A DNA stretch of 64,000 bases from Spartobacteria bacterium (GCA_947482345.1 CANKJN010000004.1:234-64233); one strand, 5' to 3'; shown: positions 1-64,000, counted from the first letter of the stretch. Program-made: numbers and translations. The notes: generated by a model from the letters alone, not told the origin.

Positions 1-85
1 GAGTCTTAACAGCTAGAGCCTATGACCCCTTCCCCCTCAGCTTCTGACCTAACAGTCTTCAGCCTTCAGTCTATTCACCTGCTTC

Positions 86-2095
86 TCAGAGTACTTCCAC
101 CGGGCACTCTGGCAAAGCCTTGAGGAAGGCCTTGCCGTAGGGCCGCGAAAGAATACGGCTGTCTAGGATCACGATGGAGCCTCGATCCTTAGAGCTACGG
201 ATGAGCCTTCCGACTCCCTGGCGCAGTTTCAGGATCGCCTCGGGCAATGAATAGGTCTGAAAGGGATCGCCTCCCGCGGACTCGATCTCCTCCAACTTTG
301 CCTCGGTGAGGGGATGGTCGGGGGTCACGAAAGGCAGGCGCGTGATGATGACGCTGGAGAGCGCCTCGCCCGGAAGGTCGACCCCGGTCCAGAAGCTGTC
401 GGTCCCGAACAGGACGCTCTCCCCGTCCTCGCGAAAGCTTTCCAGCATGCGCGAACGCGAGAGTCCTCCTCCCTGCACGATGAGATTCCAACCCTTCTCC
501 TCGAAGAAGCCCGTCATCCTCGCCGCCACCGACTGCATGGTGCGGTGGCTGGTAAAGAGGACAAAGGCCCGTGCGCGACTCTCCTCCGTGAAGTGGCTAA
601 TCCATTTTGCAAGCGCCTCCTCGTAGGCCGCATCCTTCGGCTCAGGCATCTTGCGGACGAGACGGATCTTCATCTGCCGTGCGTAGTCGAAGGGGGAGCC
701 GAGTTGCAACGAGGGGACCTCAAGCGCACCCACCCGGCCACGGAAATAATCGAGTTCGGAAGATCCGACGGAAAGCGTCGCGCTGGTCATGACGGCGGTG
801 CTGCCTTCGCGGAAGAGAAGGCGTCCCAGCAGCGGCGCAACAGCGACAGGCGCCGCATGGAGGCTGGTCCAGGTGGAGGCCTTGCCGCTCCGCTCGACCC
901 AATAAACGTGATCCGGTTCGCTCTGGGAGAGGAAATCGGAAAGCCCCGCGCGCGCCGTGCGGAGTCGCGAGGCGACATCGTTGAGCTCACCCTGCAGTCC
1001 CTCCTCCTCGGCTTTTGCCGCAGCGGTTCCGGCCGATTCGGCAAGGCGCGCCAAGCCCTCCGCGAGCGGACTCTCCGCCACGGCCTCCGCGAGATCCGCC
1101 GCCTGATCGCCACGAATGCGGCTTTCACGCCCCTGACGGAAGGTGCAGGCGCCGGCCAGCTTGTCGAAGAAGCGGTCGACCTCCGGAATGAGATCCGATG
1201 CCGCGGAAATCCCCCCACCCTGCCGCGCCTGCTGTAGGAGGCCCTTGCGGGTGCGGGGGTTGTAGAGCCGTTGGATGGACTGGCGCAGGCTGTATTGGGA
1301 GAGGTTGAAGCCGAGGTGACGGGAAGCGACCTGCTCGACGGTGTGGGCCTCGTCAAAGATCACGAAATCATCGGGGAAAAGGTAGCCGAGCCCCTCCTCC
1401 TCGGGATCTCCCAGCAGGGTGAAGAAGAGCGTGTGATTGAGAACCAGAATCTGGGCCGTCTGGGCGCGTCGCCGGGCGGACTGGTAGAAGCAGCCCGTGT
1501 CGCGGCCGCAGGTCTTCGGCGTGCAGAGGTGCTGCTCGCTGCAGACCTGCATCCAGAGTTCCCGCGGAGGCTCGAAGGGGAGATCGCTCAGCGAGCCGTC
1601 CGTGGTGGTTGCGGCCCACTCCCGGATCCTCTCCAGTTCCGGCCGCTCTTCGGCGGTGAAGAGGTCGGCCCCGTGTCGGTGGGCGCGGGCGAGACGCGTG
1701 GGGCAGACATAATTCTGGCGCCCCTTCAGGAGGACCGCCTCGAAGTCCTCTCCGGTCAGCCCCTTCACCAAGGGGATGTCCTTGTAGAGGAGCTGCTCCT
1801 GAAGATTGATCGTGTGCGTGCTGACGAGAGCCTTTCGTCCCGTCCGCTTGGCATGAAGCACGGCGGGGAGCAGGTAGGCCAGCGACTTGCCGACGCCGGT
1901 TCCCGCCTCCACGACGAGATGGGAGCGGCCGGCCAATGCTCCGGCCACCGCCTCGGCCATGCGCTGCTGCTCGGGGCGCCATTCGAATCCGCGGATCGCG
2001 GCAAGGCTGCCCTTCGGGCCGAAGAGAGCGGCCACTTCCGCGGCGAAGCCGGCACTGCCGCTCCCGGCGGGATACTGCTCGTTGATGGAAATCAT
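86..2095 (-). CDS. dinG: ATP-dependent DNA helicase, DinG/YoaA family
   Basis: Walker A EAGTGVGKS, VIFDEAH box, Fe-S cysteines (CSEQHLCTPKTC...C), C-terminal LRQGVGRLIR motif. Start set at MISINEQ; the longer ORF upstream is an antisense shadow of the next gene. Confidence 0.88.
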   Translation of the reverse strand: MISINEQYPAGSGSAGFAAEVAALFGPKGSLAAIRGFEWRPEQQRMAEAVAGALAGRSHLVVEAGTGVGKSLAYLLPAVLHAKRTGRKALVSTHTINLQEQLLYKDIPLVKGLTGEDFEAVLLKGRQNYVCPTRLARAHRHGADLFTAEERPELERIREWAATTTDGSLSDLPFEPPRELWMQVCSEQHLCTPKTCGRDTGCFYQSARRRAQTAQILVLNHTLFFTLLGDPEEEGLGYLFPDDFVIFDEAHTVEQVASRHLGFNLSQYSLRQSIQRLYNPRTRKGLLQQARQGGGISAASDLIPEVDRFFDKLAGACTFRQGRESRIRGDQAADLAEAVAESPLAEGLARLAESAGTAAAKAEEEGLQGELNDVASRLRTARAGLSDFLSQSEPDHVYWVERSGKASTWTSLHAAPVAVAPLLGRLLFREGSTAVMTSATLSVGSSELDYFRGRVGALEVPSLQLGSPFDYARQMKIRLVRKMPEPKDAAYEEALAKWISHFTEESRARAFVLFTSHRTMQSVAARMTGFFEEKGWNLIVQGGGLSRSRMLESFREDGESVLFGTDSFWTGVDLPGEALSSVIITRLPFVTPDHPLTEAKLEEIESAGGDPFQTYSLPEAILKLRQGVGRLIRSSKDRGSIVILDSRILSRPYGKAFLKALPECPVEVL

Positions 2096-2212
2096 GGACG
2101 GGAATTCGACGCGGCGGCGGAAGAGGGTGATTGCGATTGCAGAAGGCGGGGCGGGAGGATCAGAATCGGGTGCTTTCCGGCCTCCTGCAACGGGTTTCTG
2201 CCGGTGATCTCC

Positions 2213-3340
2213 ATGACCCTTCTCGATCGGTATCTCCTCAACAAGTTCCTGGTGCCCTTTTTTTACGCGGCCACCGGATTCATCTCCGTCTGGTTGGTCT
2301 GGGATCTGAGCGTGAATCTCCCGGACTTTCTCTCCGGCCATGCGGGCATCGGTCTCATCCTCCGGTTTTACCTCCTCCAGATCCCGAGCGTCATCGTACT
2401 CTGCGTTCCGGTGGCCCTTCTGCTGGCGCTGCTCTACACGCTGACCCAGATGTCGCGCAGGAACGAGATCATCTCGATGCTCTGCGCCGGGAGGAGTCTC
2501 TACAGGATCTTCGTGCCGCTGGTCGCGGTGGGTCTGATTGCGACCGGCGTCCTTTCCCTGCTCAACCATCGTTTGGCCCCTCAGGCTGGGGCTGTGCGCG
2601 ACGAGCTGAAGGAGGAGATCAGGTCGGGCATCCACAAATATGCCGGCCAGCACAATCATGTGTACCGCAACAGGGAGAATCTTCGCCTTTGGTTCATTAC
2701 GGATCTGAATACAGATGCTAACAGGGCCAAGAGGCTGGAAATCATCCAACAGAACGAATCGGGTGTCGTCACCGAGAAGTGGTACTCCCTCCATGCATCG
2801 TATGTTCCCGAGACGGCGACCTGGATCCTCGAGCAGGCGCGCCATGTGACCGTGGATGAATCGGGGAACATGGTCACCTCTGAGAGTTCGCCGCGCCTCG
2901 AGATCCGCGGCTGGAACGAAACACCGTGGAAAATCGCCAGCTCCAGCATGAACTCCGAGTTCCTCGGCCTTCCGGAACTCAGCGACTACCTCCGCTACAA
3001 CGCCGAGTTTCCCCACACGCGTCTCGCCCCCTATGTCACCCACTGGAACTACCGCTGGGCGCTTCCCTGGGTCTGCCTCGTGGTGATTTTCATCGCCGGC
3101 CCGATGGGTGTGGTGAGCGGACGACGCGGCATCATGGGAGGGGTGGCCGGGGCGATCGGTCTCTTTGCCGGACTGATCTTCTCGAGCAGCCTGTTCATCG
3201 CCCTGGGCAAGGGGGATCGCATTCCCGGTTGGGCAGCCGCATGGGGACCGATCATTATCTTCCTCGGCATCGGGCTCTGGCTCTTCTGGATCCGGGCCTC
3301 CGGCCGTGAGATTCCGAAGTTCCGGTTGCCGGGATTCTAA
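2213..3340 (+). CDS. LptF/LptG family LPS export permease
   Basis: MTLLDRYLLNKFL start, three N-terminal TM helices, RRNEIISMLCAGRSLYRI motif, periplasmic domain, three C-terminal TMs with AAAWGP. Confidence 0.88.
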   Translation: MTLLDRYLLNKFLVPFFYAATGFISVWLVWDLSVNLPDFLSGHAGIGLILRFYLLQIPSVIVLCVPVALLLALLYTLTQMSRRNEIISMLCAGRSLYRIFVPLVAVGLIATGVLSLLNHRLAPQAGAVRDELKEEIRSGIHKYAGQHNHVYRNRENLRLWFITDLNTDANRAKRLEIIQQNESGVVTEKWYSLHASYVPETATWILEQARHVTVDESGNMVTSESSPRLEIRGWNETPWKIASSSMNSEFLGLPELSDYLRYNAEFPHTRLAPYVTHWNYRWALPWVCLVVIFIAGPMGVVSGRRGIMGGVAGAIGLFAGLIFSSSLFIALGKGDRIPGWAAAWGPIIIFLGIGLWLFWIRASGREIPKFRLPGF

Positions 3341-3371
3341 GGCTGACCTACCTTCATCACGATTTTTCTTT

Positions 3372-3962
3372 ATGCAGCAGGACTGGAACATCAGATCGCG
3401 GGCCGAGGCCTGCGATGCCACGGGAAAGGGATTCGCCGAGGGGGAGACCTTCCACACGGCGCTCTACCGCGAGGGGGACGGATTCCTCAGGAGGGATCTC
3501 TGCGAGGAGGCTTGGGCTTCCTTGGCGGCTGATCCCCAGCAGCAGCCCCCCTTCTCCTCCTGGCGTTCGAAATTCGAACCGCCGGCCCCCCCTCCCCCCG
3601 AACCGCTTCCGCGCGACGATGCCGAGGGCATGCTGCGACGCCTCCTCGAGAGCAACGATCCCGCCCACGCGAACACCCGCTACCTTCTCGCCGTGATGCT
3701 GGAGCGCAAGCGCATCCTGCGCCCGCAACCCTCCGCGGACAAAGGCATCCTCGTTTACGAGCGCGCCGGAACCGGCGAGACCTTCCTCATCGCCGATCCG
3801 AACCTCTCGCTCTCCGACCTCGCCCGGGTGCAGGAAGAAGTCACGGCCCTCCTCACCGGACTCTCCTCACCGGCAGAACCACCGCAGGGTGAGACCACGG
3901 AGCCGGCGGAAGTGTCCGCTGCCGCCGAGCCCGCTACGGAGGCTTCCTCCGAGGCCCCCTGA
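3372..3962 (+). CDS. conserved hypothetical protein (N-terminal Cys, acidic/Pro-rich tail)
   Basis: Host-like codon usage; sits between the lptF/G gene and dusB in the same orientation; start MQQDWNIRSR. Confidence 0.7.
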   Translation: MQQDWNIRSRAEACDATGKGFAEGETFHTALYREGDGFLRRDLCEEAWASLAADPQQQPPFSSWRSKFEPPAPPPPEPLPRDDAEGMLRRLLESNDPAHANTRYLLAVMLERKRILRPQPSADKGILVYERAGTGETFLIADPNLSLSDLARVQEEVTALLTGLSSPAEPPQGETTEPAEVSAAAEPATEASSEAP

Positions 3963-3976
3963 TAACCCCACGGGTC

Positions 3977-5005
3977 ATGGTGAAGGGGAGCCTGCCGCTC
4001 TTCCTGGCCCCGATGGCCGGGGTGACCAACTCGATTTTCCGGACCATTTGCAAGGAAAAGAGGGCCGATGTCCTGACCACCGAGTTCGTCTCGGCAGACG
4101 GAATCATGCACCGGAATGCAAGGACCCGCGGTTATCTGGAATTCACCGAGGAGGAACGACCCATGGGCGTCCAGCTCTTTGGGGCTGACCCGGAACGCCT
4201 GGCAGAGGCGGCGAAGCAAGTCCGCGACTGGGTGCAGCCCGACTTCATCGACATCAACTTCGGCTGCCCGGCCAACAAGGTGGTCTGCAGGAACGGGGGA
4301 TCATCGCTCCTGCGCGACTGCCCTCTTCTGGAGAGGGTGGCGAAGGCCATGGTGCAGGCCTGCGATCCTCTCCCTGTCACCGCCAAGATCCGCATCGGAT
4401 GGGATGAGCGCTCCGTCAACGCCGTCACCACGGCCCGCCTGCTCGAGGGGGCAGGCATCCGCAGGATCGCCGTCCACGGTCGCACACGCGCCCAAGGCTA
4501 CTCGGGATACGCCGACTGGGAGGTGATCGCCGCCGTGGCCGACGCCGTGCGAGTCCCCGTGATCGGCAACGGCGACATCACCGACGCCTCCACGGCGCTG
4601 AGGCGTCTCGGAAGCGGCGTCTCCGGCCTCATGATCGGTCGTGCCGCCATGGCGAATCCCTGGATCTTCACCGAGGTGAAACATGCCTTCGAGGGAAAAC
4701 CTTTCGTCGCACCGACCCTCATGGAGCGCTGGGACCTTGTCCTCCGCCACTGCCGCGAGGAGGTGGGCGTGCGCGGAGAGACACACGGCATGCACGGAAT
4801 GCGCGGTCGGCTGATGGCCTACACGCGCGGCATGCCGGGCGCCCGGCCGCTGCGCGCCTCCCTCTCCAAGGTCGCCACCCTCACGCAGCTTGAGGAGATC
4901 ATCGGTGGCCACCTGGATTCCCTCGGTTCCATCGACCCGCTCGACACCGTTCATGGGGGAGAGCCCGAAGAAGCCTCCTTCGCTTCCATCGAAAAACGAT
5001 CCTGA
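3977..5005 (+). CDS. dusB: tRNA-dihydrouridine synthase
   Basis: LAPMAGVTN, IDINFGCP, VHGRTRAQGY and GLMIGRAAMANPWIF motifs. Confidence 0.92.
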   Translation: MVKGSLPLFLAPMAGVTNSIFRTICKEKRADVLTTEFVSADGIMHRNARTRGYLEFTEEERPMGVQLFGADPERLAEAAKQVRDWVQPDFIDINFGCPANKVVCRNGGSSLLRDCPLLERVAKAMVQACDPLPVTAKIRIGWDERSVNAVTTARLLEGAGIRRIAVHGRTRAQGYSGYADWEVIAAVADAVRVPVIGNGDITDASTALRRLGSGVSGLMIGRAAMANPWIFTEVKHAFEGKPFVAPTLMERWDLVLRHCREEVGVRGETHGMHGMRGRLMAYTRGMPGARPLRASLSKVATLTQLEEIIGGHLDSLGSIDPLDTVHGGEPEEASFASIEKRS

Positions 5006-5049
5006 TACCCGGTTCCAACGGTTCCTCCCGCCTGCTCGAGGGAGCAGGC

Positions 5050-6339
5050 CTAGACTCCGAGGGGAAGCAGGATGGTGAAGGTCGATCCCTCCCCCGGACT
5101 GCTAGAAAGGGTTACCCTGCCGCCGTGGGCCTGAACGACGTTCTTCACGATCGAGAGCCCCAGGCCCGTGCCGCCTGTCTGACGCGCGCGGTCGCCGCCA
5201 ACCCGGAAGAATCTCTCGAAGAGATGCTCCTGATCGGCCAGCGGGATGCCGGGCCCGTTGTCGCGGAAGCTGACCATCACCTCGACGCCGTGAAGCGCGG
5301 CGGCCACGACCACTTCCCCGGGTGATCCGTCGGGTCGGGGATTGCCATGTCGGAGCGCGTTGACCAGAAGGTTGGAGAAGGCCTGCTCGATGCGGTAGGG
5401 ATCGACCGCCACCTCGGGGAGCCCTGCGGCGATCTCCAGCTTTACCGTGACCTCGCGCTCGCTGCTCTCACGCTCCAGCTGCTCGATCACGCCGCGGAGG
5501 AGCGGCTCCAGCGAAGTCCGGCGGGTCTCGAGACGGACCCCCTTCTCCTCCATCCGGCTGATGGTGAGGAGATCCTCGATGAGGCTGTTAAGACGATCGG
5601 CATGCCGTCGCATGACGGAGATCGACTTCTGCATCATCTTCCGGTCGACATCCTCTTCACCGAGGGTTTCCAGATAACCGTTGATGATGGAGAGGGGTGT
5701 GCGGAATTCGTGCGAGACATTCGCCACGAACTCCCGGCGGACGGCCTCCAGTTCGCGGAGCCTCGTGACATCATGAAAAACCAGCAGGAAGCCGTCCGGC
5801 ATTTGCTTCTCGGGTGACTGGAGCGCCGCGGCCGTTACCAGCAGATGGCGCCGCTCGCTCCTGCCCGGAATCACGAAATCGAGTTCGCCTCGCTGCACCT
5901 GGCCGGTTTGTGCCACGCGCTGCGCCACTCCCTGGAGTTCATGACTCATGAAGACCTCGGGGAGCAGGAGGCCGGATACCCGGACGCCCAGGTCGAACAT
6001 GGAGACGGCCGCCTTGTTCACCTGGCGGATCCGGAGGTCGGCACCCGTGATGACCACACCCTCGGTCATGCTTTCCAAGATCGTGGTGATGCTGAATTCC
6101 TCCTCGGCAAGCATCACCTTCTGTTTGGCCAGCGTCTCGGCGGTCACCCGCAGAGCGTCAGCCGCCCCGCGATAGAAAAACGGCATCTCTCCCAGGATGA
6201 CAGGCCTGAAATCCCCGCGCGCGATTCTTTGCAAAACGGCCAAAAGTTCGCGCGCAGGCATCACCACCACGGCAGCCGCCCACCAGAGCAGTGCCGCGGC
6301 AAGCAGCAGGAAGAACCCGGGTTTCGCGATCTCCTCCAT
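5050..6339 (-). CDS. phoR: PhoR-like sensor histidine kinase (TM, PAS, HisKA, HATPase)
   Basis: RREFVANVSHEFRTPL H-box, NLLVNALRH N-box, DNGPGIP and GGTGLGLSIVK G-boxes; coupled to the response regulator. The Pho assignment is by resemblance. Confidence 0.75.
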   Translation of the reverse strand: MEEIAKPGFFLLLAAALLWWAAAVVVMPARELLAVLQRIARGDFRPVILGEMPFFYRGAADALRVTAETLAKQKVMLAEEEFSITTILESMTEGVVITGADLRIRQVNKAAVSMFDLGVRVSGLLLPEVFMSHELQGVAQRVAQTGQVQRGELDFVIPGRSERRHLLVTAAALQSPEKQMPDGFLLVFHDVTRLRELEAVRREFVANVSHEFRTPLSIINGYLETLGEEDVDRKMMQKSISVMRRHADRLNSLIEDLLTISRMEEKGVRLETRRTSLEPLLRGVIEQLERESSEREVTVKLEIAAGLPEVAVDPYRIEQAFSNLLVNALRHGNPRPDGSPGEVVVAAALHGVEVMVSFRDNGPGIPLADQEHLFERFFRVGGDRARQTGGTGLGLSIVKNVVQAHGGRVTLSSSPGEGSTFTILLPLGV

Positions 6340-7025
6340 CAGGCCGACGGGACGATGAACCGATATCCCTCGCCGCGCACGGTCTCGATGCAGGCGGAGT
6401 TGTCGGAGAGTTTTTCGCGCAGGCGGCGCATGTGCGTGTCGACCGTGCGGGTGTCGACCGTGCTTTTGTAACCCCAGACCTCCGTCAGAAGATCCTCACG
6501 CGACTGGATGACGCCCGCCTTGCCGATGAGCAGGGAGAGCAGCTTGAACTCCGTCGAGGTCAGGTCGAGACGCTTGCCCTCCATGGTCACCTTCAGCGTG
6601 GTGCGGTCGAGGACAAACGGCCCCACCGAGGAGTCATCCGCGACGGCCGGCGGCGTGCTCCGCCGCAGGAGGGACTGGATACGGAGCACCAGTTCGCGAG
6701 GACTGAAGGGCTTGGGAAGGTAGTCGTCGGCTCCAAGCTCCAGCCCCTTGATCCGGCTCTCGGATTCCCCCTTGGCGCTAAGGATCAGCAGTGGGATGGA
6801 CCGGGTGCTCTCGCTGGAACGCAAGCGCTTGGCCACCTCGAAGCCGTTGAGCCGCGGGAGCATGATGTCGAGGACGATGGCATCGGGTCGCTCGGTGCCG
6901 GCAAGTTCGAGACCCTCCGCGCCATCCTCTGCGGCGATCACGCGGAATTTCGCTTTCTTGAGATGATAACGGATCAGATCCGTCACATCTTCCTCGTCCT
7001 CAATCACCAGGATGGTTTCAGGCAT
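6339..7025 (-). CDS. phoB: OmpR/PhoB family response regulator
   Basis: ILVIEDEE, LDIMLP phospho-Asp, GADDYLPKPFSPREL, winged helix RTVDTHMRRLREKL. Confidence 0.78.
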   Translation of the reverse strand: MPETILVIEDEEDVTDLIRYHLKKAKFRVIAAEDGAEGLELAGTERPDAIVLDIMLPRLNGFEVAKRLRSSESTRSIPLLILSAKGESESRIKGLELGADDYLPKPFSPRELVLRIQSLLRRSTPPAVADDSSVGPFVLDRTTLKVTMEGKRLDLTSTEFKLLSLLIGKAGVIQSREDLLTEVWGYKSTVDTRTVDTHMRRLREKLSDNSACIETVRGEGYRFIVPSA

Positions 7026-7312
7026 GATACGTGCATGGGTTGTTGTGAGAAACCATTGCAGAAGGAGCTATCCGAGCCCCGACGGCGAGGCAAGCGCCGC
7101 TTTGGAACAGTTTCGGCACAAAAAAAGCGGGCCACCTGATTGGCGTCGGAAAAACCATGAAACCGACGCCGGGTGGCCCGCTCCCAACTCTAAAACCTGT
7201 ATATTCGACCCCAATGCCCAGGTGGCGTTCAAAAAATTTTCCGCTTCTCTGTTATTTTGTCCGCTTCCTGCTACAAGTGAGCGCTTCCATCCTCCCCCGG
7301 ACCGCATCCTTT

Positions 7313-8314
7313 ATGACCAAAACCATCGGCATCCTCACTTCCGGCGGAGACTCTCCGGGAATGAATCCGGCCATCCGCGCCGTCGCGCGAACGGCCGCCC
7401 AGCACGACTGCCGTGTGATGGGGATCAGTAACGGTTACGACGGGATCTTTGACGGCCTCACCGAGGAACTCGGCACCCAAAGCCTCGCCTCCATCATCGA
7501 CCGTGGAGGAACCATTCTTCAATCGAGCCGCTGCAAACGGATGTACACCCCGGAGGGAGTGGATCACGCCCGCAGGCGTCTTCAGGAACTCGGCATCCAC
7601 GGTCTGGTTGTGATCGGCGGCGACGGATCCCTGACCGGTGCCCGTGAACTCTCCAAACGAGGGATGCCAGTCGTGGGGATCCCGGCCAGCATCGACAACG
7701 ATCTGGCGGGAACCGATATGGCGATCGGTGTCGACACCGCCACCAATACCATCATGCAGCAGGTCGACAGGATACGCGACACGGCCCGCTCCCACCGCCG
7801 CTGCTTCCTCATCGAGGTCATGGGGCGCAATTCCGGCTACCTCGCCCTCACCACCGCCATCAGCGGCGGTGCCTCCGTGGCGGTGATTCCCGAATTCCGT
7901 TACAACATGGATCGCATCGTGTCCCTCCTCCACAAACGATACCAGGAGGCGCGCGGCAACTCGATCGTCGTGCTCGCCGAGGGTGTCTGCGGCGCGGAGA
8001 CTTTCATGGCGCGGATGACGGAGGCGGTGCCGGGAGGCGAGTTCGAGCAGGAAATCCGAATCACCGTACTGGGGCATGTGCAGCGCGGCGGCATCCCGAC
8101 CCACTTCGACCGCATGCTTGGCGCCCGCTTCGGGGAGCTTGCCGTGACGGGCCTCCTTGCCTCGGAAACAGGCTGCATGACCGCCCTTGCCAAGGGGCGC
8201 GCCACCCTGATCGACCTCAACATGGTGATCGGGAAGAAAAAGCATCCCGCTCCCGAACTGATCCGTCTCGCCCGCAACCTCAAGGTGGAATTCGGCGATC
8301 CGGTCGAACTGTAG
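7313..8314 (+). CDS. pfkA: ATP-dependent 6-phosphofructokinase
   Basis: ILTSGGDSPGMN, GGDGSLTGA, PASIDND, IEVMGRNSG, LGHVQRGG motifs. Confidence 0.95.
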   Translation: MTKTIGILTSGGDSPGMNPAIRAVARTAAQHDCRVMGISNGYDGIFDGLTEELGTQSLASIIDRGGTILQSSRCKRMYTPEGVDHARRRLQELGIHGLVVIGGDGSLTGARELSKRGMPVVGIPASIDNDLAGTDMAIGVDTATNTIMQQVDRIRDTARSHRRCFLIEVMGRNSGYLALTTAISGGASVAVIPEFRYNMDRIVSLLHKRYQEARGNSIVVLAEGVCGAETFMARMTEAVPGGEFEQEIRITVLGHVQRGGIPTHFDRMLGARFGELAVTGLLASETGCMTALAKGRATLIDLNMVIGKKKHPAPELIRLARNLKVEFGDPVEL

Positions 8315-8408
8315 GGAAGCGCCCCCCTAAACTCACGCCCGCCGCGTGAGCGACGCCCGTCTCATTTTCGCGGATGGACGGGTTGGGATCGTGAGGTAGC
8401 ATCCGCTC

Positions 8409-9263
8409 ATGGATTCCCTCCTCACCCTCCCCATCGGCGACTTCCGCGCCGTCGAGTTGACCCTTCGGCTGACCGTGGCGTTGGTGGCCATGACGGCTCT
8501 CCTGCTCCTCCTCTCCATCAGCTGTACGACGGGCCGCCTCCGTCTGCCGCTTATCCTCGCCTCGGTCGCCCTCCTCGGTGCGGCCTGGTTTGAATCGGGT
8601 GTCTGGCTTGGCTGGAAGCAGGGTTTCGAGTTGGCCGGCACCTCCTACTGCGTCACCGGTCAGCTCCTTTCCGGCGAGGACCGCATCCTGGCCTGGTCCC
8701 TCGGTGTCCCCGCTCTTCTCTTCTGCTTCGGACTGCTTCGGATCCCCCGGGGAGAGGGGCATTCCTCTGCATGGACGCGTTTCTGTGCGGCAGTGCTGCT
8801 GCTCGCTCTCCTTGCACCGTTCTCGAGTCTGATGGCGCTCGCCTTGCTGGGCTGGGTACTCTGGTTCCTCTGCATCAAGGCTCCTTCCGTCGCCAAGGGT
8901 TCCTCCGTTTCCCTGCGGCGGGTATGCCTCATTGCATCGGGCAGCATCGCGCTCCCGTTCCTTATCAACCTTCTGGGCGGCTTGCATCTCCTGCCGCTCG
9001 GAAAGTCTGCGGAGGGGGTTCTTGTCCGTGGTGAAATCATCCGCTCCCTTTGCGACATCCTCTCCTTGGTCGTGCCAGCCGTGATCCTGCTGATCGGGGT
9101 CCTCAGGCTGGGCGCGGATGTTCCTGGTAAATCCCCCGAACCCTCATCCGCACCCCTAACCACATCCCACATCACACCCCCAACCACACCACTCAAGGAA
9201 AAGAAATCCAAGCCGCGCGATCCCTCATCATCGGATCTCCAATCCGGCCTGTTCGGAAGCTAG
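8409..9263 (+). CDS. microbial rhodopsin-like 7TM protein (xanthorhodopsin/Gloeobacter-type) lacking the retinal-binding Lys
   Basis: About seven hydrophobic segments. Helix C RILAWSLGVPALL aligns to RYVDWLLTVPLLL and helix G SLCDILSLVV aligns to TIADVLAKPV. Manual alignment from memory of Gloeobacter rhodopsin. Confidence 0.72.
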   Translation: MDSLLTLPIGDFRAVELTLRLTVALVAMTALLLLLSISCTTGRLRLPLILASVALLGAAWFESGVWLGWKQGFELAGTSYCVTGQLLSGEDRILAWSLGVPALLFCFGLLRIPRGEGHSSAWTRFCAAVLLLALLAPFSSLMALALLGWVLWFLCIKAPSVAKGSSVSLRRVCLIASGSIALPFLINLLGGLHLLPLGKSAEGVLVRGEIIRSLCDILSLVVPAVILLIGVLRLGADVPGKSPEPSSAPLTTSHITPPTTPLKEKKSKPRDPSSSDLQSGLFGS

Positions 9264-10339
9264 AGCGTCGGGTAATCCGTATACCCCTTTGCCCCGGGAG
9301 AATAGAAGGTCGATTCGTCCGCTGCATTGAGTGGCGCCTTCCGCCTGAAGCGCTCGGGTAGGTCGGGATTCGCGATGAAAGACACGCCGAATGCGATCGC
9401 ATCGGCCCACCCCTCGGCGATGGCCGCATTGCCCGACTCGAGGGTGAATCCTCCGGCGGAGACGATGTTCCCGCTCCAAGCAGAGCGGAGCTCCTTCGGG
9501 CCGACTCCCTCCACCGCGCCGTGGGCGACGTCCTGAGAGGTCACCTGCGTGATGTGGGCGTAGGCGAGACCGAAGCGGTTGAGCTCGCGGAGCACATGGC
9601 TGAAGGTCTGGAGCGGATTGTCATCGTGCATGTCGTTGAAGATGCCGGCGGGTGAGAAACGGATCCCTACCCGGTCAGCACCCCAGACTCCGACCACGGC
9701 CTCGGTCACCTCGAGGGTCAGGCGCGCCCGGTTGGCGACCGAGCTTCCATAGAGGTCTCCGCGTTGGTTGGTTCCCGTGCGCAGGAACTGATCAAGCAGG
9801 TAGCCGTTGGCGTTGTGGATTTCCACGCCGTCGAATCCAGCCTCCTTGGCGAGCTTCGCGCCGTGGACATACTCGGCGATGATGCCGGGAATCTCGGCGG
9901 TCTCGAGGGCGCGGGGAGTTACATATTCCTCCATCGCTGTCCCGGTGAAGACCTGACCCTTCGGCTTGATGGCCGAGGGAGCGACGGGGAGTGCCCCTTC
10001 CTTCTGATAAGCGGGATGGGAGATGCGGCCGACATGCCAGAGTTGCAGGTAGATGTGCCCACCCTTCGAGTGGACCGCGTCGGTCACCTTCCTCCATCCC
10101 GCGACCTGATCCGCCGTGTGGATGCCTGGAGTGTTCGGATATCCGTAGCCGGAGCGAGAAACGGAGGTCGCCTCCGAAATGATCAGGCCGGCCGAGGCCC
10201 GCTGGGCATAATACTCGGCGTTGAGTTCATTGGGCACATGACCCTCGGCAGCCCGGCAACGCGTGAGCGGCGCCATGAAGATGCGATTTGGCAGGGCGAG
10301 CGGGCCGAGCTGGAGGGGAGAGAAGAGATCGGGCGTCAT
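9260..10339 (-). CDS. Old Yellow Enzyme family alkene reductase (NemA-like)
   Basis: NRIFMAPLTRCRA, QLWHVGRISH, GFDGVEIHNANGYLLDQFL, FIANPDLPERF, KGYTDYP. Confidence 0.93.
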   Translation of the reverse strand: MTPDLFSPLQLGPLALPNRIFMAPLTRCRAAEGHVPNELNAEYYAQRASAGLIISEATSVSRSGYGYPNTPGIHTADQVAGWRKVTDAVHSKGGHIYLQLWHVGRISHPAYQKEGALPVAPSAIKPKGQVFTGTAMEEYVTPRALETAEIPGIIAEYVHGAKLAKEAGFDGVEIHNANGYLLDQFLRTGTNQRGDLYGSSVANRARLTLEVTEAVVGVWGADRVGIRFSPAGIFNDMHDDNPLQTFSHVLRELNRFGLAYAHITQVTSQDVAHGAVEGVGPKELRSAWSGNIVSAGGFTLESGNAAIAEGWADAIAFGVSFIANPDLPERFRRKAPLNAADESTFYSPGAKGYTDYPTL

Positions 10340-10526
10340 GAGAAGGTGTTTAGGCTGAAGACTGTTGGACTGTTAGAAAAGGCTGGGGAAAAAGTGGTGC
10401 TCTGGCATACCTCACGTAGAAATGCGAAGATCGTGTGGAAGAATCCGTATCTTCTCCGCCTCTTCCTGAGTTCATGAGTTCCAGATTAAAATCTCTCCGC
10501 GCCTCTGCGGCTCCGCGGGGAAATCC

Positions 10527-10838
10527 TCAAAAAGGCAGGCCCGGGATGCCGAGTCCGGCCGTGAGCTTGCCCATCTCGTCAGCGGCGAGCTTCTTCGCAT
10601 CGGCGTTCGCCTGACGGACGGCGCTGAGCACCAGATCCTCGAGCATCTCGACATCGTCGGCGTTTACGACTTCGGGGGCGATGCGGATCGATAGGATGTC
10701 GCCAGCGCCGGTGGCCTTCACCGTCACCTTACCCCCTCCGGAGGAGGCCTCCACCTCGCGCTTGGCTAGGTCTTCCTGGATCTGGGCCATCTTTTTCTGC
10801 GCGTTGGCGGCGGCGCTCATCATCTTGGCAATGTTCAT
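10527..10838 (-). CDS. ybaB: nucleoid-associated protein YbaB/EbfC
   Basis: SSGGGKVTV, LEDLVLSAV motifs; canonical position downstream of dnaX. Confidence 0.92.
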   Translation of the reverse strand: MNIAKMMSAAANAQKKMAQIQEDLAKREVEASSGGGKVTVKATGAGDILSIRIAPEVVNADDVEMLEDLVLSAVRQANADAKKLAADEMGKLTAGLGIPGLPF

Positions 10839-10884
10839 GGAGTCGTTTTGGGATGGGTGCTTTTAGGAATTTCTTAAGGTCAAA

Positions 10885-12804
10885 TCAGGCTTTCTGCGGA
10901 GGATCGATCAGGATTTCGGCTTTGAAAATCTCCAGCGCCTTTCGGATGAGCGGATCGCTTTTGAACTCCTCCAGCTCCGCGGCACTGATCGCGGGGGTAG
11001 CGGGTTCCGGGGCCGTCTGCTTGGGTGCGGGTGCGGTGGCTTTGCCCGCCGTGCGGTTTGGTTCCGACACCTCCTTGGCAGATGGAGCGGGAGCGGAGAC
11101 CGGTTCCGGTTCCGGAGGAGCGGGCGGCTCCTCTCCGGTGAAGCGGTATTCGAAGGTGATCTTCACGCCGAGTGCCGCCGTGAGCTGCTCCTCGATTTTT
11201 TTCACCGCCTGCGGCCAGAAGAGTGTCTGCGTCTGCTGCTCAAGTGACGGGGGGAACTCCACCAAGATGGCATTGCCGATCCGCTCGATGAAGCGCCCAT
11301 CCTCAACCCATCCGAATTTCAGCGGCGAGTCGGCAGCCAGTTTCATCGCCACGTCCTGCCAGGGGTCGGAGGAACTGGGCGTTGGGAGTTGGGGGCTGGG
11401 AGTTGGGGGCTGGTAACCAAGGCTCTGGGAAGAGCCGCGGACGACTGACGTAGTCAGCCCCGCAGGGGCGGCACCGCTTCCTGGGAGGGAAGTGCCGTCA
11501 ACTGGGGATTCAACAGGTGCGGCTTTCGACTCAACCTTGGGCGGTTCGGTCCGGATGGGATCAACCGGAAGAGGGGCGGGTTTGGGAACTGGCGAAGGTG
11601 AGGGAGCCGGGGCTGGGGCAGCGACCGGTGCCGTGGGTCGGGGAGCCGGTGGGCGCGCCACAGGACGATCCGGGAGGGGTGCGCCACCGCGAAGCGCGGT
11701 GAGCGTGTCGAGCACGTCGCTGAGGCTTGCCTCCTCGAGGAGATGCACCCCTTTGATGAGCGCGACGTCGAGCTGGAGCTTCTTGTCGGTGGCCCAGCGG
11801 AGGCGGCCCTCGGCCTCGCCGAAGTGATCCAGCAGGACCAGGAGCTTCTCCTGGGAGATCGCCTCCCCGAGCCTCGCTTCCTCGGTCGCTTCCGCCGACG
11901 GGTGGACCTTGCCGATCAGGACATCGCGGAGCAATCCAACGAGATCGCCGAGCAGTCGTGCCAGATCCTTGCCGGCCTCGGCCTGACTCTTCACGACGGC
12001 CAGTGTGGCGGGCGTGTCGCGGGCGACGAGGGCTCCGGCAAGCTCCAGGACGATCTCACGCGGTGTGAATCCGAAGACGTTGTGGACATCAGCGGCACCG
12101 ATCGTCGTGCCGCAGAAGGCGACGACCTGATCGAGCATCGACTCGGCGTCACGCATGGCCCCGTCGGCCCCGCGCGCGATCGTGGCGGCGGCCGCGGGAT
12201 CGAGTGCGATCTGCTCGTTCTTCGCGATGTGCAGCAGATGGTCGGCGATGAGTTCCGGCGTCAACCGCCTCAGGTCGAAGCGCTGGCATCGGCTGAGGAT
12301 GGTGGCCGGCACCTTCTGCGCCTCGGTCGTGGCGAAGAGGAACTTCACGTGCTCCGGGGGCTCTTCCAGCGTCTTGAGCAACGCGTTGAAGGCCGCGGTC
12401 GAGAGCATGTGCACCTCGTCGATGAGGTAGACCTTGTACGGTCCGCGGGCCGGGGCGTAGGCGGCGTTCTCGCGAAGCGTGCGGATGCTGTCGACGCTGT
12501 TGTTGCTCGCCCCGTCGATCTCCATCACGTCGAGGCTGCGTCCCTCGGCTATCTCGACGCAGGCATCGCAGGTACCGCAGGGATTGTCGGTCGGCTCGCC
12601 CTTGTTGGAGAGACAGTTGAGGGCCTTGGCCAGGATGCGGGCCGAGGAGGTCTTCCCGACGCCGCGGGGCCCGACGAAGAGGTAGGCCTGCGCGAGCCGC
12701 TTGCCGGTGATCGCGTTCTGGAGCGTCCGGGTGATGTGTTCCTGGCCCACGACCTCCTCGAAGCGTTGGGGACGGTATTTGCGGGCGAAGACTCGGTAGC
12801 TCAC
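10885..12804 (-). CDS. dnaX: DNA polymerase III subunit gamma/tau
   Basis: ARKYRPQRF, GPRGVGKT, CGTCDAC zinc site, IDEVHML, ILSRCQRF; Pro/Ala-rich linker. Confidence 0.96.
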   Translation of the reverse strand: MSYRVFARKYRPQRFEEVVGQEHITRTLQNAITGKRLAQAYLFVGPRGVGKTSSARILAKALNCLSNKGEPTDNPCGTCDACVEIAEGRSLDVMEIDGASNNSVDSIRTLRENAAYAPARGPYKVYLIDEVHMLSTAAFNALLKTLEEPPEHVKFLFATTEAQKVPATILSRCQRFDLRRLTPELIADHLLHIAKNEQIALDPAAAATIARGADGAMRDAESMLDQVVAFCGTTIGAADVHNVFGFTPREIVLELAGALVARDTPATLAVVKSQAEAGKDLARLLGDLVGLLRDVLIGKVHPSAEATEEARLGEAISQEKLLVLLDHFGEAEGRLRWATDKKLQLDVALIKGVHLLEEASLSDVLDTLTALRGGAPLPDRPVARPPAPRPTAPVAAPAPAPSPSPVPKPAPLPVDPIRTEPPKVESKAAPVESPVDGTSLPGSGAAPAGLTTSVVRGSSQSLGYQPPTPSPQLPTPSSSDPWQDVAMKLAADSPLKFGWVEDGRFIERIGNAILVEFPPSLEQQTQTLFWPQAVKKIEEQLTAALGVKITFEYRFTGEEPPAPPEPEPVSAPAPSAKEVSEPNRTAGKATAPAPKQTAPEPATPAISAAELEEFKSDPLIRKALEIFKAEILIDPPQKA

Positions 12805-12869
12805 GGAGGAAGGAAGTTAAAAGCGCCGGTGGAAAAAGTCGAGGGACGAAGGAGCGGATCCCGTGGCGG

Positions 12870-14093
12870 CTACCGGCTTTCGGATTCGCCGGGCGAGGGG
12901 AGGGCGGGTTTCGCCTCCGAGAGATGGCCCATCATCTCCTGAAGGCGCTCGCGCACTCCGGGGATGAATCCCCTGTCTGCATGGAGCACCAGCAGGCAGA
13001 GCTCCCCGTTATGGAGGAAGCTGAGGGCTCCCTGCTCGGCATGGAGCGTGACGGCCGGCACGGCGCCGAGACCCATTCCTGCGGAGGACTCACGGATCTG
13101 GGCGAGCATCGTCATCGCCTGGCCGCTGAGCGTTCGGAGATCGATACCGGTGGAGGCATTTGAGGTGCAGAGAACCTTGTCCCCGTGGGCCAGAACGCAG
13201 GCCTTCAGACCGGGAAGCTCTCCCGCCTTGGAAATCACGCGCTCGAGCGTCAGCTTCTCCTCGGTCATGAAGAGGGCCTGCAGCGCGGAGGGGTCGGCCA
13301 GCCGATCCTGCGGATCGAGCTTCCAGAGCGACTCCACGGCCAGCGCCTTGGTGCTCGGATCAGATGCGATATCGGGCACCGCGGAAGGCATCACCTTCGC
13401 CTTTTCAACGGATACCTTTTCGACTGGTGCTTTTTCGACGGGCATCTCCCGGATCGGTTCGACTGCGGGGATCTCCTCTTTTCGGCGGCGGAAAATCGGC
13501 AACGACTCAAAGAGGCTTCTGCGTTGGGCTTGGTTCCGATCCGCTGTCAGTTCAGGGGTCACTGCAGGAAACTCGGGCATTGGTGGCAGGTCCTCTTCCC
13601 CGACCGGTTCCCCCAAGCCACCGCCTGAGGAGCGCGGATCTGCCACATCACTTGCATCTGCAACGTTATCTATCTCAATGACTAAAGTCTCCTTTTCTTC
13701 TTTGATCGGAGCGGCCGGTTCCTTCTCCGCCAGCTCCTCCCGACGAGTCACCATCCGGAAGTGAAGCGCCACCCATCCCGGCGGCAGGGTGATCCGTTCC
13801 CCGCGATCGCGCCCCTCGGGAATCTGCACCAGATCAGGCAGCAGATCATTCAGCCTGCCGAGGGCGATCCTCGGCGTGTTGCCTCCCAGCAGATCACTGC
13901 AGGGAATCCCGACCGTGCGCCCCGTCTCAGTTGCTTCGGACGCATCGGTGCGGATGAGTTCGGCGGGGAGGCGGGCACGCAGCTCCTCAACGGGAAGGGT
14001 CACCGTTTCGGGAGCCTCCTCGTAATAGCGGTAGCGGGGTGTCGCGTTGGTTGCAGTTGCCACGGGGTGATCTTCCGAAATGCCAACCCTCAC
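12870..14093 (-). CDS. multidomain protein with acidic linker and C-terminal Roadblock/LC7 (MglB-like) domain
   Basis: C-terminal ~110 aa (GELPGLKACVLAHGDKVL...VTLHAEQGALSFLHNGELCLLVLH) has the helix-strand pattern of Roadblock/LC7. GTG start is uncertain; the longer ORF overlaps hisI/thyA antisense. Confidence 0.6.
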   Translation of the reverse strand: MRVGISEDHPVATATNATPRYRYYEEAPETVTLPVEELRARLPAELIRTDASEATETGRTVGIPCSDLLGGNTPRIALGRLNDLLPDLVQIPEGRDRGERITLPPGWVALHFRMVTRREELAEKEPAAPIKEEKETLVIEIDNVADASDVADPRSSGGGLGEPVGEEDLPPMPEFPAVTPELTADRNQAQRRSLFESLPIFRRRKEEIPAVEPIREMPVEKAPVEKVSVEKAKVMPSAVPDIASDPSTKALAVESLWKLDPQDRLADPSALQALFMTEEKLTLERVISKAGELPGLKACVLAHGDKVLCTSNASTGIDLRTLSGQAMTMLAQIRESSAGMGLGAVPAVTLHAEQGALSFLHNGELCLLVLHADRGFIPGVRERLQEMMGHLSEAKPALPSPGESESR

Positions 14094-14159
14094 CGCAATC
14101 GCGAATCTGCGGTCGAGATTCTTCTTGCGAAGAATCGTCCCCGCCTCCGAAATGACCCG

Positions 14160-14546
14160 ATGCAATTGAATCTCAAATACGACGACCGGGGACTGATTCC
14201 AGCCATTGTTCAGGAGAGCGCCGAGAAAGGCGGGCGCGTGCTCATGATGGCCTGGATGAACGAGGATTCCCTCAGGCATTCCGTCGAGACCGGCTACATG
14301 CACTACTGGAGCCGCTCCCGCAGGAAGCTCTGGAAGAAAGGCGAGTCGAGCGGCCACACGCAGAGGATCCTGCGTTGGTTCGTCGATTGCGACCGCGACA
14401 CCCTCCTCTTCGAGGTCGAGCAGCACGGCGGCGCCTGTCACACCGGTTTCGCCAGCTGCTTCTATGTCGAGCTCGACAAGACCGGGAACGACCTTCCACC
14501 GCAGGAAGAGCCTCTCTTCAGTCCCGACAGCGTTTACAAAGCGTAG
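14160..14546 (+). CDS. hisI: phosphoribosyl-AMP cyclohydrolase
   Basis: [40 protein letters not shown]. Confidence 0.95.
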
Positions 14547-14562
14547 TCGATCACCCGTCCCG

Positions 14563-15357
14563 ATGATCCAGTACCACCGCCTTCTCCACCTCGTCCTCGA
14601 CCACGGGACGCGGAAAGAAGATCGAACCGGCACGGGAACGCTCTCCATCTTCGGCGCGCAGGAACGCTTCGACCTGACCAAGGGATTTCCGCTGCTCACC
14701 ACCAAGAAGCTGCACCTCCGCTCGATCATCCACGAGCTGCTCTGGTTCCTCAAGGGTGACACCAACATCGGCTATCTCAAGGAACACGGCGTCACCATCT
14801 GGGACGAGTGGGCCGATCCGAACGGCGACCTCGGCCCTGTCTACGGCGCGCAGTGGCGCAATTGGCGCACCCCGGAGGGCGGCTCCGTCGATCAGATCGC
14901 CCGCGTCGTCGAGGACCTCAAAAGGAATCCCGACAGCCGCCGCCACATTGTCAGCGCCTGGAATCCAGGCGAAATCGACAGGATGGCACTCGCGCCGTGC
15001 CATGCCCTCGTCCAGTTCTACGTCGCGAACGGCGAACTCAGCTGCCAGCTCTACCAGCGCAGTGCGGATCTCTTCCTCGGCGTCCCCTTCAACATCACCT
15101 CCTACGCCCTCCTCACCATGATGATCGCTCAGGTCTGCGGTCTGAAAGCCAAGGAATTCATCCACACCTTCGGCGACCTCCACCTCTACGTGAACCACCT
15201 TGATCAGGCCCGCCTCCAGCTCACGCGCGAACCGCGTCCCCTCCCGCGGATGCTGCTCAATCCCGCGGTGACCAGGCTCGAGGATTTCCGCTACGAAGAC
15301 TTCACCCTCGAAGGATACGACCCCCACCCCGCGATCAAGGCCCCGATCGCTGTTTAG
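14563..15357 (+). CDS. thyA: thymidylate synthase
   Basis: [45 protein letters not shown]. Confidence 0.97.
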
Positions 15358-15377
15358 AATGCGAAGCCGAAGAATAT

Positions 15378-15472
15378 TTCCCGCAGAGGCGCAGAGGCGC
15401 GGAGTTTTTAGACAAAACAACTGCAGGATTTCTTTTTCTTCATCTCTGGGACTCTGCGACTCTGCGCGAGAA
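15378..15472. repeat. inverted CGCAGAG(G)/CTCTGCG repeat element (family A); also 10493-10521, 19671-19698, 20513-20532, 41741-41886, 46076-46231
   Basis: Arms such as CCCGCAGAGGCGCAGAGGCGCGGAG and CTCTGCGCCTCTGCGCCTCTGCGCGAG recur in intergenic spacers. Confidence 0.75.
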
Positions 15473-15495
15473 TCTGCATTTTTCCTTTTTTTCAG

Positions 15496-15966
15496 ATGAT
15501 CAAGGCGATTGTGGCTATGGCCGAGAACCGGGTCATCGGGAATGCCGGTGCGATCCCGTGGCATCTCCCCGAGGATTTCAAATTCTTCAAGGCGACCACC
15601 ATGGGTCATGCGATCCTCATGGGCCGGAAGACTTACGATTCCATCGGCAAGCCGCTCCCCGGTCGGGAAAATATCGTCCTCTCCCGCACCATGCCTGTCA
15701 CTCCCGGAGTCACCGTGATCCGCTCAATCGATGAACTCAAGGAGCCCGAATTCACGCAAGGGGGCCGCGACTTGTTCGTGATCGGCGGTGAAGAGATCTA
15801 CCGACTCCTCCTCCCCATGGTTCAGGAACTCTACGTCACCAAAGTCCCCAGAACCATCGACGGCGACACCCGCTTCCCCGAGTTCGAATCACAATTTGAT
15901 GCGGGAACAAAGGTTCTCGAGAACAACGACTTTTCTGTTTGGAAGTATCGCAGAACAGCTCAATAA
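15496..15966 (+). CDS. folA: dihydrofolate reductase
   Basis: IVAMAENRVIG, IPWHLPEDF, MGRKTYDSI, PLPGREN, VIGGEEIY; follows thyA. Confidence 0.95.
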   Translation: MIKAIVAMAENRVIGNAGAIPWHLPEDFKFFKATTMGHAILMGRKTYDSIGKPLPGRENIVLSRTMPVTPGVTVIRSIDELKEPEFTQGGRDLFVIGGEEIYRLLLPMVQELYVTKVPRTIDGDTRFPEFESQFDAGTKVLENNDFSVWKYRRTAQ

Positions 15967-16064
15967 CCGACCCGGTTGTTATTTTTTGCGAGATCCGATC
16001 GCAATCACCTTTGACGTGGGAACAATTTTACGCCTAATAATTAGTTAACCATTGCTGGAGTATC

Positions 16065-16595
16065 GTGAAAAAACCCTTCGTCATCACAGCGCTTTTTGCA
16101 GTCGTCGTCTTCTCTGGTTGTCGCGAATCCAAACCAAGACAGACCCGAGATGAGCCTCCAGCTTCACCAACGACTGCGTCGCGCGAGCTCAAGCCCATTC
16201 CACAGAATGCCGTCGAAGAGGGTCGTAAGATTTTTGAGCGTGTTAAGTCCAGCTACCCACAAGCTGTGATTTCTATTTGGGGCTACAGCACACCCACGGT
16301 AGCTCTCTGGATGCCAGAATCCGATTGGAACAGCCTTTCCTCTCTTGAGCGCGGTAACTTGGGGTACTACGTTAAGTACCAAGTCCCCGCCATCCGCGCC
16401 AACCCCGGCCCTCATACTGGCATCTCGTCGAACGCTCCCATCTACTCCAAGCTCCTTTCTAAATGTAGCAGGATGTCCGATGACTCTTGGATGATTGGCA
16501 TCGGTCCATACGATTCTAAGGGCGAGCTCCTTCTCGACCATAAGGCCGTCACTGGTAGTCAAACTCCATGGTGCGCTAATGAAGATCCGAAATGA
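16065..16595 (+). CDS. hypothetical lipoprotein, lower GC than flanks
   Basis: MKK + hydrophobic stretch + FSGC lipobox; atypical codon usage. Confidence 0.65.
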   Translation: MKKPFVITALFAVVVFSGCRESKPRQTRDEPPASPTTASRELKPIPQNAVEEGRKIFERVKSSYPQAVISIWGYSTPTVALWMPESDWNSLSSLERGNLGYYVKYQVPAIRANPGPHTGISSNAPIYSKLLSKCSRMSDDSWMIGIGPYDSKGELLLDHKAVTGSQTPWCANEDPK

Positions 16596-16655
16596 CTGCT
16601 AAAGCTAACTGCTCCCTTCAGTTAACGCTGGCGTATCATCGGTGTTTTCTTAAAT

Positions 16656-16758
16656 AAGGCTTGGAAGATCAGATGGAGAGCAGGGCAGCAAAGGGAAGCC
16701 GTAGTATTCCTACGGTGACCGCAGGCCAACACAGTTATCCGCTGATATCCCAAGCCTT
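16656..16758. mobile_element. ~103 bp MITE-like element
   Basis: 17-bp terminal inverted repeats (AAGGCTTGGAAGATCAG / CTGATATCCCAAGCCTT, 15/17). Internal GGGAAGCCGTAG is shared with the element at 33855-34202. Confidence 0.5.
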
Positions 16759-16760
16759 CC

Positions 16761-17450
16761 CTAGTCGCGAGCTTGACGGGGGAGGATCTTAAGCGTCTGC
16801 GGCTCCACTCTTCCGATCGAATTCGCGGGCAGCACCCCCCTCCAGGAAGTTCCCGGGTAGATGATCGTATCGCGGCCGATGATGGAGCCGGGGCTTAAGA
16901 CCGCGTTGCAGCCGATTTCGGCGCGGTCGCCGACGATGGCTCCGAACTTCCGAAGGCCCGTCGGAATGATTCCTTCGGCGGTTTTCACGGTGACCGGCTG
17001 ATGGTCGAGCCGGACATTGGAGAGGATGGCTCCGGCACCGAGGTGTGCCTTGTGGCCGAGGATGGAATCCCCGACGTAGTTGAAGTGCGGGATCTGCGCC
17101 TCGTCAAAGATGAGGCAGTTCTTGAACTCGCAGGAGTTGCCCAGCACGACGCCGTTACCGACCACGACATTCTCACGGATGTAGGCGCCGTTGCGGATCT
17201 CGCATCCCTCACCGATCCATGCGGGGCCCTTGATCATCGCTCCTTGCTCGATGACCGTGCCGCGTCCGATGTGGACGGCGCCGCTGATAAAGGGCTTGCC
17301 GATGAGCTTGCCGAAGATGCCCGGCTTGAGCCGGAACTGCAGGTAGGTCGCGATCTTAGCCAGCGCCTCCCAGGCATGGGTCGTGTTCTCGAAAATGACA
17401 CTGTGCTCGGTGCGATCGAGATCGAGGAAATCTTCAGGGGCAAACATCAA
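16761..17450 (-). CDS. left-handed beta-helix acyltransferase (GlmU C-terminal-like)
   Basis: Hexapeptide repeats; IPHFNYVGDSILG, KFGAIVGD motifs. Confidence 0.82.
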   Translation of the reverse strand: MMFAPEDFLDLDRTEHSVIFENTTHAWEALAKIATYLQFRLKPGIFGKLIGKPFISGAVHIGRGTVIEQGAMIKGPAWIGEGCEIRNGAYIRENVVVGNGVVLGNSCEFKNCLIFDEAQIPHFNYVGDSILGHKAHLGAGAILSNVRLDHQPVTVKTAEGIIPTGLRKFGAIVGDRAEIGCNAVLSPGSIIGRDTIIYPGTSWRGVLPANSIGRVEPQTLKILPRQARD

Positions 17451-17637
17451 GGGAAAGGATGAATGATGAAGGATGAATGATGAAGAGTTTTCGGATGCAC
17501 CTCTGCATATATTCAGCGCCTGTCTATGGCTCCCTTGTTTTCAGGTTTTTTCAGCTCCTTTTCATCCCTCATACTTTGCAGTGGCTTTATTCTCTTTCCC
17601 AACAGCCTAACAGTCTAAACCGCTAACAGCCTCTGGG

Positions 17638-19047
17638 TCAGCTTTTGGTGACCCGTTGTCCGTCCTTGGTGTCCTTGACCACCCATCCGAGGTCGGCGAT
17701 TTTGTCGCGGAGTTCGTCGCTCTTTTTCCACTCCTTAGCCGCACGGGCGGCGGCGCGGTCGGCAAGTAGCTCCTCCACCTCCTGCGGGATCGCGGCGACG
17801 TCATCAGGCTGAAGAGCCAGCACACCATCCACACGGGCGAGCCATGCGAGAAGTCCGCGAGCCTGCGGCGGGGTCAGCCGTCCCTCATCCATGCTACGGT
17901 TGCTCTCACGCAGGGTCTCGAAGAGGATCGCCAATGCGCCTGAGATATTCAGGTCATCATCCAGTGCCGTGAAGAATCCCTCCGTCGTCGCGTCGGGCGC
18001 CTCCACGGCGGGTTCCGATCCGGCGGTCTCTGTCAGGCGCTCGCGCCATGCATCGAGCCGCGCCAGTGCCGTGCGAGCCGCCGCGAGTCCCTCCATGGTG
18101 AAGTTCAGAGCTCCCCGGTAGTGGACGGAAATCAGGGCGTAGCGGACTTCACGACCGGTCCATCCCTTTTCCAACAGATCCCGGAGTGTGAAGAAATTCC
18201 CCGCTGACTTGGCCATCTTCGATCCCTCGACCATGAGGTGGGCGCAGTGCATCCAGTAGCGGACGAAGGGGGCCTTCCCGTGACCCGCACACTCGCACTG
18301 GGCGATCTCGGCCTCGTGATGGGGGAAGATGTTGTCGACTCCTCCGCAGTGGATGTCGATGGTCTCGCCAAGCAGGCCGGTCGCCATGGCGCTGCACTCG
18401 ATGTGCCATCCGGGGCGCCCCTTTCCCCACGGGCTCTCCCACCCGACGGCTCCATCCTCCGCGACCCAGGCCTTCCAGAGGGCAAAGTCGGCGACGGCTT
18501 CCTTCTCGTACTCGTCACTCGCAACCCGCTGTCCGGGGCGCTGTCCCTCCAGATCGACATGGGCGAGCTTTCCGTAATCCGGGAAGGATGCGATGCGGAA
18601 ATAGAGGGAGCCATCCTCGGCCTGATAGGCGTGGCCGCGCTCCATGAGCGAGGCGATCATCGCAATCATCCGGGCGATCTGCTCGGGATCGGTGGCCGCC
18701 GGATAGGCCTCCGCTGGAACGAGCCGCAGGGTCTTTGCATCCTCGAAGAAGGCCTCCTTGAAGGGACGGGTGTAGTCGCCGAGGGCCATGCCGGAGGCAT
18801 GGGCTCCCCGGATCGTCTTGTCGTCGACATCCGTGAGGTTCATCACGCGGCGGACGGTAAAGCCTCTCTCCTGGAGATGTCGCTGGAGGAGATCTTCGAA
18901 GACGTAGGCCCGGAAGTTACCGATATGGGCGTGGGCGTAGATGGTCGGGCCGCACGTGTAGAGGGAAAGGGTCTGCCGCTCGCCGGGGCGGGGAACGATC
19001 GCCTCCAGCTTGCGGCTGAGGGTGTTGTGAACCTGAACGGCAACCAT
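17638..19047 (-). CDS. cysS: cysteine--tRNA ligase
   Basis: YTCGPTIY..AHIGN, GRPGWHIECSAM, DIHCGGVDNIFPHHE, KMAKS. Confidence 0.97.
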   Translation of the reverse strand: MVAVQVHNTLSRKLEAIVPRPGERQTLSLYTCGPTIYAHAHIGNFRAYVFEDLLQRHLQERGFTVRRVMNLTDVDDKTIRGAHASGMALGDYTRPFKEAFFEDAKTLRLVPAEAYPAATDPEQIARMIAMIASLMERGHAYQAEDGSLYFRIASFPDYGKLAHVDLEGQRPGQRVASDEYEKEAVADFALWKAWVAEDGAVGWESPWGKGRPGWHIECSAMATGLLGETIDIHCGGVDNIFPHHEAEIAQCECAGHGKAPFVRYWMHCAHLMVEGSKMAKSAGNFFTLRDLLEKGWTGREVRYALISVHYRGALNFTMEGLAAARTALARLDAWRERLTETAGSEPAVEAPDATTEGFFTALDDDLNISGALAILFETLRESNRSMDEGRLTPPQARGLLAWLARVDGVLALQPDDVAAIPQEVEELLADRAAARAAKEWKKSDELRDKIADLGWVVKDTKDGQRVTKS

Positions 19048-19050
19048 CGC

Positions 19051-19551
19051 TTATTCGGCAGGCGTTTCGACGGAGGCCGTTGCGAGGGCAGCGATCCCTT
19101 CTCCGCGTCCGAGGAAACCGAGGCACTCGTTGGTCGTCGCCTTGACTCCGACCCGTGACGAGTCGAGCCCCAGTGATCCGGCGATGCGCTCCCTCATCTG
19201 CTGGACGTAGGGACCTATGCGCGGTTCCTCCGCAACCAGCGTGGAGTCGACATTGATGATCCTGGCCCCCGCGTCGGCGAGGATCCCCGCGACGCGGCGC
19301 AGGATCTCGAGGCTTGAGATGCCGCGGATGGAGGGATCGGTGTTAGGGAAATAATGACCGATGTCCTGGAGCCCCGCTGCGCCGAGCAGTGCGTCGGCGA
19401 TCGCGTGGCAGAGAACGTCGGCATCCGAGTGACCGGAAAGCGTGAGCCCCTGCGGGTGCTGGAATTTCACGCCTCCAAGGATGAGGGGTCGGTCGGACCC
19501 CGCCACCTCGAGTCGATGGACGTCATAGCCGATGCCGCTGCGTGTGATCAT
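19051..19551 (-). CDS. ispF: 2-C-methyl-D-erythritol 2,4-cyclodiphosphate synthase
   Basis: GIGYDVH, GHSDADVLCHAIADALLGA, VKATTNE.LGF.GR.EGIAA. Confidence 0.96.
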   Translation of the reverse strand: MITRSGIGYDVHRLEVAGSDRPLILGGVKFQHPQGLTLSGHSDADVLCHAIADALLGAAGLQDIGHYFPNTDPSIRGISSLEILRRVAGILADAGARIINVDSTLVAEEPRIGPYVQQMRERIAGSLGLDSSRVGVKATTNECLGFLGRGEGIAALATASVETPAE

Positions 19552-19553
19552 GG

Positions 19554-19590
19554 ATTTGGGAGATGGTAGCTAGGAGCTAGGAGATGGGGA
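19554..19590. repeat. GATGGG(T/G)/CCCCATC heptamer arrays (family E); also 38584-38606, 41121-41137, 43486-43499, 53712-53765
   Basis: Short tandem arrays such as GGTGATGGGTGATGGGG and CCCCATCCCCCATCCCCCATCCC in intergenic gaps. Confidence 0.55.
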
Positions 19591-19698
19591 GACTGCAAAG
19601 ATGCATCTGAAAGCTGGAAGGCGGGAAGGTCTGTGGTTTCTCTGTTGATTGATCCTACAGGTTTATCTTTCTCTGCGCCTCTGCGCCTCTGCGCGAGA

Positions 19699-20454
19699 TT
19701 AAAGATGATCGAAGGGGATGCCGCCGCCGCAGGCTACGCAGGAGTATTTGTCGGGAACGGAATCGTGCGGCCTGAGGTCGACCTTACCCCCGGCCAGTTC
19801 CACCATGAGCATTCCGGCGGCGATGTCCCAGAGGCTGATCTGGCTCTCGATGTAGGCGTCGAGCCGGCCGCTTGCGACATAAGCGATGTCGAGCGCGGCG
19901 CTTCCCATCATCCGGGTCTTGCGGGCGGACCGCATCATCTGACCGAGGATGGGGAGTCCCTTCTCGATCGAGGACTCGGTCTTGGAGACACCGACGGCGA
20001 CGATCGCATCGGCAAGCTTGGTGCGGCCGCTGACGCGGATGGCCCTGCCGTTGAGCGTAACGCTCCCGGTCGCGCGCGAGGCGACCCAGAGTTCGTCGGT
20101 CATCGGCTGATAGATGACGCCCGCAGTGATGACGCCGTTGCGGCGGTGGGCGATGGAGACGGCGAAGTGGGGGATGCCATAGAAGAAGTTCACGGTGCCA
20201 TCGATCGGGTCGATGATCCACTGGTCGGCGGCCTTCTGGTCTCCGCGGATTCCCTCTTCGCCGTAGATGGCATGGTCGGGAAAGATCCCGAGGATCAGCG
20301 ACTCGATCAGCGCTTGGGAACGTCGGTCGAGTTCCAGCTTGATGTCGTGCGCCTCGGCGGAATCGACGTTGAGTTCGCGCTCGAAGTGGCCGCGGATCAT
20401 GCCCCCGGCGGCCAGTGCCGCGTCACGCGCGGTCGTGAGAATCAGTTCGTCCAT
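19699..20454 (-). CDS. suhB: inositol monophosphatase family protein
   Basis: GEEG, WIIDPIDGTVNF, RMMGSAALD, WDIAAG. Confidence 0.9.
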   Translation of the reverse strand: MDELILTTARDAALAAGGMIRGHFERELNVDSAEAHDIKLELDRRSQALIESLILGIFPDHAIYGEEGIRGDQKAADQWIIDPIDGTVNFFYGIPHFAVSIAHRRNGVITAGVIYQPMTDELWVASRATGSVTLNGRAIRVSGRTKLADAIVAVGVSKTESSIEKGLPILGQMMRSARKTRMMGSAALDIAYVASGRLDAYIESQISLWDIAAGMLMVELAGGKVDLRPHDSVPDKYSCVACGGGIPFDHL

Positions 20455-20812
20455 CTGTGATTCAGTAGCGGAGTAAGCTGATGCGGTCGAGCAGGGAACT
20501 AAAGATACACGATCTCGCGCAGAGGCTCAGAGAAAGGATTAGGCACAGGGATCCGTAACGGATGCGCAGCAACGGCCGGGCAAGCCAAGGGGATGAAAGG
20601 GATTGTAAGAATGATCCTCGGGACGTTCATGGTAAAAAGGACTCGGTGGTGAGCATCCCTTTTACCCCCTTCATCCCTTTAAAAATTTCCCTTCATCTCC
20701 ATCCCTGTTTTGCTGGTGCGTTCCTTTCCGTACAAAAAAATTGGGGGAAGCGTTATTAGCGCTTCCCCCAAGTTTTAGCTCGTCGCCGAAAGGTTGTTCC
20801 GGCGGGAGGGAC

Positions 20813-21001
20813 TTACTTCTTCTTGGCGACGGCCTTCTTGACGGCTTTCTTTGCAGGAGCCTTCTTGACAGCCTTCTTCACGGTCTTCTTTACGGCCTTA
20901 ACAGCCTTCTTGACGACCTTCTTCACGGCCTTCTTGGCCGGAGCCTTCTTGACGGCTTTCTTTGCAGGAGCCTTCTTTGCAGCTTTTTTCTTAACGGGCA
21001 T
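20813..21001 (-). CDS. histone H1-like Lys/Ala-rich DNA-binding protein
   Basis: 62 aa built from KKAPAKKAV/KKAVK repeats; good RBS (GGAGG) upstream. Confidence 0.8.
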   Translation of the reverse strand: MPVKKKAAKKAPAKKAVKKAPAKKAVKKVVKKAVKAVKKTVKKAVKKAPAKKAVKKAVAKKK

Positions 21002-21048
21002 TTCAATCCACCTCCTTTTTTCCGCATGGGCGGCGTGTGTGAAAATAA

Positions 21049-21078
21049 TGTGAATAACTCACTGAGGAATGTGAATAA
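21049..21078. promoter_or_regulatory. two tandem consensus DnaA boxes (TGTGAATAA = TTATTCACA) upstream of the H1-like gene
   Basis: Exact 9-mers at 21049-21057 and 21070-21078, 21 bp apart. Confidence 0.5.
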
Positions 21079-21160
21079 GTCGTCGCGTGTGATGCGTCAA
21101 CGGATTTTCCAAAAAATTCTTGCTCTTTTTTCCGCGGACCCGCGCGCGAAATTTTTCCGT

Positions 21161-21724
21161 TCAGTGCTCCGCGAGGATTTTTTCCGCATGCGCAACAATC
21201 TCTTCGATCTCCGCAAGCCGTCCCGTTCCCTCGTACCCGCACGCGAGCATGCCCTCCGCAGGCCCAACGAATGAGGCGCCGCGGTTCATCAGCGTCTCCG
21301 CGTTCGTGCGCGTGGCGGCATGCTCCCACATCTTTCCGTTCATGGCCGGCGCGATGAGCAGCGGCGCGCGCGTCGCCAGCGCGACGGCTCCGAGCGCATC
21401 GTCGGCAAAACCGTGCGCGAGCTTCGCGATGGCGTCGGCGCTCGCGGGCGCGACAAGCAGAAGGTCGGCGCGATCGGCAAGTTCGATGTGTCCCGGCTTC
21501 CACCCTCCCTCCTGCTCCTCGGAGAGATCGAGGAGAACGGGATTACGCGAAAGCGTCGCGAGCGTGAGCGGCGTGATGAACCCCGCGGCGGCGCGCGTCA
21601 TGACGACGAAGACTTCATGCCCATTTCTGCGGAGCTGACCGGCCAACTCTGCCGCCTTGTAGGCGGCGATCGATCCGGTCACCCCGAGGATGACCGTGCG
21701 GCCGGAGGAGGAGCGATCGCTCAC
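21161..21724 (-). CDS. coaC: phosphopantothenoylcysteine decarboxylase (stand-alone CoaC flavoprotein)
   Basis: GVTGSIAAYKA, HIELA, APASAD, PAMNGKMW, LACGYEGTGRL; no CoaB domain follows. Confidence 0.88.
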   Translation of the reverse strand: MSDRSSSGRTVILGVTGSIAAYKAAELAGQLRRNGHEVFVVMTRAAAGFITPLTLATLSRNPVLLDLSEEQEGGWKPGHIELADRADLLLVAPASADAIAKLAHGFADDALGAVALATRAPLLIAPAMNGKMWEHAATRTNAETLMNRGASFVGPAEGMLACGYEGTGRLAEIEEIVAHAEKILAEH

Positions 21725-22371
21725 CGGGTACCCCCTGTCGTTGCGGATGGCTCGACGGCGGTCATGCGATGGCTGAGATAGCGTTCGGCTCGCATCACGG
21801 CGCGGAACTTCTCGATGTTCTCCTCCATCGAGCCGTTGATGATCGTGTAGCGGTAGTCGCGCCAGCACTCCATTTCCTTCGCCGCGTTGCGCATGCGGAT
21901 CTCCACCTGCTCATCGGTCTCGGTACCCCGGCGCAGGAGGCGGCGGCGAAGTTCCTCAAGATCGGGCGGCAGGAGGAAAACGTCGGCCAATGCCCGGAGG
22001 ATGAGCGGGTCGCCGCAGCCGCGGATATTGGCCGCCCCGCGGGTGTCGATGTCGAGCAGGACGTCGATGCCGTTGCGGAGATTCTCGAGTACGGGTCCCT
22101 TGAGGGTCCCGTAGTGATTGCCGTGCACCTCGGCATGCTCGAGGAACTCCCCCTTGGCGAGGCGCGCCGCGAAATCCTCAGGGGTGAGAAAGTGGTAGTC
22201 CTCTCCGTCGACCTCGCCCGAGCGCGGGGCGCGCGTCGTGCAGGAGACCGACCAGACGAAGTCCGGCTTCTGCCTGAGCGCCGTGCAGAGGGTTGTCTTC
22301 CCTGCGCCGGAGGGCGCGGAGATGACAAAGAGGATGCCGGTGCGGCGGAATTGCAGGGAAGGATTGCTCAC
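21721..22371 (-). CDS. gmk: guanylate kinase
   Basis: SAPSGAGKTT, SCTTRAPRSGEVDGEDYHF, GNHYGT. Confidence 0.96.
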   Translation of the reverse strand: MSNPSLQFRRTGILFVISAPSGAGKTTLCTALRQKPDFVWSVSCTTRAPRSGEVDGEDYHFLTPEDFAARLAKGEFLEHAEVHGNHYGTLKGPVLENLRNGIDVLLDIDTRGAANIRGCGDPLILRALADVFLLPPDLEELRRRLLRRGTETDEQVEIRMRNAAKEMECWRDYRYTIINGSMEENIEKFRAVMRAERYLSHRMTAVEPSATTGGTR

Positions 22372-22382
22372 GCGGGTTGCGG

Positions 22383-23267
22383 TTATTCCAGGTTGGCGAC
22401 TTGTTCGCGGATCCTATCAAGCTCCGCCTTGGATTGCACGACCCGTCGGGAGACTGCGGCATCACCCGCCTTGTTGCCGAGCGTGTTGAACTCCCGGAAC
22501 ATCTCCTGGGCCAGATAGTCGAGAGTGCGGCCGGCCGGCTCGTTCCCTGCCAGCGATTCGCGGCACTGGACGAAGTGGCTCTCCAATCGGGTGAGTTCCT
22601 CGGTGATGTCGCTTCGTTCCGCCATGAGAGCCAGTTCGCGGGCGAGCGAGCCGTCGTTCGGGGGAAGGGGAACGCCAAGCTCCTCCAGCCGCCCCTTGAG
22701 ATGATCGCGCCGCTGTTTCAGCACGGCGGGCACGCGTGCGCGGATCGCCTTCACCGCGGACTCCAGAAGCTTCACCCGCTTGAGCAGGTCGGCGACCAGA
22801 TGGCCCCCCTCCTTGCGCCGCATCGACGTCATGCGCTCGAGAGCCTGCGCCAGAGCACCCTGCACGGCAGGCCAGAGCGCGTCGGGCGAGGGGACCTCCT
22901 CGGCCGGGTTCCTCAGCACGCCCGGCGATTTCAGGAGTAGCTCGAGCGTCACCTCTCCGGGAAGCTTCAGCTCGTCACGGAGCGCTTGCAGGTCACGAAG
23001 GGCTCGCTGCGCCGCGGCCTTGTCGACCACCCCTGCCGGAATGGTGCCTGCCGTGCCGGCTTCGAGGGCGATGGTGGCATTGACCCTCCCGCGGCGGACA
23101 TGCTTCTGGATCTCCTCGCGCACACGCGGTTCCAGCGTGGCCAGCGGCTTGGGCAACGCGGCGGCGATCTCGATCCCCTTGCGGTTCACGGAGGAGCATT
23201 CGACGATGCATCTCCATCCCTCCGCAGAGGCCGTTCCCCGTCCATGTCCTGTCATGCTTTCCATCAT
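22383..23267 (-). CDS. yicC: YicC/YloC family endoribonuclease
   Basis: MESMTGHGR, SVNRK, DITEELTRL, GRTLDYLAQEMFREFNTLGNK, IREQVANLE; upstream of gmk. Confidence 0.92.
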   Translation of the reverse strand: MMESMTGHGRGTASAEGWRCIVECSSVNRKGIEIAAALPKPLATLEPRVREEIQKHVRRGRVNATIALEAGTAGTIPAGVVDKAAAQRALRDLQALRDELKLPGEVTLELLLKSPGVLRNPAEEVPSPDALWPAVQGALAQALERMTSMRRKEGGHLVADLLKRVKLLESAVKAIRARVPAVLKQRRDHLKGRLEELGVPLPPNDGSLARELALMAERSDITEELTRLESHFVQCRESLAGNEPAGRTLDYLAQEMFREFNTLGNKAGDAAVSRRVVQSKAELDRIREQVANLE

Positions 23268-26200
23268 CGTGAGGTGTTGTGTGGTTCGGTGTTCGTTGCG
23301 GCGTGGACGGGGGTGCTTCCTTCGGACCAGTTCCAGATCCACGGCGATCCATAGAAACCGAGCGCCCCCGCTTGATGGCTTTCGAGCCGCGAGGTGCTCC
23401 ATTCAGCGGCCTGCGTCGGAAAGACCATCACCTGCCTTGCCCATGCGGCTCCCTGAAGGATCGCCGCGGAATTCACCGCCTTCTCGCCGCGCTTGGGAAC
23501 GGGGCTGAGCAACGCCATCATCAGATCGGGTGCCGTGGTTCCCTCCGGTCCCGCGATCCCGCATCTGAGGGCGGAAGCGGGCCCAGCCGGCGTCACCGTG
23601 CAGAGACCCAGGCTGGTGATGCCGAAGGCAGGTTCGGCTTCAAAGCGTTCGCCGCCCTCGCCGAGGAGGAGCTTGGCTTCAGGCAGATGGAAGGTTCCCG
23701 AGGGTAGGCGTAGGGTCTGGTTGATCGCCGTGACGCTACCGGTGATCTTGGGCGAATTGGCCGACCCCCTGACCATAAAGTCCGCCATGACAAGCGGGGC
23801 GAGGGTGAGGCTCTCTCTCTCGGTGTGGGGAAGCGCGGGCGTCTTCACGGCAAGATCGAGCTGCAGGTTGTCGAGCGAAGATCCCGGCGCCCCCTGTGTG
23901 GAAAAGGGGACGGGCGAGATCATCAGCCCAGGTGGTGAGAAGACCGGGGTGAGCTTGCGGCGCAGATCGAGGGCGGCGGGTTTCAGCGTGACGGTGCCGG
24001 CGAGCACCGGAGCGTTCGTTCCCTTGGACGCGAGTTGAAGGGCGGCCGCGGCAACCGTGTGGATTTCCGACCCGAGGGAAACCGGCAGGTCGTTCCCGTC
24101 CAGACTCCACTTCGCCTCGCTCTCCTGACCAAGGAGCGCAAGCGTTCCGGAAAGGGCGAGGGGCTTTCCCGCGTAGCTGGCCGAGCCGTTGGTCATGGTC
24201 ATCACGGGGCTTTTTCCATCCATGCGGAACGTCAGGTCAAGGTTCTGGAGTCTCGTCGGTCCAAAGAGAATCGCCTCGCGTGCCTTGATCACGAGCGAAC
24301 CCTCCAAGGTCGGCTTAGCGACAGTTCCCAAAAGTTTCACGTCACCCGTGGCCGTTGACTGGAGAAGGGGCACGGTTTTCTTTCCGTCCAGCAGGTCGAT
24401 CCATCCATCCAGAGGAACCTGCCGCAGTGTGGCGCTTGCCTCGATCGGTGCGGATTCGTCGGCAAGACGAAGGCGACCGTGGTCGATGGCAAGGTGAAGC
24501 GGCAGCGTGGCCTGGAGACGAAGCGGGGAATTCAAGGCGGGCTGCTGCTCCAACCCGACCGTGACGATGTGATTGCCGGTCGAGACGGCAAGGGTGAGAT
24601 CACGCGGTGCACCGCCTACTCCCGGCGAGAACTTTCCGATCCTGAGGGTTCCGTTGAGATCGGGTTCGGCAGGGGTTCCGGTCCCGGCGATCGCCCCTTC
24701 CAGAGTTCCGGTGAAACCTGCCTGCTGACCAAGGAGGTCAGCGAGCTCCTCAGCCTTGATCCCGCGGAAGAGCATGTTCATGGACACGGGTGAATCCATG
24801 GCGAGCGTCCGGAGCGCATCGCCGCTCTCGCGGAAATCATCCGGATCAACGGGCAACGAGAGGGAGCCCTCGAGCAGCGGCTTTGGTTTTCCGGGACGCG
24901 TCGCCTTGATCGAGGAGGCCGTGATGTTCCCATGGGTGGCTTTCAGCTGCATGGAAAGCGTGAGGTCCCCCTGGAAGAAATCCGCCTTCGAAAGCTCCAG
25001 GCGGCCCGGCGTGTAGCTCCCCTCGAAGCGACCCGACATGCCGGCCTTGGTACGGCGGCTCACCCAGTCCGAGACGCTTGCTTGAAAAGTGCCCGTGTGG
25101 TTGGTGGTGCTTGTCTCCCCCTCTCCCTGCCAAGTGGCCCGGAGCGCGCCGCCACCGATCGCCGGAGGGGTCGTGATGCCTAGTTGTGCAAGGCTCTTGG
25201 TGAGATTCTTCACGGCCACGTCCGCCTTTGCGGTGTAAGCATGCGGCCTGCTGTTGGCCACTGTTCCCTCGGCCACGATCCGGTCTCCCCCCGCGCTTGC
25301 CTCGAGATAGGCGAGTTGGGTTTTCTCTCCCTCAAAGAGGATGCACCCCTTCATCCAATCGACGCTCAGGTCGCGGAGGCGCGTTTCGCTTCCCATGAAG
25401 TTGCAATAGCCCTCCGCTTTGTTGTCGGCACCGCGAAGTTCTCCCTCGAAGGAGAGACCTCCACCGAGCGGGACCAACTCCGGCCCGGCGAGGGCGGCAA
25501 GCGTCCCAGCATCGGCAAGCGTCGCGCGGAAGGTGCCGCTGAACGGCGCGCGCAGGATGGCGCGCCAGTCCGCGGGAAGCCTGCTCTGCCCCTCGGCCTC
25601 AAGCTCGTTGTCGCCCTGACGCAGGAGCATTTCTGAAAGCGTGAGTGTGTGGCCTGTCAACGTGGCCGCGATACGGAGCGACTCCCAGCCTTTGCCCTCC
25701 CAACGGAAATTCGTGGCTACCAGCCTCAGCGCGCTATCCGCATCCAACGGCTTGCCGGGATCGCCACGGAAAGTGAAGCGAGCCTGCTGGATCGTTCCCG
25801 TCGCGCGGTTTTCATCCTTCATCAATCCCGAGAATGCCTCCAGTCCGAGTCGTTCCCCGACCAGTGTCACCTCGAGCCATCCGGCCGTGCCCTTGGTGCC
25901 GAGGGAGCCGTCCCCCCGGAGAATTCCCTTGCCGATCATCCCGTGAAGTCCGAACTCCAGTCGCTCATCCAGCGGTTTAAGTGTCAACTCTTGGAGATCA
26001 ATGCCCTCACCCAGACCCATCTCCCCGATTCGCAGCGTTGTTCCGTCCCAGAATGCCGGGGCGGATCCCTTCGGTATCGTCCTGTGCCAGCTCCCCATAT
26101 CGGCCGTCGAATCGCTGAAGGTGATCCTGCCGGGCCAGCGGAAAGGGAGGCGCAGATAGAGGCCGTTCGCTGCGAGACGTCCGCTCTCACCGACCATAAC

Positions 26201-26719
26201 CGTGTCGACGGGCCCGGCGGTGAACGCTTCGGGCAGGAGAGCATGGTTGGATAACGACGGCAGGGCAGGAAGGTGTTTTGTGTGGGAGGTTTTCTCTCCC
26301 TTCGGTGTCGCGCGAAGATCAACCAGCAGCCTGGATTTACCCGCCATCACATCGCGGAGGATGCGATGCTCCCCGCCTGCGCCGTGAAAGATCAGACGCC
26401 AGGGCGAGTTGATGCTCAGGATCGCCCATTCGCATTTCAGGGAACTCCTGTGCTCCTTGGGTCCGAAGCTCCACTCGATGCCACGCAACTCCACACCCCC
26501 GTTTCCAGCGAGGTGCATTTTCTCCACATGGACTCTCTCCCCCCGCTGCCAGCTCGCCGCGACCAACGTCGCGCGGATCACCCCGCAAATCAGCTCATCG
26601 GCGAAAAGCCATCCCGCGATCAGCAGCGCGATGATGCCAAGCGTGGTCCAGGCCGTCGGTGTTCCCGAAAGAGCGGGTGGATGCTCCGCCTCATCATGGG
26701 TGGTGGGACTAAAAGGCAT
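23264..26719 (-). CDS. AsmA/TamB-like large periplasmic beta-taco protein
   Basis: N-terminal TM anchor followed by ~1100 aa of Gly-rich amphipathic beta strands (e.g. GTPAEPDLNGTL, GSANSPKITGSV). Confidence 0.65.
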   Translation of the reverse strand: MPFSPTTHDEAEHPPALSGTPTAWTTLGIIALLIAGWLFADELICGVIRATLVAASWQRGERVHVEKMHLAGNGGVELRGIEWSFGPKEHRSSLKCEWAILSINSPWRLIFHGAGGEHRILRDVMAGKSRLLVDLRATPKGEKTSHTKHLPALPSLSNHALLPEAFTAGPVDTVMVGESGRLAANGLYLRLPFRWPGRITFSDSTADMGSWHRTIPKGSAPAFWDGTTLRIGEMGLGEGIDLQELTLKPLDERLEFGLHGMIGKGILRGDGSLGTKGTAGWLEVTLVGERLGLEAFSGLMKDENRATGTIQQARFTFRGDPGKPLDADSALRLVATNFRWEGKGWESLRIAATLTGHTLTLSEMLLRQGDNELEAEGQSRLPADWRAILRAPFSGTFRATLADAGTLAALAGPELVPLGGGLSFEGELRGADNKAEGYCNFMGSETRLRDLSVDWMKGCILFEGEKTQLAYLEASAGGDRIVAEGTVANSRPHAYTAKADVAVKNLTKSLAQLGITTPPAIGGGALRATWQGEGETSTTNHTGTFQASVSDWVSRRTKAGMSGRFEGSYTPGRLELSKADFFQGDLTLSMQLKATHGNITASSIKATRPGKPKPLLEGSLSLPVDPDDFRESGDALRTLAMDSPVSMNMLFRGIKAEELADLLGQQAGFTGTLEGAIAGTGTPAEPDLNGTLRIGKFSPGVGGAPRDLTLAVSTGNHIVTVGLEQQPALNSPLRLQATLPLHLAIDHGRLRLADESAPIEASATLRQVPLDGWIDLLDGKKTVPLLQSTATGDVKLLGTVAKPTLEGSLVIKAREAILFGPTRLQNLDLTFRMDGKSPVMTMTNGSASYAGKPLALSGTLALLGQESEAKWSLDGNDLPVSLGSEIHTVAAAALQLASKGTNAPVLAGTVTLKPAALDLRRKLTPVFSPPGLMISPVPFSTQGAPGSSLDNLQLDLAVKTPALPHTERESLTLAPLVMADFMVRGSANSPKITGSVTAINQTLRLPSGTFHLPEAKLLLGEGGERFEAEPAFGITSLGLCTVTPAGPASALRCGIAGPEGTTAPDLMMALLSPVPKRGEKAVNSAAILQGAAWARQVMVFPTQAAEWSTSRLESHQAGALGFYGSPWIWNWSEGSTPVHAATNTEPHNTSR

Positions 26720-26805
26720 GGCGCTTCTTTTGTTACTGATCGCGGATTATGCCTGCAAGCGACCGGAAAGACCCGTGAAAAGAAGCCGCTTCCGGAAATC
26801 AGTCC

Positions 26806-26847
26806 AAAAAGATACAGGCCGCCGCACCATTTGGTACGACGGCCTGT
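26806..26847 (-). terminator. intrinsic terminator-like hairpin
   Basis: ACAGGCCGTCGTACC-AAAT-GGTGCGGCGGCCTGT plus U tract. Fully paired only on the minus strand (G-U wobbles). Confidence 0.6.
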
Positions 26848-26875
26848 TGTTCCCCCCAGAACAATCTTTCGATAA
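26806..26875 (-). ncRNA. candidate small RNA / structured leader of three abutting hairpins ending in an intrinsic terminator
   Basis: Minus-strand TTGCGG-N16-TAAGAT promoter just upstream. Hairpins ATCGAAAGAT, TGTTCTGGGGGGAACA and a 15-bp stem with two G-U pairs followed by ATCTTTTT. Confidence 0.4.
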
Positions 26876-27213
26876 GCAGATCTTATGGAAAAATGCTCCC
26901 GCCGCAAGCACTTTTTTCAAAAAAGTTCATTAATTTCGGTTTTAAGTGCTTCTAACCCAAGAAATTCTTTGGCGCCTCGCTGTTGGATCAAAGAGTAGCG
27001 CCCGATGAAACAGAAAAGAGAAACAACTTTGTTTTATGCAAGTTCTTAAAAGCGATCCTTGAAAAACTCAGCGACGTGGAATCCCTCTTTGCGATCGTTG
27101 CGTTCTTTGCGTGAAACTCATTCTGTGTCTTTTCCGGAACATTTCCCCACTTCCAATAGCGAAGAGCCAATTCTTTTCAAGTGGGGGTTGTCGGCAATCG
27201 GTGATGGGGTAAA

Positions 27214-27472
27214 GGGGTTAAAAAAGTTGGAAAGTTGAAGCGTTACGACCAAGGCTCTGGGAGATGCCGCGTAAGACTTCGACGATGTCGTAGTCCAAAG
27301 GGCGCCACCGCTTGGCGGAAGCAAGTGGCGTCAAGGTGGATCAAAACTGCACTGATCTGAGAATCGAGATGGCGAATTCAGAGAACTCGTCGCAGTAGCA
27401 AGGGCCAAAGATCCAAAAACAAGTTTTCCAATGCAGTCCCTTGTAACCCTATTAACGCTGTAACATTTTAAC
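27214..27472. repeat. dispersed ~260-300 bp element with GTTAAAA/GTTAC...GTAAC/TTTTAAC inverted ends; homolog at 38184-38499
   Basis: GAAGCGTTACGACCAAGGCTCTG (27237-27259) vs GAAGCGTTACAACCAAGGCTCTG (38200-38222), plus a shared GGCGTCAA...AAGGTGGAT. Confidence 0.55.
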
Positions 27473-27488
27473 TTCCTGAGGCCTTGCA

Positions 27489-30065
27489 TCACTCCATACG
27501 CAAGGCAGAGGCGGGGGGAATCCGTGCGGCCCTGAGTGCGGGGAAGAATCCTGCCACGAGTGCCGCCGCCGTCATCCAGAGCGGAAGCAGGACCAACTCC
27601 AGCCATGGGTAGGAGAGATCGATGCTCCATCCGAAGAAGGCCTTGTTGATCACCCATGTCAGCACCAGGGCCAGCGCCGATCCGCTCGCGATGCCGACGA
27701 GACTTGCAAGGAATCCGATGAGCGCCGCCTCGGCCAGCATCATGCGGGCGACCTGAGCGGTCGAGGCACCCATCGACCGCAGCACGCCGAGATCGCGGGT
27801 CCTCTCCAGGACGAGGATCCCGAGCGTCAGCATCACCCCGCCGATCGCGACGGCGATCGAGATCGTGCGGAGCACGGCGGTCACCGCGAAGGTCTGGTTG
27901 AAGATTTCCATGATCCGTTGCTTGAGGGCGGCATTGCCGTAGCAGATGAACGCATCCTTCCCACCGAATGCGGCGACGAACTCCCCGCGACTCCGCTCCA
28001 TGGACGCGGGGGAGGTTCCCTTGCGGAATTCGATGGCCAGCGAGTGGACCCCGTCCGCGCCCCAGACTCTCTGGAAATACCCCGCACCCACCATCGCGAT
28101 CCCGCGGTCACGGGTGTAATCGCGGTAGAGATCGAGCACCTTCAGGCGTACGACGCCCCGCGGTCCGGTCAATTCCAGCTGGTCTCCCGGTCCGAGATGC
28201 AACCTCCGCGCCAGGCTCTCAGAGAGCGCCGTGCACCCTCCCTCCTCGAGCGCGGCGGTCTTTGCAGCTGCATCGCCGTGCAGGAAGTCGATCGCCCCGC
28301 GTGCGGGCCCCGAGACGATGCCGAGCGTCGCCGGCTCACCGGACACCGTGCGTGCCTCGACTTCGCGGAATGTCCCGACCGCCGAGACCTCGGGGCGTGC
28401 CGACCACCATGCCGCAGCCGATTCGGGAATCGTGTGCTCCAGCCCCAGCAGTTCGTTGGAAGCCGGCGCGATGAAGAGATCGGCCGTAAGTGTCCGGCCG
28501 GCCCATGAGACCACGCTCCCACGGAATGAGTGGATCATGACACTGATGCCCACCGTCATCGCGGCGGCGGCGGCAAGGGCCGCAACCGTCGGGGCTGTGC
28601 GGTGGAGGGAGCGCATGGTCTGCCCGAGCGCCAGCCGGGCGATCACCCCGTGCGCCTCATGTTCTCGCCCTCTTCCGCACAGGTGCGACGCGAACGTCAT
28701 GACTGCGGGCACGGTCAGCGAGAAACCCGCTAGCACCAGGAAGGCCGCCCCGAACCCGAGCAGGGCGGGCCAGCCATGCAGGGCACCGAGAGAAAGCAGC
28801 AGCGCAAGCAGCAGCAGGCCCGCCCCCCATGCGGCCAGACGCGCGGCCGGGAGCGGAAAAATTTCCGGTGCGGCACCGGGATGCAGCACGCGTGTGGGAT
28901 CGACGCGCGCGGCCTGGCGCGCGGGGATCCACGCGGCGACAAGGGCCGCCACCACACCCGCCAACACGCCGGCAAACGCTTCGGTCGTCGTTGGCCAGCC
29001 CCCCTGCGCATCGACGGGGAGATAGAGTGCGGTCACGGTTTTTGACACGGGGGCCGCCATCACTCCCGCCAGTAGCGGTGATACAAGAATGCCCAGCAAC
29101 GCACCGACTAAACCGCTCAGTCCGGCCTCGGCGAGGACCATCGCCAGGATCTCGCCGCGCCCGGTTCCGACAGCGCGGAGGATGCCTAGGGAGACTCTCC
29201 TGCGGACCACGGCGGCGGCCGCCGAATTGCCGACGAAGAACATCCCCACCATGAGCGAGACCAGACTCAGCGCGGTGAGGTTCAGGCGGAATGCGGAGAG
29301 CATGATGTCGACCTGACGCGAACGGCGCGCCGGTGGATCGACCGTTACATCTCCGGGCAGAAGGCTTCTCAGCCGTCGGGCCACCTCGTCGCGACGCGCC
29401 GGGTCTTCCAGCTTGACCAGGATGGCCGTGAGCAGGCCCGTACGCCCGGTCCACTCCTGGGCGGTGGCCAGATCGGTCGCAACAACCCCGACCCCGCTGA
29501 CAGCACCATCCCCGGTACCGATGACATGGGTCATCCGCATGGTCCTGGGCGCGCCGGGTCCCTGGAGCCTGAGCGTATCACCAGGCTTAAGGCCGTGATT
29601 CGCCAGGAATTCCCGCGTAACGGCGATCGTGTCGTCAGCGGCGAGCCACTCGCCCAGATCTCCTGATGAGTCGGCAGACGAGTCGGATCCCATGGTCGCC
29701 TCGAACCCGAGCAGTCCCTTGGCCGTGAACGGGTCGATTCCGGCGAGACGCAGGGATTCACCGGGCGTGTCGGGCAGCGTCACCATCGACTCGATGAGCG
29801 GCGTTGCACCGGCGACCCCGGTGCAACGCTGCACCTGCGGCAGGACGGTCTCGGGGATTTTCCCGCGGATCTCCAGATCGGCGCTCCCCGTCACCATCTC
29901 GAAGGCGCGGTGGAAGCTCCCCGCGGCGCTCCGGTTGGCAACCGTGATGGCCAGGAAAACCGCCACGCCCAGCGCGATGCTCAGGACGCCCAGCAGGGCC
30001 GCCCGGGGATGATGGAACAACGGGCGGATCGCTCCTCTCCAGCAGAGTCGGATGACCGGGCGCAT
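27489..30065 (-). CDS. FtsX/MacB-like ABC transporter permease (two fused permease repeats)
   Basis: GVLSIALGVAVFLAI, LGILRAVGTGR and LGVLRSMGAS motifs; two periplasmic domains. Confidence 0.88.
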   Translation of the reverse strand: MRPVIRLCWRGAIRPLFHHPRAALLGVLSIALGVAVFLAITVANRSAAGSFHRAFEMVTGSADLEIRGKIPETVLPQVQRCTGVAGATPLIESMVTLPDTPGESLRLAGIDPFTAKGLLGFEATMGSDSSADSSGDLGEWLAADDTIAVTREFLANHGLKPGDTLRLQGPGAPRTMRMTHVIGTGDGAVSGVGVVATDLATAQEWTGRTGLLTAILVKLEDPARRDEVARRLRSLLPGDVTVDPPARRSRQVDIMLSAFRLNLTALSLVSLMVGMFFVGNSAAAAVVRRRVSLGILRAVGTGRGEILAMVLAEAGLSGLVGALLGILVSPLLAGVMAAPVSKTVTALYLPVDAQGGWPTTTEAFAGVLAGVVAALVAAWIPARQAARVDPTRVLHPGAAPEIFPLPAARLAAWGAGLLLLALLLSLGALHGWPALLGFGAAFLVLAGFSLTVPAVMTFASHLCGRGREHEAHGVIARLALGQTMRSLHRTAPTVAALAAAAAMTVGISVMIHSFRGSVVSWAGRTLTADLFIAPASNELLGLEHTIPESAAAWWSARPEVSAVGTFREVEARTVSGEPATLGIVSGPARGAIDFLHGDAAAKTAALEEGGCTALSESLARRLHLGPGDQLELTGPRGVVRLKVLDLYRDYTRDRGIAMVGAGYFQRVWGADGVHSLAIEFRKGTSPASMERSRGEFVAAFGGKDAFICYGNAALKQRIMEIFNQTFAVTAVLRTISIAVAIGGVMLTLGILVLERTRDLGVLRSMGASTAQVARMMLAEAALIGFLASLVGIASGSALALVLTWVINKAFFGWSIDLSYPWLELVLLPLWMTAAALVAGFFPALRAARIPPASALRME

Positions 30066-30067
30066 CC

Positions 30068-32830
30068 TCACTCTCCCCGAGGGCTTCCGGCAATCCCGGA
30101 GGCCGTCCGGAGCCGGCGCTCCAGGCGCATCAGGGCGTTGCGCTCCGTGATTTTCCCTCCCTCCTTGGTGCGGAGGTAGAAGACGTCGAGCGCCGCGTTC
30201 TGTTCCGTGGCGATGCGCGCCGCTTCGATCGAGATGCCGCCGTGGGAGATGGCGCGGAGCAGATGGTAGAGCAGTCCGAGCCGGTCGGGTGCCTGCACCT
30301 CCAGGATGGTGCAAGTCGGGTGGGCGTTGTTGTTGACCACCACCCAGACCGGCGTTTCCTCCTCGTTCTCCGGTGCGCGTCGGAGCGGAAGGGAGGGGCT
30401 CTTCGGCGCGGGCACGGTGCGGCTCCCGGGCGCCGGCAGCAGGTCGTCGAGGCGTTCCTTGAACTGCATCCGTTCCCGCTCTCTGGGGAGCGGTTCGTTC
30501 CGGTGGTTGGAGACCCTGAAGATGTCGAGCGCCAGCTTGTCGGTCCGGGTGTAGATGTCGGCTCCCAGCACGTTGATACCGGATTCGAGAAAGGCGGCGG
30601 CGATCCGCTCGAGCAGGCGCTCGCGATCCCACCCGCACACCAGCACCTCGGCGTGACCCGCTTCGGGATGATCGATCCACTGGATCACGGGATCGAGGTT
30701 CGGCCCCTCCTGCCGGAGTCCCTGATCGAAGAACTTCCGGAAGAGCTGAAGGTGCGTGCGGATCTCCGCTGCGTCGCGTGTCTGGAAGTAGCGCTCAGGC
30801 ATCCCGCCGAAGTGCGCCTCGATTTCCTCGCTGTAGCTCTCGGGGAGGGTTTCCGCCACCTGACGGTGCAGCTCCTCGCGGCGCTGGAACCTCTCCTGCC
30901 TGTAGCCGGCGCTGTCCCGCAGGTAGGCGCGGGTCTGGTGGTAGAGTTGCCAGACCATCTGCTCCTTCCAGTCACTCCACCCCTCGTCGCTCGTGCCCAT
31001 GCCGTCGGCCAGCGTGATCACCATGAGTGCGTCGAGCATCACGGGGTCGCGCACGATTACCGAGAATTCCTCGACGGTCGCCGGATCCTCGATGTTGCGG
31101 GTGCGGGCGATGCCGCTCATCTCGCCGTGAGCCGAGACCAGGGCGATGAGCATCCTCTTCCGTTCAGGCGAAAGCTGCAGGCGCCGCGCCACCTTCTGGG
31201 CCGCGAGCGCGCTCGCCTCCTCGTGACGGCGGGTGTTGGCCGCCTTCCCCGTGTCGTGCAGGAGCATGGCAAGGTAGAGGACCGCCGGATCGTCGAATTG
31301 GCGGAAGATTTCGCCGTAGCGCTTCAGCTTTGGATCGGTGGCGAAGAGCAGGTCATCGATCTTGTCGGCGCACCTCAGCGTGTGCTCGTCGGCCGTGTAC
31401 CGGTGGAAGAACTCGTGCTGGACCAGGCAGGTCAACGGCTCGAACTCGGGCAGGTATTTTCCGAGGAATCCGAGGTCGTGCATCAGGCGCAGGATGCGAC
31501 TCACCTCCCCCTTCCGGGAGAGGATGGCGAGGAAGACCGTGCGGTTCTCCTTGTTGTACTGGAAGGTCCGGTCGACGAGCCGGAGACGCCTCTTCACCAG
31601 ATCCTCCATCTCGGCCGAGAATCCGAGCTTGCGGGTCTGGGCGAGCTGGAAGGCCCTCATCATTCGCCCCGAGTCGCGGTTGAAGATGTCCCGCGTCTTC
31701 GGGAAGATCTCGCCGTTGCGGATGATCATCTCGTCGACGGTTTCCTGTCGGCGGCCGAGGAACTTGGTAAGGATCCCCGACTTGATCCCGTGCTCTTCGC
31801 GGATGCGGCCGAGAGCGAGCGTGGTGATGAGATGGATGCTGCGGGTGCGGTTGTAGTAGTCCCGCATGAAGGCCTCGCACCGCCGCAGGATGTTCTTTTC
31901 GGGATAGCCGAGGGCGGTGGCGACCTTTCCCTGGAGCTGGAGGGTCAGTTGGTCGGTGGCTCGTCCGGTCTGGTAATGCATCTCGGTGCGGACGCGCAGC
32001 AGGAAATCATGAGCCTCCTCGAGCGTGCGCCTCTCCCTTTCCCGGAGGATCTTCTCCTCGACGAGTGCCGCAGTGTTGCTGGCTCCCGAGTGAAACATTC
32101 CGGTCCAGAGCAGGTTCTGGTAATCGCGCAGGCCGCCGCAACCCGACTTGATATTCGGCTCCTGCATGAAGACGCTCGCCCCGTAGCGGCTGCGCAGTTC
32201 CTTCAGGTTCTCGATGCGGAAGGCGATGTAGTCCTTTTCCTTCCCCTTCACGCAGGCTTTACCGAACTTCGCGCGGAAGCTCTCGAAGAGTTTTTTGTCA
32301 CCGGCCAGCCAGCGGCTTTCGATCATGGCCGTCTTGGTCATCATGTCTGAATTGGCCTGTTCCAGCGCACCCTTGATCGACCGTGTGGCGTGGCCCACCT
32401 TGAACCCGAGATCCCAGAGCGCCATGAGGCACGAGGAGATGATCTGCTCCATCTGCTTGGTTGGCTTGGTCCCTTCGTGAAAAAAGGTTATGTCGACGTC
32501 GCTGCAGGGATTGAGTTCTCGGCGCCCATAGCCGCCGAAAGCCCCGACCATTAGTCCAGGGACTTCTTTTTCGCCCGTCTCCCTGATCGTCGAGAAACGG
32601 AAAATCTCTCGGAAGAGAATGTCCACCATCTCGGCGCGGCGCGACGCGATTTCCCTGCCTCCTCCCTCGGCGCGGTGCCAGAGCTTGAGCCGGTGCTCCT
32701 CCTTTTTGCGGAAGCTCTGCAGTTTCTGCACCGGCAGCACCATCTCCCCGTCCATCACGGCGGCGAGTTGTTTAGCCACCTCCTGTTGGATGCGTGCCCG
32801 GTGCTCTGAAAGTGGAACGATTCCCTCCAT
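30068..32830 (-). CDS. glnD: [protein-PII] uridylyltransferase
   Basis: GGYGRRELNPCSDVDI nucleotidyltransferase, EPNIKSGCGGLRD, HD domain (FFHRYTADEH, LLHDTGK), two ACT domains (DRERLL, DRLGLL). Confidence 0.95.
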   Translation of the reverse strand: MEGIVPLSEHRARIQQEVAKQLAAVMDGEMVLPVQKLQSFRKKEEHRLKLWHRAEGGGREIASRRAEMVDILFREIFRFSTIRETGEKEVPGLMVGAFGGYGRRELNPCSDVDITFFHEGTKPTKQMEQIISSCLMALWDLGFKVGHATRSIKGALEQANSDMMTKTAMIESRWLAGDKKLFESFRAKFGKACVKGKEKDYIAFRIENLKELRSRYGASVFMQEPNIKSGCGGLRDYQNLLWTGMFHSGASNTAALVEEKILRERERRTLEEAHDFLLRVRTEMHYQTGRATDQLTLQLQGKVATALGYPEKNILRRCEAFMRDYYNRTRSIHLITTLALGRIREEHGIKSGILTKFLGRRQETVDEMIIRNGEIFPKTRDIFNRDSGRMMRAFQLAQTRKLGFSAEMEDLVKRRLRLVDRTFQYNKENRTVFLAILSRKGEVSRILRLMHDLGFLGKYLPEFEPLTCLVQHEFFHRYTADEHTLRCADKIDDLLFATDPKLKRYGEIFRQFDDPAVLYLAMLLHDTGKAANTRRHEEASALAAQKVARRLQLSPERKRMLIALVSAHGEMSGIARTRNIEDPATVEEFSVIVRDPVMLDALMVITLADGMGTSDEGWSDWKEQMVWQLYHQTRAYLRDSAGYRQERFQRREELHRQVAETLPESYSEEIEAHFGGMPERYFQTRDAAEIRTHLQLFRKFFDQGLRQEGPNLDPVIQWIDHPEAGHAEVLVCGWDRERLLERIAAAFLESGINVLGADIYTRTDKLALDIFRVSNHRNEPLPRERERMQFKERLDDLLPAPGSRTVPAPKSPSLPLRRAPENEEETPVWVVVNNNAHPTCTILEVQAPDRLGLLYHLLRAISHGGISIEAARIATEQNAALDVFYLRTKEGGKITERNALMRLERRLRTASGIAGSPRGE

Positions 32831-32847
32831 GGTGTCAGAAATAATTT

Positions 32848-33798
32848 CTATGGCTGGGTCGCGGTGATCACGATCTCCACACGCCGGTTGAGTTGCTGCT
32901 CCGCAACACTTCCCGTGGCCGGAACCAGGAGACGCGACTTTCCAAGGCCTGCCGTCGTGATGCGTCCTGGGGGAATACCCGCAGATTTTTGGAGCCATCC
33001 CCTCACCTCCTCCGCACGCCGGCGGCTCAGCGCCGTGTTATAGTCGTCGCTACCGAAGGAATCGGTATGCCCCTCGATCCGGAATGTCGAACCCGAGTTC
33101 CGGGCAATCAGCTTGCCGAGCTTGGCAAGTGATGCGGCGGCTTCTGGTTTCAACGTGGAGGAATCATACTCAAAGAGCAAATCTGTGGGCATCAAGATAG
33201 GTGCCGTTGCTGGTGTCACCTGCGCCCCACCCGCCAGCAGATCATCGAGGGAACTGAACCTAGGTTCCATTCCTCTACCTGTCACACTTCTTTCGTTTGC
33301 TACCTTCTCTTCGATTCCAGCGAGAGGTTGTTGCGCCTGCTTAGGTTCTGGAATGTAGATGGAGGTTTCCATGATTCCTTTCTCCCCTTTCTTCATCAGC
33401 GCCGAGATCTCCCCCTGTGATACTCCGGGTTTTTCCTGAATCTCCATCTCCACCGGCTTGGTGAGTATCATCTCCTTCGACGCCCCCTCCTGAGCGGTCG
33501 GGATCTGCGGACTTTCTTTTTCCACCGCGACAGGCTGGGGAGGCTCTTTTTTGCGTGGTGTCGGCGCCGGCTCCTCCAGAGTCTTGGGATCGATCTCCAC
33601 CCGTTTCATCCGGAATGTACGCGGCACGATCTTGTCATATCCCTCAGGGGAAAATCCCATCACCTTCCAGGATTCCGCTTTCCTAAAAAAAATTGCATGG
33701 AAGAGAAGAGACAGAAAAAGCGACGCGAGGAACAACCACAGGAAGAGGGAACCCTTGCCCTTTCCCGTTAGCGGTTTTTTCTTCTTTGTGGCACCCAT
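32848..33798 (-). CDS. membrane-anchored OmpA/MotB-like peptidoglycan-binding protein
   Basis: One TM, then LLFEYDSSTL, IEGHTDSFGSDDYNTALSRRRA, NRRVEI. Confidence 0.88.
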   Translation of the reverse strand: MGATKKKKPLTGKGKGSLFLWLFLASLFLSLLFHAIFFRKAESWKVMGFSPEGYDKIVPRTFRMKRVEIDPKTLEEPAPTPRKKEPPQPVAVEKESPQIPTAQEGASKEMILTKPVEMEIQEKPGVSQGEISALMKKGEKGIMETSIYIPEPKQAQQPLAGIEEKVANERSVTGRGMEPRFSSLDDLLAGGAQVTPATAPILMPTDLLFEYDSSTLKPEAAASLAKLGKLIARNSGSTFRIEGHTDSFGSDDYNTALSRRRAEEVRGWLQKSAGIPPGRITTAGLGKSRLLVPATGSVAEQQLNRRVEIVITATQP

Positions 33799-33854
33799 GG
33801 AGACGCGCCGGTACGATAAGGGAGCTTTCCCTGAACGGAAAGATTTCTTCCCTA

Positions 33855-34202
33855 GGGAAGCGCTGATTAAATCCCATGAAGGCCGCTGAATGCCATTTGC
33901 TGATTTTTGAAGGCGCGAGTGCTGGGCGATACCCGCAGCGGTCTCGCCCGAGCGAGCAACGCCGCAAAAATCGACAAATGGCTTCAGCCCTCCGGGTTGC
34001 GGAGATACAAGCCAAAGGCCACAAAGCCTTTGGCTTCGTGGCGTGGCACGGGGGCCAGCTGCGTTGGCTTGGCACTTACAGCCCTCTGCGGGGATGCTCG
34101 TGCCAAGCCACCTTGCCCGCGGCCCATGGCTTGCCCGGTCGTTGCTTCGCATCCGCTACGGCTTCCCGCAACGGCCTCTATGCGATTAAATCAGCGCTTC
34201 CC
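33855..34202. mobile_element. 348 bp MITE-like non-autonomous element
   Basis: 19-bp terminal inverted repeats GGGAAGCGCTGATTAAATC / GATTAAATCAGCGCTTCCC (1 mismatch); internal palindromes; no transposase. Confidence 0.6.
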
Positions 34203-34629
34203 GTAGCCGGGCGTGCTATTGTTTTCGCTCTCCGGAAAGTAAGCTCTACCGGGCCCCGGGATTTCCGATCTGTTCACACCATGTATTGATGAAATTTTTT
34301 GGAGGGTAGATTCTTCTTCTTCTTAATAGTGTGAATACCATGTGCCTTTCTCTCGAAGTCCCTTTATCCATCTGCTTTGCTGGGGCATTTGTTTCTGTGA
34401 ATGGGCTTCTCGCGGTTGTTCGCCACCGAGGGTTAGATTGTTCCGTGAAACATCTTTTCCCATTCCTGTCCCATTCGTTGGCATACCATTCACAATCTGT
34501 TCCCCAATCGAAGAGTTCAAATCCAACAATTTAAGAACTCAAGGAAAACCCAAGATAAAAAAACAGATAAATATTTATAAGTAATTAATATAAAAATACT
34601 TATAGAAATGTTCCATGTGGAATACAACC
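34203..34629. other. candidate replication origin region (AT-rich tract, degenerate DnaA-box-like 9-mers, parS-like sites)
   Basis: AT-rich 34545-34610; TGTGAATAC 34330, TGTGAATGG 34396, CCATTCACA 34486, TTATCCATC 34364. Directly upstream of mnmG; gene orientation switches here. Confidence 0.45.
34609..34624. promoter_or_regulatory. parS-like site TGTTCCATGTGGAATA
   Basis: One mismatch from the palindromic parS pattern TGTTCCAnGTGGAACA. Confidence 0.6.
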
Positions 34630-36525
34630 ATGTTCACCTACCCTACTCATTTTGATGTCCTTGTCATTGGCGCCGGGCACGCCGGGATAGAAGCTGCTCA
34701 TGCCGCAGCAATGATGGGAGCGCAGACGCTTCTGCTCACCCAGAATGCCGACACGATCGGCCAGATGTCATGCAACCCCGCCATTGGGGGATTGGCCAAG
34801 GGACACATGGTCCGGGAGATCGACGCCCTCGGGGGTCTCATGGGTCTCAACACGGATGCCACCGGCATCCAGTTCCGGATGCTCAATGCTTCCAAGGGAC
34901 CCAGCGTCCGAGCACCGCGGGCTCAATGCGATAAGAAAGCCTATCAGTTTCGGATCAAGGCGCTCTTAGAGAATCTTCCCAATCTCAGCCTCAAGCAGGC
35001 CAATATCACTGCGCTTATCCTCGAGGGTGACCGGGTGGTGGGTGCAGAAACGAATATTGGGCTTCGCTTTCTGGCAATGAGCGTCATCATCACCACAGGG
35101 ACATTCATGAGGGGCCTCCTCCATGTCGGCCTGAATAATCAACCCGGCGGCCGCATGGGCGATGCCCTCTCTACCCTGAGTGACAACCTCAAGTACCTCG
35201 GCTTCGAAGTTGGGAGATTCAAGACAGGAACCCCTTGCCGCCTTCTTGCAAAGTCTATCGACTTTTCCCGTTGCGAACGACAGGAAGGAGACACCCCGAT
35301 CCCCCTCTTTTCCCATATACCGGAAAGCATTGCGCGGAGGAAGGACGATATCCACACGCTGAACCATCATGATCCGGAAAAAGGAATGTTCCATGTGGAA
35401 CAAATTCCGTGCTGGATCACCTACACCACCGAGCAGACCCACGAGATCATCCGTTCAAACCTCCACCAATCCCCTCTCTATGCTGGTGTGATCGATGGGG
35501 TGGGACCGCGCTACTGCCCCTCCATCGAGGATAAGGTGGTGAAGTTTTCAGAGAAGCCGCGCCATCAGATTTTCTTGGAACCGGAAGGGAGGCATACGGG
35601 AGAGATCTACGTGAACGGCGTCTCCACTAGCCTTCCTTATGAGGTGCAGTATGCCTTCATACGCTCCATTCCGGCACTCGAGAATGCCGAGATTCTGCGA
35701 CCCGGCTATGCGGTCGAGTATGATTACTGCCCCCCTCACCAGCTCCATGCCACGCTCGAAACCAAGAGGATTGAGGGACTCTACTTCGCGGGCCAGATCA
35801 ACGGCACCTCGGGATACGAAGAGGCGGCGGCCCAGGGTCTCATGGCTGGAATCAACGCCGCCCTCAAGGTTCAGTCGAAGCCACCCTTCCAACTGGGTCG
35901 GGAGGAGGCCTACATCGGGGTCATGATCGATGATCTCGTCACGAGGGGGACGCCCGAACCCTACCGGATGTTCACCAGCCGTGCGGAATACAGACTGCGT
36001 CTGCGTCAGGACAATTGTGATATCAGGTTGACTGAAAAGGCTTTAGATCTAGGAATAGCTTGTGAATACCGCGCCCGCGTTTTCCGGGCCAAGCGGGAAG
36101 CCCTCGAATCCATTTCAAAGGAAGTCATTCTTATTCAACATGATGGACTACAATTAGCCCAGTGGATCAAGCGCACCGGGAACGAACCAAACAAGCTCCC
36201 CGCCGATCTCTATGGAAAGTATAGTCCCGAGATATGGGGGCTGGTCGAGACAGACCTCAAGTATGAGGGGTATCTACGCCGGGAACAGGATCAAATAGAG
36301 CGCCAGCGAGGACAAGAGTCGCATACGATCCCCGGAGGGATCGACTTCGATGCCATTCCGAGCATGCGCCTTGAGGCGAGGCAGAAGCTTCGCTCCTACG
36401 CCCCTGAGACGCTGGGTCAGGCTTCCCGCATCAGCGGGATCACCCCCGCCGACATTTCCGTACTGGCTGTCTGGATCAGGAAAATCTCAGCAGGGCAGGA
36501 ATCAGGAAGCGGTGAAAGGGGTTAA
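34630..36525 (+). CDS. mnmG: tRNA uridine 5-carboxymethylaminomethyl modification enzyme
   Basis: [60 protein letters not shown]. Confidence 0.97.
35387..35402. promoter_or_regulatory. parS site TGTTCCATGTGGAACA inside mnmG
   Basis: 16-mer matching the bacterial parS consensus; translates as MFHVEQ. Confidence 0.75.
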
Positions 36526-36812
36526 AAAGTTGGAACGTAGAACACGTAATTTGCATCGGGAAGTTCTGAGAACATAGGGGGCCTTGTTAAAAGAGTTAAA
36601 AAGGTGAAACGTTACAACGTAGATCCGGGAGAGACCTGACTCAGGAGTCGGGAGGCAGAAGGCAGGTAAAGTGTCGTCAAAAGATGACTTCATGAGTTTC
36701 CATACAGCCTCTGACTTCAGCCCCTTGTAACCTTTTCGGGACCCACCATCCTCCCCTATAGAGATCGCGCTGTTGCAAAAATCGGGATACAATAGGACAC
36801 TCCCTAACCGCC

Positions 36813-38138
36813 ATGAAACCCCTTCAGTTTCTCCTTATCATCCTGCTCATCGGTGTAAGTGCCACCGTCGGCGGTGTTGCCGGTTTCCGTTACGCGAAAT
36901 CCCCCATAGTGACGGCCACGCCCTCTCCCCGAGTCGAAGCAGCAGGTGCTCCAGGGTCGGGCGTCAAGGAGGCTGGGAGAGAGGAAAAGACAATCAATCT
37001 GGCTGCGGCTGAAAAGGGAGACGGCATGACCAAAGCTCCTTCCTCATTACAAGAATTCAGGGAGCGGATCAAAAAAGCCAAGGCGGAGTTAAATGAGAGA
37101 AAAGTTTATATGCTCCAGCATGACGCAGTGCAGTCACTCGATCCCTCGCAAATCTTAGATGCCCTTTCCGAGGCGAATTCCATGAAGACTTCATTGGAAC
37201 GGCAACAACTTCGGAATATGCTTCTCTCCCGATGGGTGGAGAGGGATCCCAAGGCCGCGCTCGCCTACGCACAGGGGATTGGAAACGTGACGGAAAAAAG
37301 CGACGCCATCGGGAGCGTCGCGTCGTCATGGGGATTCCAAGACTTCGCGGCGGCCAAGGCCAGGGTGGAGTCCCTGCCGCCCGGAACATTGCGCAATCGA
37401 GCCATGGATCATATTCTCTATGGACTAGCCCGGAAGGATCCAGCCACTGCCATGGGAATAGCCTCCTCTTTGCCCGGTGATCAGGGCATCTCTTCCCAGA
37501 GGTATGCATTGAACGAGTGGGCAGATAAGGATGCGGATGCTGCTCTTAACTATGTCAGCAAGCTCCCAAACGGAGACGCCAAGGATAGAGCACTCAACCA
37601 GATGATTTACAAGATTGCCGAGAATAATCCTGCCAAGGCGATTGACCTGCTGGACTTAATTCCCCCCGGTAATCAGCAAAACCAAGCCATCGACACAATC
37701 GCCGCCAACTGGGCGATGAACGATAAAAAGGCGGCCCTTGACTGGGCGAACCAGCAGACCGATCCGGAGATCAAGTCACGGATTTTAGACGGAGCAATCC
37801 GGGCGATGCAGACGACTGATCCGAAAGGCGCGTTGGAAGTGGCCCAATCTCTTCCCGTTGGAAAATCCCGGGATAACAAAATCATAGTTTCCCTCTTCTC
37901 GATGGCCCAAAGCGACCCCCAGTCCGCCATCGGCCTGGCTTCGGGGATGGAGGATGCCGACCTTCGTTCCAAAGCCCAGCAAAGCGTTGGCACGAGGTGG
38001 ATGAGGGTCGATCCAGCCGCCGCAGCCCAATGGGTCAATTCCTCCTCCCTTCCGCAGGATGTGAAAAACCGTCTTCTCCAGAAGAGTTCTCAACCAGAGA
38101 CAGGCGTTATGTCAGGAAATTTCATCATCTCCCAGTAA
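36813..38138 (+). CDS. membrane-anchored alpha-solenoid repeat protein (W..xDPxAA repeats)
   Basis: N-terminal hydrophobic segment, then ~6-7 repeats such as WVERDPKAALAY, WADKDADAALNY, WMRVDPAAAAQW. Confidence 0.7.
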   Translation: MKPLQFLLIILLIGVSATVGGVAGFRYAKSPIVTATPSPRVEAAGAPGSGVKEAGREEKTINLAAAEKGDGMTKAPSSLQEFRERIKKAKAELNERKVYMLQHDAVQSLDPSQILDALSEANSMKTSLERQQLRNMLLSRWVERDPKAALAYAQGIGNVTEKSDAIGSVASSWGFQDFAAAKARVESLPPGTLRNRAMDHILYGLARKDPATAMGIASSLPGDQGISSQRYALNEWADKDADAALNYVSKLPNGDAKDRALNQMIYKIAENNPAKAIDLLDLIPPGNQQNQAIDTIAANWAMNDKKAALDWANQQTDPEIKSRILDGAIRAMQTTDPKGALEVAQSLPVGKSRDNKIIVSLFSMAQSDPQSAIGLASGMEDADLRSKAQQSVGTRWMRVDPAAAAQWVNSSSLPQDVKNRLLQKSSQPETGVMSGNFIISQ

Positions 38139-38183
38139 AGAGACATCTTTCTCCAGCAGAAGTAGGGGATTAACGCGGGGAAT

Positions 38184-38499
38184 GGGGTTAAAATGGTCAG
38201 AAGCGTTACAACCAAGGCTCTGAAACGAGACCATGGTGGGTGAGTTTTAGCCAACAAAGATGGGCCCAAACGGCGCGCCTTGCGGGCGCAAGCGAGTACA
38301 AAAGATCCGCGGAAGACTACCGAAGGTAGCCCTGAAAGGGCGCAACGGCACTCGGAAGGATTTGGCGTCAATATTACAAGGTGGATTCGGCAACCCCTGA
38401 ACCTGAATTCGAGCGGGTGTCAGCAAGAAGTTTGCTGATCATGGTTCGGCTCGGAGAGTTGAATGAGAGCCTGCTGTCAGCACGTGGTAACGTTTCAAC
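38184..38499. repeat. dispersed element homologous to 27214-27472
   Basis: 22/23 identical left segment; right end GTAACGTTTCAAC. Confidence 0.5.
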
Positions 38500-38606
38500 T
38501 CAACGGTATTAACCATGCGATGATTCACCTTCTGGGTGAAACATCCAGACATATCGACGCTCCACGATTCCCCTTAAACTATTCCCCATCCCCCATCCCC
38601 CATCCC

Positions 38607-38951
38607 CTACTTCCCCGCAGTCAGCCTGCCCGCAGCAGCTTCGGGTGTCTCCTCGATGATGAAGAGATCCTCGAGCCCCGCCAGGTGGAATAGTTCCCGC
38701 ACGGGCTTCCCGAGCGTGGCAAAAGCCAACCCACCGCCAGCGGCTGACAGATGCCTCTGGCACATGAGAAAGACCCGGAGGCCCGCGCTGCTGACGTAGG
38801 TGAGATCGGAGCAATCCATGACGAGCTTGGAACCCGACGCCTCATACAACGGCGCGAGCCGCTCCTCCAGAACAGGGCTGGTCGCCACATCCAGGCGTCC
38901 GGCAAGGGCGAAGACGGGTATGCCATCGGCAAGTGAAAGGGTGATCTCCAT
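38607..38951 (-). CDS. STAS-domain anti-sigma factor antagonist
   Basis: LAGRLDVATS, MDCSDLTYVSSAGLRVFL with the phosphorylatable Ser. Confidence 0.9.
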   Translation of the reverse strand: MEITLSLADGIPVFALAGRLDVATSPVLEERLAPLYEASGSKLVMDCSDLTYVSSAGLRVFLMCQRHLSAAGGGLAFATLGKPVRELFHLAGLEDLFIIEETPEAAAGRLTAGK

Positions 38952-39033
38952 CCGGAAACGATAGCCTCTTCGAAGTTGCGGGCAAGAGCCGCCTTGCGGT
39001 TTCGCCTTCACTTCCCTAACAATCTCCCCACTT

Positions 39034-40422
39034 ATGGCCACGACACCCTACGACCTCATCGTCATCGGCGGCGGACCCGCCGGCTATGTCGGCGCGATCC
39101 GCGCCGCGCAACTCGGCAAGCGCGTTGCCGTCGTCGAGAAGGAGCGAGCCGGAGGAACCTGCCTCAACTGGGGCTGCATCCCGACCAAGGCTCTACTCAA
39201 GAATGCCGAACTCTACTCCCTCATCGGCCATCACGCCGCCGACTTCGGACTGGAGGTCTCCGGCCTGAAATACGATTGGGGCAAGGTTATCGGCCGCTCC
39301 CGCAAGGTCGCCGACAAACTCGCCGGCGGCATCGAGTTCCTCTTCAAGAAGAACAAGGTCGACTACGTACGCGGCGACGCGAGCGTTCCCAAAACCGGTG
39401 TCGTCGAGGTCAAGGGGTCGGACGGCAAGGAGCAGACACTCACCGCCGCCAAGATCCTCATCGCCACCGGCGTCGTCACCCGCGAGATGCCGGGCTTCCC
39501 GTTCAACGGCACCAGCGTCATCGGTAGCCGCCATGCGCTTGCGCTGGCCAAGCAGCCCAAGGAGATCATCGTCATCGGTGCCGGTGCGATCGGCGTCGAG
39601 TTCGCCTATTTCTTCAACGCCTTCGGCACCAAGGTGACCATCGTCGAGATGATGCCCAACATCCTCCCCGTCGAGGACACCGAGGTCTCCGTCGCACTCG
39701 AGAAGTCACTCGTCAAGCAGGGGATCCGCATCCTCACCGGCACCAAGGTCGAGAAAGCCACCTCCACCAAGGAGGGCGTCCAGATCACCGTCTCCGGCGG
39801 CGCGAATGAAACCCTCACGGCCGACGTCGCCCTCGTCGCCATCGGCGTCTCCCCGCTCCTGCCGGGCGGCGCGGCCCCCTTCAAGCTCGATGACCGGGGC
39901 TACCTCTCCGTCAACGACCGCTACGAAACCAGCATCCCCGGCGTCTACGCCGCCGGCGACATCATCGGGCCTCCGTGGCTCGCCCACGTCGCCAGCTTCG
40001 AGGCGGTCCAGGCCGTCGAGGGGATGTTCGGCAAGCGCACCCCCGTGCGCAAGCGCCCCTTCCCCGGCTGCACCTACTGCCAGCCGCAGGTCGCGAGCGT
40101 CGGACTCACCGAGCGCGCCGCCAAGGAAAAGGGACTCAAGCTCAAGATCGGCAAGTTCCCCTTCCAGGCCAGCGGCAAGGCACTCGCGGTCGGCGAGAGC
40201 GAGGGCTTCGTGAAACTCCTCTTCAACGAGCCGCACGGAGAACTCGTCGGTGCGCACATCATCGGGGCCGACGCCACCGAAATGATCGCCGAGATGGGAC
40301 TCGCCATCACGCTCGAGGCCACCTACGACGACATCGCCTCCACGATCCACGCGCACCCCACGCTGAGTGAGGCGATGTTTGAGGCGACCGAGGCCGCACT
40401 CGGCCACGCCATCCACATCTAG
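39034..40422 (+). CDS. lpdA: dihydrolipoyl dehydrogenase
   Basis: IGGGPAGYV, GGTCLNWGCIPTK redox disulfide, HAHPTLSEA. Confidence 0.96.
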   Translation: MATTPYDLIVIGGGPAGYVGAIRAAQLGKRVAVVEKERAGGTCLNWGCIPTKALLKNAELYSLIGHHAADFGLEVSGLKYDWGKVIGRSRKVADKLAGGIEFLFKKNKVDYVRGDASVPKTGVVEVKGSDGKEQTLTAAKILIATGVVTREMPGFPFNGTSVIGSRHALALAKQPKEIIVIGAGAIGVEFAYFFNAFGTKVTIVEMMPNILPVEDTEVSVALEKSLVKQGIRILTGTKVEKATSTKEGVQITVSGGANETLTADVALVAIGVSPLLPGGAAPFKLDDRGYLSVNDRYETSIPGVYAAGDIIGPPWLAHVASFEAVQAVEGMFGKRTPVRKRPFPGCTYCQPQVASVGLTERAAKEKGLKLKIGKFPFQASGKALAVGESEGFVKLLFNEPHGELVGAHIIGADATEMIAEMGLAITLEATYDDIASTIHAHPTLSEAMFEATEAALGHAIHI

Positions 40423-40445
40423 GCCGGGCGCACGGATCTGCCACC

Positions 40446-41108
40446 ATGCCCACCCTGCGGCCCTCGCTCATCGCTCCCTCCATTCTGGCGTGCGACTTCG
40501 CCCGCTTGGGCGACGAGGTGGCGAGCGTGACGGCCGCCGGTGCCGACTGGATTCATTGCGACGTGATGGACGGGGACTTCGTGCCGAACATTTCCTTCGG
40601 CCAGCCAATCGTCGCCGCCGTGTCGCCTCACACCACTCTTCCGCTGGACGTCCACCTGATGATCCAGCGGCCCGACCGCTACATCGAGCAGTTCCTGGCG
40701 GTGAAGGGCGTGGCATCTGTCACCTCGCATCTCGAGGCGAACCACGACGCCGGCATCACACTCGACCGCGTCCGCACGGCGGGGAAGAAAGCCGGTCTCT
40801 CCGTCAAGCCGGGCACGCCGCTCGATCAGGCCCGCGCCTTCTTCGGACGATTCGACATCCTGCTCATCATGACGGTGGAGCCGGGATTCGGCGGCCAGCC
40901 CTTCATGACCGACATGCTTGGCAAGATCCGCGAGGCCGACCGTCTCCGCACCGATCTCGGGCTGGGCTTCCTCATCGAGGTGGATGGCGGCATCAACGCC
41001 GGGACTGCCCGCCTCTGCCGCGAGGCCGGAGCCGATGTCATGGTCGCCGGGACCTCCGTCTTCAAGGCAACCGACCGCGCCGCGGAAATCCGCGCGATGC
41101 GCGCGTAA
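40446..41108 (+). CDS. rpe: ribulose-phosphate 3-epimerase
   Basis: APSILACDF, HCDVMDGDFVPNISFG, DVHLMI, MTVEPGFGGQ, EVDGGI. Confidence 0.96.
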   Translation: MPTLRPSLIAPSILACDFARLGDEVASVTAAGADWIHCDVMDGDFVPNISFGQPIVAAVSPHTTLPLDVHLMIQRPDRYIEQFLAVKGVASVTSHLEANHDAGITLDRVRTAGKKAGLSVKPGTPLDQARAFFGRFDILLIMTVEPGFGGQPFMTDMLGKIREADRLRTDLGLGFLIEVDGGINAGTARLCREAGADVMVAGTSVFKATDRAAEIRAMRA

Positions 41109-41220
41109 GTTATAGTGAATCGGTGATGGGTGATGGGGTGAGAGGCGCTGGATGGACAGCGAGATTTCCTCAAGTTTCAGGTTTCAGGTTTCAGGTTTCT
41201 TTGGGCTAGGCTCATGACTC

Positions 41221-41736
41221 ATGGAAATCTCCTTCCAAGATGAGCTATCCGACGAGGATCCGATCATCGACCTGACCAGCGACGCCTATTTCATGGGTCA
41301 GGCGATGCGTCAGGCCCTGAAGGCCTACGAGGCGGAGGAGGTGCCGATCGGAGCCGTCGTCGTGCGCGAGGGAAAGATCATCGCCCGCGCGGCGAATCAG
41401 GTGGAGACGCTCAAGGATGCGACCGCTCATGCCGAGATGCTCGCCATCACCCAGGCCGAGAACGCGCTGGGAGACTGGCGCCTGAACGACTGCGATCTCT
41501 ACGTGACCAAGGAGCCCTGCCCGATGTGCGCCGGCGCCCTCGTCCATGCACGGCTTCGCCGCGTCATCTTCGGATGCCATGACACGAGGGGAGGTGCGGC
41601 CGGCGGGCTCATCAACATCCTCCAGATGCCGGAGCTCAACCACCGCTGCGAGATCACTGGAGGCGTCCTGGGAAACGAGAGCGCCCAACTGCTCAAAGCC
41701 TTCTTCGCGGAGCGCCGAGGCAACCCCGAAAGCTGA
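41221..41736 (+). CDS. tadA: tRNA adenosine(34) deaminase
   Basis: EVPIGAVVV, TAHAEM, TKEPCPMCAGA. Confidence 0.93.
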   Translation: MEISFQDELSDEDPIIDLTSDAYFMGQAMRQALKAYEAEEVPIGAVVVREGKIIARAANQVETLKDATAHAEMLAITQAENALGDWRLNDCDLYVTKEPCPMCAGALVHARLRRVIFGCHDTRGGAAGGLINILQMPELNHRCEITGGVLGNESAQLLKAFFAERRGNPES

Positions 41737-41899
41737 GAAACTCCCGCAGAGCAGAGGTGCGGAGAGGGGATGGAAGCGATTGCATGCTGCCGATGCGCCA
41801 TCGGCTCATAGCCCGCTCAACGGATGGCTTGTCTCTGAGAGACCAAATTAATTTTCTTTCCTCTGCGTCGCTGCGCCTCTGCGCGATATCTTGTTTGCC

Positions 41900-43474
41900 A
41901 TGAAATCGGATCAGGATCTCTACAAGCAGTTGCGTGACCTTCCCAAGGAGCGACTCTGGAGCGAGGAAGTCGTGAGATTCGATGCAGCATCTCCCCGTGA
42001 CCGCATGGATCGAGTCGCCGTGATCCGTGCGGTCGGGATGATCTTCGGACGCTTCGGCACCGAGGAGGAGAAGCGAACCGTCCGCGCGTGGCTGATCTCC
42101 TTGCTCGGAGATCCCCAGGAAAAAATCCGCCGCTACGCCGCTGCCGCCCTGCCGAAAATCGGCGCAGGAGAAGAGGGAGAGGAGCGGATGCTCGCCCTGC
42201 TCCGCACCACCGGCGAGGAGCGCGAGCAACGTCACATCGGTCGGGCGCTCGAGAAGGTCGGGGGTGCCGCGACCCTTGCGCTGGCGGGGGAGGGCATCCT
42301 GCCTAGCCTGACCGAGCAGAAGGTGATGGCCGGCCTTGCCCGCCGTGAGAAACCCGCGGCCATCGACCTGAATGCATCTCTGCCGCTGGAAGGAACGCTC
42401 CTCCATCTGCGCTGCCGACGCGGGCTGGAAAACTTCGTGAAGTCTGAGGCCGCGGAGAAGCTTCGTCCCCATGAGGGATTCCGGATCGGCGCCGTGCGCC
42501 CTGGATGCGTCACGATTCAAGCGGAGCGGGAGTTCGCCCTCGCAGCGCTCTACCGGCTCCGTTGCTTCGCCACGGTCGGCTTCCATCTCGGAACGATCCC
42601 CGATGACAACAACCCTGCGTGGGCCGAGTCCCTTGCCTCGCTCATCGCATCGCCGCTGGCACGGGATCTCATGAAATCCGCCACGGAGGGAGTGCCCCGC
42701 TACCGACTCGATTTCACGGAACGCGGTCATCAGCGCGGCGCGATCCGCCGCGTGGTCGAACGGGCTTACGAACTCGAGCCCGAGAACCTCAACGATTCGC
42801 GTCAGGCCCCATGGTCCGTGGATGTCATCTCGACAGCCAGGGGAGAGAAAGGCTCACGGGGATACTCCGTCGAACTGCGTCCCCGTCTCTATCCCGACCC
42901 CCGGCTTGCCTACCGACAGGAGGACATACCCGCCGCATCGCATCCACCGCTCGCTGCCTGCATGGTCAGGCTCGCGGGACCGGAGCCAACTCACGCTCAG
43001 GAGGTTGTCTGGGATCCCTTTTGCGGCTCCGGTCTGGAGCTGGTGGAGAGGGGTCTCCTTGGAGGAGTGAAGGCGCTCCACGGCACGGATCTGGATCCCA
43101 AGGCAGTCGATGTTGCGAGGGCAAATATCATGGCTGCAAAACTTTCCGGGGTCCAATCGACCTTCACGGCGTGCGACTTCCGGGAGGCCTTGAAACCCGG
43201 GAATCGCACAGGCATCGCCCCCGGAAGCGTCACCCTCATGATCACCAACCCCCCGCTTGGTCGCCGCGTCCGGGTGAAGGATATGCAGGGTCTCTTCGCC
43301 GATCTCTACCAGGCTGCCTCCCTCGCGCTCAAGCCAGGCGGGCGGCTTGTCTTTGCCAATCCCCTCCGAACCGGCCCGTCCGACCCCTCGCTCAAACTCG
43401 AGTACCGCCAAGGAATCGATATGGGCGGCTTCGACTGCCGCCTGGAGATGTACCGGAAACAGGGGGAAAGGTAA
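41900..43474 (+). CDS. HEAT-repeat + THUMP-like + class I SAM methyltransferase (RlmL/Trm14-like)
   Basis: N-terminal HEAT-like helices (LGDPQEKIRRYAAAALPKIG); VWDPFCGSG SAM motif; ITNPPLG amine-methyltransferase motif. Confidence 0.75.
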   Translation: MKSDQDLYKQLRDLPKERLWSEEVVRFDAASPRDRMDRVAVIRAVGMIFGRFGTEEEKRTVRAWLISLLGDPQEKIRRYAAAALPKIGAGEEGEERMLALLRTTGEEREQRHIGRALEKVGGAATLALAGEGILPSLTEQKVMAGLARREKPAAIDLNASLPLEGTLLHLRCRRGLENFVKSEAAEKLRPHEGFRIGAVRPGCVTIQAEREFALAALYRLRCFATVGFHLGTIPDDNNPAWAESLASLIASPLARDLMKSATEGVPRYRLDFTERGHQRGAIRRVVERAYELEPENLNDSRQAPWSVDVISTARGEKGSRGYSVELRPRLYPDPRLAYRQEDIPAASHPPLAACMVRLAGPEPTHAQEVVWDPFCGSGLELVERGLLGGVKALHGTDLDPKAVDVARANIMAAKLSGVQSTFTACDFREALKPGNRTGIAPGSVTLMITNPPLGRRVRVKDMQGLFADLYQAASLALKPGGRLVFANPLRTGPSDPSLKLEYRQGIDMGGFDCRLEMYRKQGER

Positions 43475-43578
43475 TGGAGGACAGGGGGATGGGTGATCGG
43501 AAAGGGTTTTGCGCAGGTTAGGAAACTACCAAACAGTCATGGACGCAGGCAAAGCACAGCGGTGATGTTGGTGAAAGA

Positions 43579-43932
43579 ATGTCTCTGCAAGGGTGCCTGC
43601 AAGGGAAAATCCTGTCGCCAACCCGGCTCCATTTTACGAAACCCTATACTCCCAAGACCAACGGCAGGGCTGAACGCTTCATCCAGACATCACTCCGGGA
43701 GTGGGCTTATACCATCTCCACTCTTATTCCGGTGGAATCGGCTGGTTCTTTCGGCGATGGGCGGTGTTGTCATCCCTCGGGTTATCTTCAGATAGCCCTC
43801 GGTCTTCCGCCTAGCCCATCACCAAAATCCCTTCGCCAATTCCACCAGACTAATCATGGAAATGGTATTATGCCGCCGTCTACCAAACCCCCCATCCAAC
43901 GGCTTAACCTCCTATTGAGCCTCCACGCCTAG
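43579..43932 (+). pseudogene. IS481-family transposase C-terminal remnant
   Basis: FTKPYTPKTNGRAERFIQTSLREWAY and terminal KPPIQRL...LHA* match the IS481 integrase-core end; the N-terminus is missing. Confidence 0.75.
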
Positions 43933-44621
43933 TCGATCAGAAGGACGGTCAGCCTTTTCGGTCCGTGGGCTCCAAGCACCAGGATACGCTCGATGTCCCC
44001 CGTCCTGGACGGGCCGGTGATGAACGACATGAAGGAGGGTAAGTTTTTGCCGTAGCGCTTCTTCACGTGCTCGAAGGCGGCGGTGAGGTCGGGAACCATC
44101 TGCGAGGCCCGCGCGATGACGACATGATGAGGAGGGAGGACGGAGAGGGCGCGGCCACCGGCGCTCTCGACGGAGACCATGACGCCCCCTGTCTGGGCGA
44201 CAAGGACCTCGCAACCGGTGACACCGGCATCGCATGACTCGAGTTCGTCGATCCCGTATCCCTTCTCTGTCCTGACAACGGGAAGATCGATTCCTTGGAT
44301 GAGTGAGTCTGTGTCGTGATGGGAGTGGCTTGCAATCTTCTTCCAACCCTCCGCAGCGGCGAGTTGCTTCAGGAGATTGTGCGCGGCGTCGATGGTCGGG
44401 ACGCGATGGAACTCGGTCTTGAGCCCCTCGGAGATCTTCGCGAAGAGGTCGATCTGCTCGGGCAGGGTGGCGCCGACCTTGGGAAGCCATTCACGCTGGG
44501 CATGGCCGTGGGTCTCGGCCGCGGCATCGGCCTGGGAATGGGAAGTGTGCGGACGCGGGGCGGGATTGTTCCTCAGCGCCTCGCGGATCCGGTTCAGGAT
44601 GATGGAACGGCCGGGATTCAT
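43929..44621 (-). CDS. lutC: lactate utilization protein C (LUD domain)
   Basis: GGRALSVLPPHH, FITGPSRTGDIE..LVLGAHGP. Confidence 0.9.
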   Translation of the reverse strand: MNPGRSIILNRIREALRNNPAPRPHTSHSQADAAAETHGHAQREWLPKVGATLPEQIDLFAKISEGLKTEFHRVPTIDAAHNLLKQLAAAEGWKKIASHSHHDTDSLIQGIDLPVVRTEKGYGIDELESCDAGVTGCEVLVAQTGGVMVSVESAGGRALSVLPPHHVVIARASQMVPDLTAAFEHVKKRYGKNLPSFMSFITGPSRTGDIERILVLGAHGPKRLTVLLID

Positions 44622-46024
44622 TTCCTCCCTCCCCGTTCTTTCTTCCACTGCTCGTGGAAAGACTTCGGCGCAAGCTTCGGGAAGTTCCGCGAGCCGGTCC
44701 AGGCGCGGAGCGGATCGAGGATCGTCCCGTTCACCAAACCCTGAAGCGGTTGGAAGATGCGTCCGAAGACAACGGCCAGGCGATACAGGGCGGGATGGCC
44801 CATCATGAGGGAGAAGCCTCCGAAGGCGACTTTCTCACCGACCGCCGGGGAGGCCTTGGCGCCGTTGCGGCGGTTCTGCAGCAGGTGATGGTGTAGGTCG
44901 ATCTTCACCGGGCAGGCCTCGGTGCACGCGCCGCAGAGCGAGGAGGCGGCGGAGAGGTGCTTCCAGTCCTTGAGACCACGCAGGTGAGGAGTGATGACCG
45001 AGCCGATCGGACCGCCGTAGGTGGTTCCGTAGCTGTAGCCTCCGACGTTCTTGAAGATCGGGCAGACATTCAGGCAGGCGCCGCAGCGGATGCAGCCAAG
45101 CGCGTCACGCTGCTCCGCATCGGCCAGGAGCTCGGTTCGTCGGTTATCCAGCAGGACGATATGCATCTGCTCGGGCCCATCGGGCTCGCCCGGTTGGCGG
45201 GGCCCGGAGTACATGGTGTTGTAGCAGGTCATGGTCTGCCCGGCTCCGGCGGTGGCGAGCATCGGCAGGAAGAGAGAGAGATCCTCGAGGCGCGGCAGCA
45301 CTTTCTCGATGCCGAGCAGGGCGACATGGATCCTGGGAAGCGAGGTGGTGAGGCGGGCATTCCCCTCGTTCTCGGTGATGGAGATCATGCCGGTCTCCGC
45401 CACGGCGAAGTTCGTGCCGCTGATCCCCATGTCGGCCTCGCAGTATTTCCGGCGCATGACGTCACGCGCGATCATGGTCAGCTCCTCAGGTTCGTCGGTC
45501 GCCTTGGAACCCAGTTCCTTCTGGAAGAGGTCGCTGATCTGCCTGCGCGTGAGGTGCATCGCGGGGAAGACAAGGTGGAAGGGAGCCTCCTTGCGGAGCT
45601 GCACGATGTACTCGCCGAGATCCGACTCGAAGACGCCGAAGCCCTCCTTCTCGAGGGCTTCGTTCAGGTGGATCTCCTCGCTGGTCATCGTCTTCGACTT
45701 GATGATGGAGCGGACACCGTTCTCCTTGGCGATCTTGAGGATGTATTCCCGGGCGGCCTCGGCGTTCGGGGCCCAGAAGACCTTGGCGCCGCGTGCGGTG
45801 ATTTTCTGCTCGAACTCGAGGAGGTATTTGTCGAGATGGTTGACCGCCTCGTACTTGGTCTCTGCGGCGAGATCCCGCGCACCCTGCCAGTCCTGGAAGT
45901 TGGCTTTGTTCTCGTCGCGCTTCTTGTAATAGCCGCCGAGCGCCTTCTGGATGAAGGCACGGAAGGGCTTGTCCGCCGTGTAGCGGCGGGAAAGCGTCTG
46001 GAAATCGGCGGCTTGCGTGGCCAT
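44618..46024 (-). CDS. lutB: lactate utilization Fe-S protein B
   Basis: ESDLGEYIVQL, CIRCGACLNVCP, SSLCGACTEACPVKI. Confidence 0.93.
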   Translation of the reverse strand: MATQAADFQTLSRRYTADKPFRAFIQKALGGYYKKRDENKANFQDWQGARDLAAETKYEAVNHLDKYLLEFEQKITARGAKVFWAPNAEAAREYILKIAKENGVRSIIKSKTMTSEEIHLNEALEKEGFGVFESDLGEYIVQLRKEAPFHLVFPAMHLTRRQISDLFQKELGSKATDEPEELTMIARDVMRRKYCEADMGISGTNFAVAETGMISITENEGNARLTTSLPRIHVALLGIEKVLPRLEDLSLFLPMLATAGAGQTMTCYNTMYSGPRQPGEPDGPEQMHIVLLDNRRTELLADAEQRDALGCIRCGACLNVCPIFKNVGGYSYGTTYGGPIGSVITPHLRGLKDWKHLSAASSLCGACTEACPVKIDLHHHLLQNRRNGAKASPAVGEKVAFGGFSLMMGHPALYRLAVVFGRIFQPLQGLVNGTILDPLRAWTGSRNFPKLAPKSFHEQWKKERGGRK

Positions 46025-46263
46025 GAGGTCGGTTAGTTAGAGAACACCGTTGTCGGAAGATGAAGGCGGGGAAATTCTCGCGCAGAGGCGCAGAGGCGCG
46101 GAGAAAAGAATGAAGGGAAGAGATTACTCAAGATGATCCCATTGGCGCTGGGCGGGGAGGATTGGCCGACTCCGACCTTCACTGAAATTTCCTGATCCCT
46201 CCTCTGCGCTCTCTGCGCCTCTGCGGGAGAACATGCAGTCCTTTCAGGGAGAGTTTTCATGGG

Positions 46264-46980
46264 TTAACGGGAGGCCAGGATTTCCGCGAGGTGGAGGCTC
46301 TTCACGGCGCTCTTCTCCTTCTCCAGCATCCCGCGGATCTGCATGAGACAGCTGGAGTCATTGGAAACCACGGTGCCGGCGCCGGTCTGAAGGATGGAGG
46401 CGCACTTCACCTCATCCATGGCGGTCGAGATCGGTGCATATTTGACGGCAAAGGTGCCTCCGAATCCGCAGCAGGTTTCGGCCTCGCTCATCTCGACCAA
46501 CTCCAGCCCCTTCACGTTGGCCAGCAGGGCGCGTGGCTCGCTCTTGATACCGAGTTCACGAAGGCCGTGGCATCCGTCGTGGAAGGTGACCTTGCCGTCG
46601 AACTTCGCCCCGACATCGGTGATGCCGAGCACATTGACAAGGAAGCTCGAGAACTCGTGGGTCTTGGCAGCAAGTTCCCGTGCCTCAAGCTCATCGGGCT
46701 CTCCCTTGAAGAGATCGGGGTAGAAGACCTTGATCATCGTGACGCAGGATCCGGAAGGCCCGACAACGACCTCGGCGTCGCGGAAGGCCTTCATCGTGAC
46801 GCGGGCCGCCGACCGGGCCTCGTCCCAGTAGCCTGAGTTGAAGGGGGGCTGCCCGCAGCAGCTCTGCCCCTCGGGAAAGAGGACCTCGTGGCCCAACCCC
46901 TCGAGCACGCGCACCACCGACCAGGCCACATTCGGGTAGAGCTGGTCGACGAAGCAGGGAACGAAGAGGGAGATGCGCAT
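46264..46980 (-). CDS. lutA: lactate utilization protein A (two CCG domains)
   Basis: LFVPCFVD, QSCCGQP, FHDGCH, ETCCGFGGTFAVK, DSSCLMQI. Confidence 0.93.
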   Translation of the reverse strand: MRISLFVPCFVDQLYPNVAWSVVRVLEGLGHEVLFPEGQSCCGQPPFNSGYWDEARSAARVTMKAFRDAEVVVGPSGSCVTMIKVFYPDLFKGEPDELEARELAAKTHEFSSFLVNVLGITDVGAKFDGKVTFHDGCHGLRELGIKSEPRALLANVKGLELVEMSEAETCCGFGGTFAVKYAPISTAMDEVKCASILQTGAGTVVSNDSSCLMQIRGMLEKEKSAVKSLHLAEILASR

Positions 46981-46985
46981 CGGGC

Positions 46986-47152
46986 GAATGAAGAATGATA
47001 AATGAAGAATGAAAAAGGGCCGCGGATGGTAGTCAGGTTTTCAACTGATCATTGAAAGGGGGTGGGGAAAGGAAGAATGAAAAAGGGCAACCCCTTCGGA
47101 AAAGATACTCTTAAACGAAAAGATCGCCTCATTTTTCATTCTTCATTTTCCC
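46986..47152. repeat. inverted GAATGAA/TTCATTC heptamer element (family C); also 17457-17580
   Basis: GAATGAAGAATGATAAATGAAGAATGAAAA ... TTTTCATTCTTCATTTT. Confidence 0.7.
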
Positions 47153-47165
47153 TGTTGCCTTTCCC

Positions 47166-49355
47166 CTACCTCAGGAAGGCCTCGTGGAGGCCGCCGTCGA
47201 CCGTGATGATCTGTCCGGTGGTCTTGCTGAGGCGCTGGCTGACGAGGAGGAAGTAGGCCTCCGCCTGGTCTGCCGGGGTGATCGGGGCCTTCGTGAGGGT
47301 GCGGTCGGCGTAGAACTGCGCCAGCTTGCTCACGAGCGACTCGGTCGCCTCGTCGTCGGTGTAGGGAATGTTGTACTTGGCCAGCGACCCGATGACCCGG
47401 TCGCGCGGGAACATCGCGCTCCCCTGGACGACGGTCGCCGGGGCGACGCCGTTCACGCGGACGAGCGGCGCAAGTTCCATGGCAAGCTCGCGCACGAGGT
47501 GGTTGGCGGCGGCCTTCGAGGTGTCGTAGGCAAGGCTGCCCTTCTTGGCGACGGCGGCGTTCGCGCTGGTGGTGAGCACCATGGCTCCGCGCAGCCCCTG
47601 CTCCTTGAAGGTCCGAGAGGCCTCGTCGGCGACGAGGTAGCTGCCGGTGACGTTGATGTTGAAGGTGAGGGCCCACTTGTCATCGGGGATGTGGCCGGTC
47701 GTGTCGCTCGGGACGAAGATGCCCGCGGTGACCTCGATGGCGTCGAATCCGCCGTAGGCGAGGGCGACCTGGTCAAGCATCGCGCGGATGCTGGCACGAT
47801 CGGTGATGTTGCCGCCGAATCCGATGGCCGGGCCGCAGCCGCTGACTCCGGTGCCCGCGACACCGATGCCGATGCCGTACTTGTCGGTGATCTCCTTGGC
47901 GGTCGCCTCGGCGGCGGCCTGGTTCAGGTCGACGCAGACGATGTGCGCCCCTTCCTTCACGAGGCGGTGGGCGGTCTCCTTGCCGATGCCGGATCCGGCG
48001 CCGATCACGATGTGGATCTGGCGTGCGAGTTCCTTCTCGGCGGGCATGCGCTGGAGCTTGGCCTCCTCGAGGAGCCAATACTCGATGTCAAACGCCTCCT
48101 GCTGGGGCAGGGAGACATACTCGTCGATCGCCTCGGCGCCTCGCATGACCTCGACTGCGCAGTTATAGAACTCCGCGGTGACGCGGCTCTCGCTCTTGTC
48201 CTTGCCCCACGCGACCATTCCCAGTCCGGGGATGAGGATGACGGTCGGGTTCGGATCGCGCATCGCGGGGGAGTTCGCGTGCTTGCAGCGGTCGTAGTAG
48301 GCGGCGTAGTCGGCGCGGTAGGCGTCGAGGCCGGCGGAGAGCTTGGCCTTGAGTGCCGCGACATCCTCGGTCTGGGGATTCCAGTCGACGTAGAGGGGCT
48401 TGATCTTCGTGCGGAGGAAGTGATCCGGGCAGGAGGTGCCGAGCTCGGCGAGGCGGGCGGCATCCTTGGAGTTCACGAAGCGGAGGATCTTCTCGTCGGA
48501 CTGGATGGTGCCGACAAAGCGCTTCTGCTGGCTGACCTGACCGCGGAGCCAGGGAAGGATGGCGGCGAAGGCCTTGTCACGGGCTGACTCGTCGAGCGAC
48601 TGGTACTTGGCACCGCCGAACGCGGCGGCGTCTCCACCCTTGGCGGCATACTTCTCCTCGATGTAGGCGGCGGCCTTGTCGATGAAGGCGAGGGTCTTTG
48701 CGTAGCAGGTCTTGGCATCGTCATCCCATGAGATGAAGCCGTGCTGACCCATCATGAGGGCCTTGATCTTGGGATTCTTGCGCTCGATCTCCTGCATGGC
48801 GAGACCGAGCTCGAAGCCGGGGCGCATCCAGGGAACGTACTCCATCTCGCCGCCGAAGATCTCCTTCGTCAGCTCCTGGCAACGCTTGCTCGCCGCGACG
48901 GCGATGACGGCGTTCGGGTGCATGTGATCCACGCACTTGCCTGTCAGGAAGCTATGGAGCGGCGTGTCGATCGAGGAGGGGCGGGGATTGAGGTTGAAGG
49001 TCGTGTGGGCGTAAGCGCCGACCATGTCGTCCTCGGCCTGGGACTTCAGCCCCTTGTCGGCGCGGGCGCCGTAGCTCTTCTGCAGACCGATCAGCTTCTC
49101 CTGATAGAGGGAGGAGAAGTTCTCGCGCTTGGAGGTGCGGAGATCGCCGCCGGAGCCCTTCACCCAGAGCACCTCGACCATCTCGCCGGTGAGGGGATCC
49201 TTCTCCATGATCTTGGAGGAAGTGTTGCCGCCTCCGGTGTTGGTGATGCGCTGGTCGGAGCCGAGCAGGTTGGAGCGGTAGACGAGCTGGTCGACGGGAT
49301 CGAGCTTGGAGGCCTTGGCGTCATCCCAGAGGTTGGGCAGTGGTTGGTAGGGCAT
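47166..49355 (-). CDS. rhaEW: bifunctional rhamnulose-1-phosphate aldolase / short-chain (lactaldehyde) dehydrogenase, RhaEW type
   Basis: YRSNLLG..TNTGGGNTSSK, VDHMHP, SCPDHFLRTK; SDR half GAGSGIG and YDTSK. Confidence 0.9.
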   Translation of the reverse strand: MPYQPLPNLWDDAKASKLDPVDQLVYRSNLLGSDQRITNTGGGNTSSKIMEKDPLTGEMVEVLWVKGSGGDLRTSKRENFSSLYQEKLIGLQKSYGARADKGLKSQAEDDMVGAYAHTTFNLNPRPSSIDTPLHSFLTGKCVDHMHPNAVIAVAASKRCQELTKEIFGGEMEYVPWMRPGFELGLAMQEIERKNPKIKALMMGQHGFISWDDDAKTCYAKTLAFIDKAAAYIEEKYAAKGGDAAAFGGAKYQSLDESARDKAFAAILPWLRGQVSQQKRFVGTIQSDEKILRFVNSKDAARLAELGTSCPDHFLRTKIKPLYVDWNPQTEDVAALKAKLSAGLDAYRADYAAYYDRCKHANSPAMRDPNPTVILIPGLGMVAWGKDKSESRVTAEFYNCAVEVMRGAEAIDEYVSLPQQEAFDIEYWLLEEAKLQRMPAEKELARQIHIVIGAGSGIGKETAHRLVKEGAHIVCVDLNQAAAEATAKEITDKYGIGIGVAGTGVSGCGPAIGFGGNITDRASIRAMLDQVALAYGGFDAIEVTAGIFVPSDTTGHIPDDKWALTFNINVTGSYLVADEASRTFKEQGLRGAMVLTTSANAAVAKKGSLAYDTSKAAANHLVRELAMELAPLVRVNGVAPATVVQGSAMFPRDRVIGSLAKYNIPYTDDEATESLVSKLAQFYADRTLTKAPITPADQAEAYFLLVSQRLSKTTGQIITVDGGLHEAFLR

Positions 49356-49365
49356 GGTGTTTGAG

Positions 49366-49480
49366 GTTAAAAGGTGAAAGGTTGAAGTGTTAGAACGTGA
49401 CGATGGGCTGCAATTTTTTGGATTTCAGGGTTTGTAGGTTTAGGTTTTTGAACTTTTTAACAACTAGACATCTTTAACGA
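49366..49480. repeat. inverted GTTAAAA/GTGAAAG - TTTTAAC heptamer element (family D); also 36520-36735, 51938-52035
   Basis: GTTAAAAGGTGAAAGGTTGAAGTGTTAGAA ... TTTTTAACAACTAGACATCTTTAAC. Confidence 0.65.
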
Positions 49481-49493
49481 TTTTAAGATCGCT

Positions 49494-50984
49494 TTATGGG
49501 AGGGCCGTGAAGCGTCCATAGGCCGCTTCCCAGACCGCGGGTTCCTGCGGTTCGTAGGTATTCTGAGGGAAGGATCGGGCCACGATGGCCCGGGCCTCCG
49601 CCAGCGAGGAGACCGCGCCGCCGGCGATTGCCTGGATAAGGATATTCCCCGCGGCCGTCGCCTCGACGGGGCCCGTGATGACCTTCCGCCCGGTGGCGCT
49701 GGCGGCGCACTGGTTGAGAAGTTGGTTGCGGGTGCCGCCGCCGACAATGTGGAGTCGGTTGATCGGCTTGCCGGTGAGTTGTTCCAGCTCCGAGAGGCTC
49801 TTGCGGTAGAGCAGGGAGAGGCTCTCGAGAATGCAGCGGGCGATCGCACCCACCGATCCGGGAACAGGCTGGGATGTCTCCCGGCAATACTCGGCAATGC
49901 GCGCCGGCATGCCTCCCGAGGCGGCGCTTCCTCCGGAGCGCAGGAAGCGCGGGTCGCCGGGATTGATGAGCGAGACAAGCGCCGGTGCCTCGAGGGCCAG
50001 ATTCAACAAGTCGGTGTAGGTGTACTCATGACCGCTCTCGCGCCAGAAGCGCATGCATTCCTGAAGGATCCAGAGGCCGGCGATATTCTTGAGAAGCCGT
50101 ATCATTCCTCGATGCCCGACCTCGTTGGTGAAATTCAGCGTTCTCGCCTCTTCGGTAAGAACGGGTTGAGGTGATTCGACGCCAAGAAGCGACCAGGTTC
50201 CGGAGCTGAGGTAGGCCCATCCCTCTTCATCGCTCGCCGGAACGGCGGCCACTGCAGCCCCGGTGTCGTGTGAACAGGTGGCGACCACCTTCACCTGTCC
50301 GAGACGGGTCTCCTCCTGGAGTTCCTCCGTGAGGGTGCCGATGAGCGTGCCGGAGGGGACGATTTCGGGAAAAATCGCCGCTGGCAGACCGAGGCGTGCG
50401 ATCAGGGGACCGGCCCAGTCATGCTTCGCCGGATCGAAGAGCTGGGTCGTGCTGGCGAGCGACGCCTCAGCCACCGGGTCGCCGCCGAGCAGGTGGTTAA
50501 TGGCATCGGCGATGAGGAGAAAGCGGTCGGCAAATTTCAGGATCTCGGGGCGCTGTAGCAGATCCGTATGGAGCTGGCAGAGCGAATTGAGCGTCATGAA
50601 CTGGATGCCGGTCGTCGCGTAGATCTCCTCCCTCGTGACGTCTCCAAGGCGCTCGTAGGAACCATCAGTCCGCTCGTCGCGGTACTGGTAGGGAACGCCA
50701 AGGAACGGCTCGCGACCCTTCATCAGCACATAATCGACCCCCCAGGAATCGGCGCTGAGCGAGCGGATTGGAAGGTCGCGGGCCCCGGCCTTCCTCAGTC
50801 CCTCGATAATCTCGGCGTAGAGATGAAGAAAATCCCAGCGGCGCGAACCGTTGACCACCACCGCCTTGTTGGCAAAACGATGCAGTTCCTCAAGCGTCAG
50901 GCGGCCGTCCCAAAGGGTGCCGAGCATGACGCGGCCGCTTTCGGCTCCAAGATCGATGGCCAGATAGTGGGAGTGGGAAGACAT
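49494..50984 (-). CDS. rhaB: rhamnulokinase/fuculokinase (FGGY)
   Basis: AIDLGAESGR, HDTGAAV, YLSSGTWSL, NFTNE, LKNIAGLW, GPVEATAAGN. Confidence 0.9.
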   Translation of the reverse strand: MSSHSHYLAIDLGAESGRVMLGTLWDGRLTLEELHRFANKAVVVNGSRRWDFLHLYAEIIEGLRKAGARDLPIRSLSADSWGVDYVLMKGREPFLGVPYQYRDERTDGSYERLGDVTREEIYATTGIQFMTLNSLCQLHTDLLQRPEILKFADRFLLIADAINHLLGGDPVAEASLASTTQLFDPAKHDWAGPLIARLGLPAAIFPEIVPSGTLIGTLTEELQEETRLGQVKVVATCSHDTGAAVAAVPASDEEGWAYLSSGTWSLLGVESPQPVLTEEARTLNFTNEVGHRGMIRLLKNIAGLWILQECMRFWRESGHEYTYTDLLNLALEAPALVSLINPGDPRFLRSGGSAASGGMPARIAEYCRETSQPVPGSVGAIARCILESLSLLYRKSLSELEQLTGKPINRLHIVGGGTRNQLLNQCAASATGRKVITGPVEATAAGNILIQAIAGGAVSSLAEARAIVARSFPQNTYEPQEPAVWEAAYGRFTALP

Positions 50985-50998
50985 TGGGGAGAGGGGCG

Positions 50999-51166
50999 AG
51001 TAAGGCTGAAGGGGTTTAGACTGAAGGCTGAAGGAGGGAGAAGGAAAAGGTTAAATGGTGAGAGGCTGGACAACGGGGGGAACTCTTCGGTCGTGTTGGC
51101 AGGTTCTTTTTGGGTTTTGGATGCTTGGTTTTTCCTAACAGGCTAAAAGTCTTCAGCCTAATAGCC
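50999..51166. repeat. inverted GGCTGAA/CTGTTAG - CTAACAG/TTCAGCC heptamer element (family B); also ~42-70, 10349-10377, 17601-17632, 53812-53836
   Basis: GTAAGGCTGAAGGGGTTTAGACTGAAGGCTGAAGG ... CCTAACAGGCTAAAAGTCTTCAGCCTAATAGCCT. Confidence 0.7.
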
Positions 51167-51177
51167 TCTCCCTCTCG

Positions 51178-51930
51178 TCAGAGCTTCAATACCTTGCGGC
51201 GGTAGTGTTCGTCGGAGCGGCCTGAGATGCGGGCAACGTTCTCGGGCGTGAGGAAGACGGGGCCTCCCAGCGCCGCGGCGCCGACGAAGATCTTCGCAGC
51301 CTTCTCGGCCATCATGAGCGAGGCCATGACGCCGGCGGGGCTGCCGCCGAGGGCTATGATCCCGTGGTTCTGGAGCAGGATGATGCGCGGCGGTTCGCCG
51401 TGGCGGGAGATGAAGTCCTTCACCCCCGAGGCGATCGCGCGGGCGAGATGGACGCCGGGATCGGTGTAGGGAACGAGTACCGACTCGGTGCCGCAGCAGA
51501 CGATCTCGTCGGGGAAGGTGCGCTTGGTGGCGTACTCCTCCGCGCGGGGCGAGCAGAGGATCTGGTTCACCGCGATGGCGTGAACGTGGCCGACGAAGGA
51601 AATGCCCGGAAGCGACAGGAGGTAGGCGTGGAAGAGTCCCTCGACGGATGGTTTCGCGGCGTTCTTGTCGACGCGGCTCTCAAGCAGCAGGCGCTCCACG
51701 TCCTCGTCGGCCCAGGTTCCCTCAAGCAGGGGAAGCAGGGTCGAGAAGCGGCAGAGGGTCAATCCCGGCTCGCCAAGCGTGCCGAGGCAGTGCCCGCTCG
51801 CCTTCACAAGGAAGGTCTCGTCATCGACACGGGTCGAGGCGTTCCCCTCGCCGAGGATCGCCATCCCGCGCTCCTCGCGGCCGAGGTCGTGACAGAGCCC
51901 GATGAGTTTCTGGGTGAGTTCGGAAGACAT
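51178..51930 (-). CDS. class II aldolase/adducin family protein
   Basis: GEGNAS, PSVEGLFH, GHVH metal motif, LLQNHG. Confidence 0.88.
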   Translation of the reverse strand: MSSELTQKLIGLCHDLGREERGMAILGEGNASTRVDDETFLVKASGHCLGTLGEPGLTLCRFSTLLPLLEGTWADEDVERLLLESRVDKNAAKPSVEGLFHAYLLSLPGISFVGHVHAIAVNQILCSPRAEEYATKRTFPDEIVCCGTESVLVPYTDPGVHLARAIASGVKDFISRHGEPPRIILLQNHGIIALGGSPAGVMASLMMAEKAAKIFVGAAALGGPVFLTPENVARISGRSDEHYRRKVLKL

Positions 51931-52049
51931 GATTGAGAAAGTGAAAATGGTTAGAAGGTTAGAAAGTGAAAAAGTCGGGAGGCAGTGGGCGGAAGATGAA
52001 TCCGTTTTAACCTTTCAACTTTTTAACGTTTTAACAGGTCCAGTAGTGA

Positions 52050-53675
52050 TCAGATCTCCCCGCAGATGGCGACCTTCATGCCAAGCTCGCGCATTGCGGC
52101 GGCCTTGGCGAAGAGGCCCTTCTTCGCGCCCTCCTTGTCGGGTGCGTAGACGACCTGGATGTGGTTGGCCTTGTGGCGGGCCATCATCTCGTCGCGGCTG
52201 ATGCCGGGGAGGATGGTGTGCATGATCGGCCACTGCGGCGTGGAGAGCTTCCAGCGATCCTCGGTCTCGGCCTGCGGCAGCTCGACGATCTCGCCGAGGC
52301 CTGTGTCGTAGCAGAGCTCGCCGCCGTCGATGAAGATACGGCTCCAGACGATCCAGCCCGGCTTGCTGACTCCCTTGACGGTACCGCCGCCGAGGCGGAA
52401 GTACATGGAGGGCTGGCGCTCGCTCGAGGTTCCCTTGAAGCCGCCGATGAAGTGGGCGGGAGGTGCGGCGCCGGAGATGAGGAATACCCAGACATAGGCG
52501 TCGAGGGTCTCGGAGAGATTCTTGCCGCCGGGACCCTTGTAATGCCGGCCCCACCGGAGATCGTGGAGCGTGTTCTCGGGCGCAAAGCCGAGCTGGCGCC
52601 AGAGCTTGTAGGTGATGAGTCCGTCGAGACCGGAGCACTCGTCCACTTCGTTGAAGTGCGGGAGCGCCTCGCCGGCGAAAAGTTCCTTGCCGGTCACCTC
52701 GTCATAAACGGGGGGACGCTCGACGTTGTTAAGGAGTCCCTCGACGAGGTCGGAGGCGGGAGCGAGGTCCTTGAGGCCCTGCTGGTACTGGATGCCGATC
52801 GTGGCGCATCCGAACTCCTCGGCGATGCGGACGGCGGCGATGTACATCTTGCACTGCTGGAGGATCTGGTTCTCGGTGAGGTCGTTCTCCTCGCTGGGGC
52901 CGAACTTGAAGGTCATGCCGCGGTCGAGGAGCCACTGGTAGACGGCGCGCGCCTCCTCGTCCTTGACGGTGAGCATCTTGGCGTAGAGCGCGGACTGACT
53001 GAGGCGCTCCTTGAAGACGCCGGTCTTGTGGATGAGCTCGTCCGGGATGATCGCGTTGTACATGCCCATGCAACCCTCGTCGAAGACACCCATGATCTCC
53101 TTGTGATCGCGGAACTTCCTGGCGAACTCGGTGCCGAGCTTCTCGGCATCGGCGGGAACGCCGGCCTTCTCGTAAGCCTTCACATGAGGGGTGACATGGG
53201 TGACGCTGCCGGTGGTCAACCAGGAGCGGAGTCCCTTGAGGAACGCCTCGTCGCTGAAGTCATCGCTCCAGAGGGTGCTGTACTTCACGCCCGCCTTGGT
53301 GAGGGAGCCGTTGAGGTTGAGCATGCCGACGAGGCCGGGCCAGGTGCCGCTCCAGTTGGCGACGGTCAGGATCGGACCCTGATGGGTGAGGAGTCCCTGC
53401 AGGAGATGGTGGCTGTACTGCCAGACAGCCTCGGCGACGATGATCGGGGCGTCCTTGGGGATGTTGCGGAAGACCTCCATGCCGTACTTCTGGCTGTCGA
53501 TGAAGCTGTGGCCTTTCTTCGCATCAAAGCCGTGACCGCGGCGGATCGTGCGGCCTTCCTTTTCCACGGCCTTGATCAGCAGGGCCTCCATGGCCTGCTG
53601 CGCCTCCTCGCATTTCTGGTTGGCGGAGGTGCGGAGATCGCCGTTGGCGATGAGGATGATGTCTTGGGTGCTCAT
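52050..53675 (-). CDS. L-fucose/L-arabinose isomerase family protein
   Basis: [13 protein letters not shown] and C-terminal KANH resemble the metal ligands of the FucI fold; sits in a deoxyhexose locus. Confidence 0.72.
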
Positions 53676-53845
53676 GGTGGTTAGGTGATAGGACTATAGG
53701 TTATTGGGGATAGGTGATGGGGTATCGGGGAAAACGGGGAGGAAGAAGTCGGTGATGGGTGATCGGGGAACACGCGACTCTCGTCTCTCGTCTTTCGACG
53801 GCTGTTTTTTATGCTGTAAGCTATTAGTCTGTTAGGGGTGAATTT

Positions 53846-54628
53846 TCAGGACTGAGAGTGGAGAAGGACGCCGGGCTTGAGGGTGATGCCGGCTTGTCGG
53901 AGTTCGGGAAGGGAGAGATCGCTGACCAGGGTGTGGATCTTCGGCCATGATGCGAGATGCTCGGGGGCGGTGTGGCCCAGCTTGGTGCGGTCGAGGCAGA
54001 AGCAGGAGCGGCCCGCGCGCTTCATCACGGCCTGCTGGAGCCGGATGATGTCGTGCTGGGAATTCCAGAGCCCCTGTTCGTTCATTCCCTGCGCGCTCAG
54101 GAAGGCAATGTCGATCTGCTGCAGTGCCGCGGCCTTCACCGCCTCGTTGCCAAGCAGGACCGACTGGCGCTCAAGAAGCTGGCCGCCCAGCAGCATCGTC
54201 TTCGCTCCGGGCAGGGAGCCGAGTGTTTCCAGAAGGGCGAGGTTGTTGGTGATGACCGTGAGCTGCTCGGGCAGATGGCGCCGCAGTTCCTGGGCGATCG
54301 CAAAAGCAGTCGTGCCGGCATCCAGATAGACGCGCATTCCGGGCCTGATCAGCGAGGCCGCCGCGCGGGCGATGGATCCCTTGGCATCGGTTCCCTCGCG
54401 TAGTCGCTCGCGGAAGGAGGTGAAGGTCGCGTTGAATTCACCGAGCGCCCCGCCGTAGGTGCGGGTGATCCTCTCCTCGCTCTCCAGGGCAGTGAGATCA
54501 CGGCGGGCTGTCGCCTCGGAGACGCCCAACTCCTCGCAGAGCTCGCTGATCGGCAGGTAACCGCGCTCCAGAAGTAGCTCTGTCAGCCGCGAACGACGGG
54601 CCTCAACGATGTGTTTGGCAACACGCAT
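53846..54628 (-). CDS. DeoR/GlpR family transcriptional regulator
   Basis: VSEATARRDLTALE HTH, YLDAGTT, VITNN. Confidence 0.93.
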   Translation of the reverse strand: MRVAKHIVEARRSRLTELLLERGYLPISELCEELGVSEATARRDLTALESEERITRTYGGALGEFNATFTSFRERLREGTDAKGSIARAAASLIRPGMRVYLDAGTTAFAIAQELRRHLPEQLTVITNNLALLETLGSLPGAKTMLLGGQLLERQSVLLGNEAVKAAALQQIDIAFLSAQGMNEQGLWNSQHDIIRLQQAVMKRAGRSCFCLDRTKLGHTAPEHLASWPKIHTLVSDLSLPELRQAGITLKPGVLLHSQS

Positions 54629-54786
54629 GGTCGGCCAGTCTCTTGGCGGATATGATTGAAGTCAATCATTTGTTCTCCAATGCCATCACTGCCAAGCAAC
54701 GCCTTCTCCTAATCCCCTTGCTTAAGCCACGGTAAGCGGTCGCGCCAATTGTTGCATCATATGAGGGGGGCGAACCTGCCATTGTC

Positions 54787-55107
54787 ATGAAAACAGCACA
54801 CATCACCCCGAAATCACTCCTCCTCTCCGGCGCCTTGGGCATCGCGACCTTGGTGACCGCCTGCCAGACGGCTCCGCCGACACCGCCGGCCAACGCCGTC
54901 ACCTGCAACAAATGCAAGGTGGTCTGGGTCGAGCATTCCTACAACACGGGCTATGCGAAGCACCCCGGCGCCTATGTTCCCGTCAAAAGAAAGTTCATGG
55001 TCTGCCCCGACTGTGAGTCGGCGGTCGTCACCTTCTTCAAGACGGGTAAACTCAAGCACTCTTGCACACATTGCGGCGGCACCCTCATGCACTGCACTTA
55101 TCATTAG
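54787..55107 (+). CDS. small Cys-rich lipoprotein (three CxxC pairs)
   Basis: LVTAC lipobox; CNKC, CPDC, CTHC and terminal HCTYH. Confidence 0.7.
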   Translation: MKTAHITPKSLLLSGALGIATLVTACQTAPPTPPANAVTCNKCKVVWVEHSYNTGYAKHPGAYVPVKRKFMVCPDCESAVVTFFKTGKLKHSCTHCGGTLMHCTYH

Positions 55108-55300
55108 GAAAACAACGGGGGGGAGGCAGGTTTTTTCGGCCCCTCCCACACCCCGTCCTTTCATGAAGTGATTACCCGCAGGGCGCCGGATCCCCCGGAA
55201 AATCTTCGAAGCGCGGTATGATTCTTCACGTCCCCCATCGCGTTATCTCCTTGCCCGAAGAGATCAGGAGATTTCTAATCCTCATCCCTCCCCGCACCAT

Positions 55301-55375
55301 GCGCGATTAGCTCAGCGGTAGAGCGCTTGCTTCACACGCAAGAAGTCACAGGTTCGAACCCTGTATCGCGCACCA
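55301..55375 (+). tRNA. tRNA-Val (anticodon CAC)
   Basis: GCGCGAT/ATCGCGC acceptor stem, D arm, CTTGC-TTCACAC-GCAAG anticodon arm, GGTTCGAA T loop, encoded CCA. Confidence 0.96.
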
Positions 55376-55741
55376 CTTTCCAAAAGGCCTGAATAACTCT
55401 TTCAGGCTTATAAATAAAGCCTCCACAGGCGATTGCCCTCCTAGGCTCCTCCTCGCGGATTTCCGCGGATCCCGCGTATTTTTGTTACCGTTTGTTACCT
55501 TTCCGGGTGACTCCTGCGGCCCACTGCGGCCTAGCGCTCGGAGGCATGATGAAGGAGAGAGCAATCAGCGAGAAAATCTTGCGTCACATTCCCGCGATTC
55601 ACTCGGTTCCCGAGTCACGCCATCAGGAGGCTTACGCCCACATAGGAACCGAGTTACAGATCAATACCCATCCAGAACGACCGCACCTGTAGCGAGTTCC
55701 ATCAGAAACTCTGCAGCAGTAACTTCGGAGATCTGGTGAGG

Positions 55742-56125
55742 CTATTTCGACTTTTTGGGAAGCCTGTCGAGAGAAACTCGCTTGTAAGCCTTCTTCTGAG
55801 AGGTATTGGGATGTTTTTCAAGGCCCAGGATAGTGATGGCACCTTTTTCAGGGCCATATGTCCAAAACATGCGCCTCGCTCCAGCCTTTCTGTTTTCAAG
55901 GTAGCTCTGCCATACCTTGAACCCGTATTTTTTGCTCAGGTCATCAATCTCGTGAGATTCCAGTCCGGGATGGCGAGGGTTGACGCTTAGCAGTTCCACG
56001 GCCTTAGACCACTTGTCAAAAAGCTCCCTTTCCTCAGAATCTAGGGTCTTAGCCTCAGCCTTTTGCTGAAGATCATTCCATAGGTGGAGCATTTCGGGCT
56101 CCCCCATGAAAATCTCAAAATTCAC
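55742..56125 (-). CDS. RelE/ParE-superfamily toxin
   Basis: LLSVNPRHPGLESHEI and RMFWTYGP...ITILGLEKHP; 4-bp ATGA overlap with the upstream gene. Confidence 0.68.
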   Translation of the reverse strand: MNFEIFMGEPEMLHLWNDLQQKAEAKTLDSEERELFDKWSKAVELLSVNPRHPGLESHEIDDLSKKYGFKVWQSYLENRKAGARRMFWTYGPEKGAITILGLEKHPNTSQKKAYKRVSLDRLPKKSK

Positions 56126-56385
56126 GAGCGGAGGGCGCGTCTTGCTGCCTTGATGTCAATCGGGCCGGAAACCTTGCCTGCCTTTAGATTGCCAATGGAT
56201 CGCTTGATCTGACGCAGGGTCTCGGAGGAAATCGGCGGATCTGCCACGAGCCGTTGAGGAGAGACCAGCATGTGTCCATCCCTGAACACTTTGACAGACC
56301 AGTGCTTGGTTTTGGCTCCACGGATGGCAAATCGGTTCTTCCCATCAAGGTGTACGCTGTATTCTTTTTCGAGGACGGCAGGCAT
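56122..56385 (-). CDS. putative antitoxin with AbrB/MraZ-like N-terminus
   Basis: VHLDGKNRFAI resembles the AbrB/MraZ swapped hairpin; small gene translationally coupled upstream of the toxin. Confidence 0.6.
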   Translation of the reverse strand: MPAVLEKEYSVHLDGKNRFAIRGAKTKHWSVKVFRDGHMLVSPQRLVADPPISSETLRQIKRSIGNLKAGKVSGPIDIKAARRALRS

Positions 56386-56400
56386 AAAGATTTATAAGAT

Positions 56401-56441
56401 GTGGGATATCCCACCTTACGGTCGCCTCGTGCATATGTCAA
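56401..56441 (-). promoter_or_regulatory. sigma70 promoter with palindromic operator for the TA operon
   Basis: TTGACA (56441-56436)-N17-TAAGGT (56418-56413); perfect 14-bp palindrome GTGGGATATCCCAC at 56401-56414. Confidence 0.7.
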
Positions 56442-56919
56442 TACGCCGACCCATCAAGAGGCCGACTTTGGGACCTGGTTGCTACCCATCAGAGATTAGA
56501 TGGTGCTGCGTCTGTTGCCTCCGATTGAGAACAAGTCTTTGGACCCCCGCGACCGGAGAAGTCACGGGGGAAGTCGGGCAGCTCAGGCATATGTCTATTG
56601 ATTTACTATTACATTTAGTAATAAATGAGATTTCATATCAGATCAGTCCTCGTGTCGATGGCCATTTAAAACTGAATAAAGAACCATACACACCAAAAAA
56701 CCTGAAATGATACCTCGGATGAAGAGACCTTTGTAAAAACTCCAAGCTAACGATAAAGCGGGTGTGATGATTGTGGAGATAATGAAGTGCTCTTCAAGCC
56801 ACCAATTAATAAAGTCCATAATATTTTTCTAATTTATTTCGGTTTTACGAACGACACATGAGGTTTCGTCGGATTTGATAGACACACAGTGATCTCTTTG
56901 GGATATGTAGAGTCTGAAA

Positions 56920-58617
56920 TTACTTCTGGCTATAAGCTAGGATCATTACAACGGATTTGGATACTTTATCTACTTGATCAAGAAAATTAGTGTTTTCAGA
57001 TGGTCTGAGAATTTGTGGGATATTGACACCGAGAGAGTCGATCAAAGGGGTTATGTAAACGCTTTTGATAGCATACCCTACGTTTTGAGCCACATCTCCA
57101 GTTGCTTTAGCCATTACAACAGCATTCAATTTAGATATCACAATACCAATTACATTTCCTCCTTCATCACATAGTGGTCCGCCTGAATTTCCGGGCTGAA
57201 TGGGCACACTGATTTGCCATAGCCGAGGATCATCTTGATATCCATTGAGACTGCTGATCTCCCCTTTTGTCATCTTGGGGCTGGTTCCTTGGATCTCTAT
57301 ATTGGGAAATCCAATCGAAAAAATGTTCTGACCTAGTTTGACTCCCTTGGAAGATGCAATGGGAATTGGCTCGAACGTTCCCTCGCATTTGATGACCGCA
57401 ATATCATTTGAAACATCGATTTGCAGAATTTTGGCAGTTTGCCTCCCTTGAGAGGTGATGACCTCTATGTGGCTGGCATTGGAGACAACGTGAGCTGCGG
57501 TTAGGATAACTCCGTTAGTAGAGATCATCACACCAGATCCGCTACAATTAAGCATTTCAACAGGAGCTGCTTTGGTGGCTCCAGTATTTGTATGTAGATT
57601 ATTAGTTGGAAAAGATGCGCGTAATTCTCTGCTTCGTTTTTGCGCAACTAAAGCACCTTGTGGGCCGAGTGCTTTTTCAAGCTTATCTCTCAGATCTATA
57701 GTGGCTTTAGTGTTATAACTACCGGAAGTTGCAATATTCATCCACGCAAGAGCCTCAATATAGTCTTTCAAAACTCCAATACCCATAGCATATAAAAGAC
57801 CCACTCGTGCTTGAGCTGCTGAATTGCCCTGCTCAGCTGCTAGCTTATAATATTTCATGGCCAACGAACAATCTTTCACAAGTCCAACTGTTCCATTAAG
57901 ATACTTATCTCCTAATAGACCTTCAGCAACAGGATCTCCGCTTGAAGCAGCTTTTTTTAACCAAGTAATAGCAGCGGACGGATTTTTTTCAACACCGTCT
58001 CCATTATCATACTTTCTTCCCAGCTCTGATTGTGCTGGCAAATAGCCGCTCTCTGCGCTTTTCTTGCACCACTTAAAGGACTTTTCAGGACTTTTTGCCC
58101 CTCCCTCTCCTGTCTTATAAATATTCGATAGCGCATACTGGGCTTCAGATAGCGCATGCTGGGCTTCCGGAGTTACCATTTCTTCTGCTTTAATAAACCA
58201 TTTCTCAGACTCTTTCTGGTCAATTCTTACACCCACCCCAGTACCATAACATAAACCAACAGCTATCATTGAATTTACGTATCCTTGATTAGCCGCTATT
58301 TTGAACCACTTGAAAGCTTCTTGAGGATTTTTTGCTACTCCTTCGCCTGTCAAATAGCAGCGACCTAGGTTATGAGCTGCTAGACGATGACCTCTTTCAG
58401 CCGCTTCCATATACCATCTCACGGCCAACTGAGGATCCTTTTCTACTCCATCACCAATCACATATTTGTTACCAAGTTGGAATTGGGCATCTGCATCTCC
58501 TTTTAGAGCGGATGCTCGAATGCTGGCTAAGCTTTTGGGCTGACCTTGTGCTTGTGCTGCCTGGCACAGAACTAATGTCAATAGAATGCAGAAAGGAATT
58601 TTGAGATATCTTTTCAT
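56920..58617 (-). CDS. secreted Sel1-repeat protein fused to a trypsin-like (S1) serine protease
   Basis: Signal peptide; ~7 Sel1 repeats (AQFQLG..Y..GDGV.KD...A..WY..AA..G); LTAAHVV, DIAVIK, QPGNSGGPL catalytic triad. Confidence 0.88.
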   Translation of the reverse strand: MKRYLKIPFCILLTLVLCQAAQAQGQPKSLASIRASALKGDADAQFQLGNKYVIGDGVEKDPQLAVRWYMEAAERGHRLAAHNLGRCYLTGEGVAKNPQEAFKWFKIAANQGYVNSMIAVGLCYGTGVGVRIDQKESEKWFIKAEEMVTPEAQHALSEAQYALSNIYKTGEGGAKSPEKSFKWCKKSAESGYLPAQSELGRKYDNGDGVEKNPSAAITWLKKAASSGDPVAEGLLGDKYLNGTVGLVKDCSLAMKYYKLAAEQGNSAAQARVGLLYAMGIGVLKDYIEALAWMNIATSGSYNTKATIDLRDKLEKALGPQGALVAQKRSRELRASFPTNNLHTNTGATKAAPVEMLNCSGSGVMISTNGVILTAAHVVSNASHIEVITSQGRQTAKILQIDVSNDIAVIKCEGTFEPIPIASSKGVKLGQNIFSIGFPNIEIQGTSPKMTKGEISSLNGYQDDPRLWQISVPIQPGNSGGPLCDEGGNVIGIVISKLNAVVMAKATGDVAQNVGYAIKSVYITPLIDSLGVNIPQILRPSENTNFLDQVDKVSKSVVMILAYSQK

Positions 58618-58817
58618 GCATTCAATACAGTCATGAGCTAAAAAATATTGAGTCCCAACGAAAACATCAAGCGCTGGTTAAAAGCAACTGATGATTAGGA
58701 GGATATAGGCGCCCAGTTTGGATGATGTGAGAGATGCCTGCCGAGTCATCCTTACTCTTTTAGGTATTTGCTCAAGATTGCATCAAGAAATTACTTGAAG
58801 GATCAACTAATTGTCGG

Positions 58818-59363
58818 ATGATCAAAACCGTGAAATACTCATTGTACGGCTTTTTATTCATTCTGTGCGGGTGTTCAAGCATTCGATACTATCACGTTGA
58901 TTCTGTGCCCGCAGGTGCATCAATAACCAGAGCAGGAGAATTTGTCGGACAAGCCCCTGTTGGTTTTAAGCATAAAATCACGAAAGAAGACCGTGACAGG
59001 GGGTACTTTTTCAGTAGACCGCTAGTTCTCAAGTGGGTGAGTGGAGCCGAGTGGCGAACTGATGGGTTTAGAATTTATTTAGCAGATCAGAACTATCGTA
59101 CATATTACATTAATCGGCCTCCATCAGCCCCCAATAAGATGGCAGATATAAACTACGGGCTTGAAATTCAGAAAATGGATATTATGAATGCCCAGTTGAC
59201 AACCATGCGGCGAGCTTCAATCCAGCAAAGCATTCAGGCTAGTTCTTACAATTATCCAAATGCATATCCAAATGCATACCGAAATGCATACCGAAATGCC
59301 TACCCAAATAATAATTGGCAACAAACTCTAAATAATATTCAAAGTGCGATAATAGGTTTTTAG
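58818..59363 (+). CDS. hypothetical lipoprotein with PEGA-like start and C-terminal NAYP/NAYR repeats
   Basis: LCGC lipobox; VDSVPAGASI...GQAP; 12-bp tandem repeats at about 59258-59310. Confidence 0.65.
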   Translation: MIKTVKYSLYGFLFILCGCSSIRYYHVDSVPAGASITRAGEFVGQAPVGFKHKITKEDRDRGYFFSRPLVLKWVSGAEWRTDGFRIYLADQNYRTYYINRPPSAPNKMADINYGLEIQKMDIMNAQLTTMRRASIQQSIQASSYNYPNAYPNAYRNAYRNAYPNNNWQQTLNNIQSAIIGF

Positions 59364-59459
59364 AAATATTTGCCTGGATTAGTATTAGCGAGAATATACA
59401 TGCTATTGAAAACCCTAAGAAGTGAATACTCAGAATATTATTTTTAACTATAATATTTA

Positions 59460-60401
59460 ATGCCTTTTAATTCTCATAGTTTTCTAACTCGGGTTTTTAT
59501 TCGTGATGACCGTTCTAATGACTCAGACTTTGATTACATCTTCACCAATAAGAAACCGGAGCACTTGGTGCTACAGCCAGAATTACTTGTCCAAGCAGCA
59601 TCTGGAGATTTGGAAGCTACTTATCAATTCGGAAAATTCCATGTCATAGATCCATACCGTATTATTGCTGACATTCGTCAGGGGGCTTTTTTTCTAAAAG
59701 AATCAGGTTCTGCTGGTGATCCAAGAGCACAGTACGCCTATGCTCAGTTACTCATATACAGTTTCGAATGTGGTGATTATGAACTTGAGGAACCAAAAAC
59801 CATCATCAATCTATTAAAGACTGCGGGTGAAGCCGGAAATGTTCATGCTCAGTTTCTACTTGCAGACGGATATTCATTGAAACAGGTTCACGAACTTGAT
59901 CTCTATCCGGACCGTTCTGAGGGACTTTACTGGTGGAGAAAATGCGCACTCCAAGGAGTCGCTAAAGCCCAGTGTCAATATGCATACATGCTTTTTGAAA
60001 GTAACGAATGGGGCGATCGTATAGAAGGTGCCTACTGGCTGCACACTTCTCATCTTAGTGGTCATCCTGGCGCTGACGTAGAGTTCTTAGACTGTGTCAA
60101 ATGGCTAGCCCCTACAGCTGATGACGATGCCTACGCAGCTCATGTTTTAGGTTTAGCGAACTATCATGGAACTGGTCTCATCAGAGACGCTGTTAAAGCT
60201 GAGGAACTTTTTCTGCAGGCTATAGATCAGGGACATTCAGAATCGCTAGCATGCCTAGGCGAGCTTTACTGGAATGGTCATGAAGATGGCGTTGTTTCTA
60301 ATAAAGACAAGGCTATTGAACTATTGCAAGAGGCCGCGAAAAAGGGAGTGCCTCGTGCCAAAGAATGCCTACTAAGCATGAAAGGGTTAAATACCGTATG
60401 A
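59460..60401 (+). CDS. Sel1-repeat protein
   Basis: Repeats such as AQYAYA, AQFLLA, AQCQYA, LGELYWNG...KAIELLQEAAKKG. Confidence 0.8.
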   Translation: MPFNSHSFLTRVFIRDDRSNDSDFDYIFTNKKPEHLVLQPELLVQAASGDLEATYQFGKFHVIDPYRIIADIRQGAFFLKESGSAGDPRAQYAYAQLLIYSFECGDYELEEPKTIINLLKTAGEAGNVHAQFLLADGYSLKQVHELDLYPDRSEGLYWWRKCALQGVAKAQCQYAYMLFESNEWGDRIEGAYWLHTSHLSGHPGADVEFLDCVKWLAPTADDDAYAAHVLGLANYHGTGLIRDAVKAEELFLQAIDQGHSESLACLGELYWNGHEDGVVSNKDKAIELLQEAAKKGVPRAKECLLSMKGLNTV

Positions 60402-60591
60402 AGACCATAAAGTCACACTACCCGCCAGTAATCTCCTTTCACTCCGTCGGGATGAAATCGCTTATCGAAGAACTTGAAGAGTTCTCCTTCAGGATCCTGG
60501 ACGGTTTCCTTGTGGGAAAAAAAAGAAGTGCGTGGAGAAATGATGTCGGTAATCCTGTCCTTCTAAAAAGGACATGATCCCAAGAGTTTCC

Positions 60592-60942
60592 CTACCCCCA
60601 GAAGCAGTTGTTCTCGTCCTTGTTGATGAGGCGCAGCCACTCCTCTAGTGATGAGGTCTCAGGACAAGGTTCGTAGGGATGCCATTTGCCATCGCCTCTC
60701 CTCCAGTAGACCTTCCAGATATTCCGACTCCGCACATAGCGGGTCTTGGCGACTGGACTCTTGATCCACTGCGACTTGTCCCGGAAATAGGGTCTGCACT
60801 CGAAGATTTCGATCTCATGCCCTTCGATACTCTGCCCCTCCCTGACAAGATGCCGCAGATGAAGGGGTGGGCGTCGGTGCGTCCAGAGGATCCGCTCTAT
60901 CTGCTCCGTGAATACGGCGATTTCGTCTTCTGTGAAGGCCAT
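60592..60942 (-). CDS. DUF3024-like protein
   Basis: PVAKTRYVRSRNIWKVYWRRGDGKWHPY and terminal D.NNCFWG. Confidence 0.75.
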   Translation of the reverse strand: MAFTEDEIAVFTEQIERILWTHRRPPLHLRHLVREGQSIEGHEIEIFECRPYFRDKSQWIKSPVAKTRYVRSRNIWKVYWRRGDGKWHPYEPCPETSSLEEWLRLINKDENNCFWG

Positions 60943-61083
60943 GCAGTCATCAAAACGGCATTCCAAGACTCCGTCAAAAATCATCTCCCCGAGATTCCCC
61001 CCAAAACCATCTGAAACCCCGCAAGTGACCCTGCAAGTCGCTTTGGATCACACAGTAACCTTCACTAGATCTGTTTAGATCCC

Positions 61084-61157
61084 GCATTATTATTCACCTA
61101 TGAGGGGAATCTTCACGCATATCTCAAACGATTCTTGCCTCAATGATTAGATAATGC
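61084..61157. promoter_or_regulatory. imperfect inverted repeat upstream of abiEi (probable autoregulatory operator)
   Basis: GCATTAT...TGAGG (61084-61105) inverted against CCTCA...ATAATGC (61138-61157). Confidence 0.4.
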
Positions 61158-61171
61158 TCTAGTATTACCCG

Positions 61172-61927
61172 ATGAGGGGAATATCACGACATTCTCTAAT
61201 CAGACCTCTTCATACGAGTCTCCCGCATGGAGCGCCCTTTGACGTTCATGTCCTGAAGGATCAGAAAATCTCACCCAAGCAGGCCGCCCGCTATGTGGAG
61301 AGCGGATGGCTCGTCAGACTAGGGCAAGGGGTTTACGGATTCCCCTCAGACAAGCTAGATGCTCCCGGCTGCATCCTCCTGCTCCAGAAAAAGTCCCCAG
61401 GCCTCCATGTGGGAGGAAGGAGTGCCCTCGCTTTGCATGGGGTTCGCCATAACCTAGACACCCGTGAATCTTGGACCCTCTGGGGAGACCGGCGATTCCT
61501 CCTTCCCGAGTGGTTCACCGCACGATTCCCAGCCCGGTATACCTCCTCCCGCCTCTTTGCTTGGAAGCCCCCCTCGCTCAATGCCGACACCATCTCCACC
61601 CCGGCAGGAACCTTGGACAGCCTGAAGGTCTCAGTCCCTGAACGGGCCGTCCTGGAACTGCTCTCCGAGGTAGGCCTTCATCAAGATTTGGAGGAAGCTC
61701 GCAACCTCTTCGACGGTCTCCGGAATCTCCGCTCGAACATTCTTGGCCAGCTCCTCTCCTGCTGCACGAGCGTGAAGACCATACGGCTCTTCCTCTCTTG
61801 GGCTCGTGAAACCGGCGTCGTGGATGTCGATCAGCTCCTGAAAGCTCACAAGATCCCCACTGGTAGTAAAAGCCGCTGGATCAGTCGGATGAAGGACGGC
61901 ACCCTGCTGACACTCAAGCATGGATAA
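61172..61927 (+). CDS. abiEi: type IV TA antitoxin, AbiEi family
   Basis: N-terminal wHTH (YVESGWLVRLGQGVY), HVGGRSALALHG, VSVPERAVLELL, SVKTIRLFL. Confidence 0.85.
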   Translation: MRGISRHSLIRPLHTSLPHGAPFDVHVLKDQKISPKQAARYVESGWLVRLGQGVYGFPSDKLDAPGCILLLQKKSPGLHVGGRSALALHGVRHNLDTRESWTLWGDRRFLLPEWFTARFPARYTSSRLFAWKPPSLNADTISTPAGTLDSLKVSVPERAVLELLSEVGLHQDLEEARNLFDGLRNLRSNILGQLLSCCTSVKTIRLFLSWARETGVVDVDQLLKAHKIPTGSKSRWISRMKDGTLLTLKHG

Positions 61928-62834
61928 AACCTACATCGATACTGTCCGGCTCCTTCTCAGGGTTGCTCCTGATGTGTTCGATGGGGACATGTTCGCGCTC
62001 AAGGGAGGCACAGCCATCAATCTCTTTGTCCGGGACATGCCACGTCTCTCGGTCGACCTCGATCTTGTCATTGTCGATCATACGCTCCCGAGAGCAGAGG
62101 CTCTTCGGGCAATTACATCGGGACTCCAGACGATCAGCGGCCGACTTCACAAAACAGGCTTCTCCGTTCGTAAGATCGGCAACAAGGAAATGGGTGACAC
62201 CAAGCTCGTAATCGAGGACGGGAAATCCATGATCAAGATCGAGGTCAACACAGTGCTTCGCGGAACGGTTCTTCCGGTAGAGCGCCGTTCCCTCACCAAA
62301 AGCGCCTCAGACCTCTTCCTTGCAGAGCTTCAGATGCCGACGTTGACCCATGCCGAGCTCTACGGCGGGAAACTCGTTGCGGCCCTTGATCGCCAGCACC
62401 CCAGGGATCTCTTCGATGTTCACCTACTCTTCGAGAACGAGGGAATCACGGATGCCATGCTCGAATGCTTCGTCATCTACCTCTCCGCGCATGACCACCC
62501 TCCCCATGATGTCCTAGATTCAAGGGACAAGGACATCAGCAGAACCTATGAGGATCAGTTCGAGGGAATGGCGACCGTCCCCGTGACCTTGGATCAACTC
62601 ACGACCGCCCGTGCACGTCTTCGAGCTGAGCTTTCCAAACGCCTTACCACGAGGCAGAAAAACTTCCTTCTGAGCCTGGTCCGTGCCGAACCAGAGTGGA
62701 GCCTCCTAGATTGCCAGCATGTCTCAGAGCTTCCCGGCATCCAGTGGAAGCTGCTGAACCTCCGGAAATTCCGGGATCAGAAACCGGAAGCCTTCGCCGA
62801 GCAGATCCGCAGGATAGAGCAACTCGTGGGATAG
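61920..62834 (+). CDS. abiEii: type IV TA toxin, AbiEii nucleotidyltransferase
   Basis: FALKGGTAINLF..MPRLSVDLD, LYGGKLVAALDRQHPRDLFD; overlaps abiEi by 8 bp. Confidence 0.9.
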   Translation: MDKTYIDTVRLLLRVAPDVFDGDMFALKGGTAINLFVRDMPRLSVDLDLVIVDHTLPRAEALRAITSGLQTISGRLHKTGFSVRKIGNKEMGDTKLVIEDGKSMIKIEVNTVLRGTVLPVERRSLTKSASDLFLAELQMPTLTHAELYGGKLVAALDRQHPRDLFDVHLLFENEGITDAMLECFVIYLSAHDHPPHDVLDSRDKDISRTYEDQFEGMATVPVTLDQLTTARARLRAELSKRLTTRQKNFLLSLVRAEPEWSLLDCQHVSELPGIQWKLLNLRKFRDQKPEAFAEQIRRIEQLVG

Positions 62835-62861
62835 CTATTCCTTGTCTGTAAAAACTTCGTA

Positions 62862-62884
62862 TTCGAATCCTTTATCGGGCACTA
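62862..62884 (+). repeat. degenerate attR (copy of tRNA-Val 3' end)
   Basis: TTCGAATCCTTTATCGGGCACTA vs TTCGAACCCTGTATCGCGCACCA, 19/23. Confidence 0.6.
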
Positions 62885-62898
62885 TTCTTTCTCCACCC

Positions 62899-63135
62899 AT
62901 GGCGACCTATCTCTACGAGAGGATTCCAGGCAGGCCGGGCGAAGAGCCCGTGACCTTTGAGGTTCAGCAGAGCATGAAGGATGCCCCGCTCACCAAACAC
63001 CCCGAGACAGGCGTTCCCGTACGCCGCGTGATCACGGGGGGATTCGGCTTTGTCAGCAAGGGAGGTTCCGCTCCCGCCCCTCAGCGACCGCCCTCCTCGG
63101 GAGGAGGTTGCGGTTCAGGCTGCGGCTGTCATTAG
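62899..63135 (+). CDS. FmdB-family zinc-ribbon-like protein (Cys-less ribbon, Cys-rich tail)
   Basis: MATYLYE...FEVQQSMKDAPLTKHPETG.PVRRVITGG.G pattern; tail GGGCGSGCGCH. Confidence 0.75.
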   Translation: MATYLYERIPGRPGEEPVTFEVQQSMKDAPLTKHPETGVPVRRVITGGFGFVSKGGSAPAPQRPPSSGGGCGSGCGCH

Positions 63136-63244
63136 GGCTTCCTTAGAGCATTTTGCTTATTCACTAGACCGTCTTAGCGGAGGCATTGGGTAGTGTCGCA
63201 TCCTTCTCATCCCTTCGCAGGTTCCATCTTTTTCATCTTCGGGG

Positions 63245-63571
63245 TTCATTGATCCCGACCCGGCCCAGATTCACGCCGCCGCTTCACTCGGCGCTCCGGT
63301 CGTCGAACTCCATACCGGCGCCTATGCCGAGGCATCAGGGGCAGCCCGCGATGCGGAACTTTCACGCCTCATCAAGTCCGCCCGCCTTGCCGATGAAGCA
63401 GGCATCCAGGTGAATGCGGGCCACGGGCTCAACTACGTGAACGTGAAGCCGATTCTCGCCCTGCCGAAGCTCGTCGAGCTGAACATCGGCCACTCCATCG
63501 TCTCGCGCGCAGTGTTTGTCGGGATCGAACAGGCGACGCGAGAGATGGTGGAATGCTTGCGTAGGGCTTAG
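63245..63571 (+). pseudogene. pdxJ: 5'-truncated pyridoxine 5'-phosphate synthase fragment
   Basis: Frame reads FIDPD..QI.AA..LGAPVVELHTGAYA...VNAGHGLNY.NV..I...ELNIGHSIVSRAVFVG. In-frame TAG at 63191 and no start codon for the N-terminal half. Confidence 0.8.
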
Positions 63572-63610
63572 GATTTTTGCGCGGGGCGTTGTTCCCCTGC
63601 GCTTAGCCGC

Positions 63611-64000
63611 CTATCCCCGCGCCATCCTGCGTCGGTAAGCCGCCGTCAAGACCATCGCCCCCAGCGATAAAAGGGCATAGGTAGAAGGTTCTGGGATCGC
63701 CATCACGGAGAGGGTGGCGTTGAATCCGGAAGAGTAGGAGGTTCCGCTGTAAGTTGCCCCTCCGACCAGGATGGTGTAGTCACCGGCATCCAGGGCAAAT
63801 GTTCCCGTGACACTGCCGTCGGCGAGCCCATCACCCCTGATCAGATCGTTGGTTTGAGTGGTTCCATTTGCACGAGGAATGATAGTCGCGCCGGTGCCGT
63901 AATTCGCGGAAGTACCATCCGCGGCATTGCCCGCATAGATAAAGGAAGAGAGGTCCGAATACTGGTTTCCATCATCGTTTCCCATTTTCCAATCACCCAA
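63611..64000 (-). CDS. PEP-CTERM sorting-domain exoprotein (3' part; runs off window)
   Basis: IPEPSTYALLSLGAMVLTAAYRRR: PEP motif, TM helix and basic tail. Confidence 0.9.
   Translation of the reverse strand: MGDWKMGNDDGNQYSDLSSFIYAGNAADGTSANYGTGATIIPRANGTTQTNDLIRGDGLADGSVTGTFALDAGDYTILVGGATYSGTSYSSGFNATLSVMAIPEPSTYALLSLGAMVLTAAYRRRMARG

Follow-up and report, generated by a model that had tools for sequence, protein, structure and literature searches.

A Lysine-Less, Opsin-Fold Protein Encoded Next to pfkA in Freshwater Chthoniobacterales and Related to Xanthorhodopsin-Type Proton Pumps

The window, that is, the whole 64,000-nucleotide stretch of Spartobacteria DNA analysed here, encodes a 284-residue protein that is homologous to the xanthorhodopsin-clade pumps over its whole length and that lacks both the Schiff-base lysine and the residues of a proton pump. 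Most probably, the protein is an exapted descendant of a xanthorhodopsin-type proton pump that has become free of retinal and independent of a partner. It belongs to a family, called family III here, that is a new, unusually diverged variant among the lysine-less opsins. Judged from its conservation pattern, the charge-rich periplasmic half would be the best lead to the function of the protein. The features of the locus are as follows.

7313..8314, + strand: pfkA (PF00365), directly upstream of the opsin gene
8315..8408, + strand: spacer between pfkA and the opsin gene, 94 bp (12–118 bp in orthologues)
8409..9263, + strand: the lysine-less, pump-residue-less opsin-fold gene (family III), 284 aa plus stop
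8613..8660, + strand: B–C loop motif W-x3-F-E-L-A-G-T-S-Y-C-V-T-G, W69–G84, the top-conserved stretch
8682..8726, + strand: helix C, with R92 and W96 kept and A95, G99, and C106 at the pump positions
9027..9068, + strand: outer half of helix G, with R207, E209, and R212 family-specific, D216 retained, and L220 at the lysine site
9129..9260, + strand: C-terminal tail, cytoplasmic and of low confidence (disordered) in the model
9260..10339, − strand: OYE-type flavin reductase (Oxidored_FMN, PF00724), convergent, with a 4-bp overlap between the two gene ends

The reading frame translates without interruption, and when codons were read from the window, every residue call of the preliminary description proved correct: A95 (GCC at 8691), G99 (GGT at 8703), C106 (TGC at 8724), D216 (GAC at 9054), and L220 (TTG at 9066). 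R92 is CGC at 8682. The codon usage had been called host-like; GC3 is 0.75 in the opsin gene, close to the 0.78–0.82 of its neighbours, which points to a native gene. Its placement between pfkA and an OYE reductase also holds, with PF00365 upstream and PF00724 convergent downstream. The probable start of pfkA is at 7313 (MTKTIG), in a frame that is open from 7157.

Scans of the 284-residue protein with Pfam and NCBIfam gave no match, even at E ≤ 10, and this includes PF01036, the rhodopsin model whose silence the preliminary description had named as grounds for abandoning the opsin reading. For comparison, PF01036 scores 74.6 bits on a lysine-bearing relative, P0146, and 153 bits on the proteorhodopsin (PR) of the same genome. 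That test turns out to have been too strict, because homology is set by stronger methods, as follows. With the single sequence as query, phmmer picks out xanthorhodopsin (3DDL) from the PDB at 2e-4, in a colinear alignment spanning residues 3–148. A profile of 41 homologues finds 30 matches in the PDB, all of them microbial rhodopsins; the best are Kin4B8 (1e-11) and xanthorhodopsin (3e-11), followed by psXR, thermophilic rhodopsin, and Gloeobacter rhodopsin. The AlphaFold2 model (pLDDT 82.8, pTM 0.77) turns the roughly seven hydrophobic segments noticed earlier into seven helices, at residues 9–39, 42–76, 89–111, 119–135, 140–157, 166–191, and 201–237. Superposed on the PDB with Foldseek, the model has xanthorhodopsin as its best match (TM 0.68/0.75 over 246 columns), and the top matches, XR, GR, psXR, and Kin4B8, have TM scores of 0.61–0.68 normalised to the query and 0.69–0.76 normalised to the target. 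Finally, hhalign aligns the family with its lysine-bearing relatives over 235 columns at 99.0% probability (E = 2.7e-18). The profile search, Foldseek, and hhalign thus agree on a xanthorhodopsin-related opsin without Schiff-base lysine and without pump residues.

The hhalign column pairs locate what has been kept and what has been lost. R92 pairs with R, W96 with W, and D216 with D, whereas A95 pairs with D, G99 with T, C106 with E, and L220 with K (K233 of the relatives). That is, in a profile–profile alignment, the lysine site of helix G is occupied by leucine, as had been described from the single sequence. R92 and W96 correspond to BR R82 and W86. The counter-ion Asp has become A95, the Thr G99, and the donor Glu C106, and the helix-B His that partners the Asp has become F61. 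In helix F, the WAFYPL of the relatives pairs with LHLLPL in family III. The D–E region, already described as shortened, carries a deletion of 11 + 4 residues relative to the lysine-bearing relatives.

These losses are a property of the family. A search of 5.8 billion proteins returned 110 homologues, with identities to the query as low as 42%; each of them is either without a name or labelled "hypothetical", and Pfam recognises no domain in any. When 1.84 billion cluster representatives were scanned exhaustively with HMMER, only about 16–20 clusters matched, below which there is a gap before true rhodopsins appear at E ~ 1e-4. Among 119 near-full-length members, position 220 is Leu in 100, Phe in 17, Met in one, and Ile in one, and never Lys. 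Position 95 is Ala in 116 and Ser in three, and never Asp; position 61 is Phe across the 119 sequences. Within the genus, the donor Glu is replaced by Cys, Ser, or Ala, and the WxxYP pocket motif of helix F by (W/F/L)xxLP. E74, R92, and D216 are kept by family III, W96 and D216 being largely retained. The gene was found in lake, river, and freshwater DNA metagenomes only, and no run with a match was found among the RNA sequencing runs searched.

Conservation is unevenly distributed along the protein. In the 41-sequence alignment, 13 columns are invariant and 26 nearly so, and W69, E74, G77, G84, and E209 are invariant in 119 of 119 members. The conserved parts are the N-terminus, helices A–C, the B–C loop, and helix G. 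Helices D, E, and F have an entropy of about 2.5 bits and no position conserved at 90% or more. Within the conserved helices and loops, the periplasmic half has a mean entropy of 1.10 bits, with 26 of 98 positions conserved at 90% or more, versus 1.88 bits and 8 of 78 positions in the cytoplasmic half. Relative to the lysine-bearing relatives, the outer half has gained conserved charges: E16 and R20 in helix A, E62 in helix B, and, just outside D216 in helix G, R207, E209, and R212.

The GTDB order to which the window belongs was sampled through 301 genomes, namely MAGs of freshwater Chthoniobacterales ("Spartobacteria"), with UBA6821 and Xiphi-315 among them. Among these, strong full-length matches are limited to the window's own genus, where all 23 sampled genomes match, 21 with a full-length gene free of internal stops and two with fragments only. 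For genome pairs with dS < 1, the NG86 (Nei–Gojobori) dN/dS of the opsin gene is about 0.15–0.39, so that the gene is under purifying selection. The same pairs give 0.00–0.09 for pfkA; the opsin value is 3–10 times higher, and the constraint is thus moderate. A pseudogene reading is rejected in view of these ratios and the intact orthologues. Frameshift decay, which the preliminary description had held against its own reading should it appear among orthologues, is absent from the 21 full-length copies.

The preliminary description called the opsin stand-alone, with neither a partner opsin nor a retinal-synthesis gene beside it. This stands within the window but not genome-wide. The assembly (2.36 Mb, 93% complete) has a single PF01036 gene, on contig C21, and the search for a lysine-containing opsin and blh/crt genes found them there together, in the order PR, crtE, crtI, crtB, crtY, and blh. 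The C21 rhodopsin is a green PR (8e-83 to GPR structures), with RYIDWLITVPLLMVEF in helix C and NLADVLNK in helix G. Across the genus, PR is found in 14 of the 23 genomes, and nine have no PF01036 match at all; blh is found in 15, namely the 14 genomes with PR and one 78%-complete genome. Eight of the 23 (85–96% complete) have neither PR nor blh, although MAG incompleteness of 4–15% could hide the cassette in a few of them, and since PR and blh are linked, their joint absence counts as one observation per genome, not two. Seven of these eight keep the full-length lysine-less gene. Selection on it is not relaxed there: dN/dS is 0.22–0.38 in pairs without PR versus 0.14–0.30 in pairs with PR.

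This retention indicates that neither retinal nor a pump partner is needed. The unrelaxed dN/dS in species without PR and blh likewise makes it hard to see the protein as an obligate subunit or regulator of the canonical pump. The Lys, counter-ion, Thr, and donor are lost, yet the gene is selected in species that have neither PR nor blh; a role as light-driven pump or photoreceptor is thus excluded. The suggestion of a repurposed, light-independent protein fits these data well: the gene is intact and under selection, and its pump and chromophore residues are gone.

Three other readings fare worse. It is barely credible that the gene is a slowly decaying relic, a dead pump gene without function in which disruption is still to come. 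Such a relic would explain why the gene is the fastest-evolving of its neighbourhood (47–59% identity, versus 78–88% for pfkA) and why Pfam no longer recognises it, but the 21 full-length orthologues have remained uninterrupted across dS > 1.5, under the ratios given above, and the invariant and nearly invariant columns speak against it as well. A role of the Rh-noK type, in which the protein would be essential for regulating or building hetero-oligomers that it forms with the green PR of the genome, has more in its favour and is still improbable. Helices A–C form the oligomer interface in published structures of pentameric rhodopsins, and these helices are conserved in family III; this genome and 13 congeners carry the PR cassette. 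The literature offers a hetero-oligomer model for the Rh-noK of betaproteobacteria and for FARs as well (PMC10308929; 10.1101/2025.04.29.651185). Against it, besides the species that keep the gene without PR and blh, is the fact that no tandem arrangement of the two genes occurs, PR and the lysine-less gene lying on separate contigs, and that the canonical PR comes from another clade than the XR-like ancestor. The mixed rhodopsin oligomer put forward in the preliminary description is therefore disfavoured as an essential role. Also very unlikely is a non-covalent chromophore binder, which would do without a Schiff base and retain retinal or a carotenoid as a store, chaperone, or antenna. Xanthorhodopsin ancestry and the retention of W96 and D216 would suit it. 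However, seven species without blh keep the gene, and the helix-F pocket is replaced (Tyr by Leu, the Trp variable). In xanthorhodopsins, helices D–F form the antenna site and hold the ring end of retinal, and in family III these are the most variable part; the new charges on helices B and G (E62, R207, E209, and R212) may occupy the former chromophore region. The earlier suggestion of a carotenoid- or ligand-binding protein thus finds no support in the antenna-site helices.

The genomic neighbourhood raises a different possibility. In 17 of 17 orthologous loci examined, pfkA lies directly upstream on the same strand, with gaps of 12–118 bp, whereas the downstream neighbour varies among OYE, NUDIX, and YbaB-DnaX genes. 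A consensus scan of the window's 94-bp spacer found no promoter or terminator site, the consensus being uninformative for promoters in this phylum. Co-transcription with pfkA is likely, given the constant co-directional arrangement, the short gaps, and the lack of a terminator-like site in the window's spacer. By analogy with heliorhodopsin, which binds glutamine synthetase, the exapted opsin might anchor or regulate phosphofructokinase, linking a periplasmic or membrane cue to glycolytic flux. The arrangement just described, with gaps down to 12 bp and with changing downstream neighbours, would agree with such a coupling, as would the fact that sister-genus opsins and the lysine-less intermediate P0129 also adjoin pfkA. 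We regard the coupling as doubtful, nonetheless. The adjacency predates the loss of the lysine, and the whole upstream block Dus-HK-RR-pfkA is syntenic in all loci examined, so the adjacency may be inheritance rather than functional coupling; common descent suffices. In addition, the sister-genus genes are convergent with pfkA, without co-transcription, and a cytoplasmic tail able to reach a soluble enzyme is carried by only 24 of the 119 members. No transducer or PR gene adjoins the opsin gene in the loci examined.

We return to the exapted, partner-independent descendant of a pump and ask what it could do. Helices A–C and G are conserved and D–F drift, so a rhodopsin scaffold would be retained, probably with oligomeric assembly. 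The working surface would be the remodelled periplasmic half, made up of the N-terminal strand, the B–C hairpin, the F–G loop, and the new charge cluster. The cluster, buried or on the outer side, would comprise E16, R20, E62, E74, E90/D91, R92, R207, E209, R212, and D216. Most plausibly, this half is a putative ion, ligand, or protein binding site, a functional reading taken from conservation only. The charges may form a binding or sensing site, or they may be a structural stand-in for the chromophore. Opsins have also been reported to act as scramblases independently of light (PMC10730872). A bolder version, offered as an unlikely speculation, is that the pump has been rebuilt as a light-independent 7-TM sensor of a periplasmic ion, a ligand, or the proton-motive force that relays to central carbon metabolism. 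For example, the cytoplasmic face or the QSGLFG tail might dock or regulate phosphofructokinase or some other partner. If so, bacteria would be using the microbial opsin fold in a "GPCR-like" way and without retinal, and the lysine-bearing, lysine-less, and remodelled forms within one bacterial family would document the transition from pump to sensor step by step.

Comparison with known systems sets family III apart. With the XR-clade pumps (Salinibacter XR, 3DDL; Kin4B8, 7YTB/8I2Z; GR, 6NWD), it has the seven-TM type-1 fold in common. With these and with the ELAG-loop rhodopsins of the sister genus (P0126, P0131–P0150), it shares a colinear N-terminus, helix B, a B–C hairpin of the form W..A[FY].L..G.Y..[TS]G, the Arg and Trp of helix C, and the Asp of helix G; the position next to pfkA is shared with the ELAG-loop rhodopsins. 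In contrast to the XR clade, family III is without the Schiff-base lysine, the His–Asp counter-ion complex, the Thr, and the donor Glu; its helix-F WxxYP is degraded, its D–E region shortened, and new charges are found on helices A, B, and G. Its lack of a PF01036 match and its stem branch of 2.7 substitutions per site separate it further.

Three kinds of lysine-less or retinal-free microbial opsin were found in the open literature. In the accounts of Yamauchi et al. 2019 given in PMC10308929 and 10.1101/2025.04.29.651185, Rh-noK is a lysine-less, XR-related opsin of marine betaproteobacteria, in tandem with PR, and restoring the lysine alone brings back pumping, so that the pocket and pump residues are intact. 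Family III is likewise XR-related and lysine-less and is often found in PR-carrying genomes. Unlike Rh-noK, however, family III has lost the counter-ion, His, Thr, donor, and pocket residues altogether; its gene adjoins pfkA and an OYE, NUDIX, or YbaB gene rather than PR and persists in species without PR. With the counter-ion, His, donor, and helix-F pocket residues lost, the sequences predict that restoring the lysine alone would fail to restore pumping in family III. FARs belong to the PR clade, are always adjacent to flotillin, and always occur with PR in the genome (Haro-Moreno et al. 2023, PMC10308929; 10.1101/2025.04.29.651185); freshwater FARs are also without the lysine, having Q, T, L, or R (PMC10308929). 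Like family III, FARs are opsin-fold paralogues free of retinal, and they occur in aquatic bacteria whose genomes are small. Membership of family III among the FARs is rejected on three counts. No flotillin (SPFH) gene occurs in the window or within ±8 kb in three orthologous loci (L002, L004, and L005). The family III profile matches XR, GR, TR, NaR, and ClR in the PDB and no PR or FAR chain at E ≤ 1, although PsFAR chains (9R21/9R23) and PR chains were in the library searched, which places it outside the PR clade. One third of the species have no PR. As for the haloarchaeal opsin-related proteins, which have a type-1 fold without the lysine in the work of Becker et al. 2016 (PMC4915679) as cited in PMC10308929, these come from archaea, trace back to sensory rhodopsin or bacteriorhodopsin, and often have a transducer as partner, whereas family III is bacterial and XR-derived and has no transducer nearby. 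To summarize, family III fails to show a defining feature of each of the three kinds and, as its lack of a PF01036 match indicates, is far more diverged than any of them.

Bacterial lysine-less opsins have so far been explained mainly by a pump partner encoded elsewhere in the genome or beside them. Family III removes that explanation, in that a third of the species keep the gene without a rhodopsin or blh. A lysine-less opsin decoupled from any pump partner should be of interest to rhodopsin specialists, as should the stepwise series described below. A survey of Verrucomicrobiota rhodopsins retained lysine-bearing sequences only (PMC10284914), and in the open literature, subscription journals lying outside the search, we found no earlier description of a lysine-less opsin in Verrucomicrobiota or Chthoniobacterales. 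Since family III is missed by HMM-based and lysine-based rhodopsin screens alike, opsin-derived proteins may be under-counted.

The weakest matches of the exhaustive search (P0126, P0127, P0129, and P0130) led to a second set of Verrucomicrobiota proteins, with the B–C loop signature W(N)EAFELAG(N/S)SYA(A/V)SGH. The W69–G84 motif of family III recurs in its lysine-bearing relatives (WNEAFELAGNSYAASGH), with a looser likeness in xanthorhodopsin. The set falls into two groups. Group I (P0126, P0131–P0150) is PF01036-positive and has the His, R, D, W, T, E, WxxYP, D, and K in nearly all members shown; from these residues, it looks like a working DTE pump. It is the rhodopsin of a sister genus of the same GTDB family, in which the ancestral type of family III thus survives; blh gave no match in that genus. 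Group II has lost the lysine, the site being occupied by L in P0127 and P0149, Q in P0129, P0151, and P0152, P in P0130, and I in the gene of genome G256; the Asp and Glu are partly lost, and the proteins are mostly still recognised by Pfam. In three sister-genus genomes (G013, whose contig carries P0146, G092, and G221), the Group I gene and pfkA are arranged tail-to-tail, and this pfkA shares 72% identity with the one in the window. P0129, a Group II gene, also adjoins pfkA.

In a maximum-likelihood tree with the Verrucomicrobiota opsins, the family III sequences form a single clade (100/100) whose stem measures 2.7 substitutions per site. In this unrooted tree, the clade attaches among the Group II sequences; we do not rely on the exact point of attachment, as long branches meet in the tree (P0154 with the genome's own PR) and the ladder-like attachment may reflect long-branch attraction. 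The simplest reading of the origin has four steps. An XR-type pump gene would have adjoined pfkA in the common ancestor. The chromophore site would then have been lost in the window's genus, and an inversion of either the opsin gene or pfkA would have produced the co-directional pair. Lastly, the gene would have evolved rapidly into a new protein, conserved since. The intact pump and the remodelled protein thus lie beside orthologous pfkA genes in two sister genera, and at least one lysine-less intermediate lies beside pfkA as well. This natural series, from intact pump through recognisable lysine-less forms to a fully remodelled protein, is unusually good for studying the exaptation of a cofactor-dependent membrane machine.

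A last feature concerns the C-terminal tail. In the window's protein, it carries a basic patch, KEKKSKPR, and a terminal motif, D-x-Q-S/T-G-L-F-G-S/N. The QSGLFG-tailed forms, found in a subset of species, could recruit a soluble cytoplasmic partner.

The family III opsin, the gene downstream of pfkA that has neither the retinal lysine nor the pump residues, ends in an appendage beyond its membrane-embedded portion, and its stop codon overlaps that of the next gene. These features are located in the window as follows.

9129–9260, forward strand: disordered cytoplasmic tail of the opsin, residues 241–284
9260–10339, reverse strand: OYE-type reductase, its stop overlapping the opsin stop by 4 bp

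A disordered cytoplasmic tail is present in 24 of 119 family III members, including, besides the window's opsin, P0007, P0012, P0018, P0045, P0051, P0092, P0112, P0115 and the copy at locus L022. Two modules of the tail are conserved, namely a basic patch, [KR]E[KR]K.K.R, followed at the extreme C-terminus by [DE]-x-Q-[ST]-G-L-F-G-[SN]. The Q-x-x-L-F of the terminal module presumably resembles the β-clamp-binding pentapeptide QL[SD]LF. Members with a tail do not cluster but are dispersed across the family III tree, so the tail is probably ancestral and was probably lost repeatedly.

At some loci YbaB-DnaX lies immediately downstream of the opsin; in the window it follows the OYE-type reductase, an insertion limited to one subclade (the window, L013–L015 and L022). 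Upstream, the longest pfkA ORF starts at 7157. Both the orthologues and the Pfam match start at M53 (MTKTIG, 7313), and thus the 52-residue N-terminal extension (7157–7312) is probably untranslated.

The family III gene, otherwise restricted to the query genus, also turns up in two public MAGs whose labels read Proteobacteria and Oligoflexia (L051, RFPR01000071.1, and L056, CAIOKW010000027.1). Wrong binning or labelling of the contigs is the most likely cause, in preference to horizontal transfer.

The assembly to which the window belongs carries a complete photosystem cassette on another contig.

C21, 23.9–30.5 kb (L001): green-proteorhodopsin cassette, comprising PR, crtE, crtI, crtB, crtY and blh

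The whole cassette is polymorphic in the query genus: 14–15 of the 23 species have it, a distribution that implies more than one loss or gain.

In the sister genus, the sole rhodopsin is a xanthorhodopsin-like gene of the ELAG type that has the lysine and the DTE triad, found in 6 of 13 genomes (G013, G092, G132, G221, G235 and G256; L030–L033). A Lys-to-Ile variant occurs in G256. No blh (PF15461) match occurs in any of the 13 genomes. Retinal must then be taken up from outside or produced by a different enzyme, unless the ELAG-type proteins are also retinal-free.

A second recurrent neighbour of the ELAG-type opsins, absent from the query genus, is LemA (PF04011), which repeatedly lies upstream of and divergent from both the lysine-bearing genes and the Lys-less intermediates (L007, L009, L010 and L012). 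At L009 and L012, a TPM_phosphatase domain gene (PF04536) is found on the far side of LemA.
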